Origin: an uncultured delta proteobacterium
GTDB taxonomy: Bacteria; Myxococcota_A; Polyangia; Polyangiales; Polyangiaceae
Assembly: GCA_963782055.1 (NCBI GenBank)
Contig: CAWAIF010000003.1
Location: 5,696,001 to 5,760,000 of the forward strand
DNA: 64,000 bases
Reading direction: 5' to 3'
Below are positions 1-64,000 of this stretch, in pieces (positions within the stretch are counted from its first letter, which is position 1; each line of letters starts with the position of its first letter). The notes beneath the pieces were generated by a model that did not search any database, was not told where the DNA came from, and saw nothing but the letters and a program-made list of their open reading frames with translations. The translations under genes were made by a program, and so were the position numbers.

Positions 1-691
1 GCTCTTCATGCAGCAGCTCCTCGGCTTCTCGGCGACCGACGCCGGCCTCGCCCTCATGCCGCGCGTCCTCGTCATGATGGTGGCCACCCCCTTCGTCGGC
101 CGCATCTACAACAAGGTCTCCCCGCGCATCGTCATAGGCATCGGCATCCTCTTCATCGCCTGGGGTGCCTACGACATGAGCCACTTCACGCTGGAGAGCA
201 GCGAGCGCCAGATCATCTGGTCCATCATGACGCAGGGCATCGGCTTCTCCTGCCTCTTCGTGCCGCTCTCCACCGTCGCGCTCTCCACCATCCCGCGCCA
301 CAAGATGGCGGACGCCACCGGGATGAACTCCCTGTTCCGGATGGTGGGGGGCTCGATCGGTCTGGCGATCGTCGCCACGCTGCTCAGCCGCTACACCGTG
401 GCGGCGCAGAACTCCATCTCGGTGCACGTCACCGCGAGCAACCCGGCCGCGCAGCAGCGCATCGGCGCGCTCACTCACTTCTGGATGGCGCGAGGGCTCG
501 ACGCCAAGGCGGCGCACGTCGGGGCGATGCGCATGCTGGAGGGCAGCGTGGCGCGGCAGGCTTCACTCCTCGCCTTCGACAAGGTGCTGCTCGCCGCGGG
601 CGTGGCGTTCCTCTTCGTCCTCCCCCTCCTCATCTTCCTGAAGATGCCGGAGAAGGGGAAGGCGGTGAAGGTCGACGTCCACATGGAGTGA
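1..691 (+). CDS. DHA2 (EmrB/QacA) family MFS efflux transporter, C-terminal part (5' end outside window)
   Basis: Multiple TM helices; MQQLLGFSATDAGLALMPR and DATGMNSLFRMVGGSIGLAI are typical of EmrB-like permeases; stop TGA at 689-691. Confidence 0.9.
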   Translation, partial: LFMQQLLGFSATDAGLALMPRVLVMMVATPFVGRIYNKVSPRIVIGIGILFIAWGAYDMSHFTLESSERQIIWSIMTQGIGFSCLFVPLSTVALSTIPRHKMADATGMNSLFRMVGGSIGLAIVATLLSRYTVAAQNSISVHVTASNPAAQQRIGALTHFWMARGLDAKAAHVGAMRMLEGSVARQASLLAFDKVLLAAGVAFLFVLPLLIFLKMPEKGKAVKVDVHME

Positions 692-809
692 CTGTCCCCC
701 CTGTCCCCCCTTCCCGTCCCCGGACACCAACCGTCGAATTGCAAGCACGCCTGCCGTTCGACGTTTCGCGGGGAATCCGTGAGGGGGGGCGGGTGGCATG
801 GGGCGTGCT
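692..809 (+). promoter_or_regulatory. Sigma54-type promoter (TGGCAT-N5-GTGCT, 794-809) with upstream GTCCCCGGACAC palindrome (716-727) and CTGTCCCCC repeats
   Basis: GG-N10-GC spacing exact (GG 795-796, GC 807-808); same architecture upstream of the paralog at 25950-26070. Confidence 0.65.
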
Positions 810-820
810 GATGGGTGGGG

Positions 821-1396
821 ATGGACCCTGTGTTCTTCACTCTCAAGCGCGCGTACTACGCGACGCTCAAGCTGACACGGCGCGCGCTTGCGGCGATGGG
901 GCTCACGGCGGCGCGCTACGACGTGCTCGATGCGCTCCACCGGCTCGGGTCGCGCTGTGTTCACCTTCAGAGCCACCTTCGGCGGGCGATGGGCGTGGCG
1001 CGCTCCACGATCAGCGTGATGATGCGGTCGCTCGAGCGGATCGGGCTGGTGACGCGGCGGCGTGACGGGCGCGACATCCTCGTCGAGCTGACGGCGGAGG
1101 GGCGGCGGCGCGTGCGACGCGCCTTCTTCGGGCTCGTGCTGGTCGGGCACGTCGGCTCGGCGCTGGACGGCGCGCTCGCGCCCGGGCAGCGGCGCTGGCC
1201 TGCCCCGCGCGCGTGCGCCCGAGCCCGGCGGCACCTCCAGGTGCTCTGCCTGCGCATCAGGGACGGGTTCGGCGACGAGGCCGAGCTCGACCTCGTCGGG
1301 AGTATCTGGTGGCACCGCGAGCAGGACCGCGTGCGCCACCTGCGCCAGCGTCTGGAGCAGCGCCGGCGTCAGGTCGACCTCGGCGACGTCGCTTGA
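821..1396 (+). CDS. MarR-family winged-helix regulator with C-terminal extension (copy A)
   Basis: GLTAARYDVL..QSHLRRAMGVARSTISVMMRSLERIGLV..DGRDILVELTAEGR is a MarR wHTH signature; ATG at 821 aligns with the paralog start. Confidence 0.85.
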   Translation: MDPVFFTLKRAYYATLKLTRRALAAMGLTAARYDVLDALHRLGSRCVHLQSHLRRAMGVARSTISVMMRSLERIGLVTRRRDGRDILVELTAEGRRRVRRAFFGLVLVGHVGSALDGALAPGQRRWPAPRACARARRHLQVLCLRIRDGFGDEAELDLVGSIWWHREQDRVRHLRQRLEQRRRQVDLGDVA

Positions 1397-1508
1397 ACCG
1401 TGCTCGAGGCGGCCCGCTCGCGCGAGGTGGCCATTTCTCGACCGTCGACCGCGCTCGCGGGGCGCCAACATGAGCGGTCGCGATTCGCGAACGCGAACCA
1501 AGGGGGGA

Positions 1509-1552
1509 GCCGCCGAATTCACCTCGGCGGCGCGGGGATGAGCATCCCCCGC
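1509..1552. terminator. Two adjacent GC-rich hairpins between convergent genes
   Basis: GCCGCCGA/TCGGCGGC (1509-1531) and GCGGGGATG/CATCCCCCGC (1532-1552). Confidence 0.5.
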
Positions 1553-1561
1553 CCCGCTGGT

Positions 1562-2518
1562 CTAGACCCGTGTGCTCGGCGCGGTCCAGTCCACGATCGG
1601 TCCCCTGGGGACGATGCGGGTCGGGTTGATGGTGGGCTGGCTGCGATAGTAGTGCTGCTTGATGTGGTCGAAGCTCACCGTCGAGGCGACCGGGGCCATC
1701 TGGTAGACGGCGCGCGCGTAGTCCCAGAGCGCGCGGTAGTCGACGAGGCGCCGCAGGTTGCACTTGAAGTGGCCGTGGTAGACCGCGTCGAAGCGCACCA
1801 GCGTCGTGAAGAGGCGGACGTCGGCCTCGGTGAACGCGTCGCCCATCAGGAAGCGCGAGGCGGCGAGGCGCGCCTCCAGCCAGTCCAGCGTCCCGAAGAG
1901 CGCGGTGACCGCCTCGTCGTACGCCTCCTGGCGCGTGGCGAAGCCCGCCTGGTAGACGCCGTTGTTGACCGTGTCGTAGACGCGCGCGTTGACCTCGTCG
2001 ATCCCCGCGCGCAGCGGCTCGGGGTAGAGGGGCGCGAGCGGCCGCGTCGACAGCGGGTCGAAGGCGTCGTCCAGCATGCGCAAGATCTCGGAGGACTCGT
2101 TGCTCACGATCGTCGCCTCCCGGGTGTCCCAGAGCACCGGCACCGTGACGCGCCCCGTGAAGTGCGGGTCCGCCCGCGCGTAGATCTCGTGGAGGTAGCG
2201 CGCGCCGAAGAGGGGGTCCGGGACGCAGCCAGGGCCGTCGGAGAACGACCAGCCCTGCTCGCCCATGAAGGGGTCCACCACCGACACCGGGATGGCTTCT
2301 TCCAGCCCCTTGAGCGCGCGCACCACCAGCGTGCGGTGCGCCCACGGGCACGCGAGCGAGACGTAGAGGCGGTAGCGCCCCGGCTCCGCCGCGAAGCGCG
2401 CGCCTGGCTCGCGGCTGACCCACTGCCGGAAGGTGGCCGGTCTGCGCAGGAAGCGCCCCCCGGTCGAGGCGGTGTCGTACCCACAATCCTCCCACACGCC
2501 GTCCACCAGCAGTCCCAT
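1562..2518 (-). CDS. yqjG: Glutathionyl-hydroquinone reductase (omega-like glutathione S-transferase)
   Basis: MGLLVDGVW, RYRLYVSLACPWAHR, GRVTVPVLWD, IVSNESSEI, NNGVYQAGFA, YHGHFKCN, HIKQHYYRS motifs. Confidence 0.93.
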   Translation of the reverse strand: MGLLVDGVWEDCGYDTASTGGRFLRRPATFRQWVSREPGARFAAEPGRYRLYVSLACPWAHRTLVVRALKGLEEAIPVSVVDPFMGEQGWSFSDGPGCVPDPLFGARYLHEIYARADPHFTGRVTVPVLWDTREATIVSNESSEILRMLDDAFDPLSTRPLAPLYPEPLRAGIDEVNARVYDTVNNGVYQAGFATRQEAYDEAVTALFGTLDWLEARLAASRFLMGDAFTEADVRLFTTLVRFDAVYHGHFKCNLRRLVDYRALWDYARAVYQMAPVASTVSFDHIKQHYYRSQPTINPTRIVPRGPIVDWTAPSTRV

Positions 2519-2598
2519 TGCAAGCATTGTGGCGGTGGAACGGGCCGGAGCCAACCCGCGCGCGGGCCCCGGGGGGGCGCGGGCCCTATACTCGCAGG

Positions 2599-3990
2599 AT
2601 GCGCAGGTCGCTGGTGCTCGCCATCCTCCTCGCCGGGTGCCACGGGCACCCCATGCTCGCGACGCTCACGCCCGCGGGGCAGTGGAGCTACGACGTGGCC
2701 GAGGAGCAGGACGGGCGCGTGCTGGCGGTGACCGCCGACTTTCCCCCCGGCACGCCCGGCGCGATGCGTGTCGACGGCGACACGCGGCGCTTCGTGCAGC
2801 GCGTGGAGTGGCAGGACGGCGGCGGCTGGAGCGCCGCGGCCACCACGGCCGGCGGATGGACCGTCCCCGGCTGCGCCGAGCACGGGTGCCGCGTTCGCTA
2901 CCGCTTCGCGCTGGGGGACGCGGCGCGCACCCTCGACGACCTGGACCGCGCCGCGCGCCTGGACGACGCCTACCTCGTCGCCCCCTCGGCGTGGATGCTC
3001 GGCCCCCGCGCGGCGACCGGGCGCTCCTTCCGCCTGCGCGTGCGCCACGGCGACGCCATGACCGCGGGCCTCACCGCGAGCGGGCCAGACGTACGAGAGG
3101 GTCCCCTCCCCTTCCCGAGCGCGCCCGTCACCATCTTCGGGCGCTTCCGGCCGCTCGCCGTGAACGTGCAGAATGCACGCATCGACGTGGCGGTCACCGC
3201 GCCGTCGCTCGCCGTGACCGACGCGCAGGTGCGCGACTGGGTGCGGTCCGACGCGAGCGCCATCGCCGCCGAGTACGGGCGCTACCCCGTCGACCACCTG
3301 CTGCTCACCCTGCCCTCCGCGCGGTGGCGCGAGATCGGCTACGGGCAGACGATGGGCGGCGGCGGCGCGGCGATCACCGTCTTCATCGGCCCCGGCGCGA
3401 CGGGCCGCGAGCTCGGCGACGACTGGGTGCTGGAGCACGAGATGGTGCACCTCGCGCTGCCCTCGCTGGAGGCGCGCTACCACTGGCTGGAGGAGGGCAT
3501 CGCCACCTACCTCGAGCCCTTCGCGCGGACGCGCGCGGGCCTGCTCGACGACGAGCGCGTGTGGTCCGGCCTGGTGCACGGCCTCCCGCTCGGCGAGCCA
3601 GAGCCGGGCGACGAGGGCATCGACCGCACGCCCACCTGGGGCCGCACGTACTGGGGCGGCGCGCTCTTCTGCTTCGTGGCGGACCTGACCATCCGCGAGA
3701 AGAGCGGCGGGAAGAGGTCGCTGGACGACGCGCTGCGCGCCATCGTCCGCGCGGGCGGCAGCATCGAGACGAGCTGGGACCTGGAGCGCGTGCTGCAGAC
3801 CGGCGACCGGGGCACCGGCCTCACCGTGCTCCACGATCTGCACGCGGCGTGGTCGCAGACACCGGTCGAGGTGGACCTCGCCGGGTGGTGGAAGCGCCTC
3901 GGGGTGGTCGTCCGCGACGGCAGGTTCGCCGGCGTGGACGACGGCGCGCCCCTCGCCCATATGCGCAAGGCGATGGTCGCCCGGCGCTAG
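2599..3990 (+). CDS. Putative zinc metallopeptidase lipoprotein (gluzincin/M61-like)
   Basis: Lipobox LLAGC; HEMVH followed by WLEEGIATY; YWGGALFCF resembles the M61 C-terminal motif. Confidence 0.7.
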   Translation: MRRSLVLAILLAGCHGHPMLATLTPAGQWSYDVAEEQDGRVLAVTADFPPGTPGAMRVDGDTRRFVQRVEWQDGGGWSAAATTAGGWTVPGCAEHGCRVRYRFALGDAARTLDDLDRAARLDDAYLVAPSAWMLGPRAATGRSFRLRVRHGDAMTAGLTASGPDVREGPLPFPSAPVTIFGRFRPLAVNVQNARIDVAVTAPSLAVTDAQVRDWVRSDASAIAAEYGRYPVDHLLLTLPSARWREIGYGQTMGGGGAAITVFIGPGATGRELGDDWVLEHEMVHLALPSLEARYHWLEEGIATYLEPFARTRAGLLDDERVWSGLVHGLPLGEPEPGDEGIDRTPTWGRTYWGGALFCFVADLTIREKSGGKRSLDDALRAIVRAGGSIETSWDLERVLQTGDRGTGLTVLHDLHAAWSQTPVEVDLAGWWKRLGVVVRDGRFAGVDDGAPLAHMRKAMVARR

Positions 3991-4056
3991 AATGGCCCGC
4001 GGGCGAACCCTTTTCGCCCCCGCCGGCTCCTACCCCCCTGAAGGAGTATCCTGCCC

Positions 4057-4233
4057 ATGTGTACACGCGTCCGTTGCAGCGATTGTGGCAAGCCCAGCTT
4101 CGTGGGCTGTGGCCGCCATGTCGAACAGGTGCTGGGTGACGTGCCCAGGGAGAGCCGTTGCAAGTGCAACGAGCACCAGCAGACCGAGCAGCGCTCCGGA
4201 TCCATCCTGGATCGCCTCTTCAGCAAGGGCTGA
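4057..4233 (+). CDS. Small Cys-rich protein, 58 aa (MCTRVRCSDCGKPSFVGCGRHVEQVLGDVPRESRCKC...), absent from the ORF track
   Basis: AAGGAG RBS at 4041-4046, ATG 4057, TGA 4231-4233; C-x4-CxxC-x7-CGxH...CxC pattern. Confidence 0.8.
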   Translation: MCTRVRCSDCGKPSFVGCGRHVEQVLGDVPRESRCKCNEHQQTEQRSGSILDRLFSKG

Positions 4234-4236
4234 GGC

Positions 4237-4725
4237 TCACGCCGCGCCGCGGTGACCCGCCGCCGGCGACGGGCGGGGGGCGCGCAGCCCCAGCCGCACG
4301 GCGATGGACGAGCGTCCCTCCTGGTCCAGGTAGCGATCGGCCCACTGGTACATCAGCGCGTCCTCGCGGCGCGCGTGTGCGCGCAGCAGCTCGACGAACT
4401 GCGCGGTCATCCCGGTGTTCACCATGTGCAGGTCGACGCCCACGCTCAGATCCGCCAGCTTCCGGCGGAAGGTGCCGTGCTCCGCGTGGAGCTCCGCCGC
4501 CTCTCGTGGGTGCTCGTGCTCGAACAGCGGGAGGATGTAACGCTCCTCGGCGTCCAGGTGCGCGGTGAGCCCCTCGTCGAAGCTCGTCCACAGCGCCTGG
4601 ATGGCGTCGCGGTCACCGCTGCGGAAGGCGGCGACGAGGTGCGAGAAGAGACGGTCGAGTCGGGCGTGGTCGTTCGCGAGCATGGCGCGCGGCCCCTCGG
4701 CGCCCCAGGGTGAGGCGGTAGTCAT
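4237..4725 (-). CDS. Hemerythrin (HHE) domain protein
   Basis: DHARLD, HLDAEERYILP, EHGTFR, HARREDALMY motifs; AAGGAG upstream; start overlaps the upstream stop (ATGA). Confidence 0.85.
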   Translation of the reverse strand: MTTASPWGAEGPRAMLANDHARLDRLFSHLVAAFRSGDRDAIQALWTSFDEGLTAHLDAEERYILPLFEHEHPREAAELHAEHGTFRRKLADLSVGVDLHMVNTGMTAQFVELLRAHARREDALMYQWADRYLDQEGRSSIAVRLGLRAPRPSPAAGHRGAA

Positions 4726-5681
4726 GGCGGTGTCTCCTTGTTGGCTTTGGGCGGCAGGTGAGGCTGGAGCGGCGGTGCGAAGAGCAGCGGGTCGTCGGTG
4801 ACCGTCACGCGGAACCGGTCGAGCTCCATGGGCGTCGGGTCGGCGTCGCCCAGCTCCAGGTAGCCGACGACGTCGTACTGACCGGGCGTGTTCATCACGC
4901 ACGTCACCGGGACGCGCTGCGTGTACATCGCGCCCGGAGCGAGCACGGGCGGCACGTCCAGCCTCGTCGGCGACTCCAGGCACGCGACGGTCGAGCCGAC
5001 GTGGTAGACGCGAAAGACCACGCGCGCGCGCACACCGTCGATGGGGTGGCGGGATCCGTTGATGAGCGCCACCACCACGCCGTAGTTCGCCTTCGCCCAC
5101 TCCTCCGGGGAGAGCGGCCGCTCGAAGGGGTTGCCGCTCACGCCGGCGAAGAGCCCGTTCAGCTCCGGGTCCGGCTGCGGCACGCCCATGCCGGCCCCCC
5201 GGAGGCGCACGGTGAAGGTCCCGACGGCGTCGGCGGGCGCGCCGAGCCGCGGCGCCCGACCGAACGCGGCGTAGGCGGCGAAGGCGTACGTCCCGGGCAA
5301 GGGCAGCGAGCAGTCGAGCGTGCGCCGGTAGACAAAGGACTGGTGAGGCTGGAGCACCGCCGGCTCGCGTCCTGTCGGCATGTTGCCGCTGGGCCGGCAC
5401 GGGTAGGCCACGCCCTCGCGGCTGGCGGTGAAGGCGACGGTGAGGTCGTCCACCGGCACGGCGACCGGCCCGACGTTGGTCACGCGCAGCGTGACCGGGG
5501 CGCCCGCCAGACCGAAGACGTCCAGCTTGTACGAAGCCACGGCGGGTGCGTCGACCTCGACACGCACGCCGGAGCTGCGTGCCGGGGGCGCGGCCGGCGC
5601 GACGGTGTCGGGGCCGGGGGAGGCGGCGCTCGCGCAGCCGCCCGCGAGCAGCAGGACCATGGCTCGAAGCCAGCGGGACAT
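4722..5681 (-). CDS. Hypothetical lipoprotein with two Ig-like beta-sandwich repeats
   Basis: Lipobox LLAGGC; two VTLRVTNVG/VVVALINGS...PGTY/PGQY segments; GGAGGT RBS upstream of ATG 5681. Confidence 0.6.
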   Translation of the reverse strand: MSRWLRAMVLLLAGGCASAASPGPDTVAPAAPPARSSGVRVEVDAPAVASYKLDVFGLAGAPVTLRVTNVGPVAVPVDDLTVAFTASREGVAYPCRPSGNMPTGREPAVLQPHQSFVYRRTLDCSLPLPGTYAFAAYAAFGRAPRLGAPADAVGTFTVRLRGAGMGVPQPDPELNGLFAGVSGNPFERPLSPEEWAKANYGVVVALINGSRHPIDGVRARVVFRVYHVGSTVACLESPTRLDVPPVLAPGAMYTQRVPVTCVMNTPGQYDVVGYLELGDADPTPMELDRFRVTVTDDPLLFAPPLQPHLPPKANKETPP

Positions 5682-5942
5682 GACCTCCCATCTCGCAAGG
5701 GGCGCGCCATCACCAGCCGGCGCACCCGCGGCGCGGGCAGCACCGATCGGCTGCGAAGATTGCGCGGACTCGCACGCCCTGCGCCCGCGGGCCTCCACGG
5801 CGGCCCGGGCACCATGGGCACGTGATCCTCGAACGCCGACCTCCGCGAGCAAAGCGAGCGCCGCGTGGGGTGGGGCCCCGAGAGATCGCGTTTCTCGGGG
5901 CCGGGCGGCGCGTGCCGCCCCGTGAGACAAGACCTGAATCGC

Positions 5943-5969
5943 ACGAGCGCGACTCCGGATCGCGCTCGT
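5943..5969 (-). terminator. Hairpin directly after the mat stop codon
   Basis: ACGAGCGCGA-N7-TCGCGCTCGT, perfect 10-bp stem. Confidence 0.55.
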
Positions 5970-5973
5970 TCAT

Positions 5974-7164
5974 TTAGAAGAGGCGGACCGACCCCTGGAG
6001 GATCTCGCGCCAGAGGGCGGGGATGTGCGTGACGGCGTCGCGCGCGATCTCCTCGACGCGCGGCGCCACCTCCGAGAGGGTGATCCCCTCGCCCGTGGCG
6101 ACGGCGACGTCGACCACCAGCGGCTCGTCGACCGGCCGTCCGATCTGGCTGACCAGGCGACACTCGGCGTACGAGACGAGCGGCACCGCGTCCACGATGG
6201 CCGCGGCGATCCGGTGCGCGGCCACGTTGTAGAGCTTGCCCACGTGCGAGACCGGGTTCTTGCCCGCGGCGGCCTCCAGCGTCATGGGGCGGTAGGGCGT
6301 GATGAGGCCGTTGACCCGGTTGCCGCGCCCCACCTGCCCGTCGTCGCCGCCCTCCGCCGAGGTGCCCGTCACCGTGAGGTACGCCCGTCCGGACGCCAGA
6401 TCGTCGGCCGCGTTGACCACCACCGGCACCTCGCGACCGGTGACCTGCTGCGCGATGCCCGCCACGCGCCGGGCGAGCTCGGTGCGGCGCTCGGCGTAGG
6501 CGGCGAGGCTCGGCACGAAGCGGTCGACGAAGGCGCACGCCACCGTGAGCTGGATGTCCTCGCCTCGACGCAGGCCGAGCACCTTCACGTCCTCGCCGAT
6601 CTCCGGCGAGGCGCCTGTCATGGTGGGGAGCGCCTCGCCCACCGCCAGCACCGCGCGCTCCAGCACCGAGAGCGGCGCGTAGCCCGCGCCCATCGAGGTG
6701 TCGTTGGCAAGCCAGACGCCGGTGCCGGCGTGCGCCAGGAACACCTCCACCAGCTCGCTCGACCCGGGCCGGATGAGCGGACGGATCTTCACGTGGCGCG
6801 CGGGGTCGAGCGCGTGCATCCGCCCGGCGAGCCAGCGTCGACTCCCCTCCACCGCCAGCTCGTCCACCGGGATGGTGGCGCCTCGTGCCTCTCGCGTGGC
6901 GCGGCCGGCGAGGTAGATCTCCATCGGCGCGAGGACGTCGCCCCCGCCGAAGCGCGGGCGCGAGACGCCTCCCCAGAGGAGCGCCTTGTCCACGTTGTGG
7001 TGGAGCACCGCGCCGAAGTGCTCGAGGTAGTAGCGGCTCAGGATGACGCTCAGCCGCTCGGCGAGCGCGTCGCAGAGGGTGTCGGGGTGACCGACCCCCT
7101 TGTGCTCCACGATCTCCACCGGGGGCTCGCCAGAGGGGGCGGTGGATACGGTGACGCGGGTCAT
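5974..7164 (-). CDS. mat: Methionine adenosyltransferase, archaeal type
   Basis: EIVEHKGVGHPDTLCD, HHNVDK, LANDTS, GEDVKV, YLTVTGTSAEGGDDGQVGRGNRVNGLITPYRPMTLEAAAGKNPVSHVGKLYN match the archaeal MAT family, not bacterial MetK. Confidence 0.92.
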   Translation of the reverse strand: MTRVTVSTAPSGEPPVEIVEHKGVGHPDTLCDALAERLSVILSRYYLEHFGAVLHHNVDKALLWGGVSRPRFGGGDVLAPMEIYLAGRATREARGATIPVDELAVEGSRRWLAGRMHALDPARHVKIRPLIRPGSSELVEVFLAHAGTGVWLANDTSMGAGYAPLSVLERAVLAVGEALPTMTGASPEIGEDVKVLGLRRGEDIQLTVACAFVDRFVPSLAAYAERRTELARRVAGIAQQVTGREVPVVVNAADDLASGRAYLTVTGTSAEGGDDGQVGRGNRVNGLITPYRPMTLEAAAGKNPVSHVGKLYNVAAHRIAAAIVDAVPLVSYAECRLVSQIGRPVDEPLVVDVAVATGEGITLSEVAPRVEEIARDAVTHIPALWREILQGSVRLF

Positions 7165-7194
7165 GCCCGGGGACGAAGCAACACTCGCGCCGCG

Positions 7195-7210
7195 TGGCAC
7201 GTTGCTCGCA
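7195..7210 (+). promoter_or_regulatory. Sigma54-type promoter upstream of pcm
   Basis: TGGCACGTTGCTCGCA, GG-N10-GC spacing exact. Confidence 0.6.
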
Positions 7211-7253
7211 AGACCCCGGAGGAGCAGCAGGGCTGCCAGCGCGGAGGAACCTC

Positions 7254-7916
7254 ATGAGCACCAGCCTCGGCGGCGTCTGGGAACGGGCGGCGGACGACTT
7301 CAAGGAGCGAGCGAGCTGGCTCTTCCGCACGCTCGCCGCGGAGGGCATCGACCCTCGCGTGCTGCAGATCATGTCGCGCGTCCCGCGCCACCGCTTCGTG
7401 CCGCCCGAGCTCGCCGGCGACGCGTACGAGAACATCCCGCTGCCCATCGGGCACGGGCAGACCATCTCGCAGCCGTACATCGTCGGGCTGATGACCGAGG
7501 CGCTCGCACTGCGCCCGGACGACATCGTCCTGGAGGTGGGCACCGGGTGCGGCTACCAGAGCGCGATCCTGAGCCTCGTGGCGAGGCTGGTCTACTCGGT
7601 GGAGATTGTCCCCGACCTCGCGCGGGAGTCGTCCCTGCGCCTGGAGGGACTGGGCTACCGGAACGTGGAGGTCCGCTGCTCCGACGGCTACCTCGGGTGG
7701 CCGGAGCACGCGCCGTACGATGCCATCTGCGTCACCGCCTCCGCGCCGGAGGTGCCGCCCCCGTTGCTGGCGCAGCTCGCCCCCGGCGGGCGGATGGTCA
7801 TCCCGGTCTACGACGACCTGCTCCTCGTCACCAAGGACGACCGCGGGCACGTGCGGCAGCGCTCCCTCTGCCCGGTCGCCTTCGTCCCGCTCACCCGCGC
7901 TCGCGACGCGGGCTAG
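7254..7916 (+). CDS. pcm: Protein-L-isoaspartate O-methyltransferase
   Basis: VPRHRFVP, PLPIGHGQTISQPYIV, VLEVGTGCGYQSA, DGYLGWPEHAPYDAI, QLAPGGRMVIP; GGAGG RBS. Confidence 0.95.
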   Translation: MSTSLGGVWERAADDFKERASWLFRTLAAEGIDPRVLQIMSRVPRHRFVPPELAGDAYENIPLPIGHGQTISQPYIVGLMTEALALRPDDIVLEVGTGCGYQSAILSLVARLVYSVEIVPDLARESSLRLEGLGYRNVEVRCSDGYLGWPEHAPYDAICVTASAPEVPPPLLAQLAPGGRMVIPVYDDLLLVTKDDRGHVRQRSLCPVAFVPLTRARDAG

Positions 7917-8014
7917 CCGTCCGTCGTCCGCCTCGTGCACCGGGTGCGCCGCGGCGCAAAGCTGGCGGGGCGAGCCTTGTGCCCGGCGGGGGCCCCGGCG
8001 ATGATGGTCGTCCC

Positions 8015-9055
8015 ATGTCCGCCCCCGTGCCGCGTCCCGTCGCCGCCCCCGTGCCGCCCGAGCAGGGCAACATGTCGACCAGCGCGAAGATGTCGCTCGC
8101 GCAGATCGCCATGCAGCTCCGCGACGAGCAACTCCAGGCGCGCGTCGTCCACTACAAGCAGGAGCTACAGACCAACGCCGAGCTGGATGCGGTCACCGCG
8201 CAGGTGATCGCCGAGCTGCAGATGCTCCAGCGCGCCGCCAAGCCGGCCGCGGCGCCTGCCTCGGAGGTGGAGGATCGCGCGCAGCTGGAGATCGAGCTCA
8301 TCGGCAACCTGAAGCGCCTCTTGTGCAAGCTCTTCCCCGCCGACCGCGTCGCGAGCATCGCGCAGCGCAAGCTGGGGGAGGTCTCCAAGCGCTTCGCCCG
8401 CCTCTTCTTCGAGAGCGAGCTGCACGACAAGATCCGCGGCTCCGCCTCCGAGACGAAGACCATGCGCTTCGCCGAGCAGGCGCTCTATCACGTCTTCTCG
8501 CGCAACGAGGAGTACCTGCTCCGCCAGCTCGACCAGTTCGAGTACGCCGCGACGGAGGTGAAGGACCGCGCGCGCGAGCAGCTTCAGGACCAGGTCAAGG
8601 AGCTGCGCAACGAGTTCTTGGGCCGCACGACGCCGGAGCTCAACGCGCTGGTGCGCATCCTCAACGAGGTGCTCACCCTCTTCTTCACCCAGGAGCTGCC
8701 GCCCGCCGCGGGGGAGCTCGCGTGGGAGGTCGTCAAGGAGGCGCGCCTGGCGGACGGGCAGACGCGTGCAGGATACAAGGTCCCGGCCGCGGCCTTCCCG
8801 CGCTTCCGCCAGACCTTCGAGCGGCGCTTCCTGCAGCGCCTCGTCCCCTTCGCGGCCGACGAGATGCTCAAGCGGGTGCACGCCAGCGAGGGCAAGTTCC
8901 GCGTCGAGACGCTGCGCTTCGTGGCGGACCCGCACATCTTCAGCGACGTGTGCGAGCTCATCTGCGAGGCCACCTACGACTTCCTCTACAACGAGGGCTT
9001 CCTGGACCTGCCGGGCGACTGGCGCGCGCGCCTCGGCGCGAGCGGCGCGGTGTGA
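8015..9055 (+). CDS. Hypothetical helical cytoplasmic protein
   Basis: Strong GC3 codon bias and normal composition from MSAPVPRP onward; the part of the called ORF upstream of 8015 overlaps pcm and is spurious. Confidence 0.75.
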   Translation: MSAPVPRPVAAPVPPEQGNMSTSAKMSLAQIAMQLRDEQLQARVVHYKQELQTNAELDAVTAQVIAELQMLQRAAKPAAAPASEVEDRAQLEIELIGNLKRLLCKLFPADRVASIAQRKLGEVSKRFARLFFESELHDKIRGSASETKTMRFAEQALYHVFSRNEEYLLRQLDQFEYAATEVKDRAREQLQDQVKELRNEFLGRTTPELNALVRILNEVLTLFFTQELPPAAGELAWEVVKEARLADGQTRAGYKVPAAAFPRFRQTFERRFLQRLVPFAADEMLKRVHASEGKFRVETLRFVADPHIFSDVCELICEATYDFLYNEGFLDLPGDWRARLGASGAV

Positions 9056-9059
9056 GCGC

Positions 9060-9464
9060 GTGAGGTTCGTCGTCGGCAGCGACGAGGACCGGCCGGTGGT
9101 CGCGCACCTCGCCGCGCGCCTGCGCGAGAAGGGCCACGAGGCGCGCGTGGTGCCCGTGCGGGCGTGGGGCCTGGTCGCGCGCGAGATCGCCGAGGCGGTG
9201 GCGCGCGGGGACGCCGACCAGGGCGTGGTGTGCTGCTGGACCGGCACCGGCGTGGCGATGGCGGCCAACAAGGTCCCCGGCGTGCGCGCCGCGCTGTGCG
9301 TGGACGCGCAGACCGCCGCCGGCGCGCGCAAGTGGAACGACGCCAACGTGCTGGCCCTCAGCCTGCGGCTGCTCAGCGAGCCGGTGGCCGACGAGATCCT
9401 GGACGCGTGGCTGGGCGGGGTCTACGCGGGCACCGAGGACGAGAGCCTGCAGTCGATGGGTTGA
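9060..9464 (+). CDS. rpiB: RpiB/LacA/LacB family sugar-phosphate isomerase
   Basis: GVVCCWTGTGVAMAANKVPGVRAALC, ARKWNDANVLAL; probable GTG start at 9060. Confidence 0.88.
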   Translation: MRFVVGSDEDRPVVAHLAARLREKGHEARVVPVRAWGLVAREIAEAVARGDADQGVVCCWTGTGVAMAANKVPGVRAALCVDAQTAAGARKWNDANVLALSLRLLSEPVADEILDAWLGGVYAGTEDESLQSMG

Positions 9465-9701
9465 TCCAGGCTCGCGGTGGTGCGCGGCGACGCCTTTCCG
9501 ATCTACCCGCCCCCGCTGCGGGATGGTGCTGTCCCCGCTGGTCGGGCTGGCGCTCCCCAGGATCGCGCTCTAGGAGCCGGCGTGCCCCGTCGTGGAGATG
9601 TCCTCCAGCTCGCCCGAGGCCGTCCAGTCTGCCCTCCCGCGCGTCGGGGTCGGGCTCCGGTCGTGCCAGGTCTCGCCCCTTCGAGGATTCCCGCGCGGGA
9701 A

Positions 9702-10382
9702 TCAGCTCCCGCCGTCGCGATCGTCCGCGGAGGCGATGTCCTGCGGGGGCGGCTGGGGTGTCGCCGGCCGGAGCGGCGCGTACTTCGCCTCGGCGCGCAG
9801 CTGCACCGCGTCCACTGCGTTCTGCGCGGCGTCGCGCAGCTCCTCGTCCACCGCGGCCTCCGGGGCGATCATCTCCGGGGTGATGAGCAGATCGCTCTCC
9901 ACGATGGTCCGCGTCGCGTCCACCTCCCGCAGGGTGATGAAGAAGTCCGCCTTCTTGACGTTCCCCTTCACCAGCTTGCCTTCCAGCACCTGCACGCCGG
10001 GCGCCACCGTCCGGAGCGGCGCGAAGCGCAGCACGAACCAGAGCATGACCATCCCGTGCATCACGGGGACCTGGACGTACAGGTCGGTGGAGCCGTTGCG
10101 CTTGTCGACGACACGCGCCGTCTTGAACTTGCCGGCGGCGAGCTCCTTGTAGTGGGCGAAGTCCAGCGCCTGCTCGCGCGCGTAGGCCACCGGGGCCTGC
10201 ACCAGCACCTCCGAGTGCCCCCACCGGGCGGTCTGCCCGCGCGGCGTGAAGTTCCACTTCAGGGAGTGGCCGTGGGCGGCCTGGAGGCGCGCCAGCTCGG
10301 GGGAGGGGCCGCCGGCGCGGACCGTGCCGGCCACCAGGACCGAAGAAATGAGGGCAAGAGCGAATGTGGGTCGCACGATCAC
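9702..10382 (-). CDS. Secreted SRPBCC/START-like (polyketide cyclase fold) protein
   Basis: Signal peptide; SEVLVQAPVAYAREQALDFAHYKEL resembles SRPBCC N-terminus. Confidence 0.55.
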   Translation of the reverse strand: MIVRPTFALALISSVLVAGTVRAGGPSPELARLQAAHGHSLKWNFTPRGQTARWGHSEVLVQAPVAYAREQALDFAHYKELAAGKFKTARVVDKRNGSTDLYVQVPVMHGMVMLWFVLRFAPLRTVAPGVQVLEGKLVKGNVKKADFFITLREVDATRTIVESDLLITPEMIAPEAAVDEELRDAAQNAVDAVQLRAEAKYAPLRPATPQPPPQDIASADDRDGGS

Positions 10383-10448
10383 CTAGCTTGACAGGTTGGA
10401 CGCACGAACGCCCGCCGGGATTCGATCCGGGGGACCGGACCGGCCCCT

Positions 10449-11999
10449 TCAGGCGTTTTCGTCGCGCAGGACCCCCAGGACCTCGCGAACCTTGCGTGTC
10501 AGGCTGTCGGGGGTGAGGGGCTTCTGCAAGAACGCCCGACCGGACTCCAGCACCCCGTGCTGGGTGATCGCCTCGCCGGTGTAGCCGGACATGAAGAGCA
10601 CCCGCATCTGCGGGCGCGCCCCCTTCAGGCGGTCGGCGAGCTGCGGTCCGCTCATGCGCGGCATCACCACGTCGGTCAGCAGCAGGTGGATGGGCGCCCC
10701 GTGCTGCTCGCTGGTGAGCAGCGCCTCCCCCGCGCTGGGCGCCTCCAGCACCACGTACCCCGCGCGGCGCAGGATGCCGCGCGCCACCACGCGCACCTGC
10801 TCGTCGTCCTCCACGAGCAGGATGGTCTCCGACCCGCGGCCGCTGTCCGCGGACGGCGGCTGCGAGGGGATGAGCTCGCCGGCGCCGTCCACCCGCGGCA
10901 GGTACACCCTGAAGGTCGTCCCCTTGCCGGGCTCGCTGTAAAGCCAGATGTGCCCGCCGCTCTGCTTGACGATGCCGAAGACCGTCGCGAGCCCCAGGCC
11001 CGTGCCCTTCCCGCTGTCCTTCGTCGTGAAGAAGGGCTCGAAAACCCGGGTCTGGGTCGCGCGATCCATGCCCGCGCCGGTGTCGGTGACCGCGAGCATG
11101 ACGTACGGGCCGGGCTGCACGCCGAGGTGGTCGCGCGCGTAGCCCTCGTCGAGATCCACGTTCTTGGTCTGGATGGTCAGCTTGCCGCCGCGCGGCATCG
11201 CGTCGCGCGCGTTGACGACCAGGTTCATCAACACCTGCTCCACCTGCCCGGGATCCACCTTCACCTTGCCCAGGCCGGACGCGGGGAGCACCGTCACCTC
11301 CACATCCGCGCCGACGAGTCGTCCGAGCATCTTCTCCATGGCGCCGACTGCCTGATTCAGGTCGACGATCTTGGGGGTGAGGACCTGCTGGCGGCTGAAG
11401 GCCAGGAGCTGCCGCGTGAGCTGCGCCGCCCGCTCTCCGGCGACCTGGATCTCGGCCAGGTCGGCGCGGAGCGGGTCGTCCTCCTGCAGGTCGCCGAGGA
11501 TCATGCCGGCGTAGCTCAGGACGACGGAGAGCAGGTTGTTGAAGTCGTGGGCCACGCCGCCCGCCAGGCGCCCGACCGCCTCCATCTTCTGGGCGTGGCG
11601 GAGCTGCTCCTCCGTCCGCGCGAGCATCTCCGCCGCGCGCTTGCGGTCGGTCACGTCCAGCGAAAGGACGCACGCGCCCTCCGGCACCGGGACGAAGCGC
11701 AGCTCGAACCAGCCCTTCGACCCGTCGGGGAAGGTGAACTCGTTCTCCATCCGGTGGCGGACCCGCTCGGACATGCACCTACGAAGCGCCGCGAACATGG
11801 GCGTCTTCTCGATGCCCGGGTAGCACTCCATCATGGTGTGGCCGACGAGGTCCGCCCGCTTGCCCTGCGAGGTCGCCGCCTCGTTGACATAGAGGTAGCG
11901 CCAGTCGAAGCCGATCACCTGGCAGCCCTCGTGCAGATTCTCGAGGACGGCGCGCGCGAGCCGGTCGTAGGCCGCGTCGGGCGGGGGAAGGGACGCCAT
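10449..11999 (-). CDS. Cytoplasmic PAS-domain hybrid histidine kinase/receiver
   Basis: [16 protein letters not shown]-box; [31 protein letters not shown]; receiver [20 protein letters not shown]. Confidence 0.95.
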
Positions 12000-12059
12000 G
12001 GTGACAGAATGCCACCTTGGCGGACGCCAGCGCCAGCGCGACCGACCGGGAGCGCGCGA

Positions 12060-15000
12060 TCAGCGCACGTAGCGCGCGCGACCCTCCGAGGCCCACCAGT
12101 CGCGGAAGCGCTGCTGCGCGCGCTCGCGCTCGCGCTTGGGCAGATCATCGTAGTAACCGAAGGTCTCGCTGGTGAGCTGCTTGAGCTCCTCGCCCGCGAC
12201 CTTGCGGATGCCGGGTGTCTCGTCGACGAGCGCGTCGATGAGCCACTCGATGCGATGGCGATTGGAGTTTTGCCCCCACCAGGCGAGCCAGCCCTTCTGA
12301 TCCAGGGCGAAGTCCTGCCGGGTGATCGCGATGAGCGATCGCCGCGCGACGGTCGCCACCTCGGCGTCCTGATCGGCCAGCGTGCGCATCAGCAGGGGGA
12401 CCGCGAGCGCCTCGCGCATGTCGCCGAGCGCCTCGAGCAGCCCGAGCCGGGCGCTGCGCGAGGTCGATGGCTCGCGCAGCAGGCGCCCCATCTCGGCGAG
12501 CAGCGGCTCCTGCGCCACCGTGACGAGCGCGCGCGACGCGGCGCGCGCGACGAGGCGCACCTTGGGGTCGGGGTCGTAGAGGCGCGGCACCAGCGAGGGC
12601 ACCGCCTCGGGGTAGGCCAGCTCGGTGACGAGGAAGGTCGCCCAGAAGCGGCGCGAGACGTCGGCGGAGGAGAGCTCCTGCGTCACGTAGGGGAGCGCGA
12701 CGCGCCGCTCGCGCGCCACCAGCCGCAGCAGCGGCCCGCACTCGCTCACGCGCGGTAGCGGCTCCACCACGTCGTTGCGGGAGAGGGCGATGGGCCCTGG
12801 AAAACGCGACATGATCGCGTGCATCGCCTGGGCGCCCTGCCGGAGCAGCTCGCCCTCGGCCTGGCCGTCGTCCTTGCCGGACAGCACGCGGTCCACCAGA
12901 AAGAGCAGCTCCTGGTCGATGTCGACGATGATGGTGGGCAGCCCCGCCACGCTGTGGGCGCGAGGTGGGTGGCGGGGGCCCACGACGATGGACTCGCTCG
13001 GCGGCGCGGGCGGCACGCCGTCCACCGGGATGCCGTGCTCGTCGTACGCCGTCGCGTCGATCTCGCCGATCTCGGCGAGGAGCGCCTGCTCCTCGGCCTC
13101 GTCCATCGCCGAGGTCTCCACCGAGGGCGCGCCGTGGCCCTCCACCGAGCGCGGCACCGGGTTCGGCGGGATGATCGCGTTCCCGATGCCGGGCGGCGGG
13201 GGGCTGTCGGGCTCCTCGCGGGGGATGGGCGGACCGCTGGGGCGCCGGACGTCCAGGTTGGGCGGCGGAGGCTTGCTCGCGCGCATCTTCACGCGCTGCC
13301 CGGGGTTGGGCTCCGGCGGGGGACCGAGCTCGGTCACCTGACCCAGCATCTCCGCGAGGGGGGGCGGCGGCTGCGAGCTGCGACGCCGCGCGATGGCCGG
13401 GGGCAGCGGCGTCGGCTGCGAGGCGGTGGGCGAGGGGGGCGGCGAGGAGGGCGAGCCGATGACCGGCGGGACGTGCCCCAGCGCCTGCGGGGTCTCCGGG
13501 CGCGTGGGCGCGGGCCGGTTCCACGCGGAGGCGGCGCCGGAGGTGTCCGGCGCGGCGATCGGGGGGGCGGCTTCCGGCGCGGGCTCCGCCGCAGACGTCG
13601 GTGCGGCGGGCTCCGGGCGAAAGGCTCCGGGGCGCTCCGACGCCGCCGGACGCGACTCGCCCTCGGTCTGGCCGAGGAGGGCGCGACCCAGCGTCGCCGC
13701 GCGGGCTGCCTTGGTGGGCGGCGACGACACCGGGCGCTTCGGCTTGAGCACCAGCGGCGCCGCCTCCAGCTTGCCCGCCGTGCTGTCCGGCGAGCCCGCG
13801 GTGTAGCCGCCGAGCTTCTTGCGGACGATGAGGCGCTCGAACCCCTGGCCGACGAGCTGCGCAAAGGCGATCACGTCGGACGCCGTCGTGCGGTCCACGC
13901 CCCCTGCCCCGCCGTCGCCGTAGAAGATGGCGACGACGCGGTTCCTGACCATCACCGGCAGCAGCAGCACCTCCACGCCCGGGTGACGCTGCAGGTCTCC
14001 GAGCAGGATGCCGTCGACGCCCTCGGCCGACGGCCGCGCGAAGGTGGGCGCGCGGTGATCGCGCGCGGTGGCGAGCATGCTGGGCAGGTCGAGCGGCACG
14101 CCGATGCCGACGACGCGCTCGCGGGGCGCGCCCTCGCCATAGGCGTCGCGGCCCTCCGCGATGTCGCCGTGGGCGACGAAGAAGGCGGAGTAGTCGAAGT
14201 ACTGTCGGGCGAACTCGAAGTAGAGGTCCAGCAGGTCGTCGCGTCCCTGCGCCTGCTCCAGCTCCTCCTTCGCCTGGTCCAGGGTGACGGGACCGCGACG
14301 CCGGCGCACCGGCCGCACCACGTTGCTCGTGGCCTTGACGAAGGTGGCGTGCTGCTCGGCGTACGCGCCGGTCACGCGGGTGGGCGGCGGCACGGTGAGG
14401 GGGGTCGCGCCCGGCGACCCGCCCGATGGCTGCGGCGCCGGAAATCCCGCCGCGGTGATGCGGTGAGCCGCGGGCGACGCGCTGAGCGGCGGCGCGGCGG
14501 GTTGCGACAGCGCCGGAGGCTGCACCATCACCAGCGTATCCGGGGCCTGGGACGAGACCGGCGCCGGTGAGGGCGTGAGCTCGCTCTCCGGGGGAGACGA
14601 CGGCGCGCGCTGCGCCGCCGGCACGCCATACGCCGGGCTGAGGCGGAAGGGCGGCACCGACGCGGGGCGCGGCGGCGGCTGCACCTCCGGCATGTTCTGC
14701 AGCAACGGCGGGCGCGAGCTCGGCAGCGACGCCTCGCGTCCGGCGAGCCGCGCCAGCAGCCTCTCGACGCGGCGGTCGAGCGGGGCGCCGTAGACGCGGG
14801 CGATGGTCTCGCGGATGCGCACGTGCAGGGCGATGCGCTGCTCGACGCGGGCGCCCAGGGCGAAGCCGAGCTGTTCCTCCTCCTCCCGTCCGAGCGGCTC
14901 GGCGACGGCGACGACGAGGCGATGGCCGTCGAACTCCAGCGGCAGCAGGCTCCGCCGCGCCGCGAGCTCCCCCGGAACGAGGCTGCGCAGCGACTCCGGC

Positions 15001-15203
15001 GGGTCGGGGAGCGGGCCGGCCGGCGCGGGCGGCATCTCGAAGGACTCGGCCAGGGCGGTGGCGATGCGCCACTCCTCGATGGGCGCGACCTCCAGCAGGT
15101 TGGTGACCAGATCGCCCCCGTAAAGTACTTGCCGGGCGAGGGCCTCCTCGACCTGGCGGATCGTCGCGATCTCGCGCTGGACGATGAGGGAGCTCAGGGA
15201 CAT
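12060..15203 (-). CDS. FrgA-like protein: GspE/PilB N-terminal (MshEN-like) domain, GAF-like domain, long Pro-rich linker, C-terminal HEAT repeats
   Basis: LSSLIVQREIATIRQVEEALARQVLYGGDLVTNLLE; LVVAVAEP; HEAT-like LVPRLYDPDPKVR and LMRTLADQDAEVA. Confidence 0.7.
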   Translation of the reverse strand: MSLSSLIVQREIATIRQVEEALARQVLYGGDLVTNLLEVAPIEEWRIATALAESFEMPPAPAGPLPDPPESLRSLVPGELAARRSLLPLEFDGHRLVVAVAEPLGREEEEQLGFALGARVEQRIALHVRIRETIARVYGAPLDRRVERLLARLAGREASLPSSRPPLLQNMPEVQPPPRPASVPPFRLSPAYGVPAAQRAPSSPPESELTPSPAPVSSQAPDTLVMVQPPALSQPAAPPLSASPAAHRITAAGFPAPQPSGGSPGATPLTVPPPTRVTGAYAEQHATFVKATSNVVRPVRRRRGPVTLDQAKEELEQAQGRDDLLDLYFEFARQYFDYSAFFVAHGDIAEGRDAYGEGAPRERVVGIGVPLDLPSMLATARDHRAPTFARPSAEGVDGILLGDLQRHPGVEVLLLPVMVRNRVVAIFYGDGGAGGVDRTTASDVIAFAQLVGQGFERLIVRKKLGGYTAGSPDSTAGKLEAAPLVLKPKRPVSSPPTKAARAATLGRALLGQTEGESRPAASERPGAFRPEPAAPTSAAEPAPEAAPPIAAPDTSGAASAWNRPAPTRPETPQALGHVPPVIGSPSSPPPSPTASQPTPLPPAIARRRSSQPPPPLAEMLGQVTELGPPPEPNPGQRVKMRASKPPPPNLDVRRPSGPPIPREEPDSPPPPGIGNAIIPPNPVPRSVEGHGAPSVETSAMDEAEEQALLAEIGEIDATAYDEHGIPVDGVPPAPPSESIVVGPRHPPRAHSVAGLPTIIVDIDQELLFLVDRVLSGKDDGQAEGELLRQGAQAMHAIMSRFPGPIALSRNDVVEPLPRVSECGPLLRLVARERRVALPYVTQELSSADVSRRFWATFLVTELAYPEAVPSLVPRLYDPDPKVRLVARAASRALVTVAQEPLLAEMGRLLREPSTSRSARLGLLEALGDMREALAVPLLMRTLADQDAEVATVARRSLIAITRQDFALDQKGWLAWWGQNSNRHRIEWLIDALVDETPGIRKVAGEELKQLTSETFGYYDDLPKRERERAQQRFRDWWASEGRARYVR

Positions 15204-15272
15204 GGGGCTTGAGACCGTGCTGGAGAAGTGTAGCGGAGATACCCTATCCCACGGCGAGCAAGAACGCTTGTT

Positions 15273-16841
15273 TTAGGCCATTTCGGCCCAGGTCTCGAGC
15301 GCGTCGAGGAGGCCCTCGAGGGTATAGCGGGAGGCGGTCACGTCCACCCTCACCCCGCGCGCCTGGGCGGCCTCGGTGGTGATGGGCCCGATGCTCGCCA
15401 CGCACACCCCGCCCAGCAGCTCGGCCGCCCGCGGGCCCAGGGCGTCGCAGAGGTGGCCGACGGTGCTGGCGGAGGTGAAGGTGCAGACGTCCACCTCCCG
15501 GCGCTCCAGCAGCCCGGCGATGCGCGCCAGCTCGGCGTCGGGCGCCGCGTGGGTCTCGTAGGCGGCGACCACGTCCACCAGGCAGCCGGCGGCGCGCAGG
15601 GTGTCCGGCAGGGCCTCGCGGGCCTCCCTGGCGCGGGGGATGAGCACCCGGACCGCCCCCTCCCCCGCTCCACCCCCTCGCTCGCTCCGATCGTTAGCAG
15701 GGAAACGCTGCGCGTCCGGCCCGCCCGGGCGGAGGGCCCCCAGCATGGCCTCGGCGAGGCCTTCCCCCCGGAACTCGCGGGCCATCACGTCCGCCCGGAC
15801 CCCACGCGCCTGCAGCGCCGCCGCCGTGCCCGGCCCGATGGCCGCCAGCCGCGCCCCCCCCAGCGCCCGCGCGTCCAGGCCTTGCCGGTCCAGCTCCTCC
15901 CAGAAGCAGCGGACCCCGTTCTCGCTGGTGAAGGCGACCCAGCCGTAGCCCCGCAGGCCGGCGACCGCCGCGCGCAGGGGCTCGGGGTCCGCGGGCGGTC
16001 CCAGCTCGATGGTCGGGGCCACGATGGGCTCGGCCCCTCGCTCCCGCACCATGGCCGCGGTGCGAGCCCCCTGCGCGCGGGCCCGCGTCAGCAGCACGCG
16101 CTTGCCGAAGAGCGGCCGGGTGTCGAACCAGCGGAGCGCATCGCGGGCGGTGATGCTGTCGCCCACCACCAGCAGCACCGGCCCCGCGCCGAAGTCGGTG
16201 AGGCTGGCTCGCAGCCCGACGAGCGTCCCGGTCACCACCTTCTGCGACGGCAGCGACACGTCCCGCGCGAGGGCGGCCGGCGTCTCGGTGCTGCGACCGT
16301 AGTAGGTCAGGTGCTGCGTGATGGCCTCGACCTGCGAGGCGTCGGTGAGCAGCGCGAGGGTGTCGGTCGCCAGGGAGAGCTTCTTCCAGTCGTGCAGCTC
16401 GTCGGCGTGACGCACCACCGCGATGGCCACGCTGGGCGAGGCGTCGCTGTCGCACACCAGGGCGAGGCCGGTGTAGGCGGCGGCCGCGGTCGGCGCGACG
16501 ACGCCCGCGGTCACCTCCACGTCCAGGCCCGCCTGCCGCACGCCCGCCAGCTCGGTGGCGCCGCCCCGGAAGGCGAAGGGATCGCTGTGGAACACGCGGA
16601 CCACGTGCTTGCCCGCGCGCGCCCGCGCCACCATCGGGGCGACGTTCTGCTCCGGGGGCGTGCCCTGCGCGACGCGCACGCGCTCCGCCCCCGACGGCGC
16701 GTGCTCCAGGACCGCGGGGTGCACCGCCGCGTCGATCAGCACCGCGTCGGCGCGACCGAGCAACTCGGCGCCGCGCAGCGTGAGCAGCCGCGGGTCGCCG
16801 GGACCGGCCCCCACGAAAGACACGCGCCCCTTCGAGCTCAC
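15273..16841 (-). CDS. cobA: Fused uroporphyrinogen-III C-methyltransferase / uroporphyrinogen-III synthase (CobA-HemD)
   Basis: VSFVGAGPGDPRLLTLRG; WFDTRPLFGKRVLLTRARAQ; FTSENGV, AAIGPGTA, FTSASTV, ASIGPIT; hemB nearby. Confidence 0.92.
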   Translation of the reverse strand: MSSKGRVSFVGAGPGDPRLLTLRGAELLGRADAVLIDAAVHPAVLEHAPSGAERVRVAQGTPPEQNVAPMVARARAGKHVVRVFHSDPFAFRGGATELAGVRQAGLDVEVTAGVVAPTAAAAYTGLALVCDSDASPSVAIAVVRHADELHDWKKLSLATDTLALLTDASQVEAITQHLTYYGRSTETPAALARDVSLPSQKVVTGTLVGLRASLTDFGAGPVLLVVGDSITARDALRWFDTRPLFGKRVLLTRARAQGARTAAMVRERGAEPIVAPTIELGPPADPEPLRAAVAGLRGYGWVAFTSENGVRCFWEELDRQGLDARALGGARLAAIGPGTAAALQARGVRADVMAREFRGEGLAEAMLGALRPGGPDAQRFPANDRSERGGGAGEGAVRVLIPRAREAREALPDTLRAAGCLVDVVAAYETHAAPDAELARIAGLLERREVDVCTFTSASTVGHLCDALGPRAAELLGGVCVASIGPITTEAAQARGVRVDVTASRYTLEGLLDALETWAEMA

Positions 16842-16908
16842 GACCCCAGCCTACCACCGCTCGTCTTCTCCCCCGCGCCCTTCAGGGAGACGGGGCCGGC
16901 GGGTGAGG

Positions 16909-17838
16909 TCACTGCGGCGCGCAGGTGGACACGCCGGCGCCGACGATGGACGAGCTGTAGCTGGCGACGACCTTGGCCGTCTTGGTGGCGGGGTCGTAGC
17001 GGACGGTCTGCTGCCCGCCCGGCGTGGTGAAGAACCAGAAGTAGCCGCCCCAGTACGCGAACGCCCACCCCTGGCCCTGGTTGACCGTCGGCAGGTAGTC
17101 GATGCCGACAATCTTGGCGGTGTCCTTGTTGATCTCCGCCACCGCGCTGCCGGAGCCGCCCTGCGGGTTGGCGAAGAACCCGTAGAGACGGCCGTCGCCG
17201 GTGCCGGTGAGCTCGGTGCCGCTGACGGGCGGGTCGAGTGGCCCGATGTACCCGAGCTGGTAGTTGTTCTGCACGTCGACGTAGCCGAGCCCGGGCGTCC
17301 CCGACGAGGCGATGTACAGCCGCTCGTCCGGCCCGCCGCCCAGCGTGGCGAAGCCCATCCCGAAGTTCTGGAAGGGCGACTGCGCGGTGAAGGTCGTCGT
17401 GGCGCAGGAGGCGTCGGCGGTGGAGACCTTGAACAGCTCCCCGTCGCTGTAGAGCACGTACGCGACGCCGGTGCGGTCGACGGCCATCGAGAAGGGCGTC
17501 GCGCCGCCCTGCGCGGGGCACGCGAGCAGGCCGATGACCTTGAAGGTGGCGCTCGGCGGGTAAAAGCTCAGAAGCTCCCGGTTGACGGTCACCACGTAGA
17601 CGAGCGTCGAGTCGGCGTCGGGGCAGTCGTTCTGGTTGGCGTCCTTCTTGGAAGCATCGATGGGCGGGATGGGCACGTCGATGCCCACGTCCTCGCCGGC
17701 GGCGTCCTTCGCGTGATCCGGCGCGGCGTCGGCGACGGGCTGCGTCTCCGGCGCGAGCAGCCCCGTGCGCGCCCCGCACGCCAGGAGCGCCCCTGCCACC
17801 AGAACCGAAGCCAGGCCAAGCCGGGCGGCGCGCCGCAT
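16909..17838 (-). CDS. Hypothetical lipoprotein, beta-propeller-like
   Basis: Lipobox LLACG; PFSMAVDRTG, ELTGTGDGRLYGFF, WAFAYWGG, IVGAGVSTCAP. Confidence 0.75.
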   Translation of the reverse strand: MRRAARLGLASVLVAGALLACGARTGLLAPETQPVADAAPDHAKDAAGEDVGIDVPIPPIDASKKDANQNDCPDADSTLVYVVTVNRELLSFYPPSATFKVIGLLACPAQGGATPFSMAVDRTGVAYVLYSDGELFKVSTADASCATTTFTAQSPFQNFGMGFATLGGGPDERLYIASSGTPGLGYVDVQNNYQLGYIGPLDPPVSGTELTGTGDGRLYGFFANPQGGSGSAVAEINKDTAKIVGIDYLPTVNQGQGWAFAYWGGYFWFFTTPGGQQTVRYDPATKTAKVVASYSSSIVGAGVSTCAPQ

Positions 17839-17932
17839 GGGCGGAGCTTCACCCGCCGGAGGGCCCCGGGCAAGCAGGAAGGGCCTTCCGGCGCGCGCGA
17901 CCTCCGGCCGGGCTGGTGCTATGTCCAAGGCC

Positions 17933-18922
17933 ATGCCGTTCCCCGTCGAGCGTCCCCGCAGGCTCCGGGCCTCCGCGGCCCTCCGCGCCCTCGTGCGCGA
18001 GACCCGCCTCTCCCCCCGGGACTTCATCCTCCCCCTCTTCTTCCACGCCGGCATCGACGCCCCCCGTCCCATCTCCACCATGCCCGGCGTCTCGCAGCTC
18101 CCGCTATCGGCGGCGGCGCAGACGGCGAAGGACGCCCGCGCCCGCGGCCTGGGCGGCGTCATCCTCTTCGGCCTGCCGACGAAGAAGGACGCCCAGGGCT
18201 CCAGCGCCCTCGACCCTGACGGCCCGGTGCCGCGCGCCGTCAAGGCGATGAAGGACGCCGCGCCGGAGCTGGTGGTCATCACCGACGTGTGCGTCGACGA
18301 GTACACCGATCACGGCCACTGCGGCGTGCTCCACACCCGGCGCGACGGCGTGGTGGAGGTCGACAACGACGCCACCATCGCCATCCTCGGGAAGATGGCC
18401 GTCGTCCACGCCGAGGCCGGCGCCGACATCGTCGCCCCCAGCGACATGATGGACGGCCGCGTCGCCGCCATCCGCGCCGCCCTCGACGCGGCGCGCTTCG
18501 AGTCCACGCCCATCCTCAGCTACGCGGTCAAGTACGCGAGCGGCTTCTACGGTCCCTTCCGCGAGGCGGCAGACTGCGCCCCCAAGTTCGGCGACCGCGC
18601 CGGCTACCAGATGGACCCGGCCAACGGCCGCGAGGCGCTGCGCGAGGCCCGCATCGACGAGGAAGAGGGCGCCGACATGCTCATGGTCAAGCCCGCGCTC
18701 GCCTACCTCGACGTCATCCGCGCGGTGCGCGAGGCGAGCGACCTGCCCCTCTTCGCCTACAACGTCTCCGGCGAGTACTCGATGCTCCACGCCGCGGCGG
18801 CCGCCGGGATGATCGACCTCGACCGCGCGACGCTGGAGGTGCTCACCTCCATCAAGCGCGCCGGCGCCGACGCCATCCTCACCTACCACGCCCTGCGCGC
18901 GACGGAGCTGCTCGGTGGATAG
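17933..18922 (+). CDS. hemB: Porphobilinogen synthase (delta-aminolevulinate dehydratase)
   Basis: RPRRLR, DVCVDEYTDHGHCG, APSDMMDGR, FYGPFREAA, YQMDPAN, MVKPA, YNVSGEY; alternative start 17921. Confidence 0.97.
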   Translation: MPFPVERPRRLRASAALRALVRETRLSPRDFILPLFFHAGIDAPRPISTMPGVSQLPLSAAAQTAKDARARGLGGVILFGLPTKKDAQGSSALDPDGPVPRAVKAMKDAAPELVVITDVCVDEYTDHGHCGVLHTRRDGVVEVDNDATIAILGKMAVVHAEAGADIVAPSDMMDGRVAAIRAALDAARFESTPILSYAVKYASGFYGPFREAADCAPKFGDRAGYQMDPANGREALREARIDEEEGADMLMVKPALAYLDVIRAVREASDLPLFAYNVSGEYSMLHAAAAAGMIDLDRATLEVLTSIKRAGADAILTYHALRATELLGG

Positions 18923-19415
18923 GCGAGCGCGGGGTCTGCTCGCCGGGGCCTCGCTCGTGGCGGGCGCGGCGGCGCTCCTGTCCACCGCCACCCCCGCGTG
19001 CCTGCCCGCGGGTAAGTGCGACGCCTCGTGGTCGGAGTACTGCCTCGACGCCGGCGGCAACTGTCAGGGTCACCTCATCGACGCCTACACCTGGGAGTCC
19101 GGCCCGATCGACGGCGACTTCATGGAGTTCCCGCACGAGCGCAACTGGTTCATGCACCTGCGCGACGGGCGGACCGGCGCGCTCATCGCCGGCCGCAACA
19201 TCGGCGACATCACGGTGCAGCTCAGCGCGGTGCAGCGGCCGAGCGACCCGTACCAGCGCTTCGCCGAGGCGAGCGGCAACCTCACCCAGATCCACCTCGA
19301 CGGCGATCAGGCCCTCGACGCGCTCAACGACACCTGCGCCGATTACTTCGTGCGCGTGCTGGTCCACAACGTCCCCGACGCCGACGCCGGCCCGGCCGAC
19401 GCGGCATCGGAGTGA
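18915..19415 (+). CDS. Hypothetical secreted/lipoprotein, Cys-containing
   Basis: Signal-like N-terminus, NDTCADYFVRV; overlaps the hemB stop, operonic position. Confidence 0.65.
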   Translation: MDRRARGLLAGASLVAGAAALLSTATPACLPAGKCDASWSEYCLDAGGNCQGHLIDAYTWESGPIDGDFMEFPHERNWFMHLRDGRTGALIAGRNIGDITVQLSAVQRPSDPYQRFAEASGNLTQIHLDGDQALDALNDTCADYFVRVLVHNVPDADAGPADAASE

Positions 19416-19430
19416 GCGGAGGAGACCGTC

Positions 19431-19967
19431 ATGGCTCACCCCTGGCACGACATCCCCATCGAGGAGCCGATCGAGGAGGGCTTCCCCGCCTTCATCGAGA
19501 TCCCCAAGGGCTCCAAGGTCAAGTACGAGCTGGACAAGGCCACCGGCCTCTTGAGGGTGGACCGCGTCCTCTTCTCCGCGGTGCACTACCCCGCCAACTA
19601 CGGCTTCATCCCGCGCACCTACTGCGACGACGGCGACCCGCTGGACGTCCTGGTGCTCGGCCAGGAGCCTGTCGTCCCCATGTGCTTGATGCGCGCCCGC
19701 GCCATCGGCGTGATGCAGATGCGCGACGACAAGGGGCTGGACGACAAGGTCATCGCCATCCACCTGGACGACCCGGCGGTCGCCCAGTACACGCACATCC
19801 GGGAGATCCCGCAGCACGTGCTGCGGGAGCTGAGGCGCTTCTTCGAGGACTACAAGATGTTGGAGCGGAAGGAGGTCGTGGTGGACGAGTTCCGCGGTCC
19901 CTTCGAGGCGAACAAGATCCTGCGCGAGGCGATCACCGGCTACCAGAAGCTGCAGCAGAAGAGCTGA
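19431..19967 (+). CDS. ppa: Inorganic pyrophosphatase (family I)
   Basis: [47 protein letters not shown]. Confidence 0.97.
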
Positions 19968-19974
19968 CGGCGGG

Positions 19975-20559
19975 TCACTTCACGCACTTCGCCGCGCACT
20001 TGCGGTAGTGGGCGTCGCACTTGCGGCACGACTTGCCCTCGCACCCCTGCGAGCAGGTGCGCCACGTATCGCCGCAGCCGTCCACGCACATGCTCCCGGG
20101 GGGCGAGCGCATGAGCCCGCCGGCGTCCTCCACGCCCATCCCGGCGTCGGGCATGGCCTGCACGTCGCCGGCGTCCGCCACCGTCCCGCCATCGCCCACG
20201 GGCACGGTGGTCGGCGGCGGAGCGAAGGCGTTGGTGGGCGCCGGCGAGGCGAGCTGATCGCGCTCATCCACCTCCCCAGGCGCCGCGCGCATCATCGCCT
20301 CGTCGGTGGGGAGGTTGGGCGTGGACAGCGCCTGGTAGCGCGAAGCCGCGTAGTCGACGCGGTCGCGTGTCTGGCCGAAGGTGTGGTGATCCTTCCAGTC
20401 CTTCCAGCACGCCGCCTTGCGCGACATCGCCAGCGTGGCCGACTCGTCCAGCGCGTAGCAGTGCTCGAAGCGCGCGTCGTTCTCGTAGATGGCCTGGAAG
20501 CTGGGGCCGCACGCGACGCACCCGGCGGCGAGGAGCGCGAAGCGGAGCGTGCGAGCCAT
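19975..20559 (-). CDS. Hypothetical Cys-rich lipoprotein
   Basis: Lipobox CVACG; C-terminal CxxxC repeats. Confidence 0.7.
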   Translation of the reverse strand: MARTLRFALLAAGCVACGPSFQAIYENDARFEHCYALDESATLAMSRKAACWKDWKDHHTFGQTRDRVDYAASRYQALSTPNLPTDEAMMRAAPGEVDERDQLASPAPTNAFAPPPTTVPVGDGGTVADAGDVQAMPDAGMGVEDAGGLMRSPPGSMCVDGCGDTWRTCSQGCEGKSCRKCDAHYRKCAAKCVK

Positions 20560-20636
20560 GGCCGGAGTGTCCAGCGCCCACGCCCGCGGCGCAAGGGAGG
20601 CTTTACGCCGCGCGACGGCTTCGCTACCTCCGTGGT

Positions 20637-21233
20637 GTGTTCACCGGTCTCATCGAGGACGTCGGCAAGCTCGCGGCGCGCGCCGCCCGCGGGCCGGGGG
20701 CGCGCCTCACCATCGCCACGCGCCTGGGGCCCCTCGATCCCGGCGAGTCCATCAGCGTGAACGGCGTGTGCCTCACGGTGGACGTCCTCACCGCCCAGGG
20801 CTTCGAGGCGGACGCCTCCGCCGAGACGCTGGACAAGACCACCCTGGGCGAGCTCGCGCCCGGCGCTCGCCTCAACCTGGAGCGGGCGATGGCCGTCGGC
20901 GACCGCCTGGGCGGCCACATCGTCTCCGGCCACGTGGACGGCACCGGGCGGCTGGTCTCGCGCGAGCCGGTGGGAGAGGCGGAGAAGCTGGTCTTCTCTT
21001 TCCCTCCCGAGCTCGGCCGTTTCATCGCCCAGAAGGGCTCGATCGCCGTCAACGGCATCAGCCTGACGGTCAACCACGTGGAGGACGACCGCTTCGACGT
21101 CGTGATCATCCCGCGGACGCAGAAGGAGACCAGCCTGGGCGATGTCTCCCCCGGCGGCAGGGTCAACCTGGAAGTGGACCTGCTCGCGCGCTACCTTCAG
21201 CGCCTCCTCCAGCCGTCCCCCGGCCCGCAGTAG
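20637..21233 (+). CDS. ribE: Riboflavin synthase (alpha chain)
   Basis: (M)FTGLIE N-terminus from GTG 20637, ESISVNGVCLTV, GGHIVSGHVDG, KGSIAVNGISLTVN, VNLEVD. Confidence 0.96.
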   Translation: MFTGLIEDVGKLAARAARGPGARLTIATRLGPLDPGESISVNGVCLTVDVLTAQGFEADASAETLDKTTLGELAPGARLNLERAMAVGDRLGGHIVSGHVDGTGRLVSREPVGEAEKLVFSFPPELGRFIAQKGSIAVNGISLTVNHVEDDRFDVVIIPRTQKETSLGDVSPGGRVNLEVDLLARYLQRLLQPSPGPQ

Positions 21234-21248
21234 ATGCATAATACACCC

Positions 21249-22409
21249 ATGACCGGCGCCCTCAGGCTGGACCCCGATCTCACCGCGCGGGTCAACGGCG
21301 CGATCGAGGACGTGCGCGCGGGCAAGATGGTCATCCTGGTCGATGACGAGGACCGGGAGAACGAGGGCGACCTCTGCCTCGCCGCGGAGTTCGTCACGGC
21401 GGAGGGCATCAACTTCATGGCCACGCACGGGCGCGGCCTCATCTGCGTCACGCTCACCGAGGAGCAGGTGGAGCGGCTGGGCCTGCCCATGATGCAGAGC
21501 CCCGGCCGCGGCGGCCCCCCGCTCGGCACCGCCTTCACCGTGAGCGTGGAGGCGCGACACGGTGTGACGACGGGGATCAGCGCGGCCGACCGCGCGTACA
21601 CCACGCGCCTGGCGGCGAGCCCGGTGTGCCGTCCGGAGGACCTGGTGACGCCCGGGCACGTCTTCCCGCTGCGCGCGCGCAAGGGCGGCGTGCTGGTGCG
21701 CACCGGCCAGACGGAGGGCTCGGTGGACCTCGCGCGCCTCGCCGGGCTCACGCCCGCGGGCGTCATCTGCGAGATCATGAACGACGACGGCACCATGGCC
21801 CGCATGCCGGACCTGGAGGTCTTCGCGAAGAAGCACGGCCTGCGCATCCTGACGGTGGCGGACCTCATCCAGTACCGCCTGCAGACGGAGCGGCTCGTCC
21901 GGCGCGTCGCGGAGAAGCGGCTGGTGCTCGACGCCACCGGCACCGAGTGGAGCGCCTACGTCTACGACAACACCCTCGACGACAGGCAGTTCTTCGCGCT
22001 GGTCAAGGGCGACCTCTCCGGCGAGGAGCCCGTGCTCTGCCGCATGCACGGCGGCTCCATCGTGGCCGACCTCTTCTCCTCCACCCGGCGCGAGGGCGGC
22101 CGCCACCTGCGCGAGGCCATCTCGGCGATCGAGGCGGCTGGCCGCGGCATCGTGGTCTACGTGCCGGCGCGCGGCGGGCTCAAGGAGCAGCTCGACGCGC
22201 ACTCCGCGTCCCCGCCGGCCCCGGCCCCGACGGAGGGCGAGCACCCGCTGCGCGAGTTCGGTCTGGGCGCGCAGGTCCTCGGCGACCTGGGCGCCCGCAA
22301 GCTGCGGCTGCTCACCAACAACCCGCGCAAGATCGCCGGCATCCACGGCTTCGGGCTGGAGGTGGTGGGGAGCGTGCCGCTCGTGTCGATGACGACAGGG
22401 GAAGGCTAG
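21249..22409 (+). CDS. ribB: DHBP synthase fused to a degenerate GTP cyclohydrolase II domain (RibBX-type)
   Basis: DDEDRENEGDL, TTGISAADR, PGHVFPLRA, GQTEGSVDL, VICEIMNDDG; C-terminal domain lacks the zinc Cys ligands; start 21234 or 21249. Confidence 0.92.
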   Translation: MTGALRLDPDLTARVNGAIEDVRAGKMVILVDDEDRENEGDLCLAAEFVTAEGINFMATHGRGLICVTLTEEQVERLGLPMMQSPGRGGPPLGTAFTVSVEARHGVTTGISAADRAYTTRLAASPVCRPEDLVTPGHVFPLRARKGGVLVRTGQTEGSVDLARLAGLTPAGVICEIMNDDGTMARMPDLEVFAKKHGLRILTVADLIQYRLQTERLVRRVAEKRLVLDATGTEWSAYVYDNTLDDRQFFALVKGDLSGEEPVLCRMHGGSIVADLFSSTRREGGRHLREAISAIEAAGRGIVVYVPARGGLKEQLDAHSASPPAPAPTEGEHPLREFGLGAQVLGDLGARKLRLLTNNPRKIAGIHGFGLEVVGSVPLVSMTTGEG

Positions 22410-22412
22410 GTC

Positions 22413-22847
22413 ATGGGCGCGCGCCGCTCCGGCCGCGAGGCCGCCCTGCAGATGCTCTTCCAGATGGAGGCCTCCGGCGCCGACGCCGAGGAGGTCATCC
22501 GCACCTTCTGGCGGAGCTTCGAGGCAGACCCGGAGGGCAAGCCCTACGCGGACGAGCTGGTGCGCGGCGCCGCCGCCCACCTCGCCGAGCTGGACGCGAC
22601 CATCATCGCGGCCGCCGACAACTGGCGGCTGGAGCGCATGACGCGCCTGGACCGCAACCTGCTGCGGCTCGGCGTCTTCGAGCTCGCGCACCGCGCGGAC
22701 GTGCCGCGCGCGGTGATCCTGGACGAGGCGGTGGAGCTCGCCAAGTCCTTCGGGGCGGAGGGCTCCGGCGCCTTCGTCAACGGCGTGCTCGCGCGCGTGG
22801 CGGACGAGCTGGGTCGCAAGGACTCCGACCGGGGGCCGCGGGTCTGA
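22413..22847 (+). CDS. nusB: Transcription antitermination factor NusB
   Basis: RRSGREAALQMLFQ, NWRLERMTRLDRNLLRLG, DEAVELAKSFG, FVNGVL. Confidence 0.96.
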   Translation: MGARRSGREAALQMLFQMEASGADAEEVIRTFWRSFEADPEGKPYADELVRGAAAHLAELDATIIAAADNWRLERMTRLDRNLLRLGVFELAHRADVPRAVILDEAVELAKSFGAEGSGAFVNGVLARVADELGRKDSDRGPRV

Positions 22848-23365
22848 TGGAGCTGAAGATCGTCCCGCCCGACCTGCGCCGCCTCGACGAGACGAGCGCG
22901 GAGATCGTCGCGTGCGGCGTCTGGGAAGACCGCTGGCCGATGCGCGGCCTCGCCGGGCTACTCGACTGGCGCCTCGCCGGCCGGCTGAGCGAGCTGGCCA
23001 AGGCGGGCTTCCTCAAGGGCGAGCACGGCGAGGCGCTGCTGGTGCCCGGCCGCCCGCGCGTGCCCTACGAGAAGGTGCTGCTGCTCGGGCTGGGCCCGCG
23101 CTCCGGCTTCGGCGACGGCACCTGCCGGGAGGCGATCCGCCGGCTGCTCGACGCGCTGACGGGGCTGAAGATCCGGCGCGCCGTCGTGGAGATCCCCGGC
23201 CGCTGCGACGGCACGCTGGAGCCGGCGCGCGCGGCGGAGCTGGTGGCGGAGCTGGTCATGGGCTCGGAGGATCAGGACGCGTGGTGGGTGGTGGACAGCG
23301 AGGACGCGGCGAAGGCGATCACCCGCCTCGCGCAGGAAGACCGCCGGCGCTCGCGGAGGGGCTGA
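22847..23365 (+). CDS. Stand-alone leucyl aminopeptidase (M17) N-terminal-domain protein
   Basis: PMRGLAGLLDWRLAGRLS..GEALLVP..KVLLLGLG; translationally coupled (TGATG); no catalytic domain. Confidence 0.75.
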   Translation: MELKIVPPDLRRLDETSAEIVACGVWEDRWPMRGLAGLLDWRLAGRLSELAKAGFLKGEHGEALLVPGRPRVPYEKVLLLGLGPRSGFGDGTCREAIRRLLDALTGLKIRRAVVEIPGRCDGTLEPARAAELVAELVMGSEDQDAWWVVDSEDAAKAITRLAQEDRRRSRRG

Positions 23366-24237
23366 TGCTGGACCTCGACCCCGCGCGCGAAGGCCCTGCC
23401 CCCGCCCCGGCGGCCACGCTGGTGCTCGTGCGTGACGGGGCGGAGGGCCTGGAGGTCTTCTGCGTGGAGCGCAACAAGAAGAGCCGCTTCCTCGGCGGGG
23501 CGATCGTCTTCCCCGGCGGGCGCCTCGACCCGACCGACGCCGACGCGAGCTGGGCCGCGCTCGGCACCGCGCCGCCCGCCCCCCGCGACGAGCTGGCGGC
23601 GGACGAGGCCGCGCTGCGCGCGCTGTGCGTGACGGCGTGCCGCGAGACGCTGGAGGAGGCGGCGTTGCTGCTCGCCACGGGCGGCGTGCCCGACGCCGAC
23701 GTCGTCGCGCTGCGCGGCGCGCACGCCGCCGATCCCTCCTCGCTGCGCCGCTTCCTGCAGGAGCGCGGGCTGCGGCTGGACCTCGCCGCGCTCCACCCGC
23801 TCGCGCGGTGGGTCACTCCGAGGGTGGAGTCGCGCCGCTTCGACGCGCGCTTCTTCGTCGCGCGCGCGCCGGAGGGCCAGCGCGGCCTGCACGACATGAC
23901 CGAGACGATGGCGAGCTTCTGGGCGACGCCGCGCGCGGTGCTGGGCCGCTTCGACCGCAGCGAGGTGCAGCTCGCGCCACCCACGCACCGCACGCTGGAG
24001 GTCCTGTCGGGCGCGGCGGACGCAGCCGCGGCGCTCGCCCTCGCCGACGCCACGCCCATCCTGCCCATCTGCCCCGAGCTGGTGATGCAAGAGGAGGCAG
24101 GCGGTCAGACCCTCGCGCTGGTGCTGCCGGGCGATCCGGAGCACTCCGTGCGGTCGACGAGGGTCCCCGGCGCGTCCCGCTACGTCCTGCGCGGCGAGCA
24201 CTGGCGCCCATCCTCCGGCCGCACGCCCGACGCGTAG
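23365..24237 (+). CDS. NUDIX hydrolase (NUDT19-like)
   Basis: PAATLVLVRD, IVFPGGRLD, ACRETLEEAAL, RWVTP..RRFDARFF, LAPPT; coupled start TGATG. Confidence 0.88.
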   Translation: MLDLDPAREGPAPAPAATLVLVRDGAEGLEVFCVERNKKSRFLGGAIVFPGGRLDPTDADASWAALGTAPPAPRDELAADEAALRALCVTACRETLEEAALLLATGGVPDADVVALRGAHAADPSSLRRFLQERGLRLDLAALHPLARWVTPRVESRRFDARFFVARAPEGQRGLHDMTETMASFWATPRAVLGRFDRSEVQLAPPTHRTLEVLSGAADAAAALALADATPILPICPELVMQEEAGGQTLALVLPGDPEHSVRSTRVPGASRYVLRGEHWRPSSGRTPDA

Positions 24238-24313
24238 CGGAGGGCCCGCGTGGAGGGGCCCGCCCGACTACGTGGGCGTGGAGGGGCGGGGCGTGCCCCT
24301 CCTACGAACCTGT

Positions 24314-24349
24314 GTGAGAGGGACGTGAAGGAAGTTCACGTCCTCTCAC
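24314..24349. terminator. Long hairpin between convergent genes
   Basis: GTGAGAGGGACGTGAA / TTCACGTCCTCTCAC, 15-bp stem with one bulge. Confidence 0.6.
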
Positions 24350-25062
24350 GGAGCGCCGTTCTTCTTCGCCAGCGCGATCACCGCGGGGTCGGGGCCGCCG
24401 TACCCCTCCACGTAGTCGGTGATCACCATCGTGCGGGGGTCGACCAGCACGTTCACCGGCAGGCCGATGGTGCCGGCGTGCGCGAAGGTGAACGTCGGGT
24501 CGGCGCCGACGATGAGGTCGTCCTTCAGATTGAAGTAGTCGCGCCAGTCGGTCGCTGTGGAGATGCTCGCCGGCTTCTGGCTCGCGTCCTGCACCATCAG
24601 GGTGAGAAACTGCACGCCCTCGTCCTTGTACTGCTGCGCGATGCTCGGGTACTCCTGCGCCTCCTGCTGGCAGGCGCCGCACCACGTGGCCGACTCGTCG
24701 AAGACGATGGCGTTGATGCCCTTGGTGCCGTCGCAGTCGTAGAGATCGTGGATGTCGACTGTGGTGACGTCGGTCGCGCCGATCAGGTAGCCCTGCCAGT
24801 GCAGGCCCGGCGGGAGGACGCGGCCCTTGACCAGGCCGTAAGGGCCTTGCGGATACTCGCACGCGGGCGGCGCGGGCTCGTCCTGCGTGGCGGCGTCGTC
24901 CGCCGTGGCGCCGCCGTCGTCGCCGCTCGCCGTGCCGGCGTCGTTGTCGCCGCCGTTGCCGTTGCCGTTGTTGTTCCCGCCGCCGCCGTCGGAGCAGCCC
25001 GCCACGAGCACGCCCGCCGACACCAGCGCCATCACCCCGACCCACGCCTTGAGGACACTCAT
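24346..25062 (-). CDS. Thioredoxin-fold (TlpA/redoxin-like) lipoprotein
   Basis: Lipobox LVAGC, SATWCGAC active site, GLPVNVLVDPRTM cis-Pro loop. Confidence 0.85.
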   Translation of the reverse strand: MSVLKAWVGVMALVSAGVLVAGCSDGGGGNNNGNGNGGDNDAGTASGDDGGATADDAATQDEPAPPACEYPQGPYGLVKGRVLPPGLHWQGYLIGATDVTTVDIHDLYDCDGTKGINAIVFDESATWCGACQQEAQEYPSIAQQYKDEGVQFLTLMVQDASQKPASISTATDWRDYFNLKDDLIVGADPTFTFAHAGTIGLPVNVLVDPRTMVITDYVEGYGGPDPAVIALAKKNGAP

Positions 25063-25297
25063 CGTTTGCACCCCGAAGCTCGACGTTGGCAGCGCACGGC
25101 CGCGCTGGCAAGCGCATTTCACGCTGACCTGGTGCGTCGACGCAGTCACCTCGCAACTTTGCCGTGACGCCGCATCTCCATGTCCGGAGCGTCCGGCCTG
25201 GCCAACAGCCCGGCCCGTGCGGGGCCTGCCGAGCACGACCTGGGAGCGGCGATCGTCAGCATGCTCACGGTCCATCGCTCCAGCGCGTCGTGCGACC

Positions 25298-25936
25298 TCA
25301 TGCCCGTCGCCGGCCGGGGACGAAGGGCTCGAGCATGGCCGCTGGCCACTCGAAGGGGTCGCCGGAGTCCCGCCGCTGCTCGGCCCGCCACCGCGCTTCC
25401 ACCCGCTCGCGCTGGTCACGCTGCCTCCAGCCGGAGAACGTGGTGTCGCCCTCCGCCGGGTGAAGCGTGGCGACGTCACCGAACGCCGTCCGAAGCCGGT
25501 CGTGAAGCTTCGTGAGCCACCGGCGCGCGCGCCCGCACGCCTTGGGGTGCGGCCAGTGATGCTCGTCCGCCGAGAGCGCGGAGTCCGTGGTGAGGTCGAT
25601 GAGCCCTGTGCGCACCAGGCTCCTGAACGCCCTCGACACGCGACGGCGTCCCTCCGTCGTGAGCCGGACGTCGACCTGTCGCATATCGTCGAGCGGGGGC
25701 AGGCGCTCGACGAGGCCGATGGCCTGAAGCGAGCTGACCATGCGGCTGACGGTGGAGCGCGCCACGCCGAGCCCCTTGCGCAGATCGCTCTGGTAGCAGA
25801 AGTGATGCGGCGTCCGGAGCAGCGCGCAGAGCAGGTCGAAGCGCGCCGGAGTGAGCCCGAAGCGCGCGAGCAGCCGCCGCGTCACGCGCAGCGTCGCGTA
25901 GTACGCCCGCTTGGTACCGAAGAGGAGAGGTGTCAT
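25298..25936 (-). CDS. MarR-family winged-helix regulator with C-terminal extension (copy B)
   Basis: GLTPARFDLL..QSDLRKGLGVARSTVSRMVSSLQAIGLV..VRLTTEGR; clear paralog of 821-1396. Confidence 0.85.
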   Translation of the reverse strand: MTPLLFGTKRAYYATLRVTRRLLARFGLTPARFDLLCALLRTPHHFCYQSDLRKGLGVARSTVSRMVSSLQAIGLVERLPPLDDMRQVDVRLTTEGRRRVSRAFRSLVRTGLIDLTTDSALSADEHHWPHPKACGRARRWLTKLHDRLRTAFGDVATLHPAEGDTTFSGWRQRDQRERVEARWRAEQRRDSGDPFEWPAAMLEPFVPGRRRA

Positions 25937-25949
25937 GACACCCTCCCAG

Positions 25950-26070
25950 AGCACCGTCCGTGCCACCCCCCCCTTCCCCACACACGCCCGGGAAAGACGG
26001 CCCGTGCGTTGGCATGCGAACGATCGGAGGGTGTCCCCGGACAGCGGGGGGGTGTCCCCGGGACAGGGGG
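25950..26070 (-). promoter_or_regulatory. Sigma54-type promoter (TGGCAC-N5-GTGCT) with two upstream TGTCC-N-GGACAC palindromes
   Basis: Minus strand TGGCACGGACGGTGCT (25965-25950); tandem CTGTCC(C)GGGGACACC at about 26030-26044 and 26051-26066. Confidence 0.7.
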
Positions 26071-26080
26071 CGGCGGGGGG

Positions 26081-27883
26081 TCAGCGACCCTCGCGGTAGG
26101 CGCGCACGGCGTTGGCGAGCGCGTCGGCCAGCGCCTCGCGGTAGGAGTCGCTCGCGAGGCGCTTCTCCTCCGTCGGGTTGGAGATGTAGCTCGTCTCGAA
26201 GAGCACCGCAGGCATCCGCGCCCCCACCAGCACGTAGAAGCCCGCGGGATGGACGCCGCCGTCCTTCTCGTCCGGCCAGCTCGCGTGGAGCGAGCCCATC
26301 GCAGCCTTCTGGAGCAGCTCCGCGAGCCGCGTCGAGTGGCTCGCCTGATCCGCCAGTCGCATGCTCGCGAGGATGGATCCGAGCTCGGCGTTGGCCCCCT
26401 CGCTGGTGGCGTTCTCGCGGGCGGCGACGCGCGCCGCGATGTCGTCCTTCGTCGTGTCGAGGACGTAGGTCTCGACGCCGTGACGCGCGTGGTTCTCCGC
26501 GGCGTTGCAGTGGATGGAGACGAACAGGTCGGCCGCGAGCTGGTTCGCGCGCGCCGTGCGCGCCTCCAGCGTCACGTAGCGGTCGTCGTCGCGCGTGAGC
26601 ACGACCTCCAGCCCCGCCTCGCCGAGGACGCGCGCCGCCTTCTTTGCGATGTCCAGGGTGACGTCCTTCTCCTTCAGCCCGTCGGGGCCGCTGGCGCCGG
26701 AGTCGTTGCCGCCGTGACCGGGGTCGAGCACCACCCGCTGCACGCGACGGCTGCCCACGTCGCCGGCGCCGGGCGGACGGCGCGCCACGTCGACCACCAC
26801 GCGGTACGGCTCGAGCAGATGGAAGACCCGCCGGTAGGCCTGTCCCCCGTCCAGGTCCAGCGTGACGCGCGTGCCCGTGGTGGTCGGGTCGACGCGCACG
26901 CCGGTGACGATGCCGCTCCCCGGCGTGCTGCGCGCCGCGCCTCCAAGGTCCACGCCGTCCAGCTCGACGAAGGTGCGCCGCGCGCCGCCGCCCTGCGCCA
27001 CCTCGTCACCGGCGCGGAACGTCGCCGGCTTGCTCAGCACGATGACGACGCGCGCCGAGTCGCGCCCCGGCCAGTGCTCCACGCGGACCACGTGCGCGGG
27101 CCCGGGCACCGGCACCGCCCCCGCGTCGTACCCGGAGGTGGCCGCGGCCCCGAGCGCGCCCTCCGCCGCGAGCGCCGCGTCGATCGCCGAGAGCACGCGC
27201 GCGGGAGGCCGGAACGGCGCGACGGCGGCGAGCAGCTTCTCCGCCGCCGGGCAGCCGGCACCGGCCGGGGGGGCAGCGCCGTCCGCCGCGGCGGCCCCCG
27301 CGCCACCGGGAGCCCTCGCGAACCGCCGCGTCACGCGATAGAGCTCCTCGTAGGTGGTCTGCGCGTCCCGCGCCGCGTCCCCGGCGAGCACCGCGGCCCG
27401 CACCGCCGCGTCGCACGCACCCGGCAGCTTCGGATCGTGCGCGGCCGCGCCGTATGCGAGCGCCGCCTCCTTCGCGTCCTGCTCCTGCCCCTCCGTCCGG
27501 TAGACGCGCTCGAAGATCCGCCCGGCCAGGGCATGGAGCTCCAGCGCCCGCGCCCCCGCGCCCTCCTTGTCCGCCTGCGCTTGCACGCTCTCGGCCAGCG
27601 CCAGCGCCTCCGGCCGCGGGGGGAGCGACGGGGCCGCCAGGAGCGCCTTTCCGCGCTCCAGCATCGCGGCTGTCGGGTCCGGCACGCCGGCGTCGGCCTT
27701 GTCGTGCGTCCCGCAGGCGCAGGCGAGCACCAGGGTCGCCGCGAGGGCGCGCAGGCCCGCAAAGGCCGGGGGTCTCCGCCGCCCTTTCGAGCGCGCCGAC
27801 CTCGATGTATCCTCGGTTCGGTTCAAAGCGACGCTTTCGCTTTCGGATGAAGAGGAGCGCCCCGTGTCCAATGATGCCGCCAA
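26081..27883 (-). CDS. N-acetylmuramoyl-L-alanine amidase (Amidase_3 with AMIN-like domains, lipoprotein); start uncertain
   Basis: VVLDPGHGGND, LKEKDVTL, LTRDDD, DLFVSIHCNA, GFYVLVGARMPAVLFETSYISN; lipobox-like LACACG. Confidence 0.9.
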   Translation of the reverse strand: MAASLDTGRSSSSESESVALNRTEDTSRSARSKGRRRPPAFAGLRALAATLVLACACGTHDKADAGVPDPTAAMLERGKALLAAPSLPPRPEALALAESVQAQADKEGAGARALELHALAGRIFERVYRTEGQEQDAKEAALAYGAAAHDPKLPGACDAAVRAAVLAGDAARDAQTTYEELYRVTRRFARAPGGAGAAAADGAAPPAGAGCPAAEKLLAAVAPFRPPARVLSAIDAALAAEGALGAAATSGYDAGAVPVPGPAHVVRVEHWPGRDSARVVIVLSKPATFRAGDEVAQGGGARRTFVELDGVDLGGAARSTPGSGIVTGVRVDPTTTGTRVTLDLDGGQAYRRVFHLLEPYRVVVDVARRPPGAGDVGSRRVQRVVLDPGHGGNDSGASGPDGLKEKDVTLDIAKKAARVLGEAGLEVVLTRDDDRYVTLEARTARANQLAADLFVSIHCNAAENHARHGVETYVLDTTKDDIAARVAARENATSEGANAELGSILASMRLADQASHSTRLAELLQKAAMGSLHASWPDEKDGGVHPAGFYVLVGARMPAVLFETSYISNPTEEKRLASDSYREALADALANAVRAYREGR

Positions 27884-28331
27884 CCCTGCCGTCTACGCCG
27901 ATCGCTCGACGGGTCAAGTCTTCCCGGACGCGCAGGCCATGGTCAACGCGTACCTCGCGCGCTTCGCCGAGCGCGCCGGCACCACGCTCGAGCCACTCGA
28001 CGCCTCCGGCTACACGCAGGTGCGCAAGGGCTCGGCCAGCGTGGGCATCAACGTGCTCGACGACCATGGCGTTCTCCTGCTCCTCGCCCCTGTGATGAAG
28101 GTCCCGCACACCGGCCGGGAGACCTTCTACCGCCGCCTGCTCGAGCTGTCCTTCATCGCCACCAGCGACGCGGCCTTCAGCATCGACGGCCAGAAGGACG
28201 AGGTGTACGTCCGCGCGCTGCGCCGCCTCTCCGGCCTGGATTACGAGGAGTTCGAGGATCTGGTGGACACCGTCGGCAAGGTGACCGACGAGTGGGACGA
28301 CACGCTCCGCAAGGAGTTCGAGCAGTCCTGA
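27864..28331 (+). CDS. CesT/Tir-chaperone (YbjN-like) fold protein
   Basis: Small acidic protein; LDASG, FYRRLLELSF, AAFSID, LDYEEFEDLV; AGGAG RBS before GTG 27864. Confidence 0.7.
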   Translation: MSNDAANPAVYADRSTGQVFPDAQAMVNAYLARFAERAGTTLEPLDASGYTQVRKGSASVGINVLDDHGVLLLLAPVMKVPHTGRETFYRRLLELSFIATSDAAFSIDGQKDEVYVRALRRLSGLDYEEFEDLVDTVGKVTDEWDDTLRKEFEQS

Positions 28332-28476
28332 CGCAAAGATCGGAGCCCGCTGCAAAGCGCGGCGGAGGGCGCGTCGCGGGTCGCGAGCCGGCTCGTCGGT
28401 GCTACACTTTCCTTCGTGCTCCCGCGGGCTTCGGCGCGCGAGAACTTTCTTGCATCCTGCACGTAGAGGTCAGGCG

Positions 28477-29319
28477 ATGGCGAACCCTTCCGGCAGCGTT
28501 TCGAAGGCCCCCCTCCAGCTCGGCAAGCTCACGCCCGAAGACGCGGAGCGCCTCGCGTCGATGTTCCGCCCCGCGTGGGAGCTGGACGACGCGCCGTTCG
28601 CGCAGGGCACGACCCTCAGCGCCGCCGAGATGGATGCGCTGACCGCGGGGGCCGGCGTCGCGCCGGAGGTCGCCGCCGTGATCAACGCCGACAAGGCGCA
28701 CGCCGCCCCGCGCGTGCCGCCCGCCGCGCACCGGCCCACGACACCGGACGACTCCGTCGTGATCGACGTCGAGCCCGACCCCACGCCCCCGCCCGCGCCC
28801 GCGCCCATGCGCCCGCAGCACGCGACCGTGAGGCTCAAGCGCGACGCAGCGGCCAAGGTCACGGCCGAGTCCGGCGCCTACGCGCCCATCAAGAAGTCCA
28901 ACACCGGCCTCTTCATCGGCATCGGCGCCGTCGTGGCGCTGGTGGGGATCATCGGCATCGTGAAGGCGATGAGCGGCAGCAGCGACACCGCCAAGTCGGA
29001 CGGGGCGACCGCCACCACGGCCACCGACACGACGCAGCAAGGACCGCACATTCCCCCGCCGCCGCCCATCGACACCGCCGCCGCCGTGGCCACCAGCGAC
29101 ACCGCCGCGACGACGGACACCGCCGCCCCCGCCGACACGGCTCCCGCTCCCACCGAGACGGCCCACGCGACGCCCCCGCCCCCGGTCGTCACCCACACCG
29201 CGCCCGCGCCGACCCACAAGACGCCGGCCACCCACACGACCCACACCGTGACGACGCACCACACGAAACCTCCCACGCACAAGGGAAGTGGCGCTATCGT
29301 GCGCGACAACCCGTTCTGA
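28477..29319 (+). CDS. Single-pass membrane protein with Pro/Thr/His-rich ectodomain ending IVRDNPF
   Basis: KKSNTGLFIGIGAVVALVGIIGIV TM helix; low-complexity tails; GAGGT RBS. Confidence 0.75.
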   Translation: MANPSGSVSKAPLQLGKLTPEDAERLASMFRPAWELDDAPFAQGTTLSAAEMDALTAGAGVAPEVAAVINADKAHAAPRVPPAAHRPTTPDDSVVIDVEPDPTPPPAPAPMRPQHATVRLKRDAAAKVTAESGAYAPIKKSNTGLFIGIGAVVALVGIIGIVKAMSGSSDTAKSDGATATTATDTTQQGPHIPPPPPIDTAAAVATSDTAATTDTAAPADTAPAPTETAHATPPPPVVTHTAPAPTHKTPATHTTHTVTTHHTKPPTHKGSGAIVRDNPF

Positions 29320-29395
29320 GCGCTCGCTCGGTCGGGATTTGCCGTTCGAACTTCCGCCGCTCCTCAGAGCGCGCGGCTTCTCTTCGAGGATCGCG

Positions 29396-30568
29396 ATGAA
29401 GCTGAAGGGTCGCACGCTCGTCGCCGCGCTGGTGGTCTCACTCGCGCCGGCGGCGGTGGTCGTCACGCCATCTCCCGCCTTCGCCCAGGACGAGGCCACG
29501 CTCAAGGCGGCGCGCGCCCGTTTCCAGGAGGGCGTGGACTACTACGACAAGGGCCAGTACGAGGCCGCGCGCGCCGCGTTCAAGCAGGCGTACGCCCTCA
29601 AGCAGCACCCCGCGGTGCTCCTCAACCTGGCGCAGAGCAGCCTCAAGTCCGGCCACCCGGTCGAAGCGGCGAAGTTCTTCGACAAGTACGTGAAGGACAC
29701 CGACCCTGCGGCCAACAAGAAGGGCGAGGCCCAGAAGGGCCTCACCGACTCCCTCGCCAGGATCGGCCGGCTGAACATCATGGCCGCGCCCGGGAGCAAG
29801 GTCACCGTCGACGGTCAGCCCGTCGGGACCACGCCGCTCTCCGCGCCGGTGGACGTCGAGCCCGGGCAGCACATCGTCCACGCCACCGCGCCCGATGGCT
29901 CGCAGCTCGAGCAGAAGTTCACCGTCGCCGGAGGCCAGACCCTCCCCGCGCAGCTCGGCGCCGTTGTCGGGTCGACCGGGACGCCGCCGCCGGACACCGG
30001 CACCGGCGCTCCGCCGCCGGAGACAGGCACGCCCCCGCCTGGTACCGGCACGCCCCCGCCAGGCACCGGCACGCCCCCGCCCGAGACGGGCAACCCGCCG
30101 CCTGTGGAGGGCCCCGAGCCAGCCACCGTGCCGCGGCACGACCCCATCCCGATGATCATCGGCGGCGGCGTGGCGGTGGTGGGCTTCGTCATGGCGGGCA
30201 TCTTCGCCGGCCTGAAGGGCAGCGCGCAGAGCAAGGCCGACAGCGTCGACCAGACGATCCGCGAGGCCGCGGGCAAGGCGGGCATCCCCGCTCAGGGCGT
30301 CTGCAACAACCCGCCCAACAGCAGCTTTGCCGGCGCCTGCGACACCCTCAAGAGCAACCAGGATGCGGTCAACCAGGACGCCACGGTGGCGAACGTGGGC
30401 GTGGTGATCGGCATCGTCGGCCTGGCCGGCGCCGTCGGCGGCGCGCTCTACTACTTCCTGGCGCGCAAGCCGGCGCCGGGGGCGCAGCCCGCCCTGCTCC
30501 ACGTCCCGGTCGTCACCGGGTGGGTCGGTGCAGGCAGCGGGGGCCTGGGCCTCTCCGGCTCCTTCTGA
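29396..30568 (+). CDS. TPR + PEGA domain envelope protein
   Basis: Signal peptide; ARARFQEG..AFKQAY..VLLNLAQ TPR; GSKVTVDGQPVGTTPL..VEPGQHIV PEGA; C-terminal GLGLSGSF. Confidence 0.88.
   Translation: MKLKGRTLVAALVVSLAPAAVVVTPSPAFAQDEATLKAARARFQEGVDYYDKGQYEAARAAFKQAYALKQHPAVLLNLAQSSLKSGHPVEAAKFFDKYVKDTDPAANKKGEAQKGLTDSLARIGRLNIMAAPGSKVTVDGQPVGTTPLSAPVDVEPGQHIVHATAPDGSQLEQKFTVAGGQTLPAQLGAVVGSTGTPPPDTGTGAPPPETGTPPPGTGTPPPGTGTPPPETGNPPPVEGPEPATVPRHDPIPMIIGGGVAVVGFVMAGIFAGLKGSAQSKADSVDQTIREAAGKAGIPAQGVCNNPPNSSFAGACDTLKSNQDAVNQDATVANVGVVIGIVGLAGAVGGALYYFLARKPAPGAQPALLHVPVVTGWVGAGSGGLGLSGSF
29975..30103 (+). repeat. Coding tandem repeat, about 6 x 21 bp (TGTPPP[G/E/D])
   Basis: ACCGGCACGCCCCCGCCNGGN-like units inside the PEGA gene linker. 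Confidence 0.8.
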
Positions 30569-30599
30569 GCCGCCACGCCCATCGTTAGCCGGCTGACGT

Positions 30600-31946
30600 T
30601 CACGGGAAGGCGAGAATTTTCGCCGAGCCGGGGACCATGCCGTCCGTCCCTTCCGGTCGGGTGAGCGCCACGACGTAGCACTTCGCCCCCTCGCACCCGG
30701 CGAACGCCAGCCCGTCGGCCGCCTGGTCGACGTGCCCCGTCGCGCCACCCCCCACCACCGGGCGATACGACAGACCCTCGAAGGGAATGGGCCCGCCCGC
30801 ACCCGCCACCCGCGCCGCGTGCGTCCCCCACGCGACCATCAGCTTTCCGCCCGGAGCGCCCACCCAGAAGGGCCCCAGATCGTGCCCGCACCCACCGTGC
30901 GCCACCTGAACGAGCTGCTCCTTCGGAGCGGCGACCGCCGCGCGGTCGGCCACGATCGCCTCCAGATCGATCGCCTGCGCGCCGTCGCAGCGCGCGCTGG
31001 CGTCGCGCGTGAGGACGATGCCCGCGTGCGCCGCGTCACCGTCCACGGCGACCACGTCCTCGTCGCGCGCCAGGACGTGCCCGAGCCGCCTCGCCGCGGA
31101 GAGCGCGCCGCCGTGCTCGAGCTCGCGCACCGTCATGCGCCCCCCGGCGGTGAGCATGACGGTGACCAGATCGTCGCCCACGGTGAAGTCGTCGTGCTCG
31201 CTCGGGTCCTCGTCGCCCAGGTCCTCCGGGCCGAGCAGCGCCACGCGCTTGCCGCCACCGAGCGCGCGCGCGTGCAGGTCGTCATCGCCGGCGTCGAGGA
31301 GGTACACCTTGGACTCGCCGCAGGCCAGCCGCGCCTCACGCTCCTCGGGCACGGTGGCGGCGGTCCTCGCCGCGCCGCCCGCGAAGGGTCGCGTGATCGC
31401 CTTCGCCGGACCGCCTCCCTCCTGTACCCAGGCGATCTCGCCGCTGCGCGTGGCGCACACGAAGGCGCCGACGTCCTCCGGGGCGCCGGCGGGCCGCCCG
31501 TCCGCGCCCACCACCTGCATGCGCCGCACCGGCTTTCCCTTCTGCGGACCCCGCCACACCACCGCCACGCCGCCCGACGAGGCCACGGCCTCCACCTCCG
31601 CGTCGGCGCTCCAGTCGACGTCGGGCACGGCGTCGATGGTCCACTGCAGCGTGCCATCGGTCAGGTAGCGGCTGACGTTCACGGCGTGGCGCGCGGCGAC
31701 GAGGCCCGCGACGTAGACCGCGCCCCCGGCGAGGTCCGCGGCGATGGGCAGCGACAGCGGCGCCGGGCCCCCCCCCGAGGGCGCGGCGCCGGAGGCCGCG
31801 GGCGCCGCGGAGACGGACGCGGCCGAAGCACCTCCCGCCTCCGCCTGCTCCTCTGCACGGGGAGGCTCGCTCCCCTTGCAGGACCCGCACGCCGGCGAAC
31901 CGGCAGCCACGAACGCCAAGCACGCCAGCAGGAAGGTGCGTCGCAC
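30600..31946 (-). CDS. Hypothetical lipoprotein, beta-rich
   Basis: Signal peptide with Cys (PACGSC); GTG start; coding-like bias. Confidence 0.7.
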   Translation of the reverse strand: MRRTFLLACLAFVAAGSPACGSCKGSEPPRAEEQAEAGGASAASVSAAPAASGAAPSGGGPAPLSLPIAADLAGGAVYVAGLVAARHAVNVSRYLTDGTLQWTIDAVPDVDWSADAEVEAVASSGGVAVVWRGPQKGKPVRRMQVVGADGRPAGAPEDVGAFVCATRSGEIAWVQEGGGPAKAITRPFAGGAARTAATVPEEREARLACGESKVYLLDAGDDDLHARALGGGKRVALLGPEDLGDEDPSEHDDFTVGDDLVTVMLTAGGRMTVRELEHGGALSAARRLGHVLARDEDVVAVDGDAAHAGIVLTRDASARCDGAQAIDLEAIVADRAAVAAPKEQLVQVAHGGCGHDLGPFWVGAPGGKLMVAWGTHAARVAGAGGPIPFEGLSYRPVVGGGATGHVDQAADGLAFAGCEGAKCYVVALTRPEGTDGMVPGSAKILAFP

Positions 31947-31966
31947 GCCCCCATTGGAGGATCAAT

Positions 31967-33235
<1,269 letters not shown>

Positions 33236-33304
33236 CGGTGCCCCATCGGGACGCCGCGCCTCTCGGTTTCGCGACTTCGCGGCGAGCTGCCGCATTCGCC
33301 GGGG

Positions 33305-34820
33305 GTCTCTGCTTAGCGGCCGGAAGACGGCCCGCGGCCCGGGCGTGACGTCGACCGTCGGAGGACTCGCCGGCTAGTGGGCAAAGACAGACGGAGGCGG
33401 CTTGCCGTGGAGGTGACTTTCGTACAGCCCGATGACGAAGCCCCGAAGCGGGAGCCGGCACTTGCGCCGCGTCTGCGTGATGCTCATCCAGTGCGCCAGG
33501 GTGGCGCTGCCGGCGGCCGAGCGCGTGCCGCCGGTCATCGCGCGGTGCCGCCCGTGGGCGCGGATGTCGCGTTCGGTCGCGTTGTTCGTGGCCGGGACGT
33601 CGGGGCGGTCGATGAAGAGCGTCACCCCCACCTTGTGCTCGTCGAGGCGCTCCTGCAGCCGGACGATGTCCGGGAACTCCACGAAGTTGGTGCTGCTGAT
33701 GAGATGGCCGAGGCGGATGCGCGCGCCTCGGCGCTGCTCGGGATCGCCGCTCGCCGCGGCGTGCTTGCCCGCGACGTAGAAGCCGATGAGTCGGTCGCGG
33801 AACTCCTCGGTCGCGGCGCACGGGGTGAGCTCGGCGATCTTCTTCGCCTCGCGGATGGTGTGCGCACCGCAGTAGGCGTGGGTCCAGCCGTCGTGACTCG
33901 TGTACACGCCGTAGAAGTCGGTGCACAGGACTCCTTTGAAGCTCGCGCCGAGCATCGACTCGGCGACCCACGCGCCGCGCGACAGCTCGGCGCGGAAGAC
34001 CGAGACGCGGTCGGTGCGCATCAGCCACATCCAACCCGGCACGCCGTCCTGTCGATGGCCGCTCTCGTCGAGGCCCGCCACGGGCGATGCGCGCACCGCG
34101 TCGACCAGCTCGTCGTAGCTCGGCGCCGAGCGGCGTCGCAATCGGTCGAACATCTGCGCCAGGCCGCCGGTCGTGATCGAGATGCCGAGCCACTGTCCGA
34201 GGAACGCACTGATCTTGCCCAGCGGCATGTCGCGCTCGAAGCGCAGGTCCAGCGCCATCGCCTGCACGTTGGGGCCGAACGACACCGCGGCGACGCTCTT
34301 GCCCGCGGCCGGCGCGCCCGGCAGCTTCGCGACCACGCGCTTGTGGCACACCTCGCAGCTGCCGACGTGCGCCACGTGATGCGTCTGCCGCGGCTGCACC
34401 ACTGGGATGTCGGTGACGACTGTGCTGTCCGTCTCGCCCGTCGCCACGACTGCCCCGCCACAGCTGCACGTCGCCGGCATCTCGTGCACGACTTCGTCGT
34501 CGACGTGGGCCGGTGCGGCGGGCCGCGATCCGACATGGCCCGCCTTGCGGCCGCGTGGCTTGCCCGAGGCCGCCCGCCGACCCTCGGAACGCGACGTCCG
34601 CCGCTTCCCGCGCTCGCGGAACCCCCGCTTCCACTCCTCGATCTCCTTGCGCAGCTTCGCCAGCTCCTCGCGAAGCGCGGCGTTCTCCTGCTCCAGCTCC
34701 TGGATCCGCTGCTCGGGCGTCACGTGATCCGGGATGCTCCCGATCAGGCCCCATGGAAAGAACTTCTCGCATCAGGAACGAAGAATGGACCCACAGTGTG
34801 CGACACCGCTAAGCAGACAC
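33305..34820 (-). mobile_element. IS66-family insertion sequence, single-ORF (ISBst12-like) type, 1516 bp
   Basis: Terminal inverted repeats GTCTCTGCTTAGCGG (33305-33319) and CCGCTAAGCAGACAC (34806-34820), 14/15 match; 8-bp direct repeat CGCCGGGG at 33297-33304 and 34821-34828. Confidence 0.93.
33374..34723 (-). CDS. IS66 DDE transposase
   Basis: N-terminal coiled coil, CSCGG..CEVC zinc finger, LDESG, CTDFYGVY, CGAHTIRE, ATNNATERDIR. Confidence 0.93.
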   Translation of the reverse strand: MTPEQRIQELEQENAALREELAKLRKEIEEWKRGFRERGKRRTSRSEGRRAASGKPRGRKAGHVGSRPAAPAHVDDEVVHEMPATCSCGGAVVATGETDSTVVTDIPVVQPRQTHHVAHVGSCEVCHKRVVAKLPGAPAAGKSVAAVSFGPNVQAMALDLRFERDMPLGKISAFLGQWLGISITTGGLAQMFDRLRRRSAPSYDELVDAVRASPVAGLDESGHRQDGVPGWMWLMRTDRVSVFRAELSRGAWVAESMLGASFKGVLCTDFYGVYTSHDGWTHAYCGAHTIREAKKIAELTPCAATEEFRDRLIGFYVAGKHAAASGDPEQRRGARIRLGHLISSTNFVEFPDIVRLQERLDEHKVGVTLFIDRPDVPATNNATERDIRAHGRHRAMTGGTRSAAGSATLAHWMSITQTRRKCRLPLRGFVIGLYESHLHGKPPPSVFAH

Positions 34821-34883
34821 CGCCGGGGGGCCCGGCGGATCGTCAGCATGCTCGCGATCGGGCGGTCGACCCGGCGGTCGCCG

Positions 34884-46328
<11,445 letters not shown>

Positions 46329-46533
46329 GGATCCTCTCGGTTGACTCACCCCGCCCCTCGATTCCGCTTCGGTTCCGCACTGTTGGCGAGGCGAATGATG
46401 CGGCCGAGCGGGCTGGCCCTCGCCGGTGCGTGCTGAGTGCCAACGGTATCAGACCGAGCTTCCTGTGGGAGCCCGATCTTGCGTCGCGCGCGTGCGCGTG
46501 ATGCGTGCAGTTTCGACCATGAAGAGGCCGAAA

Positions 46534-46548
46534 CGACTTGACAAGTCG
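46534..46548. promoter_or_regulatory. Perfect palindrome CGACTTG-A-CAAGTCG upstream of gltI (candidate operator)
   Basis: 7-1-7 inverted repeat in the intergenic region; contains TTGACA/TTGTCA. Confidence 0.45.
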
Positions 46549-46619
46549 GTCGCGTTCTCAGCCCGAGCCGCGGGCCCGAGCTCAAGCAGCCATCCGAGGC
46601 GCGAGCCGCCGGCGCAGGG

Positions 46620-47546
46620 TCACGGAGCGGCAGAGCTGCCGAGGTCCTTGATCATTTCCTGCGCCTGCGCGCACTCGTCGGCGAAGCGAGCCGCGGCCCC
46701 GCCACGGCACGTCATCTTCTGGAAAGACAGGAGGTTCGAGTTGGCCTCGCTGCGACGCGGCGGCTTGGCCCTCGCATAAGCGGCGCCCAGGTTGAAGTAG
46801 GCGATCTGTTCGCCCTTCTCGTTGCACTTCCCGCACGCCTTCTTGGCGGCCTGGTACTCGGAGATGGCGCCGGAGTTGTCGCCCTTGCGCTCGTGCACCA
46901 GGCCGTAGAGCGTGTGGATGCCGTAGCCCTCCTTGCCGCCCTTGTCGAAGGTGCTCGCTTCCTTGAGGACCTGCTCGGCCTGATCGAGGAACTGGAGGCG
47001 GATGTACAGGTCGGCCAGCGGCACGTAGAAGGAGAGCTCGTCGGGCTTCAGCTCGATGGCCTTCGTCCACTCCTGCAGGGCGCCCTTCTCGTCGTCCAGG
47101 TGCAGGTTGACGTTGCCGAGCTCGTAGTGCGGGTCGGCGAAGTTGGGATCCAGCTTCGCCGCCTGCTCGAGCGGGTCCTTCGCCTCGGCCCAGTTGGTCG
47201 GCCCCTTCACCGCCATCTGCTCGAGCGCATAGCCCTTGAGGAAGAAGTAGTCGGCGTGATCGGGCGCGAGCTTGGTCGTCGGTCCGAGCGTCTCGTTGAC
47301 CTTCTCCCAGTTTTCCTTCTTCTGGTACGCCGTCGCGAGCTTCCACTGGATGCGGTAGTTGGACGGGTCGAGCTGCTTCGCCTGCTCGTACTTGGAGATG
47401 GCGTCGTCGACGTTCGCGCCTCGCGCCTTGTCACCCTCGTTGGAGAGGTTGACGGCGTCGATGTTGTTGCGGCTGCACGCGGCGAGCGCGCTGAGCATGC
47501 AAACGGCGCCGAACGTTGCGGCCACACACCTGATCGATCTCGTCAT
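46620..47546 (-). CDS. TPR-repeat lipoprotein within the glt cluster
   Basis: Lipobox LAACS; repeated TPR motifs; GAGG RBS before ATG 47546. Confidence 0.85.
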   Translation of the reverse strand: MTRSIRCVAATFGAVCMLSALAACSRNNIDAVNLSNEGDKARGANVDDAISKYEQAKQLDPSNYRIQWKLATAYQKKENWEKVNETLGPTTKLAPDHADYFFLKGYALEQMAVKGPTNWAEAKDPLEQAAKLDPNFADPHYELGNVNLHLDDEKGALQEWTKAIELKPDELSFYVPLADLYIRLQFLDQAEQVLKEASTFDKGGKEGYGIHTLYGLVHERKGDNSGAISEYQAAKKACGKCNEKGEQIAYFNLGAAYARAKPPRRSEANSNLLSFQKMTCRGGAAARFADECAQAQEMIKDLGSSAAP

Positions 47547-47648
47547 GGTCGTCCTCGTAGCGAGCTTGCTGCCCGCGGAGTCTATGAGAACGCAGGCAAT
47601 TAAGTAAACACCGGAAGCAACCTCGACCGCGCGCGGCGACAAAATTGG

Positions 47649-47683
47649 CTCGAGGGTGAGACGGCTGGCGCCTCACCCTCGAG
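47649..47683 (-). terminator. Intrinsic terminator-like hairpin after gltG
   Basis: CTCGAGGGTGAG/CTCACCCTCGAG perfect 12-bp stem, followed on the minus strand by CCAATTTT. Confidence 0.7.
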
Positions 47684-47704
47684 TGGGTCACGAGGGGATC
47701 CCGG

Positions 47705-49841
47705 TCAATCGCCCGGGGTGAAGGTGATCGGGTAGACGACGGTGACGATGCCACCCTCCGGCTGCGGAAACGAGAGGTTGCCGAAGCCGCGGACGACGCA
47801 CGAGACGACCGCCGTATCCGGCAAGTCCGACCCGCCGTCCTGCGCTGTCTGCACGCTGCCGTCACGGCCGATGACGAACTTCACCGCGACGCGCCCCGTC
47901 AGCGACGGGTTGTTGCGCAGACCGTTCTCGTAGCAGAGGCGGAAGCGGCCGAAGTTCTGACGAACGATGCGCTGGATGACCTCCGGCGGCAGGCGGCCGT
48001 TGACGGTGGTCGCACCCTGACGCAGGCGCGGCGAGCGCGTCTTGTGGGCGCCGCCGAGACGGCCGTGGCCGTTGCCGAAGCCCTGCCCGGTGCCGGTGCC
48101 GGCGCCGTGACCGATGGTGCCGATGTTGCCGAGGCCGATGCCCTCGCCGCGACCGCCGCCGCCCTCGCCGACGCCGGAGAGGCCGAGACCGCCGGCGCCG
48201 AAGGAGTCGCCGATGGCGTCACCCCACATGTTGCCGCGCGCGCTCATCGGGTCGTTGCCGAGCGAGTCGTCGCGACCCCACGGGGCAGTCGGCGCGTTGG
48301 GGTCCGCGCCGGCAGCCGTGTTGAGCAGACCGATCATGCCGAACTCGGCGGCCTCGCGCAGGGCGGCCTGACGGGCGATGTGCGGGTCCTGGTTGTCCTG
48401 CGGACCCTGCACGCCGAAGCGCATGCCCGTCTTGTTGGTGTTGGGGTTGCCCATCGAGCCCTCTTCGCCCTTGGCGCGAGTGCCGGTGCCACCCTCCTTG
48501 TTGTCCGCGTTGTCATCCACCTGCGGGGTGTCCTGCTGCTCCTGCTCGCGCTCGGCGGCGGCGTTGAGCAGGTGCTGCATCTTGAGGATCTGGTCGCGGT
48601 CGATCGCCTCGCTGTCGTCGCCCATCATGCTCGGCATGAAGAAGGCGAGGGACGCGAGGATGCCGACGTGCAGCAGGAAGGAGAGGCCGCTGTAGAGGTA
48701 GGCGGCCGGCTCGAAGCTGGCGAAGGCGCCGGTGGGAGGCGACTTGCCGGCGTTGCCCGCGGTGACCTGGAAGGCGATGCCGGTGGGCAGCTCCATCCGC
48801 GCCTTGGCCCCGGGCGGCAGCGAGAACTCGTGCGCGCCGCTCAGCTCTCCGGAGGGACGCGCGCGGCCGCCGGCGACGAGGTCGGCGAGCGTGGTGCGGC
48901 CCTGGCCGGGGATGTCGACCCAGCCGGTGGAGCGCGGGAGGATGACGAGGGAACCCGACATGCTCACCACCGGGGCGCGCGTCGTGCCGAGCACCTCGCT
49001 CGGGACGAAGTAGTCGCAGGGGACCGCCGACTCCTCGCCGACGTAGAAGGCCTTGCCCACGCTCAGGTGCTGGACGAAGAGCACGTTGGTGTCCCACATG
49101 ACCATGACCTCGGTCGTGGCCAGGTGCGGCACCTCGACCTCGTCCGGGTTCACGTCGGGGCCGCTCTTGATGAGCTGGTAGGTGTAGCTGCCGGGGGGCG
49201 CGTTCGGATCGACGTCGGTGGCCGGCATCGAGGCCGCGGCGGCCGCGCCGGCGAACGGGTTGGCGCTCGCGAACGGATTGGCGGGAGCCGCCGCGCCGGC
49301 GAACGGATTGGCGCTCGCGAAGGGGTTGGCCGCGGCGGGCGGCGCGGCGGAGGCGGCGAAGGGGTTCGGCGAAGCCGCTGCGCCCATGTCCGGCGGGGGC
49401 GCGGCCGCAGGGGGCACGCCCATGTCCGGCGGAGGCGCGGCGACGGCGGCGGCGGCCATCATCTCCGCGGGGGGGCCACCGACGGCGGCCGCGGCAGGCG
49501 CGGGCTCGCCCATGCCGGCCTCGGCCGGAACGGCTTGCTCCAGCGCGATGGTGGTGGAGCCGATCTGGATCTCGATCGCCCGGACGGATCTTGCACTTGT
49601 TGACGCGCTGCCCGTTGACCAGCGTGCCCGGCTCGTTGCCCAGGTCGATGAGGGTGATGTCCTCCGTCCCGGCCACCTCGATCACGGCGTGCATGCGCGA
49701 CGCGAGCTCATCGTCCACGCGCAGGTGGCTGCGCGGGTCCTTGCCCACCTTCACGATGTCCTGCGCGATCGTCTCGCGGCGAACGAGCTCGCCGTTCTGG
49801 TAGAGCGCAAACGTGAGCGCGACCTTCGCCTTGCCTTCCAT
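47705..49841 (-). CDS. gltG: Gliding-motility GltG (PglI): FHA - linker - TM - TonB/AgmX-PglI C-terminal domain; reading frame broken by one extra base at 49574-49575
   Basis: FHA (IVKVGK..ASRMHAVIEV..DLGNEPGTLVNG) in one frame; TM and GRLPPEVIQRIVRQN..FPQPEGGIVTVVYPITF in another; removing one base restores KIRPGDEIQIGSTTIALE. Confidence 0.88.
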
Positions 49842-49964
49842 CGTTGACCTTCCAACCCTCGCGGCGACGTTGCCGCGTGCGTCCCAAAAACGTTGAATCT
49901 ACAAACATCGGCGCAGCGTGGGCCCGCGCATCATGGTGGGGGCGCCCCGCGCGCCCCGCGTGTG

Positions 49965-50237
49965 TCAGAGGTTCTCGACGGACTTGAGCATCTCGGGGAC
50001 GAAGGAGGTACGAGGACGGATCAGCGTGGTGCGCACCGGGCCGGGACGGACGCGAATGGTCGCGTCGTTCGGTCCGAAGCCGCCCGCGCTGAGCGGATCG
50101 TCGGAGAACTCGTAACCGTAGCCTTCCTTGGTGTCGGTCGCTTTGGTGCCGTCATCCTGAGCAAACGCCGAGGAAACGACGAGCATCATCGAGGCCGCCG
50201 CGAGAATCGAAACCACGAACTTTCCTGCACGCTTCAT
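49965..50237 (-). CDS. gltF: Gliding-motility small periplasmic protein GltF (CglF-like)
   Basis: Signal peptide; YEFSDD; C-terminal LIRPRTSFVPEMLKSVENL; position between gltE and gltG. Confidence 0.85.
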   Translation of the reverse strand: MKRAGKFVVSILAAASMMLVVSSAFAQDDGTKATDTKEGYGYEFSDDPLSAGGFGPNDATIRVRPGPVRTTLIRPRTSFVPEMLKSVENL

Positions 50238-50302
50238 GCTTCACTCCGCCTGGCAAACGCTTCCGAAGGGCTTCGGAAGGCGGGAGACCCAGTTACAGTG
50301 AG

Positions 50303-50331
50303 AGTGTACCGACGGGTAAGTACCCCGTCAA
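50303..50331 (-). promoter_or_regulatory. Internal sigma70-type promoter for gltF-gltG with overlapping inverted repeat
   Basis: TTGACG (50331-50326) -N17- TACACT (50308-50303); GACGGGTA-AG-TACCCCGTC spans the spacer. Confidence 0.7.
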
Positions 50332-50522
50332 CCCGAGAGTTTTCACAAGAAGAGAACCCGAAGAGCCCGTCTTTGACGGGCGCGAACGTAGGAAAGCGGT
50401 GCTCGTCCCAACCAGGACGCCCAGGCGCAGCGGGCTGCGCACGGGGACCGGCGTGCACTGGAATGGACACGCCGGGGTCGAGAAGGTTCCCGAACCCGGC
50501 TGGTCCATCCCCGGTGCAAAGC

Positions 50523-52013
50523 TCACTTCTTCGGCGTGGCGGGCTGCGCCGGCGCCGGCGTGCCCGTGGCGCCCGCCGCGGGGGGCGGGGTCGCGCCACC
50601 GGCGGGCGGCGGCGTCTTGTTGTCCTTCGCCGGAGGCGGCGTCTCGGGAGCGAGATTGGGCGTCTCGAGGAAGGTGATGGTGTCGTTGGCGTCCTGGATG
50701 CGGTCCTTCGCCTGCTTGACCGCGCCCTTGTACTCGGGCTTGTCCCCCGCCTTGGCGACGAACTCGTTCAGGATGGAGATGGCCTGCTTGAGCGCGGCCA
50801 CGGCCTTGTCCTTGTTGCCGCCGGACTTGGCCTTGTATTCCTGCGTGAGGATGCCCTCGTTGTAGTAGGCGTCCGGGCGGGCCGGGTCGATCTTCTTGCA
50901 GGCGTCGAGCTGCGACTGCACCGCGGCGACCTGCTGATCGTAGTTGGCGTCGTTGATCTGACCGCGGAGCGCGAGGGCGAGGCCGAGGTGCGCGTCGTAG
51001 TCGTTCTGGTGGGCGGGCAGCTTGAGCGCCCGCTCGTACGCGCCCTGCGCTTGCTGGAACCCGCGGAAGGACAGGTTGACCGCCGCGTAGTTCATCTGCG
51101 CCTCGAAGAAGTCCGGGTCGAGGCGCGCGGCGGTCGCGAACTCGGCGACCGCGCCGTTGATCGAGCCGAGCTCGTTCTGGATGAGGCCCGCGGTGTTGTG
51201 GATGGGGGCGTAGTTGGGGTTCTTGCGGATGGCCTGCGAGCACACCAGCGCCGCGAGCTCGAGCTGCTGCACGTCGGCGTGCTTGTGCGTCGACGCGTTG
51301 GTCGCGATGCTGCGGCCACCGCGCCTGGTGATCTCACCGGCGCGCGCCTTCGCCTGCTGGAAGTAGAAGAGCGCGAGCTGGTTGAACGCCGGCATGTAGC
51401 TGTCGTCGATGGCGAGGGCGCGCTGCAGGTTCTTCTTCGCGCACTCCTCGTCGTCCTTGCAGTCGGTGCCGCCGGTCTTGCTGCCGCGCTGCATCTGCAG
51501 CATGGCGAGGTTCACCAGCGCCGCGACGTTGTGGAACTGGGCGTCGAGGACGGCCTGCTGGAGCGCCTGGATGGCGACGTCGATGTTCCCGTCCGCCTTG
51601 TACTGGTAGAGGGCGAGCTGCACGCGGGCGTGGTGGAACTTCGGGTCGTCGGAGAGCGCCTTCTTGAAGTGATCGAGCGCCTTGTCGGACATGTGGCAGC
51701 GCTGGTAGGCGAGCCCCGCGTCGAAGGTGGCGGACGGGAACTTGCCCTGCGAGGAGGCCGCGTCGTCGAACATCTTGGCGACCTGCGTACAGGTGCCGGT
51801 GTTCCACCTGGGCGGGCTCGCCGTGTCGTTGGCGATGAAGGCGTCCAGCGCGGACTTGAACTGCTTCGCCGCCGTCGCGCTGACCTTCTCGCCGGTGGAG
51901 GTGTGGGGGCCGGAGCCGCCACCGTGCGGCGTGGCGGCGCCGGGGCCGCCGCCGCCGCACCCGAAGGCGAAGGCGACGAGTCCTGCGAGGAAAACGGTGC
52001 TGATCTTGCTCAT
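50523..52013 (-). CDS. gltE: Gliding-motility TPR lipoprotein GltE (AglT)
   Basis: Lipobox FAFGC; TPR repeats; AGGAG RBS before ATG 52013; synteny after gltD. Confidence 0.82.
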   Translation of the reverse strand: MSKISTVFLAGLVAFAFGCGGGGPGAATPHGGGSGPHTSTGEKVSATAAKQFKSALDAFIANDTASPPRWNTGTCTQVAKMFDDAASSQGKFPSATFDAGLAYQRCHMSDKALDHFKKALSDDPKFHHARVQLALYQYKADGNIDVAIQALQQAVLDAQFHNVAALVNLAMLQMQRGSKTGGTDCKDDEECAKKNLQRALAIDDSYMPAFNQLALFYFQQAKARAGEITRRGGRSIATNASTHKHADVQQLELAALVCSQAIRKNPNYAPIHNTAGLIQNELGSINGAVAEFATAARLDPDFFEAQMNYAAVNLSFRGFQQAQGAYERALKLPAHQNDYDAHLGLALALRGQINDANYDQQVAAVQSQLDACKKIDPARPDAYYNEGILTQEYKAKSGGNKDKAVAALKQAISILNEFVAKAGDKPEYKGAVKQAKDRIQDANDTITFLETPNLAPETPPPAKDNKTPPPAGGATPPPAAGATGTPAPAQPATPKK

Positions 52014-52024
52014 CGTTCGGCTCC

Positions 52025-55000
52025 TCACTTCTTCGCGCCCTTGGACTTGGACTTGTCGTCCTTCTTGTCGTCCTTCTTGGCGGGCGCGGCGTCCGCCGTG
52101 GGGGCGGGGTGCCAGACCTCGCCGCCCATGGTGAGCGGCGGGGGCTTGTCGTCGAGACCGCTGTTGGAGAGCGTCGGCGCGCCGCGCAGCTCGTCGACGA
52201 CGTGGTACTCGGCCTTGTAGTTCTTCGCGAGCCAGACCTCGCAGGCGCGGGAGAACGAGTCGAAGTACTGGTACTTCACCGAGTAGTTCAGGCAGGTCAC
52301 GAGCGCGGGCTTCGCGCGCTGCACCTTGATGGGCTCGCTCGCGCCGTCCAGGCTGTCGAAGTAGTTGCGCTTGAGATCCGCCCAGGCAAGCGAGCCGGCG
52401 GTGCCGGGCACGAAGCCCTTCTTGTCCCAGTCCTTCGGGTACGGGGCGCGACGGAAGTCGTCCACGTAGTTGCCCCAGAGGAGGCCGACGCGGGAGCCGG
52501 CGGCGATGACCCACTTCGGCGGGGGCTCGGGCTGGAGGTCGACGATCTTCTTGTACTCGGCCTCGACCTTCTTGATCGCCTCTTCCTTCTTCTTCATCCA
52601 CGCCTTGACCTTGGTGTTCACGTGCTTGAGGACGTCGTCCTTCTTGCCGGACCCGTGGTACTCGGGGAATTTGATGGTATCGACCGTCTTGCGCTTCTGC
52701 TCGTCGGCCGCATAGAAGATGGCCTCGCCGACGGCGTTGAGGGCCTTGCCGAGGCGCTTGGCCTTCTGGCCCTGGTCCTCGTCGGGGTAGGCGTCGTTCA
52801 GCTTCTTGACCGCCGCCGCGGGATCCTTCCAGAGGGAGCGGACCTTGGCGTACTCGGAGTCGGCGCCGGTCTTGCCCTTGAGGTGGGAGTAGGCGCGGCC
52901 GAGCGTGGCGTGGGCTTGCACCTGCACGTCGATGCCGGCGCGGCCGATGAGGCCCATCGCGCCCTTGAGGGCCTTCTGGGTGGCGTTCCAGTCTTCCTTG
53001 TCGGCGTAGTGCGCGCCGATGGCGAAGGCGATGGAGGCCGCCACCTTCGGCTTGGCGTGCCCGTAGCTGTGCTGGAAGAGCGTGGCGTCGTCGATCGCCT
53101 TCTGCTCGTCGCCGAGGCCGAGGCGCAGGAGGACGGCGTCGGAGAGGGCCTCGTCGGCGTGCTCACCGTGCTTGTCTTCCTTGGCGTAGCGCTCGTACCA
53201 GTCGGCCGCCTGGTCGTAGACGGCGATGGCCTGGTAGTTCCCGCCGATCTCGTAGACCGCCTTCTTGGCGAGCGGACTCTTGTCCATCTTGTTGGCGGGG
53301 TTGAGCAGGATCATGCGGGCGGCGATGGCCTTCGCGATGAGGCGGCCCGCCTGGAACGCCTTGGCGGCGTTGTAGACGAGCTCGTCGCACTTCTCCGCCT
53401 TCGGCGCCTCGCCGTTGCGGATGGGGGTCTCGCAGTACTTGCGATAGACCTCGAGGTAAGCGCTTCCGGCCTGCTGGTAGTTCTGCAGGGCCTCGGTGCC
53501 GCCCTGCTTGTCGGCGATCTCGACGAGCTTCTGCGCCTTGAGGCGGAGGATGTCCGTCTGGATCTTGGTGAGGATGCCGCACTGCTCCTCGTTCTTCTTC
53601 GCCTTGTCCGCCGAGCAGTACAGCTCGAGGAACTTCGGCACGTCCTTCGACATGTCGTCGTAGCAGGACGGCCTGGCAGGGCTGCCGTGCGCGCCGAGGA
53701 CGTTGATGCTCTCGAGGTAGAGCTGCGCGGCGTAGATGCCGACGTCCTTGTCGGCGTTGTTCATCGCGATGTCGCGGAAGGCGAACGCCGACTCTTCCCA
53801 GTGCTGCGCCTCGAAGTAGGTGCGGGCGCGGGCGTACTTGACCTCGACGAGCTGGTCCTGCCCCGTGCTGTCCTGCGGACCGGGGTGGATGTAGCAAATG
53901 TAGCGGTTGAAGGCCGAGATCATGCCCTTCTGCTGGGCGGTGAAGTCCTTGGGCTTCAGCTTGGTGTCCTCGTCCTCCTTGGCCTTCTTCTTCTTGTCCT
54001 TGTCCTGGCCGGGGAGGTTGCCGCTACCCTTGCGCTCCGAGCCCTTGGGGTGCTCGGCCTCGTAGATGTTCTGGTAGCAGAGCACCGAGGCGTAGGCGGC
54101 CTCGGCGGCCTCCGGCGCCTGCGGGTTCTCCGCGACGACCGCGTCGAACGCGGGACCGCAGTCCGCCCACCGCTTCTGGAAGTAGAGCAGGTCGGCCATC
54201 GCGTACTTGACCTTGTAGATGGTCGGCCAGTCCGCCTTGACGATGCGCGGGAAGGTGAACTTGGAGTAGTCGGCGGCGGTCCACGTATCGACGACGCGCT
54301 TGTACAGGTACGCGGCGAGCGTCATCGTCTTCATGTCGCCGGTGCCGCGCTGCCCCTGCGAGCCGACGGCCTCGAGGTGCCACGCCATCGCCGTCTCGGT
54401 CACGAGAGCGGCGGTCTTGTTGGAGCACGCCTCCACCGACTTGGGCGAGTGCTTGCCGTCCTTGAACGCCTTGTAGGCCTTGATCTGGTTGTCCAGCTCC
54501 TGCTTGATGCTGTCCTTGTTGCCGGACTTCATCGCGAGGGTGGCCTCCGTGATGTGCGCCTGGTACTCGCAGGCCTTGTCGCTCCCGTGGTCGCGGACGA
54601 GCAGGTCCTTGTAGAGGGTGACCGCCTCCGGGTAGTGGCCGGTGTCCAGGTAGTTCTGGCCGAGATCGTCCATCATCTTGAACGTCTTGCCGTTGGATCC
54701 CTTCGCGTCACCCGAGATGTTGCGGAAGAAGTTGTACGCCTGCCCGGGGTCGCCCTTGAGGGCGTAGACCGGGATGACGTCGCGGCGCGCGCTGTCGGCG
54801 AGCTTCGCCGCGCCGGGGTACTGCGTGTAGTTCGTGCCGAAGTCGATCGTGTGCTTGAACGCGTTGAGCGCCTTGTCGAAATCGCCCTTGTTCCAGAACA
54901 CGTACGCCAGCTTGTACCAGGCGTACCCGTAGACCTTGCTCTTCTCCGGCGGGAACTTGATGACCTCCGCGTAGGCCTGGGCGGCCAGGTCCCACTTGGA

Positions 55001-55798
55001 CGGGTCACCCTGCGCCTCGTTGAAGAAGAGCTCGCCGAAGGCGAGGTACGCGTTCGGGATGTACTTGGAGTTCGGCTTCTTCTTGATGAGGTCGTAGTAG
55101 ACGCGCCGCGCGTTCGCGAGGTCGTTCGCCTGCTCGTACTCGTAAGCGAGGTAGTAGAGCACCTCGTCGAGCTGCCCGTAGTTCGGGTACTGGTCGACGA
55201 TGAGGGTGTAGTACTGGACCACCTTCTTGCGCGCCGCGAGCATGATGGCGTTGGCCTGGTTGGCCTGCGCCTGCTTCTGCCCGGCCGCGCTGGGGTTCTT
55301 CTTGCGCAGCCCGTCGCGCGCGATCTCCGCCTGGGTCTTGTCGCGGAAGGCCGCGCTCTCCAGCTCGACGTAGTCCTCCGCCATGCGGCGGGCGAGCTGC
55401 ACGCGGTCGGGCGCGTTGCGCGGGGTGGTGCGGAAGAGGTTCTCCAGGCCGGCGATCTCCGTGACGAGCAGGGCGCGACCACGCGCCTGCAGACGGCTCT
55501 TGCGCAGGTCGCGGGGCTGCGTGGTGGTGGGCGCGTTCGGGGTGCGCTGCTGGTTGCGCTTCTTCAGGTCCGCGGGGGGCGGAGCCGAGTGGAAGTTCAC
55601 CTGCGGCGCGTTGCCGTGCTTGCTCACGTTGAAGGCCGCGGGGCCCTTGTTCTCGCAGGCCTCGAGCTTGGTCTTGGCCTCCTGAGAGATGCAGGCGCCG
55701 CCGGTGGTGGTCGCCGCCGGCGCGTCCGCCGCTTGCGCGGCGACGCCGAACGTGACGCCCAGAAGGACGACGAGCGAAGCAAAAACCGGCCGGATCAT
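52025..55798 (-). CDS. gltD: Gliding-motility periplasmic TPR protein GltD (AgmU)
   Basis: Signal peptide; ~1260 aa TPR clusters (YPNYGQLDEVLYYLAY, SKYIPNAYLAFGELFF, YAWYKLAY); synteny. Confidence 0.85.
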   Translation of the reverse strand: MIRPVFASLVVLLGVTFGVAAQAADAPAATTTGGACISQEAKTKLEACENKGPAAFNVSKHGNAPQVNFHSAPPPADLKKRNQQRTPNAPTTTQPRDLRKSRLQARGRALLVTEIAGLENLFRTTPRNAPDRVQLARRMAEDYVELESAAFRDKTQAEIARDGLRKKNPSAAGQKQAQANQANAIMLAARKKVVQYYTLIVDQYPNYGQLDEVLYYLAYEYEQANDLANARRVYYDLIKKKPNSKYIPNAYLAFGELFFNEAQGDPSKWDLAAQAYAEVIKFPPEKSKVYGYAWYKLAYVFWNKGDFDKALNAFKHTIDFGTNYTQYPGAAKLADSARRDVIPVYALKGDPGQAYNFFRNISGDAKGSNGKTFKMMDDLGQNYLDTGHYPEAVTLYKDLLVRDHGSDKACEYQAHITEATLAMKSGNKDSIKQELDNQIKAYKAFKDGKHSPKSVEACSNKTAALVTETAMAWHLEAVGSQGQRGTGDMKTMTLAAYLYKRVVDTWTAADYSKFTFPRIVKADWPTIYKVKYAMADLLYFQKRWADCGPAFDAVVAENPQAPEAAEAAYASVLCYQNIYEAEHPKGSERKGSGNLPGQDKDKKKKAKEDEDTKLKPKDFTAQQKGMISAFNRYICYIHPGPQDSTGQDQLVEVKYARARTYFEAQHWEESAFAFRDIAMNNADKDVGIYAAQLYLESINVLGAHGSPARPSCYDDMSKDVPKFLELYCSADKAKKNEEQCGILTKIQTDILRLKAQKLVEIADKQGGTEALQNYQQAGSAYLEVYRKYCETPIRNGEAPKAEKCDELVYNAAKAFQAGRLIAKAIAARMILLNPANKMDKSPLAKKAVYEIGGNYQAIAVYDQAADWYERYAKEDKHGEHADEALSDAVLLRLGLGDEQKAIDDATLFQHSYGHAKPKVAASIAFAIGAHYADKEDWNATQKALKGAMGLIGRAGIDVQVQAHATLGRAYSHLKGKTGADSEYAKVRSLWKDPAAAVKKLNDAYPDEDQGQKAKRLGKALNAVGEAIFYAADEQKRKTVDTIKFPEYHGSGKKDDVLKHVNTKVKAWMKKKEEAIKKVEAEYKKIVDLQPEPPPKWVIAAGSRVGLLWGNYVDDFRRAPYPKDWDKKGFVPGTAGSLAWADLKRNYFDSLDGASEPIKVQRAKPALVTCLNYSVKYQYFDSFSRACEVWLAKNYKAEYHVVDELRGAPTLSNSGLDDKPPPLTMGGEVWHPAPTADAAPAKKDDKKDDKSKSKGAKK

Positions 55799-55799
55799 A

Positions 55800-57539
55800 T
55801 TACCTCCCACACTTCGACGTGATGGACTGGCGGTAGAAGCCGAGCTCGTCGCGCCAGTACTCGCCGTTGAAGGGCCAGATGACGTGCTCTTCGTCGGGCT
55901 TCACGATGTTGGCCTTGGATTCGGCCTGGGTGACCTGGCTCCCCTGGATGGCCTGGTCGAGCTGGTTGCGCTGCGCCGCGGTGATGTCGATGAGGATCTT
56001 CGCGCTGTCGCGGAGGTGCTCGTTCAGCTCGTCCAGGTTGCGCTGGTAGCGCTGGCGGGCGAGCTCGCCGGCGTTGCGGACCGCGAGGTCGCGCGCGAGC
56101 TGCAGGGCGTCCTTGACGTCGGCGCCCAGGTTGGACTCCTGGAAGTCGTGCTTGGCGTGCTTGAAGCGCGTCGCCTCCACGTCGAGGACGTGGACGTACT
56201 CGATGTTGCGGAGCAGCTGGCGGTCGGAGAGCGCGAGCTCGACGATCGGGCGGATGTTGGCGGAGAGGTTCGCCTTGTTGGTGCCCTTCTCCTGATCCTC
56301 GCGCACCTGCTTGAGGAACTTGAAGAACGGCTCCTCCTGGTTCTCGCCCTTGAAGCGGGTGAGGACCTTGTTCAGGTCGTCGTAGATCGGCTGGTACTTC
56401 TGCTGGAACTTGGCGACGATGACGGTGGCGTCGTCGTACTGGCAGTTCGCGAAGTAGATGACCGCGCGGAGGACTTCCGCCTCGGGGTAGTAGCTGTTGG
56501 GGAAGTACGGCGCCTGGATCGTGTGGATGTTGCCGAGCGCGTGCGGGTAGTCGCCCGCCATGAAGTAGGCCCAGGACTCCTCGAAGAGGCCGTCGAGCCA
56601 GTACTCACTCGTCTCGTCGATCTTGTTCCAGAACTTGACGGCGGCGCTGAGCTTCTGCGCGTCGATGCTCGGCGCGTTGTTCTCGTCGAGGCGGACCGAC
56701 GCCGAGTAGTAGGTGCGGGCCATCGAGAGGAAGGCGAGGTCGCGCATGCGCGCCTCGTCGTCGACGCCCTCGGCGCCCTCGTCGATCGCCTGGACGATCT
56801 TCTGGAAGGCCTTCACCGCCGGCACCGACTTGCGGAGCTGGACGTTGGAGATGCCGGTGAAGAACTGCGACTGGACGTAGTACTTGCTCTGCCGGTTCAC
56901 CTTGCCGAAGAGGCGCAGCGCGTCCTCGTACTGGCGGTTGCGGTACTTGTACCGCCCGAGCAGGTAGTTGAGCTGCCAGTACAGGTCGCGCTGGTTCGGG
57001 TTGTTGAACTTGGCGATCTGGTCGTCGTTGTACTTGCCGACGCGCTCGACGATGTCCGCCGGCTCCGGGAGGTCGGTGGCGAGCTTGGAGAGCCAGAGCA
57101 GCGTCTCGTTGAACTTCAGGTGGTTCGGCTTGTCGGCGATCTCGCTGAAGATCGCGTAGGCCGCCTGGAAGAACTTCATGCGGTAGAGCGCGATGGCGAG
57201 CTCGTACTGGGCGATCTGCTTGTTGCCCTCGTCGTCGCCCGTCTCGCCCTTGCGCACGCGGTCCAGCGCGAGGGCGGCGGCCTCCCACTTCTCGCTGTCG
57301 AAGAGGCGCTTGGCCTGCGCGGCCTGCTCCGTCATCTGGCCGGCCTGCGGGGGCGGGGAGTTGTCGACGACGGGCGCCGCCGGCTGACCGTTCTGCCCAC
57401 CCTGGCCGCCCTGGGCGGCGGCGTCGGCGTCGAGGTCGACGGGCTGCGCCGTTTTGGGCTTGGCCGCGAAGGCGGCCGTGGTGCTCGAGAGAGCGATCGC
57501 AGACGCCAAGAGGAACATGCGCGCCACCGGTTTACGCAT
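55800..57539 (-). CDS. gltC: Gliding-motility periplasmic TPR protein GltC
   Basis: Signal peptide; TPR; LFEESWAYF, ALGNIHTI, YYPEAEVL; C-terminal WPFNGEYWRDELGFYR..SKC. Confidence 0.85.
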   Translation of the reverse strand: MRKPVARMFLLASAIALSSTTAAFAAKPKTAQPVDLDADAAAQGGQGGQNGQPAAPVVDNSPPPQAGQMTEQAAQAKRLFDSEKWEAAALALDRVRKGETGDDEGNKQIAQYELAIALYRMKFFQAAYAIFSEIADKPNHLKFNETLLWLSKLATDLPEPADIVERVGKYNDDQIAKFNNPNQRDLYWQLNYLLGRYKYRNRQYEDALRLFGKVNRQSKYYVQSQFFTGISNVQLRKSVPAVKAFQKIVQAIDEGAEGVDDEARMRDLAFLSMARTYYSASVRLDENNAPSIDAQKLSAAVKFWNKIDETSEYWLDGLFEESWAYFMAGDYPHALGNIHTIQAPYFPNSYYPEAEVLRAVIYFANCQYDDATVIVAKFQQKYQPIYDDLNKVLTRFKGENQEEPFFKFLKQVREDQEKGTNKANLSANIRPIVELALSDRQLLRNIEYVHVLDVEATRFKHAKHDFQESNLGADVKDALQLARDLAVRNAGELARQRYQRNLDELNEHLRDSAKILIDITAAQRNQLDQAIQGSQVTQAESKANIVKPDEEHVIWPFNGEYWRDELGFYRQSITSKCGR

Positions 57540-57768
57540 CGTCGTACTCCTCACTGTCGATAGAATCGGTGAGCCCCCCGGCAACGGAGGACCGCACGGT
57601 TCGGCGCCCCGTCAGGGCGCCGCGGACTTGCGGGTTGTTGTAGACTGCAAGCGGCACTTCGGGCCCGTAACCTCACGCAAAAGCCCTCACCCGCCCCGCC
57701 GCGCCGCGAAGCGAACAGGGCAACAAAACCTGAGCAATCCTGCAAAGATACTCTCGCCGAGCCGCGCG

Positions 57769-57798
57769 ATGGTACGAATGCTTTTTCGCGTTTGTCAA
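57769..57798 (-). promoter_or_regulatory. Sigma70-type promoter for the gltC operon
   Basis: TTGACA (57798-57793) -N18- TACCAT (57774-57769) in an AT-richer intergenic stretch. Confidence 0.6.
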
Positions 57799-58160
57799 GG
57801 CGAAACGCCCCTTGTGGCCGCGCAGGCGGACGCTCGGGGCCCTCGCGAGCCGGGTCCGCGCGAGGCCCGCGCCAGGGTGGGTGCAGGTGAGGGCTGGGAC
57901 CCGATGGTGCCACGCCGGGGCTGGCGGCGGGACGCCTGGGGACGCGAGACGAAGGCGAGCTTGGGAGGGCCAGCGGGGGCGCAAAAGAAGATGGGCGGTG
58001 CGCCCTCCGGCCATTGGGACAACGTGAGCCCGCCCAACCTTGGCCCTTGTTTTGCGGGGCGGCGCACGCCACCCCCCGCCGATGAAGTGAATTCGTTGGC
58101 CTCCCCGACAGCAACGGGGATTCTTCGGGGGCTCCACCCGGTCGCCATGGCCTTTCAAGC

Positions 58161-58190
58161 TTGACGATTTTCGCGCGCCTCGATTAGCTT
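58161..58190 (+). promoter_or_regulatory. Possible sigma70-type promoter for the divergent lipoprotein gene
   Basis: TTGACG-N18-TAGCTT. Confidence 0.45.
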
Positions 58191-58319
58191 TCGCACGTTG
58201 CCATGGCGGGAGCGTGGCTCGCGCCGACTTGCATCGCCCGCCACACGGCGGCGAGACGCTCCGCTGGACCCGCGAGCACTGCGCACGCGAGCCCGAGAAC
58301 CCCGAGGAGAGCACCGACG

Positions 58320-58979
58320 ATGACACGCTCGATCTTCGCAGTGTTTGCCGCCATCAGCGTCGTGAGCGTGCTCGCTTCGCAAGGCTGTGCGCAGTCGGGC
58401 GTCGGCGACCCGTGCATCCCGGAGCAGGAGTACGACCCCTCCTTCAGCGGCTTCGACCCGAAGGAGGTCAACGTCGAGTCCAAGAGCTTCCAGTGCCAGA
58501 CCCGTCTGTGCCTGGTGAATCACTTCCGCGGCCGTGTCTCCTGCCCGTACGGCCAGGACACTGGCGGCACGGCGACGGCGAGCGGCGCCTCCTTCCCGGG
58601 CAAGGACATCAAGGGTAACGACTACGACGCCTGCCACGTGCCCGGCTCCACGGACCTCATCACCGGCAACCCGAACGACCCGAAGACGGGCGCGAAGGTG
58701 GAGTCGCAGTGCGTGGACCGCCAGGCGGCCAACACCGTGTACTGCTCGTGCCGCTGCGCCAACGTGGACGGCAAGACCGACGACGGCGCCAACTACTGCG
58801 CCTGCCCCGACGGCTACCAGTGCACGCAGCTCGTCAGCTCCATCGGCCCGGCCGACCAGGGCCTCACCGGCGCGTACTGCATCAAGGTCAACACGCAGTA
58901 CGACTCCGCCGCCGCGTGCACCACGAGCTGCGACCCGACGATCACCGAGCAGAACTGCGCGCCGTCCGCCATCCAGTGA
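58320..58979 (+). CDS. Cys-rich lipoprotein, probable GltK/CglC homolog
   Basis: Lipobox SQGC; VGDPC..QCQTRLCL..YCSCRC pattern; divergent from gltC. Confidence 0.6.
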   Translation: MTRSIFAVFAAISVVSVLASQGCAQSGVGDPCIPEQEYDPSFSGFDPKEVNVESKSFQCQTRLCLVNHFRGRVSCPYGQDTGGTATASGASFPGKDIKGNDYDACHVPGSTDLITGNPNDPKTGAKVESQCVDRQAANTVYCSCRCANVDGKTDDGANYCACPDGYQCTQLVSSIGPADQGLTGAYCIKVNTQYDSAAACTTSCDPTITEQNCAPSAIQ

Positions 58980-59347
58980 CCGGGGCGCGCGCGCGTGCGG
59001 GAGCGCGCGCGGAGGACGCCGCCGTGGACTACCTCGTGACGCAGTCCTTCGACATCGTCGGGCGCAACGTGCGCGTGGGACGGCTGGAGATCGACGTGCT
59101 CGCCCGCAAGGACGATCTGGTCGCGGTGGTCGAGGTCCGCACGCGCGGCCCCTCCTCGTTCGAGGGCGCGCTGGAGAGCGTCAACGCCGCCAAGCGCGAG
59201 CGCATCGTCGCCGCCGCCGACAGGCTCTATCGCGAGCGGCTCCGGCACGAGGGCGTACGGCGACTGCGCTTCGACGTGATCGCGGTGCGCTTCGACGACG
59301 CCGGCTCGACCAGCGTCGAGCACATCCCCGGCGCCTTCACGGCTTGA
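58976..59347 (+). CDS. yraN: YraN family (UPF0102) predicted endonuclease
   Basis: GARAEDAAVDYL, RNVR..EIDVLA, VEVRTR, LRFDVIAV, EHIPGAF; GTGA coupling. Confidence 0.9.
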   Translation: MTGARARAGARAEDAAVDYLVTQSFDIVGRNVRVGRLEIDVLARKDDLVAVVEVRTRGPSSFEGALESVNAAKRERIVAAADRLYRERLRHEGVRRLRFDVIAVRFDDAGSTSVEHIPGAFTA

Positions 59348-59360
59348 GGGGCGAAGCCTC

Positions 59361-60035
59361 TCAGGCGTCGAGGGCGCGCTTCATCGCGTCGCGCACCTCG
59401 TAGAGCTTGGCGAGCGACTCCTCGGTCGCGCCGGAGTCCTTCGCCGAGGCGATGCCCGCCTCCAGGATCTCTATCTCCTTGGACTGCCGTTCCTTCAGGC
59501 TCGCCACCATGCCGGCGAACGCCTCGAAGAAGTCCTGCAGCTCGTCGCCCTTGCGCAGGCCCCCCTGGAAGTTGAGCTTCCCCTCCCCCACCTGCTTGAG
59601 GAGCTTCTTCATCTTGAAGATGGGGCCCACGACCTTGTGCGTGAAGTAGATCCCCAGCAGCCCGATGAGGACGACGAGCAGGGTGAGGCCGCCGATGACG
59701 CTGCCGATCATCGCGTGCTGCTGGCCGACGATCTTCTGGTCGGAGGCGTCGGAGGCGTCGGTGAAGGACTTGGTGAGCTCGGGGTTGCTGCCGTAGAACG
59801 GATCGTCGGTGATCGACATCTTCACGACGTCGGAGACCTTCTTGCTCTCGGCGACGACCTGCGTGCTCGTGTGCCAGAGGAACGCGCCCAGCACGAGGCT
59901 GATGACCAGCGCGACGCCGACGATGAAGCCGGTGTACTTGAGCTGGAAGCGTGAATCGAGCAGGTAGTTGCGGATGCTCCGCTGGTGGCGGCCCGACTTC
60001 TCCCCTGAGGGCGCTGCGCTGGCTTGGCTGGTCAT
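59361..60035 (-). CDS. Two-TM HAMP-domain protein without output domain
   Basis: RNYLLDSRFQLKY, TM1, TM2, THKVVGPIFKM..LRKGDELQDFFEAF. Confidence 0.85.
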   Translation of the reverse strand: MTSQASAAPSGEKSGRHQRSIRNYLLDSRFQLKYTGFIVGVALVISLVLGAFLWHTSTQVVAESKKVSDVVKMSITDDPFYGSNPELTKSFTDASDASDQKIVGQQHAMIGSVIGGLTLLVVLIGLLGIYFTHKVVGPIFKMKKLLKQVGEGKLNFQGGLRKGDELQDFFEAFAGMVASLKERQSKEIEILEAGIASAKDSGATEESLAKLYEVRDAMKRALDA

Positions 60036-60111
60036 CGTCTTCTCGCTTGCAACACCACATGGTGTCGCACCGGAGGGGCGAAATCTAGTTTGTCGCCGGT
60101 GAGTTTACGGA

Positions 60112-60936
60112 TCACTGGAAGTTCTGGGCGAACAGCTCGACGGCGTGGGCGGCGGCCATCTGCATCAGGTTGTCCTCCGCGCCGTGGTCACCCGGCCGGA
60201 CGCCCAACTGCGTGAGATGCACCGGGATTTCGCCGCGGAGGTCCCGGCCGGGGTAGCTGAAGACGGTGACCCGGACCTGCACGCGGAGGTTGCCGCCGGA
60301 GTAGTCGAACTTGTCCGCCGAGACGGCGAGGTAGAAGCCCTTCAGGTTGCGCTTCTTCAGCACCGCGTTGGCGACGGACGGCGACTCGTGCGTCGGGGCG
60401 ACCTGGTAGCCGCCGAGCCCGTCCAGCTTGGTGCGCACGGCGCTCCCGACGATGCGCTCCACGTCCGCCTGCGAGCGGCCGGTGTGGTTGGTCACGGTCG
60501 AGACCGCGACGTAGTAGCGAGCGTTCGCCACGTGTGCGGGCGGGCCACCGCCACCGCCGCCGCCGTTGCTGGGCGGGGTGATCGTCTCCAGGGCGCGGGT
60601 GATCTGCAGCTTGACCGCGTTGCTCGGCTCGACCTGCAGCCGGGCCTTCAGACACGCGATGGTGGAGGAGCGGTTGAGGCGCTTGAGCGCGACGGCGGCG
60701 GCCTGGCGGACGACGTTGCTCGAGTCGTTGAGGGCGCCGCAGAGCGGCTGCGCGGCCGCGTCGTCGTTGCTCGCGCCGAGCGCCAGGGCGGCGTTGGTGC
60801 GGACGCGGAAGTCATCGGCGCGGAGGCGGGAAATGAGAAACTGCGTGCGGCTGTCCGCGCTGGCTCCACCGGCCCAGGCCAGCAGCCACAGGGTCACCAG
60901 CAAGGCGAGAGCGCTCGCTCCCCGACGCGTCGTCAT
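60112..60936 (-). CDS. Secreted HEAT-repeat protein
   Basis: Signal peptide; DFRVRTNAALALG, LNDSSNVVRQAAAVAL. Confidence 0.8.
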   Translation of the reverse strand: MTTRRGASALALLVTLWLLAWAGGASADSRTQFLISRLRADDFRVRTNAALALGASNDDAAAQPLCGALNDSSNVVRQAAAVALKRLNRSSTIACLKARLQVEPSNAVKLQITRALETITPPSNGGGGGGGPPAHVANARYYVAVSTVTNHTGRSQADVERIVGSAVRTKLDGLGGYQVAPTHESPSVANAVLKKRNLKGFYLAVSADKFDYSGGNLRVQVRVTVFSYPGRDLRGEIPVHLTQLGVRPGDHGAEDNLMQMAAAHAVELFAQNFQ

Positions 60937-61016
60937 TCGTTCTCCCAACCTATCACGCTTCGTGCTTCGCTCGGGAGGTGCTCGCCGGCCTGGTGCGCTA
61001 TGGCAGGGAGTGGCGA

Positions 61017-62846
61017 ATGAGCGAAGCCCACCACCTCTTTGGACGGACGCCGGGTCGGGTCGCTTCACTCTCGAGGGCGGCGGCGGGCTTTTTTTGTGCT
61101 GCCTTCATCGGCTTCTGCCTCTCCACATCCGCACACGCGGACACACCTCCGCACCTGCGCGTGCGCGGCACCCCGCTCATCGACGCGCACGCCTCGCGAG
61201 ACCACGGGCGGCTCGCCCTCGACGCGCGAGTGCTGGACGACGCGGCGGCTCCGGTGGGCGGCGCGGCGGTGTCGGTGACGATCGCCCGGGCCGACGCGCC
61301 GGACAGGCCCATCGCGATCGACGCGGAGGGGCCGGCCGCTCCCCTGCCCTGCGGCGCGGCGCCGACCGACGCCCGCGTGCGCGCCCACGTGGAGGTGGCC
61401 GGGCCGGCCCTGCGCGTGCGCGCCGACGACGGCGGTCGCGTCTGCCTGTGGATCCCCCTCGCGGTGGATCGGTACGTCGTGAAGCTCGCGACCGACGCGA
61501 CCGACTTCCTCGCGCCGGCGTCCGCCGAGCTGCCGGTGGATCTCTCCCGGCGCTCGGTGCTCCTGCGCTTCGACCCGGAGCCGCGGATCATCGCGCTGGA
61601 CGGGCCCGCGGCCACGCTGGACGTGCTGGCGATCTACGACGAGCAGTCGCAAGGCACGCTGGCCTTCGCGCAGGGCATCGGCGTGACGGTCACGACGGAG
61701 TCGGGGAAGGCCGTCGCCAGCGGACCCATCGGTCCAAACGGCCGCTTCACCTTCGTGGTGGCCCCGCAGGCGGTGGGTCCGCCCGGGCGCGGGGAGCTGC
61801 GGGTGCAGTTCGACGGCGACGCTGACACGATGTCCAGCCGTCACGTGGCGCCGGTGCAGCGCGACGCGCGGGTGACGCTGGTGGCCGGCGCGGTCGCCGC
61901 GGGGGACCCGGAGCAGGGTCTCACCGTGCCGGTGGAGGCCAGGACCGTCTTCGGCGGCGTGCCGTCGGGGAGCGTCGAGGCGCGGCTCGGTGGGGTGCTG
62001 GTGGGCGCGGCGCCGATCCATGCGGGCAAGGCGGCGCTCGTCGTCACCTTCGCCCAGCCGCGCACCAGCTCGGCGAACCTGACGCTGCGCTACCTGCCGG
62101 AGGCGCCCTGGTACCAGGCGGGGGAGGCGATCGCGGTCGCCGTACCGCTGCGCGGTCCGAGCCCGTGGCGGCGCGCGCCGCTGGTGGTGGGGGCGCTCCT
62201 CATCGCTTCGTGGCTCTTCGCCGGGCGGCTCACGCGCCGTCGCAAGGACCGCACCGTGGTGATGAGCAGGCCGCCGATGCCGGAGGGCACCGCGGGCATC
62301 TCGGTGATCCGCTCCTCGCGGCAGCGGAGCGGGGCGTGGCACGGCCGCGTGATCGACGCGCACGATGGCACCCCGGTGGTGCGCCCGCGGCTGTCGGTCG
62401 AGGAGCCCGGCTTCGAGGGCGCGAAGGTGGTGACCAGCGTCTTCGGCGACGAGTACGGCACCTTCGTCTTCGAGCTGCCGAGGGCGGCGGCGGCCAACGC
62501 GGAGCTGGTGGTGGAGGCGCCCCTGCACGCGCAGCTCCGCCAGGCGCTGCCCGGCGCGGGCGAGCTCTCCATCGCGCTGGTGCTCCGCAAGCGACGCCTG
62601 CTGGAGCGGCTGGTGCGCTGGGCGCAGCGTCGCGGCGCACCCTACGACGCCAAGCCGGAGCCGACGCCCGCGCAGGTGCGCAAGGCGGCGCGCGCTGCGC
62701 CGGATGCCGCCCGCTGGGCGGACGCGGTGGAGCGCGCCGCGTACGAGGGCGGAGAGGTGGACGCGCGGGTGGAGGCGGAGGTTGACGCGCTGGAGCCGCG
62801 CCACCCCGAGCCCCGCCCGGCGGGGGGCGCGCGCCCGCCGAAGTGA
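61017..62846 (+). CDS. Hypothetical membrane protein with Ig-like/carboxypeptidase-regulatory-like beta domains
   Basis: Signal-like N-terminus; beta-rich region; TM (APLVVGALLIASWLFA); GRVIDAHDGTPV. Confidence 0.7.
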   Translation: MSEAHHLFGRTPGRVASLSRAAAGFFCAAFIGFCLSTSAHADTPPHLRVRGTPLIDAHASRDHGRLALDARVLDDAAAPVGGAAVSVTIARADAPDRPIAIDAEGPAAPLPCGAAPTDARVRAHVEVAGPALRVRADDGGRVCLWIPLAVDRYVVKLATDATDFLAPASAELPVDLSRRSVLLRFDPEPRIIALDGPAATLDVLAIYDEQSQGTLAFAQGIGVTVTTESGKAVASGPIGPNGRFTFVVAPQAVGPPGRGELRVQFDGDADTMSSRHVAPVQRDARVTLVAGAVAAGDPEQGLTVPVEARTVFGGVPSGSVEARLGGVLVGAAPIHAGKAALVVTFAQPRTSSANLTLRYLPEAPWYQAGEAIAVAVPLRGPSPWRRAPLVVGALLIASWLFAGRLTRRRKDRTVVMSRPPMPEGTAGISVIRSSRQRSGAWHGRVIDAHDGTPVVRPRLSVEEPGFEGAKVVTSVFGDEYGTFVFELPRAAAANAELVVEAPLHAQLRQALPGAGELSIALVLRKRRLLERLVRWAQRRGAPYDAKPEPTPAQVRKAARAAPDAARWADAVERAAYEGGEVDARVEAEVDALEPRHPEPRPAGGARPPK

Positions 62847-62897
62847 TCCGCCAGGAGGTCGGCCCGGGCGCGGGTCCCGGAGAGTCGCGGTGCGCGG

Positions 62898-62927
62898 TTG
62901 ACCTGGGCGTCGCCCGGTTTCTATAGT
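62898..62927 (+). promoter_or_regulatory. Sigma70-type promoter for ftsY
   Basis: TTGACC-N18-TATAGT. Confidence 0.6.
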
Positions 62928-62955
62928 CGCCGCCCCGAACGGAGCGAGAACCGAG

Positions 62956-64000
62956 ATGACCTTCGTCTACATCCTGGGCGTAGTGGCGGTGCTCGCGGTC
63001 GCCTACTTCGCCTTCTTCCGGAAGAAGCCCGCGGAGCTGCCGCCCGCGGAATCAGCGAAGGGCAAGCTCCCGGAAGCGAAGCCCACGGTGAAGGAGAGCG
63101 CGCGCCTCCCGGCGCCGGAAGCGAAGCCGCCCCCGAAGGCCAAGCCGAAGGCGGAGGACAAGAGGCCCGCCGCCGTCCCCGTGGAGGAGGAGGTCCCGGT
63201 GGAGGCCGAGGCCCCCGCCGTGGAAGCGCGGCCGAAGGCCAGCCCCACGCCGCCGGCGAAGAAGGACGTGGCCGGCCTGCGCAAGGGCCTCGCGGCCACG
63301 CGCGGCGGCTTCATCGCGCGCCTCAAGTCGCTCTTCACAGGCCACAAGGAGATCGACCCCTCCATCCTGGAGGAGCTGGAGGAGGTCATGCTCTCCAGCG
63401 ACGTCGGCGTGAAGACCACGCAGACGATCCTCGCCCGGCTGCGCGAGCGCCTGGAGAAGCACGAGCTCGGCGACGAGGACGCGGTGTGGGCGGCCCTGCG
63501 GGAGGAGGCGACGGAGATCCTCTCCATCGGCGGCGGCGGGGTCCACCCCTCCGGGAAGCCGACGGTGGTCCTGATGGTGGGGGTCAACGGCGTCGGCAAG
63601 ACGACCACCATCGGCAAGCTCGCCACCCGCGCCAAGGACGTCGGCCAGAAGGCGGTCCTCGCCGCGGGCGACACCTTCCGCGCGGGCGCCGTCCACCAGC
63701 TGGAGCTCTGGGGCAACCGCGTCGGCGCCGAGGTGGTCAAGGGCAAGGAGGGCGGAGACCCCGGCGCGGTCGCCTTCGAGGCCACCAACAAGGCCAAGGA
63801 GCTCGGCGCCGACCTCCTCTTCGTCGACACCGCCGGCCGCCTCCACACCAAGACCCCGCTGATGGACGAGATCAAGAAGGTCCGCCGCACCATCGGCAAG
63901 GCCCTGGAGGGCGCCCCCCACGAGACGCTGCTGGTGCTCGACGCGACCACCGGGCAAAACGCCCTCACCCAGGCCAGCATGTTCAAGGAGGCGGTGGACC
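62956..64000 (+). CDS. ftsY: Signal recognition particle receptor FtsY (3' end outside window; absent from the ORF track)
   Basis: Manual translation from ATG 62956: N-terminal TM, Pro/Glu-rich linker, SDVGVKTT, GVNGVGKTTTIGKLA, AAGDTFRA, DTAGRLHTK, VLDATTGQNAL. Confidence 0.96.
   Translation, partial: MTFVYILGVVAVLAVAYFAFFRKKPAELPPAESAKGKLPEAKPTVKESARLPAPEAKPPPKAKPKAEDKRPAAVPVEEEVPVEAEAPAVEARPKASPTPPAKKDVAGLRKGLAATRGGFIARLKSLFTGHKEIDPSILEELEEVMLSSDVGVKTTQTILARLRERLEKHELGDEDAVWAALREEATEILSIGGGGVHPSGKPTVVLMVGVNGVGKTTTIGKLATRAKDVGQKAVLAAGDTFRAGAVHQLELWGNRVGAEVVKGKEGGDPGAVAFEATNKAKELGADLLFVDTAGRLHTKTPLMDEIKKVRRTIGKALEGAPHETLLVLDATTGQNALTQASMFKEAVD

Follow-up and report, generated by a model that had tools for sequence, protein, structure and literature searches.

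The question raised by this locus is what two paralogous MarR-like genes, standing apart in a window of 64,000 nucleotides (the whole stretch of DNA analysed, C3:5696001-5760000 of the 7.58 Mb genome of its host, a soil myxobacterium), are doing behind leaders of similar layout and sigma54-type promoters. A first-pass annotation had read them as a dispersed, repeatedly inserted module and offered two alternatives, a co-activated regulon or a mobile cassette, and both of these are true at once. The MarR-family cassette, ~700 bases with one small DNA-binding gene, occurs at 58 loci across all three contigs, in three subfamilies (tblastn, E < 1e-8), which rules out a reading in which only the two copies exist, and empty sites in relatives support repeated insertion. 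It is likely a selfish element that spreads without a transposase of its own, by a route and to a benefit that we infer from the comparisons below. The full reading, which we hold at a probability of roughly 60%, is that a competence activator would act at an upstream site (P1) to give a sigma54-driven pulse, with self-repression at a second site (P2), recombination in competent cells as the means of spread, and switches of DNA-binding specificity.

Both copies in the window (Table 1) exceed the Pfam cut-offs for MarR_2 (PF12802) and also PF01047, in keeping with their earlier description as paralogous MarR-like genes. The cassette genes are mostly intact and under purifying selection, with a core pN/pS of 0.27 in subfamily A (40 copies), 0.15 in B (6) and 0.53 in C (8) over 54 copies. 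Proteins of 160-215 residues are encoded by 54 of the 58, the remainder being one truncated, two frameshifted and one lacking a stop codon, with possible assembly errors among them, and nearest-neighbour copies are 74-99.8% identical. Copy A returned 40 database matches (30 close, the other 10 at 42-48% identity). At E < 1e-30 the wider family numbers 253 representatives; its named relatives belong to the Myxococcota and, when assigned to a family, mostly to the Polyangiaceae. Within the Polyangiaceae the family is present in at least 24 of 201 genomes and at least 13 of 89 genera, counts that are lower bounds with 17 candidates scored per genome. Six relatives from the genus (G001-G006, the host genome being G000) have 5-16 matches each, and a second large expansion is evident in one MAG, which supplies 37 of the best 80 loci. 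A phage origin was considered and rejected, as none of the 10 pattern matches in viral contigs is a relative; metagenome contigs gave at least 598 pattern matches and, among the matches listed, one 18-residue match. The literature searched, which covered few subscription journals, describes neither the family nor dispersed cassettes of this kind.

Table 1. Features of the two cassette copies and lone P2-type sites, in window coordinates.
Feature	Position	Strand	Remarks
P1, copy A	693..727	+	tandem TGTCC half-sites ending in a GTCC..GGACAC palindrome; 5' cassette edge
P2, copy A	738..757	.	imperfect palindrome of 20 bp, lying within a longer inverted repeat (~729-766)
sigma54-type -24/-12 box, copy A	794..809	+	GG 795-796, GC 807-808; predicted start near 820
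MarR-family gene, copy A	821-1396	+	191 aa, subfamily A, helix residue 66 is Val
P1, copy B	26031..26065	-	two TGTCC..GGACAC palindromes
P2, copy B	26005..26024	.	C..G type centre, matches Arg at helix position
sigma54-type -24/-12 box, copy B	25950..25965	-	predicted start near 25939
MarR-family gene, copy B	25298-25936	-	212 aa, subfamily B, Arg at helix position 66
lone P2-type palindrome	2517..2536	.	start of yqjG-like gene
lone P2-type palindrome	25252..25271	.	directly after copy B stop codon
weak lone P2-type palindrome	30581..30600	.	convergent genes either side; score 14.9, near threshold
lone P2-type palindrome	34839..34858	.	upstream of IS66 transposase (33374-34723, -)

The cassette protein itself is an ordinary MarR. 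The predicted structure (pLDDT 81.7, pTM 0.60) has a full MarR fold over residues 1-150, the best Foldseek matches are MarR proteins over ~150 columns, and in the monomer model the N- and C-terminal dimerisation helices are predicted to flank the wHTH. What had been taken for a C-terminal extension (WP..C..FGD) folds as these ordinary helices, and only the part after about residue 150 is extra. A nuclease or recombinase hidden in the C-terminal part was looked for in the model and the Foldseek matches and none was seen, the MarR fold running throughout. The conserved Cys of the same annotation is present in 52 of the 58 copies here, but Cys132 occurs in 29% of 150 family representatives; the residues that are invariant across the family lie in the N-terminal helix, the TxARFD turn, Gln50, the wing and the Tyr/Trp tail.

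The leader is equally regular. All 58 copies have a sigma54-type box in the same position, with GG and GC ten bases apart, and rpoN is present in the host genome; the search pattern included the GG and the TGC, while the G before the TGC lay outside the pattern and is invariant nonetheless. Of the 78 family-type boxes in the genome, 54 lie at cassettes. The spacings reported for the window were all found and their layout is common to the 58 copies, which goes well past chance: the upstream palindrome is 66 bp (A) or 65 bp (B) from TGGCA, and the ATG follows the -12 C by 13 nt (A) or 15 nt (B), an in-frame ATG lying 13-15 nt past this C in 56 of the 58. The accompanying view that layout and not sequence is shared holds for the layout, but within subfamilies the leader sequence is shared as well. 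Similarly, the start of each unit close to the stop codon of an unrelated upstream gene is correct for the window (0 nt from the MFS gene in A, 15 nt from the amidase gene in B) and is not general, with a median gap of 61 nt and gaps of 20 nt or less in 4 of 40 copies. The leaderless starts, themselves predicted, are not universal because some relatives carry longer leaders with GGAGG. Lastly, a second palindrome between enhancer and promoter, P2, had been overlooked in both copies.

The upstream palindrome, P1, is likely the binding site of a host sigma54 activator of competence genes, judging from where else it occurs. P1 together with the box is also found upstream of a YifB-family gene (TIGR00368 above cut-off), which we take to be comM, of ssb, radC and comEC, and of a small gene that precedes a comEA-like gene by 77 bp (G000 C3:985106, 1344354, 1251437, 966551; C2:357458; L164-L184, L241-L260). 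The same combination precedes an XPB-like helicase gene, three IS91-type transposase genes, six Uma2 genes and one HEPN gene, and P1 also stands before genes unrelated to uptake (trypsin-like, Cys/Met lyase) and is absent from dprA and the pilin cluster. In 21 genomes of the order read by eye, most comM promoters show tandem sites followed by a box, with half-sites of the TGTCC type in the host genome and G007, TGGCC in G001-G006 and TGGCG in other genera. Half-sites of the TGGCC type, three to four each, also lie at comEC in 6 of 6 and at radC in 5 of 5 genus relatives. The P1 of a cassette is of the type found in the genome around it, with mixed cassettes in G003 and with the comM promoter of G219 cut by a contig end. 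That P1 changes sequence along with comM, comEC and radC across relatives points to a signal of the host's competence regulon and not of the cassette, so that the "self-contained" module with "its own" enhancer of the earlier description gives way to a unit that borrows from its host. The accompanying proposal of a sigma54 activator site and a co-activated regulon gains support from this co-occurrence and co-variation with host competence promoters, which would extend to a predicted sigma54 competence regulon across the Polyangiales with an upstream site of lineage-specific sequence. A study on Legionella names comEA, comEC, comM and radC together with comF as competence genes (PMC12378983), a set resembling that sharing P1 in the host genome, the difference here being a sigma54-type promoter with tandem upstream sites. 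In the literature searched, with few subscription journals covered, no sigma54 competence regulon is described for myxobacteria.

Several further loci were noted. A PilR-like gene was rejected as the activator, its pilin cluster having no P1; a cassette copy lies beside this gene at the convergent end of the type IV pilin cluster (G000 C3:3085712). The window also includes an FHA-domain sigma54 activator (31967-33295, -). The IS91-type (Y2) transposase genes with P1 and box (G000 C3:4409731, 5267020, 2732868) may also fire during DNA uptake. The six Uma2 genes and the HEPN gene (G000 C3:6896789-6911203, 1711916) each have their own leader of P1 and box, and five of these P1-led genes are clustered, with unrelated genes and what is presumably a WYL-type regulator between them.

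The second palindrome, which in most copies lies ~47 bp upstream of the GG, is likely the operator of the cassette's own protein, a view that draws on its co-variation with the recognition helix. With the central four bases masked, P2 was located in 143 of 153 rows (10 weak rows dropped), and the base at position 2 from its centre tracks residue 66 of the helix. Where this residue is Glu or Gln the site is of the G..C type (GG..CC) in 32 of 32 rows; where it is Arg or Lys it is of the C..G type in 101 of 103, the other two being asymmetric; and the eight rows with Val have mixed centres. Among 157 columns, 66 is the sole one with full mutual information on the P2 base. Residue and base each change four times on a tree of 126 rows (FastTree, column 66 omitted, six G219-type rows kept after thinning), with two of the four independent switch pairs on well-supported (starred) branches, a number at which a sign test cannot reach 0.05 (n = 4). 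Residue 66 aligns, in our numbering, with Arg65 of E. coli SlyA and Arg73 of MarR, and the commonest P2 core agrees with the palindrome upstream of slyA, the G219 core with those upstream of marR. Published work gives the Arg65-guanine contact as SlyA's single base-specific one (PMC3936728) and reports a SlyA consensus site (PMC5797941). The lack of autoregulation implied by the first-pass annotation is most likely wrong, as a separate palindrome co-varies with the recognition helix. Little DNA bending is described for four MarR complexes (PMC3737563), so P2 would act by blocking contact with the activator and not by IHF-like help. This pairing of residue and base would amount to a recognition code of natural origin in MarR proteins that turns on one residue (Arg/Lys versus Glu/Gln), the change having occurred four times. 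As a separate observation, the host genome has three tandem P2 parts of the leader with their flanks, and no P1, box or gene, at C3:4235005-4235298.

Sites of the P2 type also occur alone. A matrix trained on non-cassette intergenic sites identified 157 lone sites in the host genome and two in the reversed genome, and with an untrained seed pattern 67 of 75 non-cassette matches were intergenic. Pairing between half-sites is near expectation at most positions, with an excess at -9, -8 and -6 and slightly at -2. The host's pattern has 47 sites in its own genome and 0-1 in each of 40 others, the Glu-type palindrome has 7-57 sites in G001, G002, G004, G005 and G006 and none in the host genome, G003 or 34 other genomes, and G219 has 69 sites of its own type, cassette-linked and lone. 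By these pattern counts, the lone-site dialect follows the resident protein predicted to read it in each genome. Two readings of the lone sites were tried and rejected. Sigma54 bending sites do not fit, as a box lies near 7 of 157 lone sites and 151 of 2791 controls, and a conserved regulon does not fit, as 2 of 42 orthologous gene ends in the host carry a site, compared to 21 of 800 random ends (40 sites, drawn as 20 of 33 from G005 and 20 of 57 from G002). In the window, the lone palindrome upstream of the IS66 transposase gene adjoins a region with two very large genes (34884-46328, - and 52025-57518, -; ~3800 and ~1250 aa), which, at a guess from their N-terminal sequence, are probably repeat-rich gliding-motility-type proteins; a Pfam scan of the opposite-strand frames over both gave no match.

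The lone sites bear most directly on the rival that fares best, in which the expansion is host-selected: the copies would form a competence-phase pool of repressors tuning host genes through lone operators, arising by ordinary duplication and kept for dosage or new specificities. Many of the ~150 lone sites lie 30-200 nt from gene starts, one adjoins P1 at comEC in the host genome, and their half-sites seem to vary mostly independently, as protein sites do; purifying selection and the small number of broken copies fit a host benefit equally well. However, the sites are unconserved at orthologous genes, the comEC site is missing in 6 of 6 relatives (as read), and no insertion site is shared with relatives. 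Moreover, the family was not found in 177 of 201 genomes, while the layout of the competence promoter is order-wide. Each operator also matches its own helix even though ~30 Arg-type copies could bind in trans; a switched copy that kept its old site would meet these copies, and so the strict match in cis argues for selection on each cassette. A host-selected pool is consequently considered unlikely, although it is the alternative that we would take most seriously.

The turnover of insertion sites is more readily explained by a likely selfish cassette. Among 31 copies from genus relatives, 20 could be assessed with both flanks syntenic, and the host site is empty for 16 and occupied by another insert for 4, with none shared; among 72 more distant copies 5 were assessable, 4 empty here and 1 with another insert. 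Copy B shares a convergent junction with a redoxin-like gene, and the comparison across relatives showed this junction to be empty in three of five (26 bp in G001, 26 bp in G005, 126 bp in G004), with other inserts in G002 and G006. This junction is a hotspot, holding in G002 (L042) a small coiled-coil gene with a P1-like and two P2 sites upstream and in G006 (L041) two four-helix-bundle-like genes and a kinase cluster. The MFS-yqjG adjacency at copy A was not seen in the relatives; at the yqjG junction there is a family cassette in G005 and none in G001 or G004. Contigs from three sequencing runs, examined for a precise empty site, gave short fragments and no junction spanning the cassette. 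Convergent junctions hold 28 of the 58 copies where 10.7 are expected (p 2e-7, with our own gene calls), the neighbours differ at every site, and there is no adjacent regulated target gene. Some sites are common to G001, G004 and G005, which indicates that copies can be old and inherited.

The ends of the cassette are asymmetric. In 24 close pairs, which are non-independent, identity is 0.88-0.97 up to the stop codon, 0.42 in the next ten bases and ~0.33 beyond. No terminal inverted repeats were found at the cassettes (longest match 3-8 nt), there is no target-site duplication (mean longest shared word 5.26 in 57 copies and 5.33 in controls), and a search for a mobilising enzyme or end sequence found neither. 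In G219 it is the stop codon itself that varies, its position being fixed, and the sharp 3' edge may therefore come from selection and conversion instead of the mechanical end of an element; a four-gamete test for gene conversion gave a flat incompatibility of 0.60-0.66 (p 0.06). Two other sets of dispersed small genes, presumably four-helix-bundle-like (15 copies) and DUF559-like (13 copies, with a long inverted repeat), have conserved leaders and likewise end at stop codons (e.g., C3:918649, 2485733; C2:555901, C3:1402854), and this recurrence of leader plus gene suggests a general route.

That route could also be a borrowed one. The cassette might be a non-autonomous passenger, copied in trans by an IS91-type rolling-circle transposase or a group II intron reverse transcriptase, with its protein limiting its own expression. 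Rolling-circle movement gives one fixed and one ragged end without a target duplication, as observed here; the IS91-type transposases themselves carry P1 and box, the two other dispersed families end in the same way, and genes for reverse transcriptases of the group II intron type, all eight identical, stand at G000 C3:1993737 and at seven further loci. Yet the 100-bp end module of IS91, repeated many times in the genome, was not noticed by eye at cassette ends, the switching of operators and the lone operators would be left unexplained, and because a transcript from the sigma54 promoter lacks the leader, plain retroposition cannot copy the unit. We regard a passenger as quite improbable. It is hardly credible that P2 is instead a REP-like repeat or the site of another host protein such as an IHF-like bender, its correlation with the helix arising by descent, since for all the often perfect lone palindromes with genome-specific flanks and in pairs, the position of P2 between upstream sites and box where benders act at sigma54 promoters, and the small number (four) of independent switches, no Y1/RAYT transposase was found, both dialects within one genome follow the residue of the adjacent gene (including two single-copy switches), residue 66 holds the known base-reading position, the sites resemble the slyA and marR operators, and a sigma54-like box is as infrequent near the lone sites as near controls.

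The preferred reading, of a competence-driven and self-repressing cassette, can be set out as a sequence of steps. The host's competence activator would bind P1 and fire the -24/-12 promoter as DNA uptake starts, and from the leaderless message a MarR dimer would be made, which on binding P2, between enhancer and promoter, would end the pulse. Copies would enter gene ends, mostly convergent junctions, through the recombination active in competent cells and would then be trimmed or converted, such that homology runs no further than the stop codon. If residue 66 changes and the base changes to match, a copy would gain a private specificity, comparable to a new phage immunity type. Protein bound at P2 could, finally, shield its stretch from replacement by incoming DNA without the cassette; this protection from removal by transformation is the least certain and boldest step, one that we propose tentatively, and it would explain the pile-up of lone operators in the matching dialect. 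The same tentativeness applies to the larger claim of a new kind of minimal selfish element that taps the competence regulon, so that its protein is made as DNA comes in, binds its own operator and shields its stretch from transformation, which is doubtful as it stands. If true, lone operators would be driven through the genome by this bias too, as a counterpart of uptake sequences inside the cell, and heritable dialects would be set by one helix residue. How a gene can spread and remain intact with no transposase can be tested directly on this cassette, as can the proposal that insertions are purged by transformation and that elements withstand this.

Comparison with known systems places the parts of the cassette more easily than the whole. 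With the MarR/SlyA autorepressors (E. coli MarR, SlyA, MepR, OhrR) it shares the fold over residues 1-150, the wing Asp-x-Arg, a helix Arg at the position of SlyA Arg65 and a palindrome upstream of its own gene like the slyA and marR operators. It differs in a sigma54-type promoter common to competence genes, in the turnover of its sites, in standing without an adjacent target, and in the invariant N-terminal F-x-x-KR, the TxARFD and a C-terminal tail of the YPWHPDD type, and the protein falls below all NCBIfam cut-offs. Its 58 copies also compare to an average of about seven MarR genes per bacterium, as given in PMC6401476. The unit is not a member of the MITE, integron cassette or REP/RAYT classes tested. 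Like MITEs and other non-autonomous IS derivatives it is short, dispersed in many copies, missing at empty sites in relatives and without a transposase, but it lacks terminal inverted repeats and target duplications, its gene is intact and selected, and its 3' homology stops at the stop codon. Unlike an integron gene cassette it has no shared sequence after the stop (no attC), has its own promoter and is dispersed singly. REP/RAYT systems likewise consist of lineage-specific intergenic palindromes, in dozens to hundreds, tied to one gene family; here that gene encodes a likely DNA-binding repressor, half-sites seem to vary largely independently, and the genome, 97% complete, has 0 matches to the Y1 (RAYT) transposase family PF01797. 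In phage immunity types, repressor and operator change specificity together, and the cassette resembles them as a likely autorepressor that switches with its operator in cis, though with no other genes and no match in viral contigs. DNA uptake sequences (DUS/USS) form lineage dialects read by a surface receptor; the P2-type sites differ in being ~150-240 in number and mostly intergenic, with a cytoplasmic MarR as the likely reader, and share with them the lineage dialects of a short scattered motif and the link to competence.
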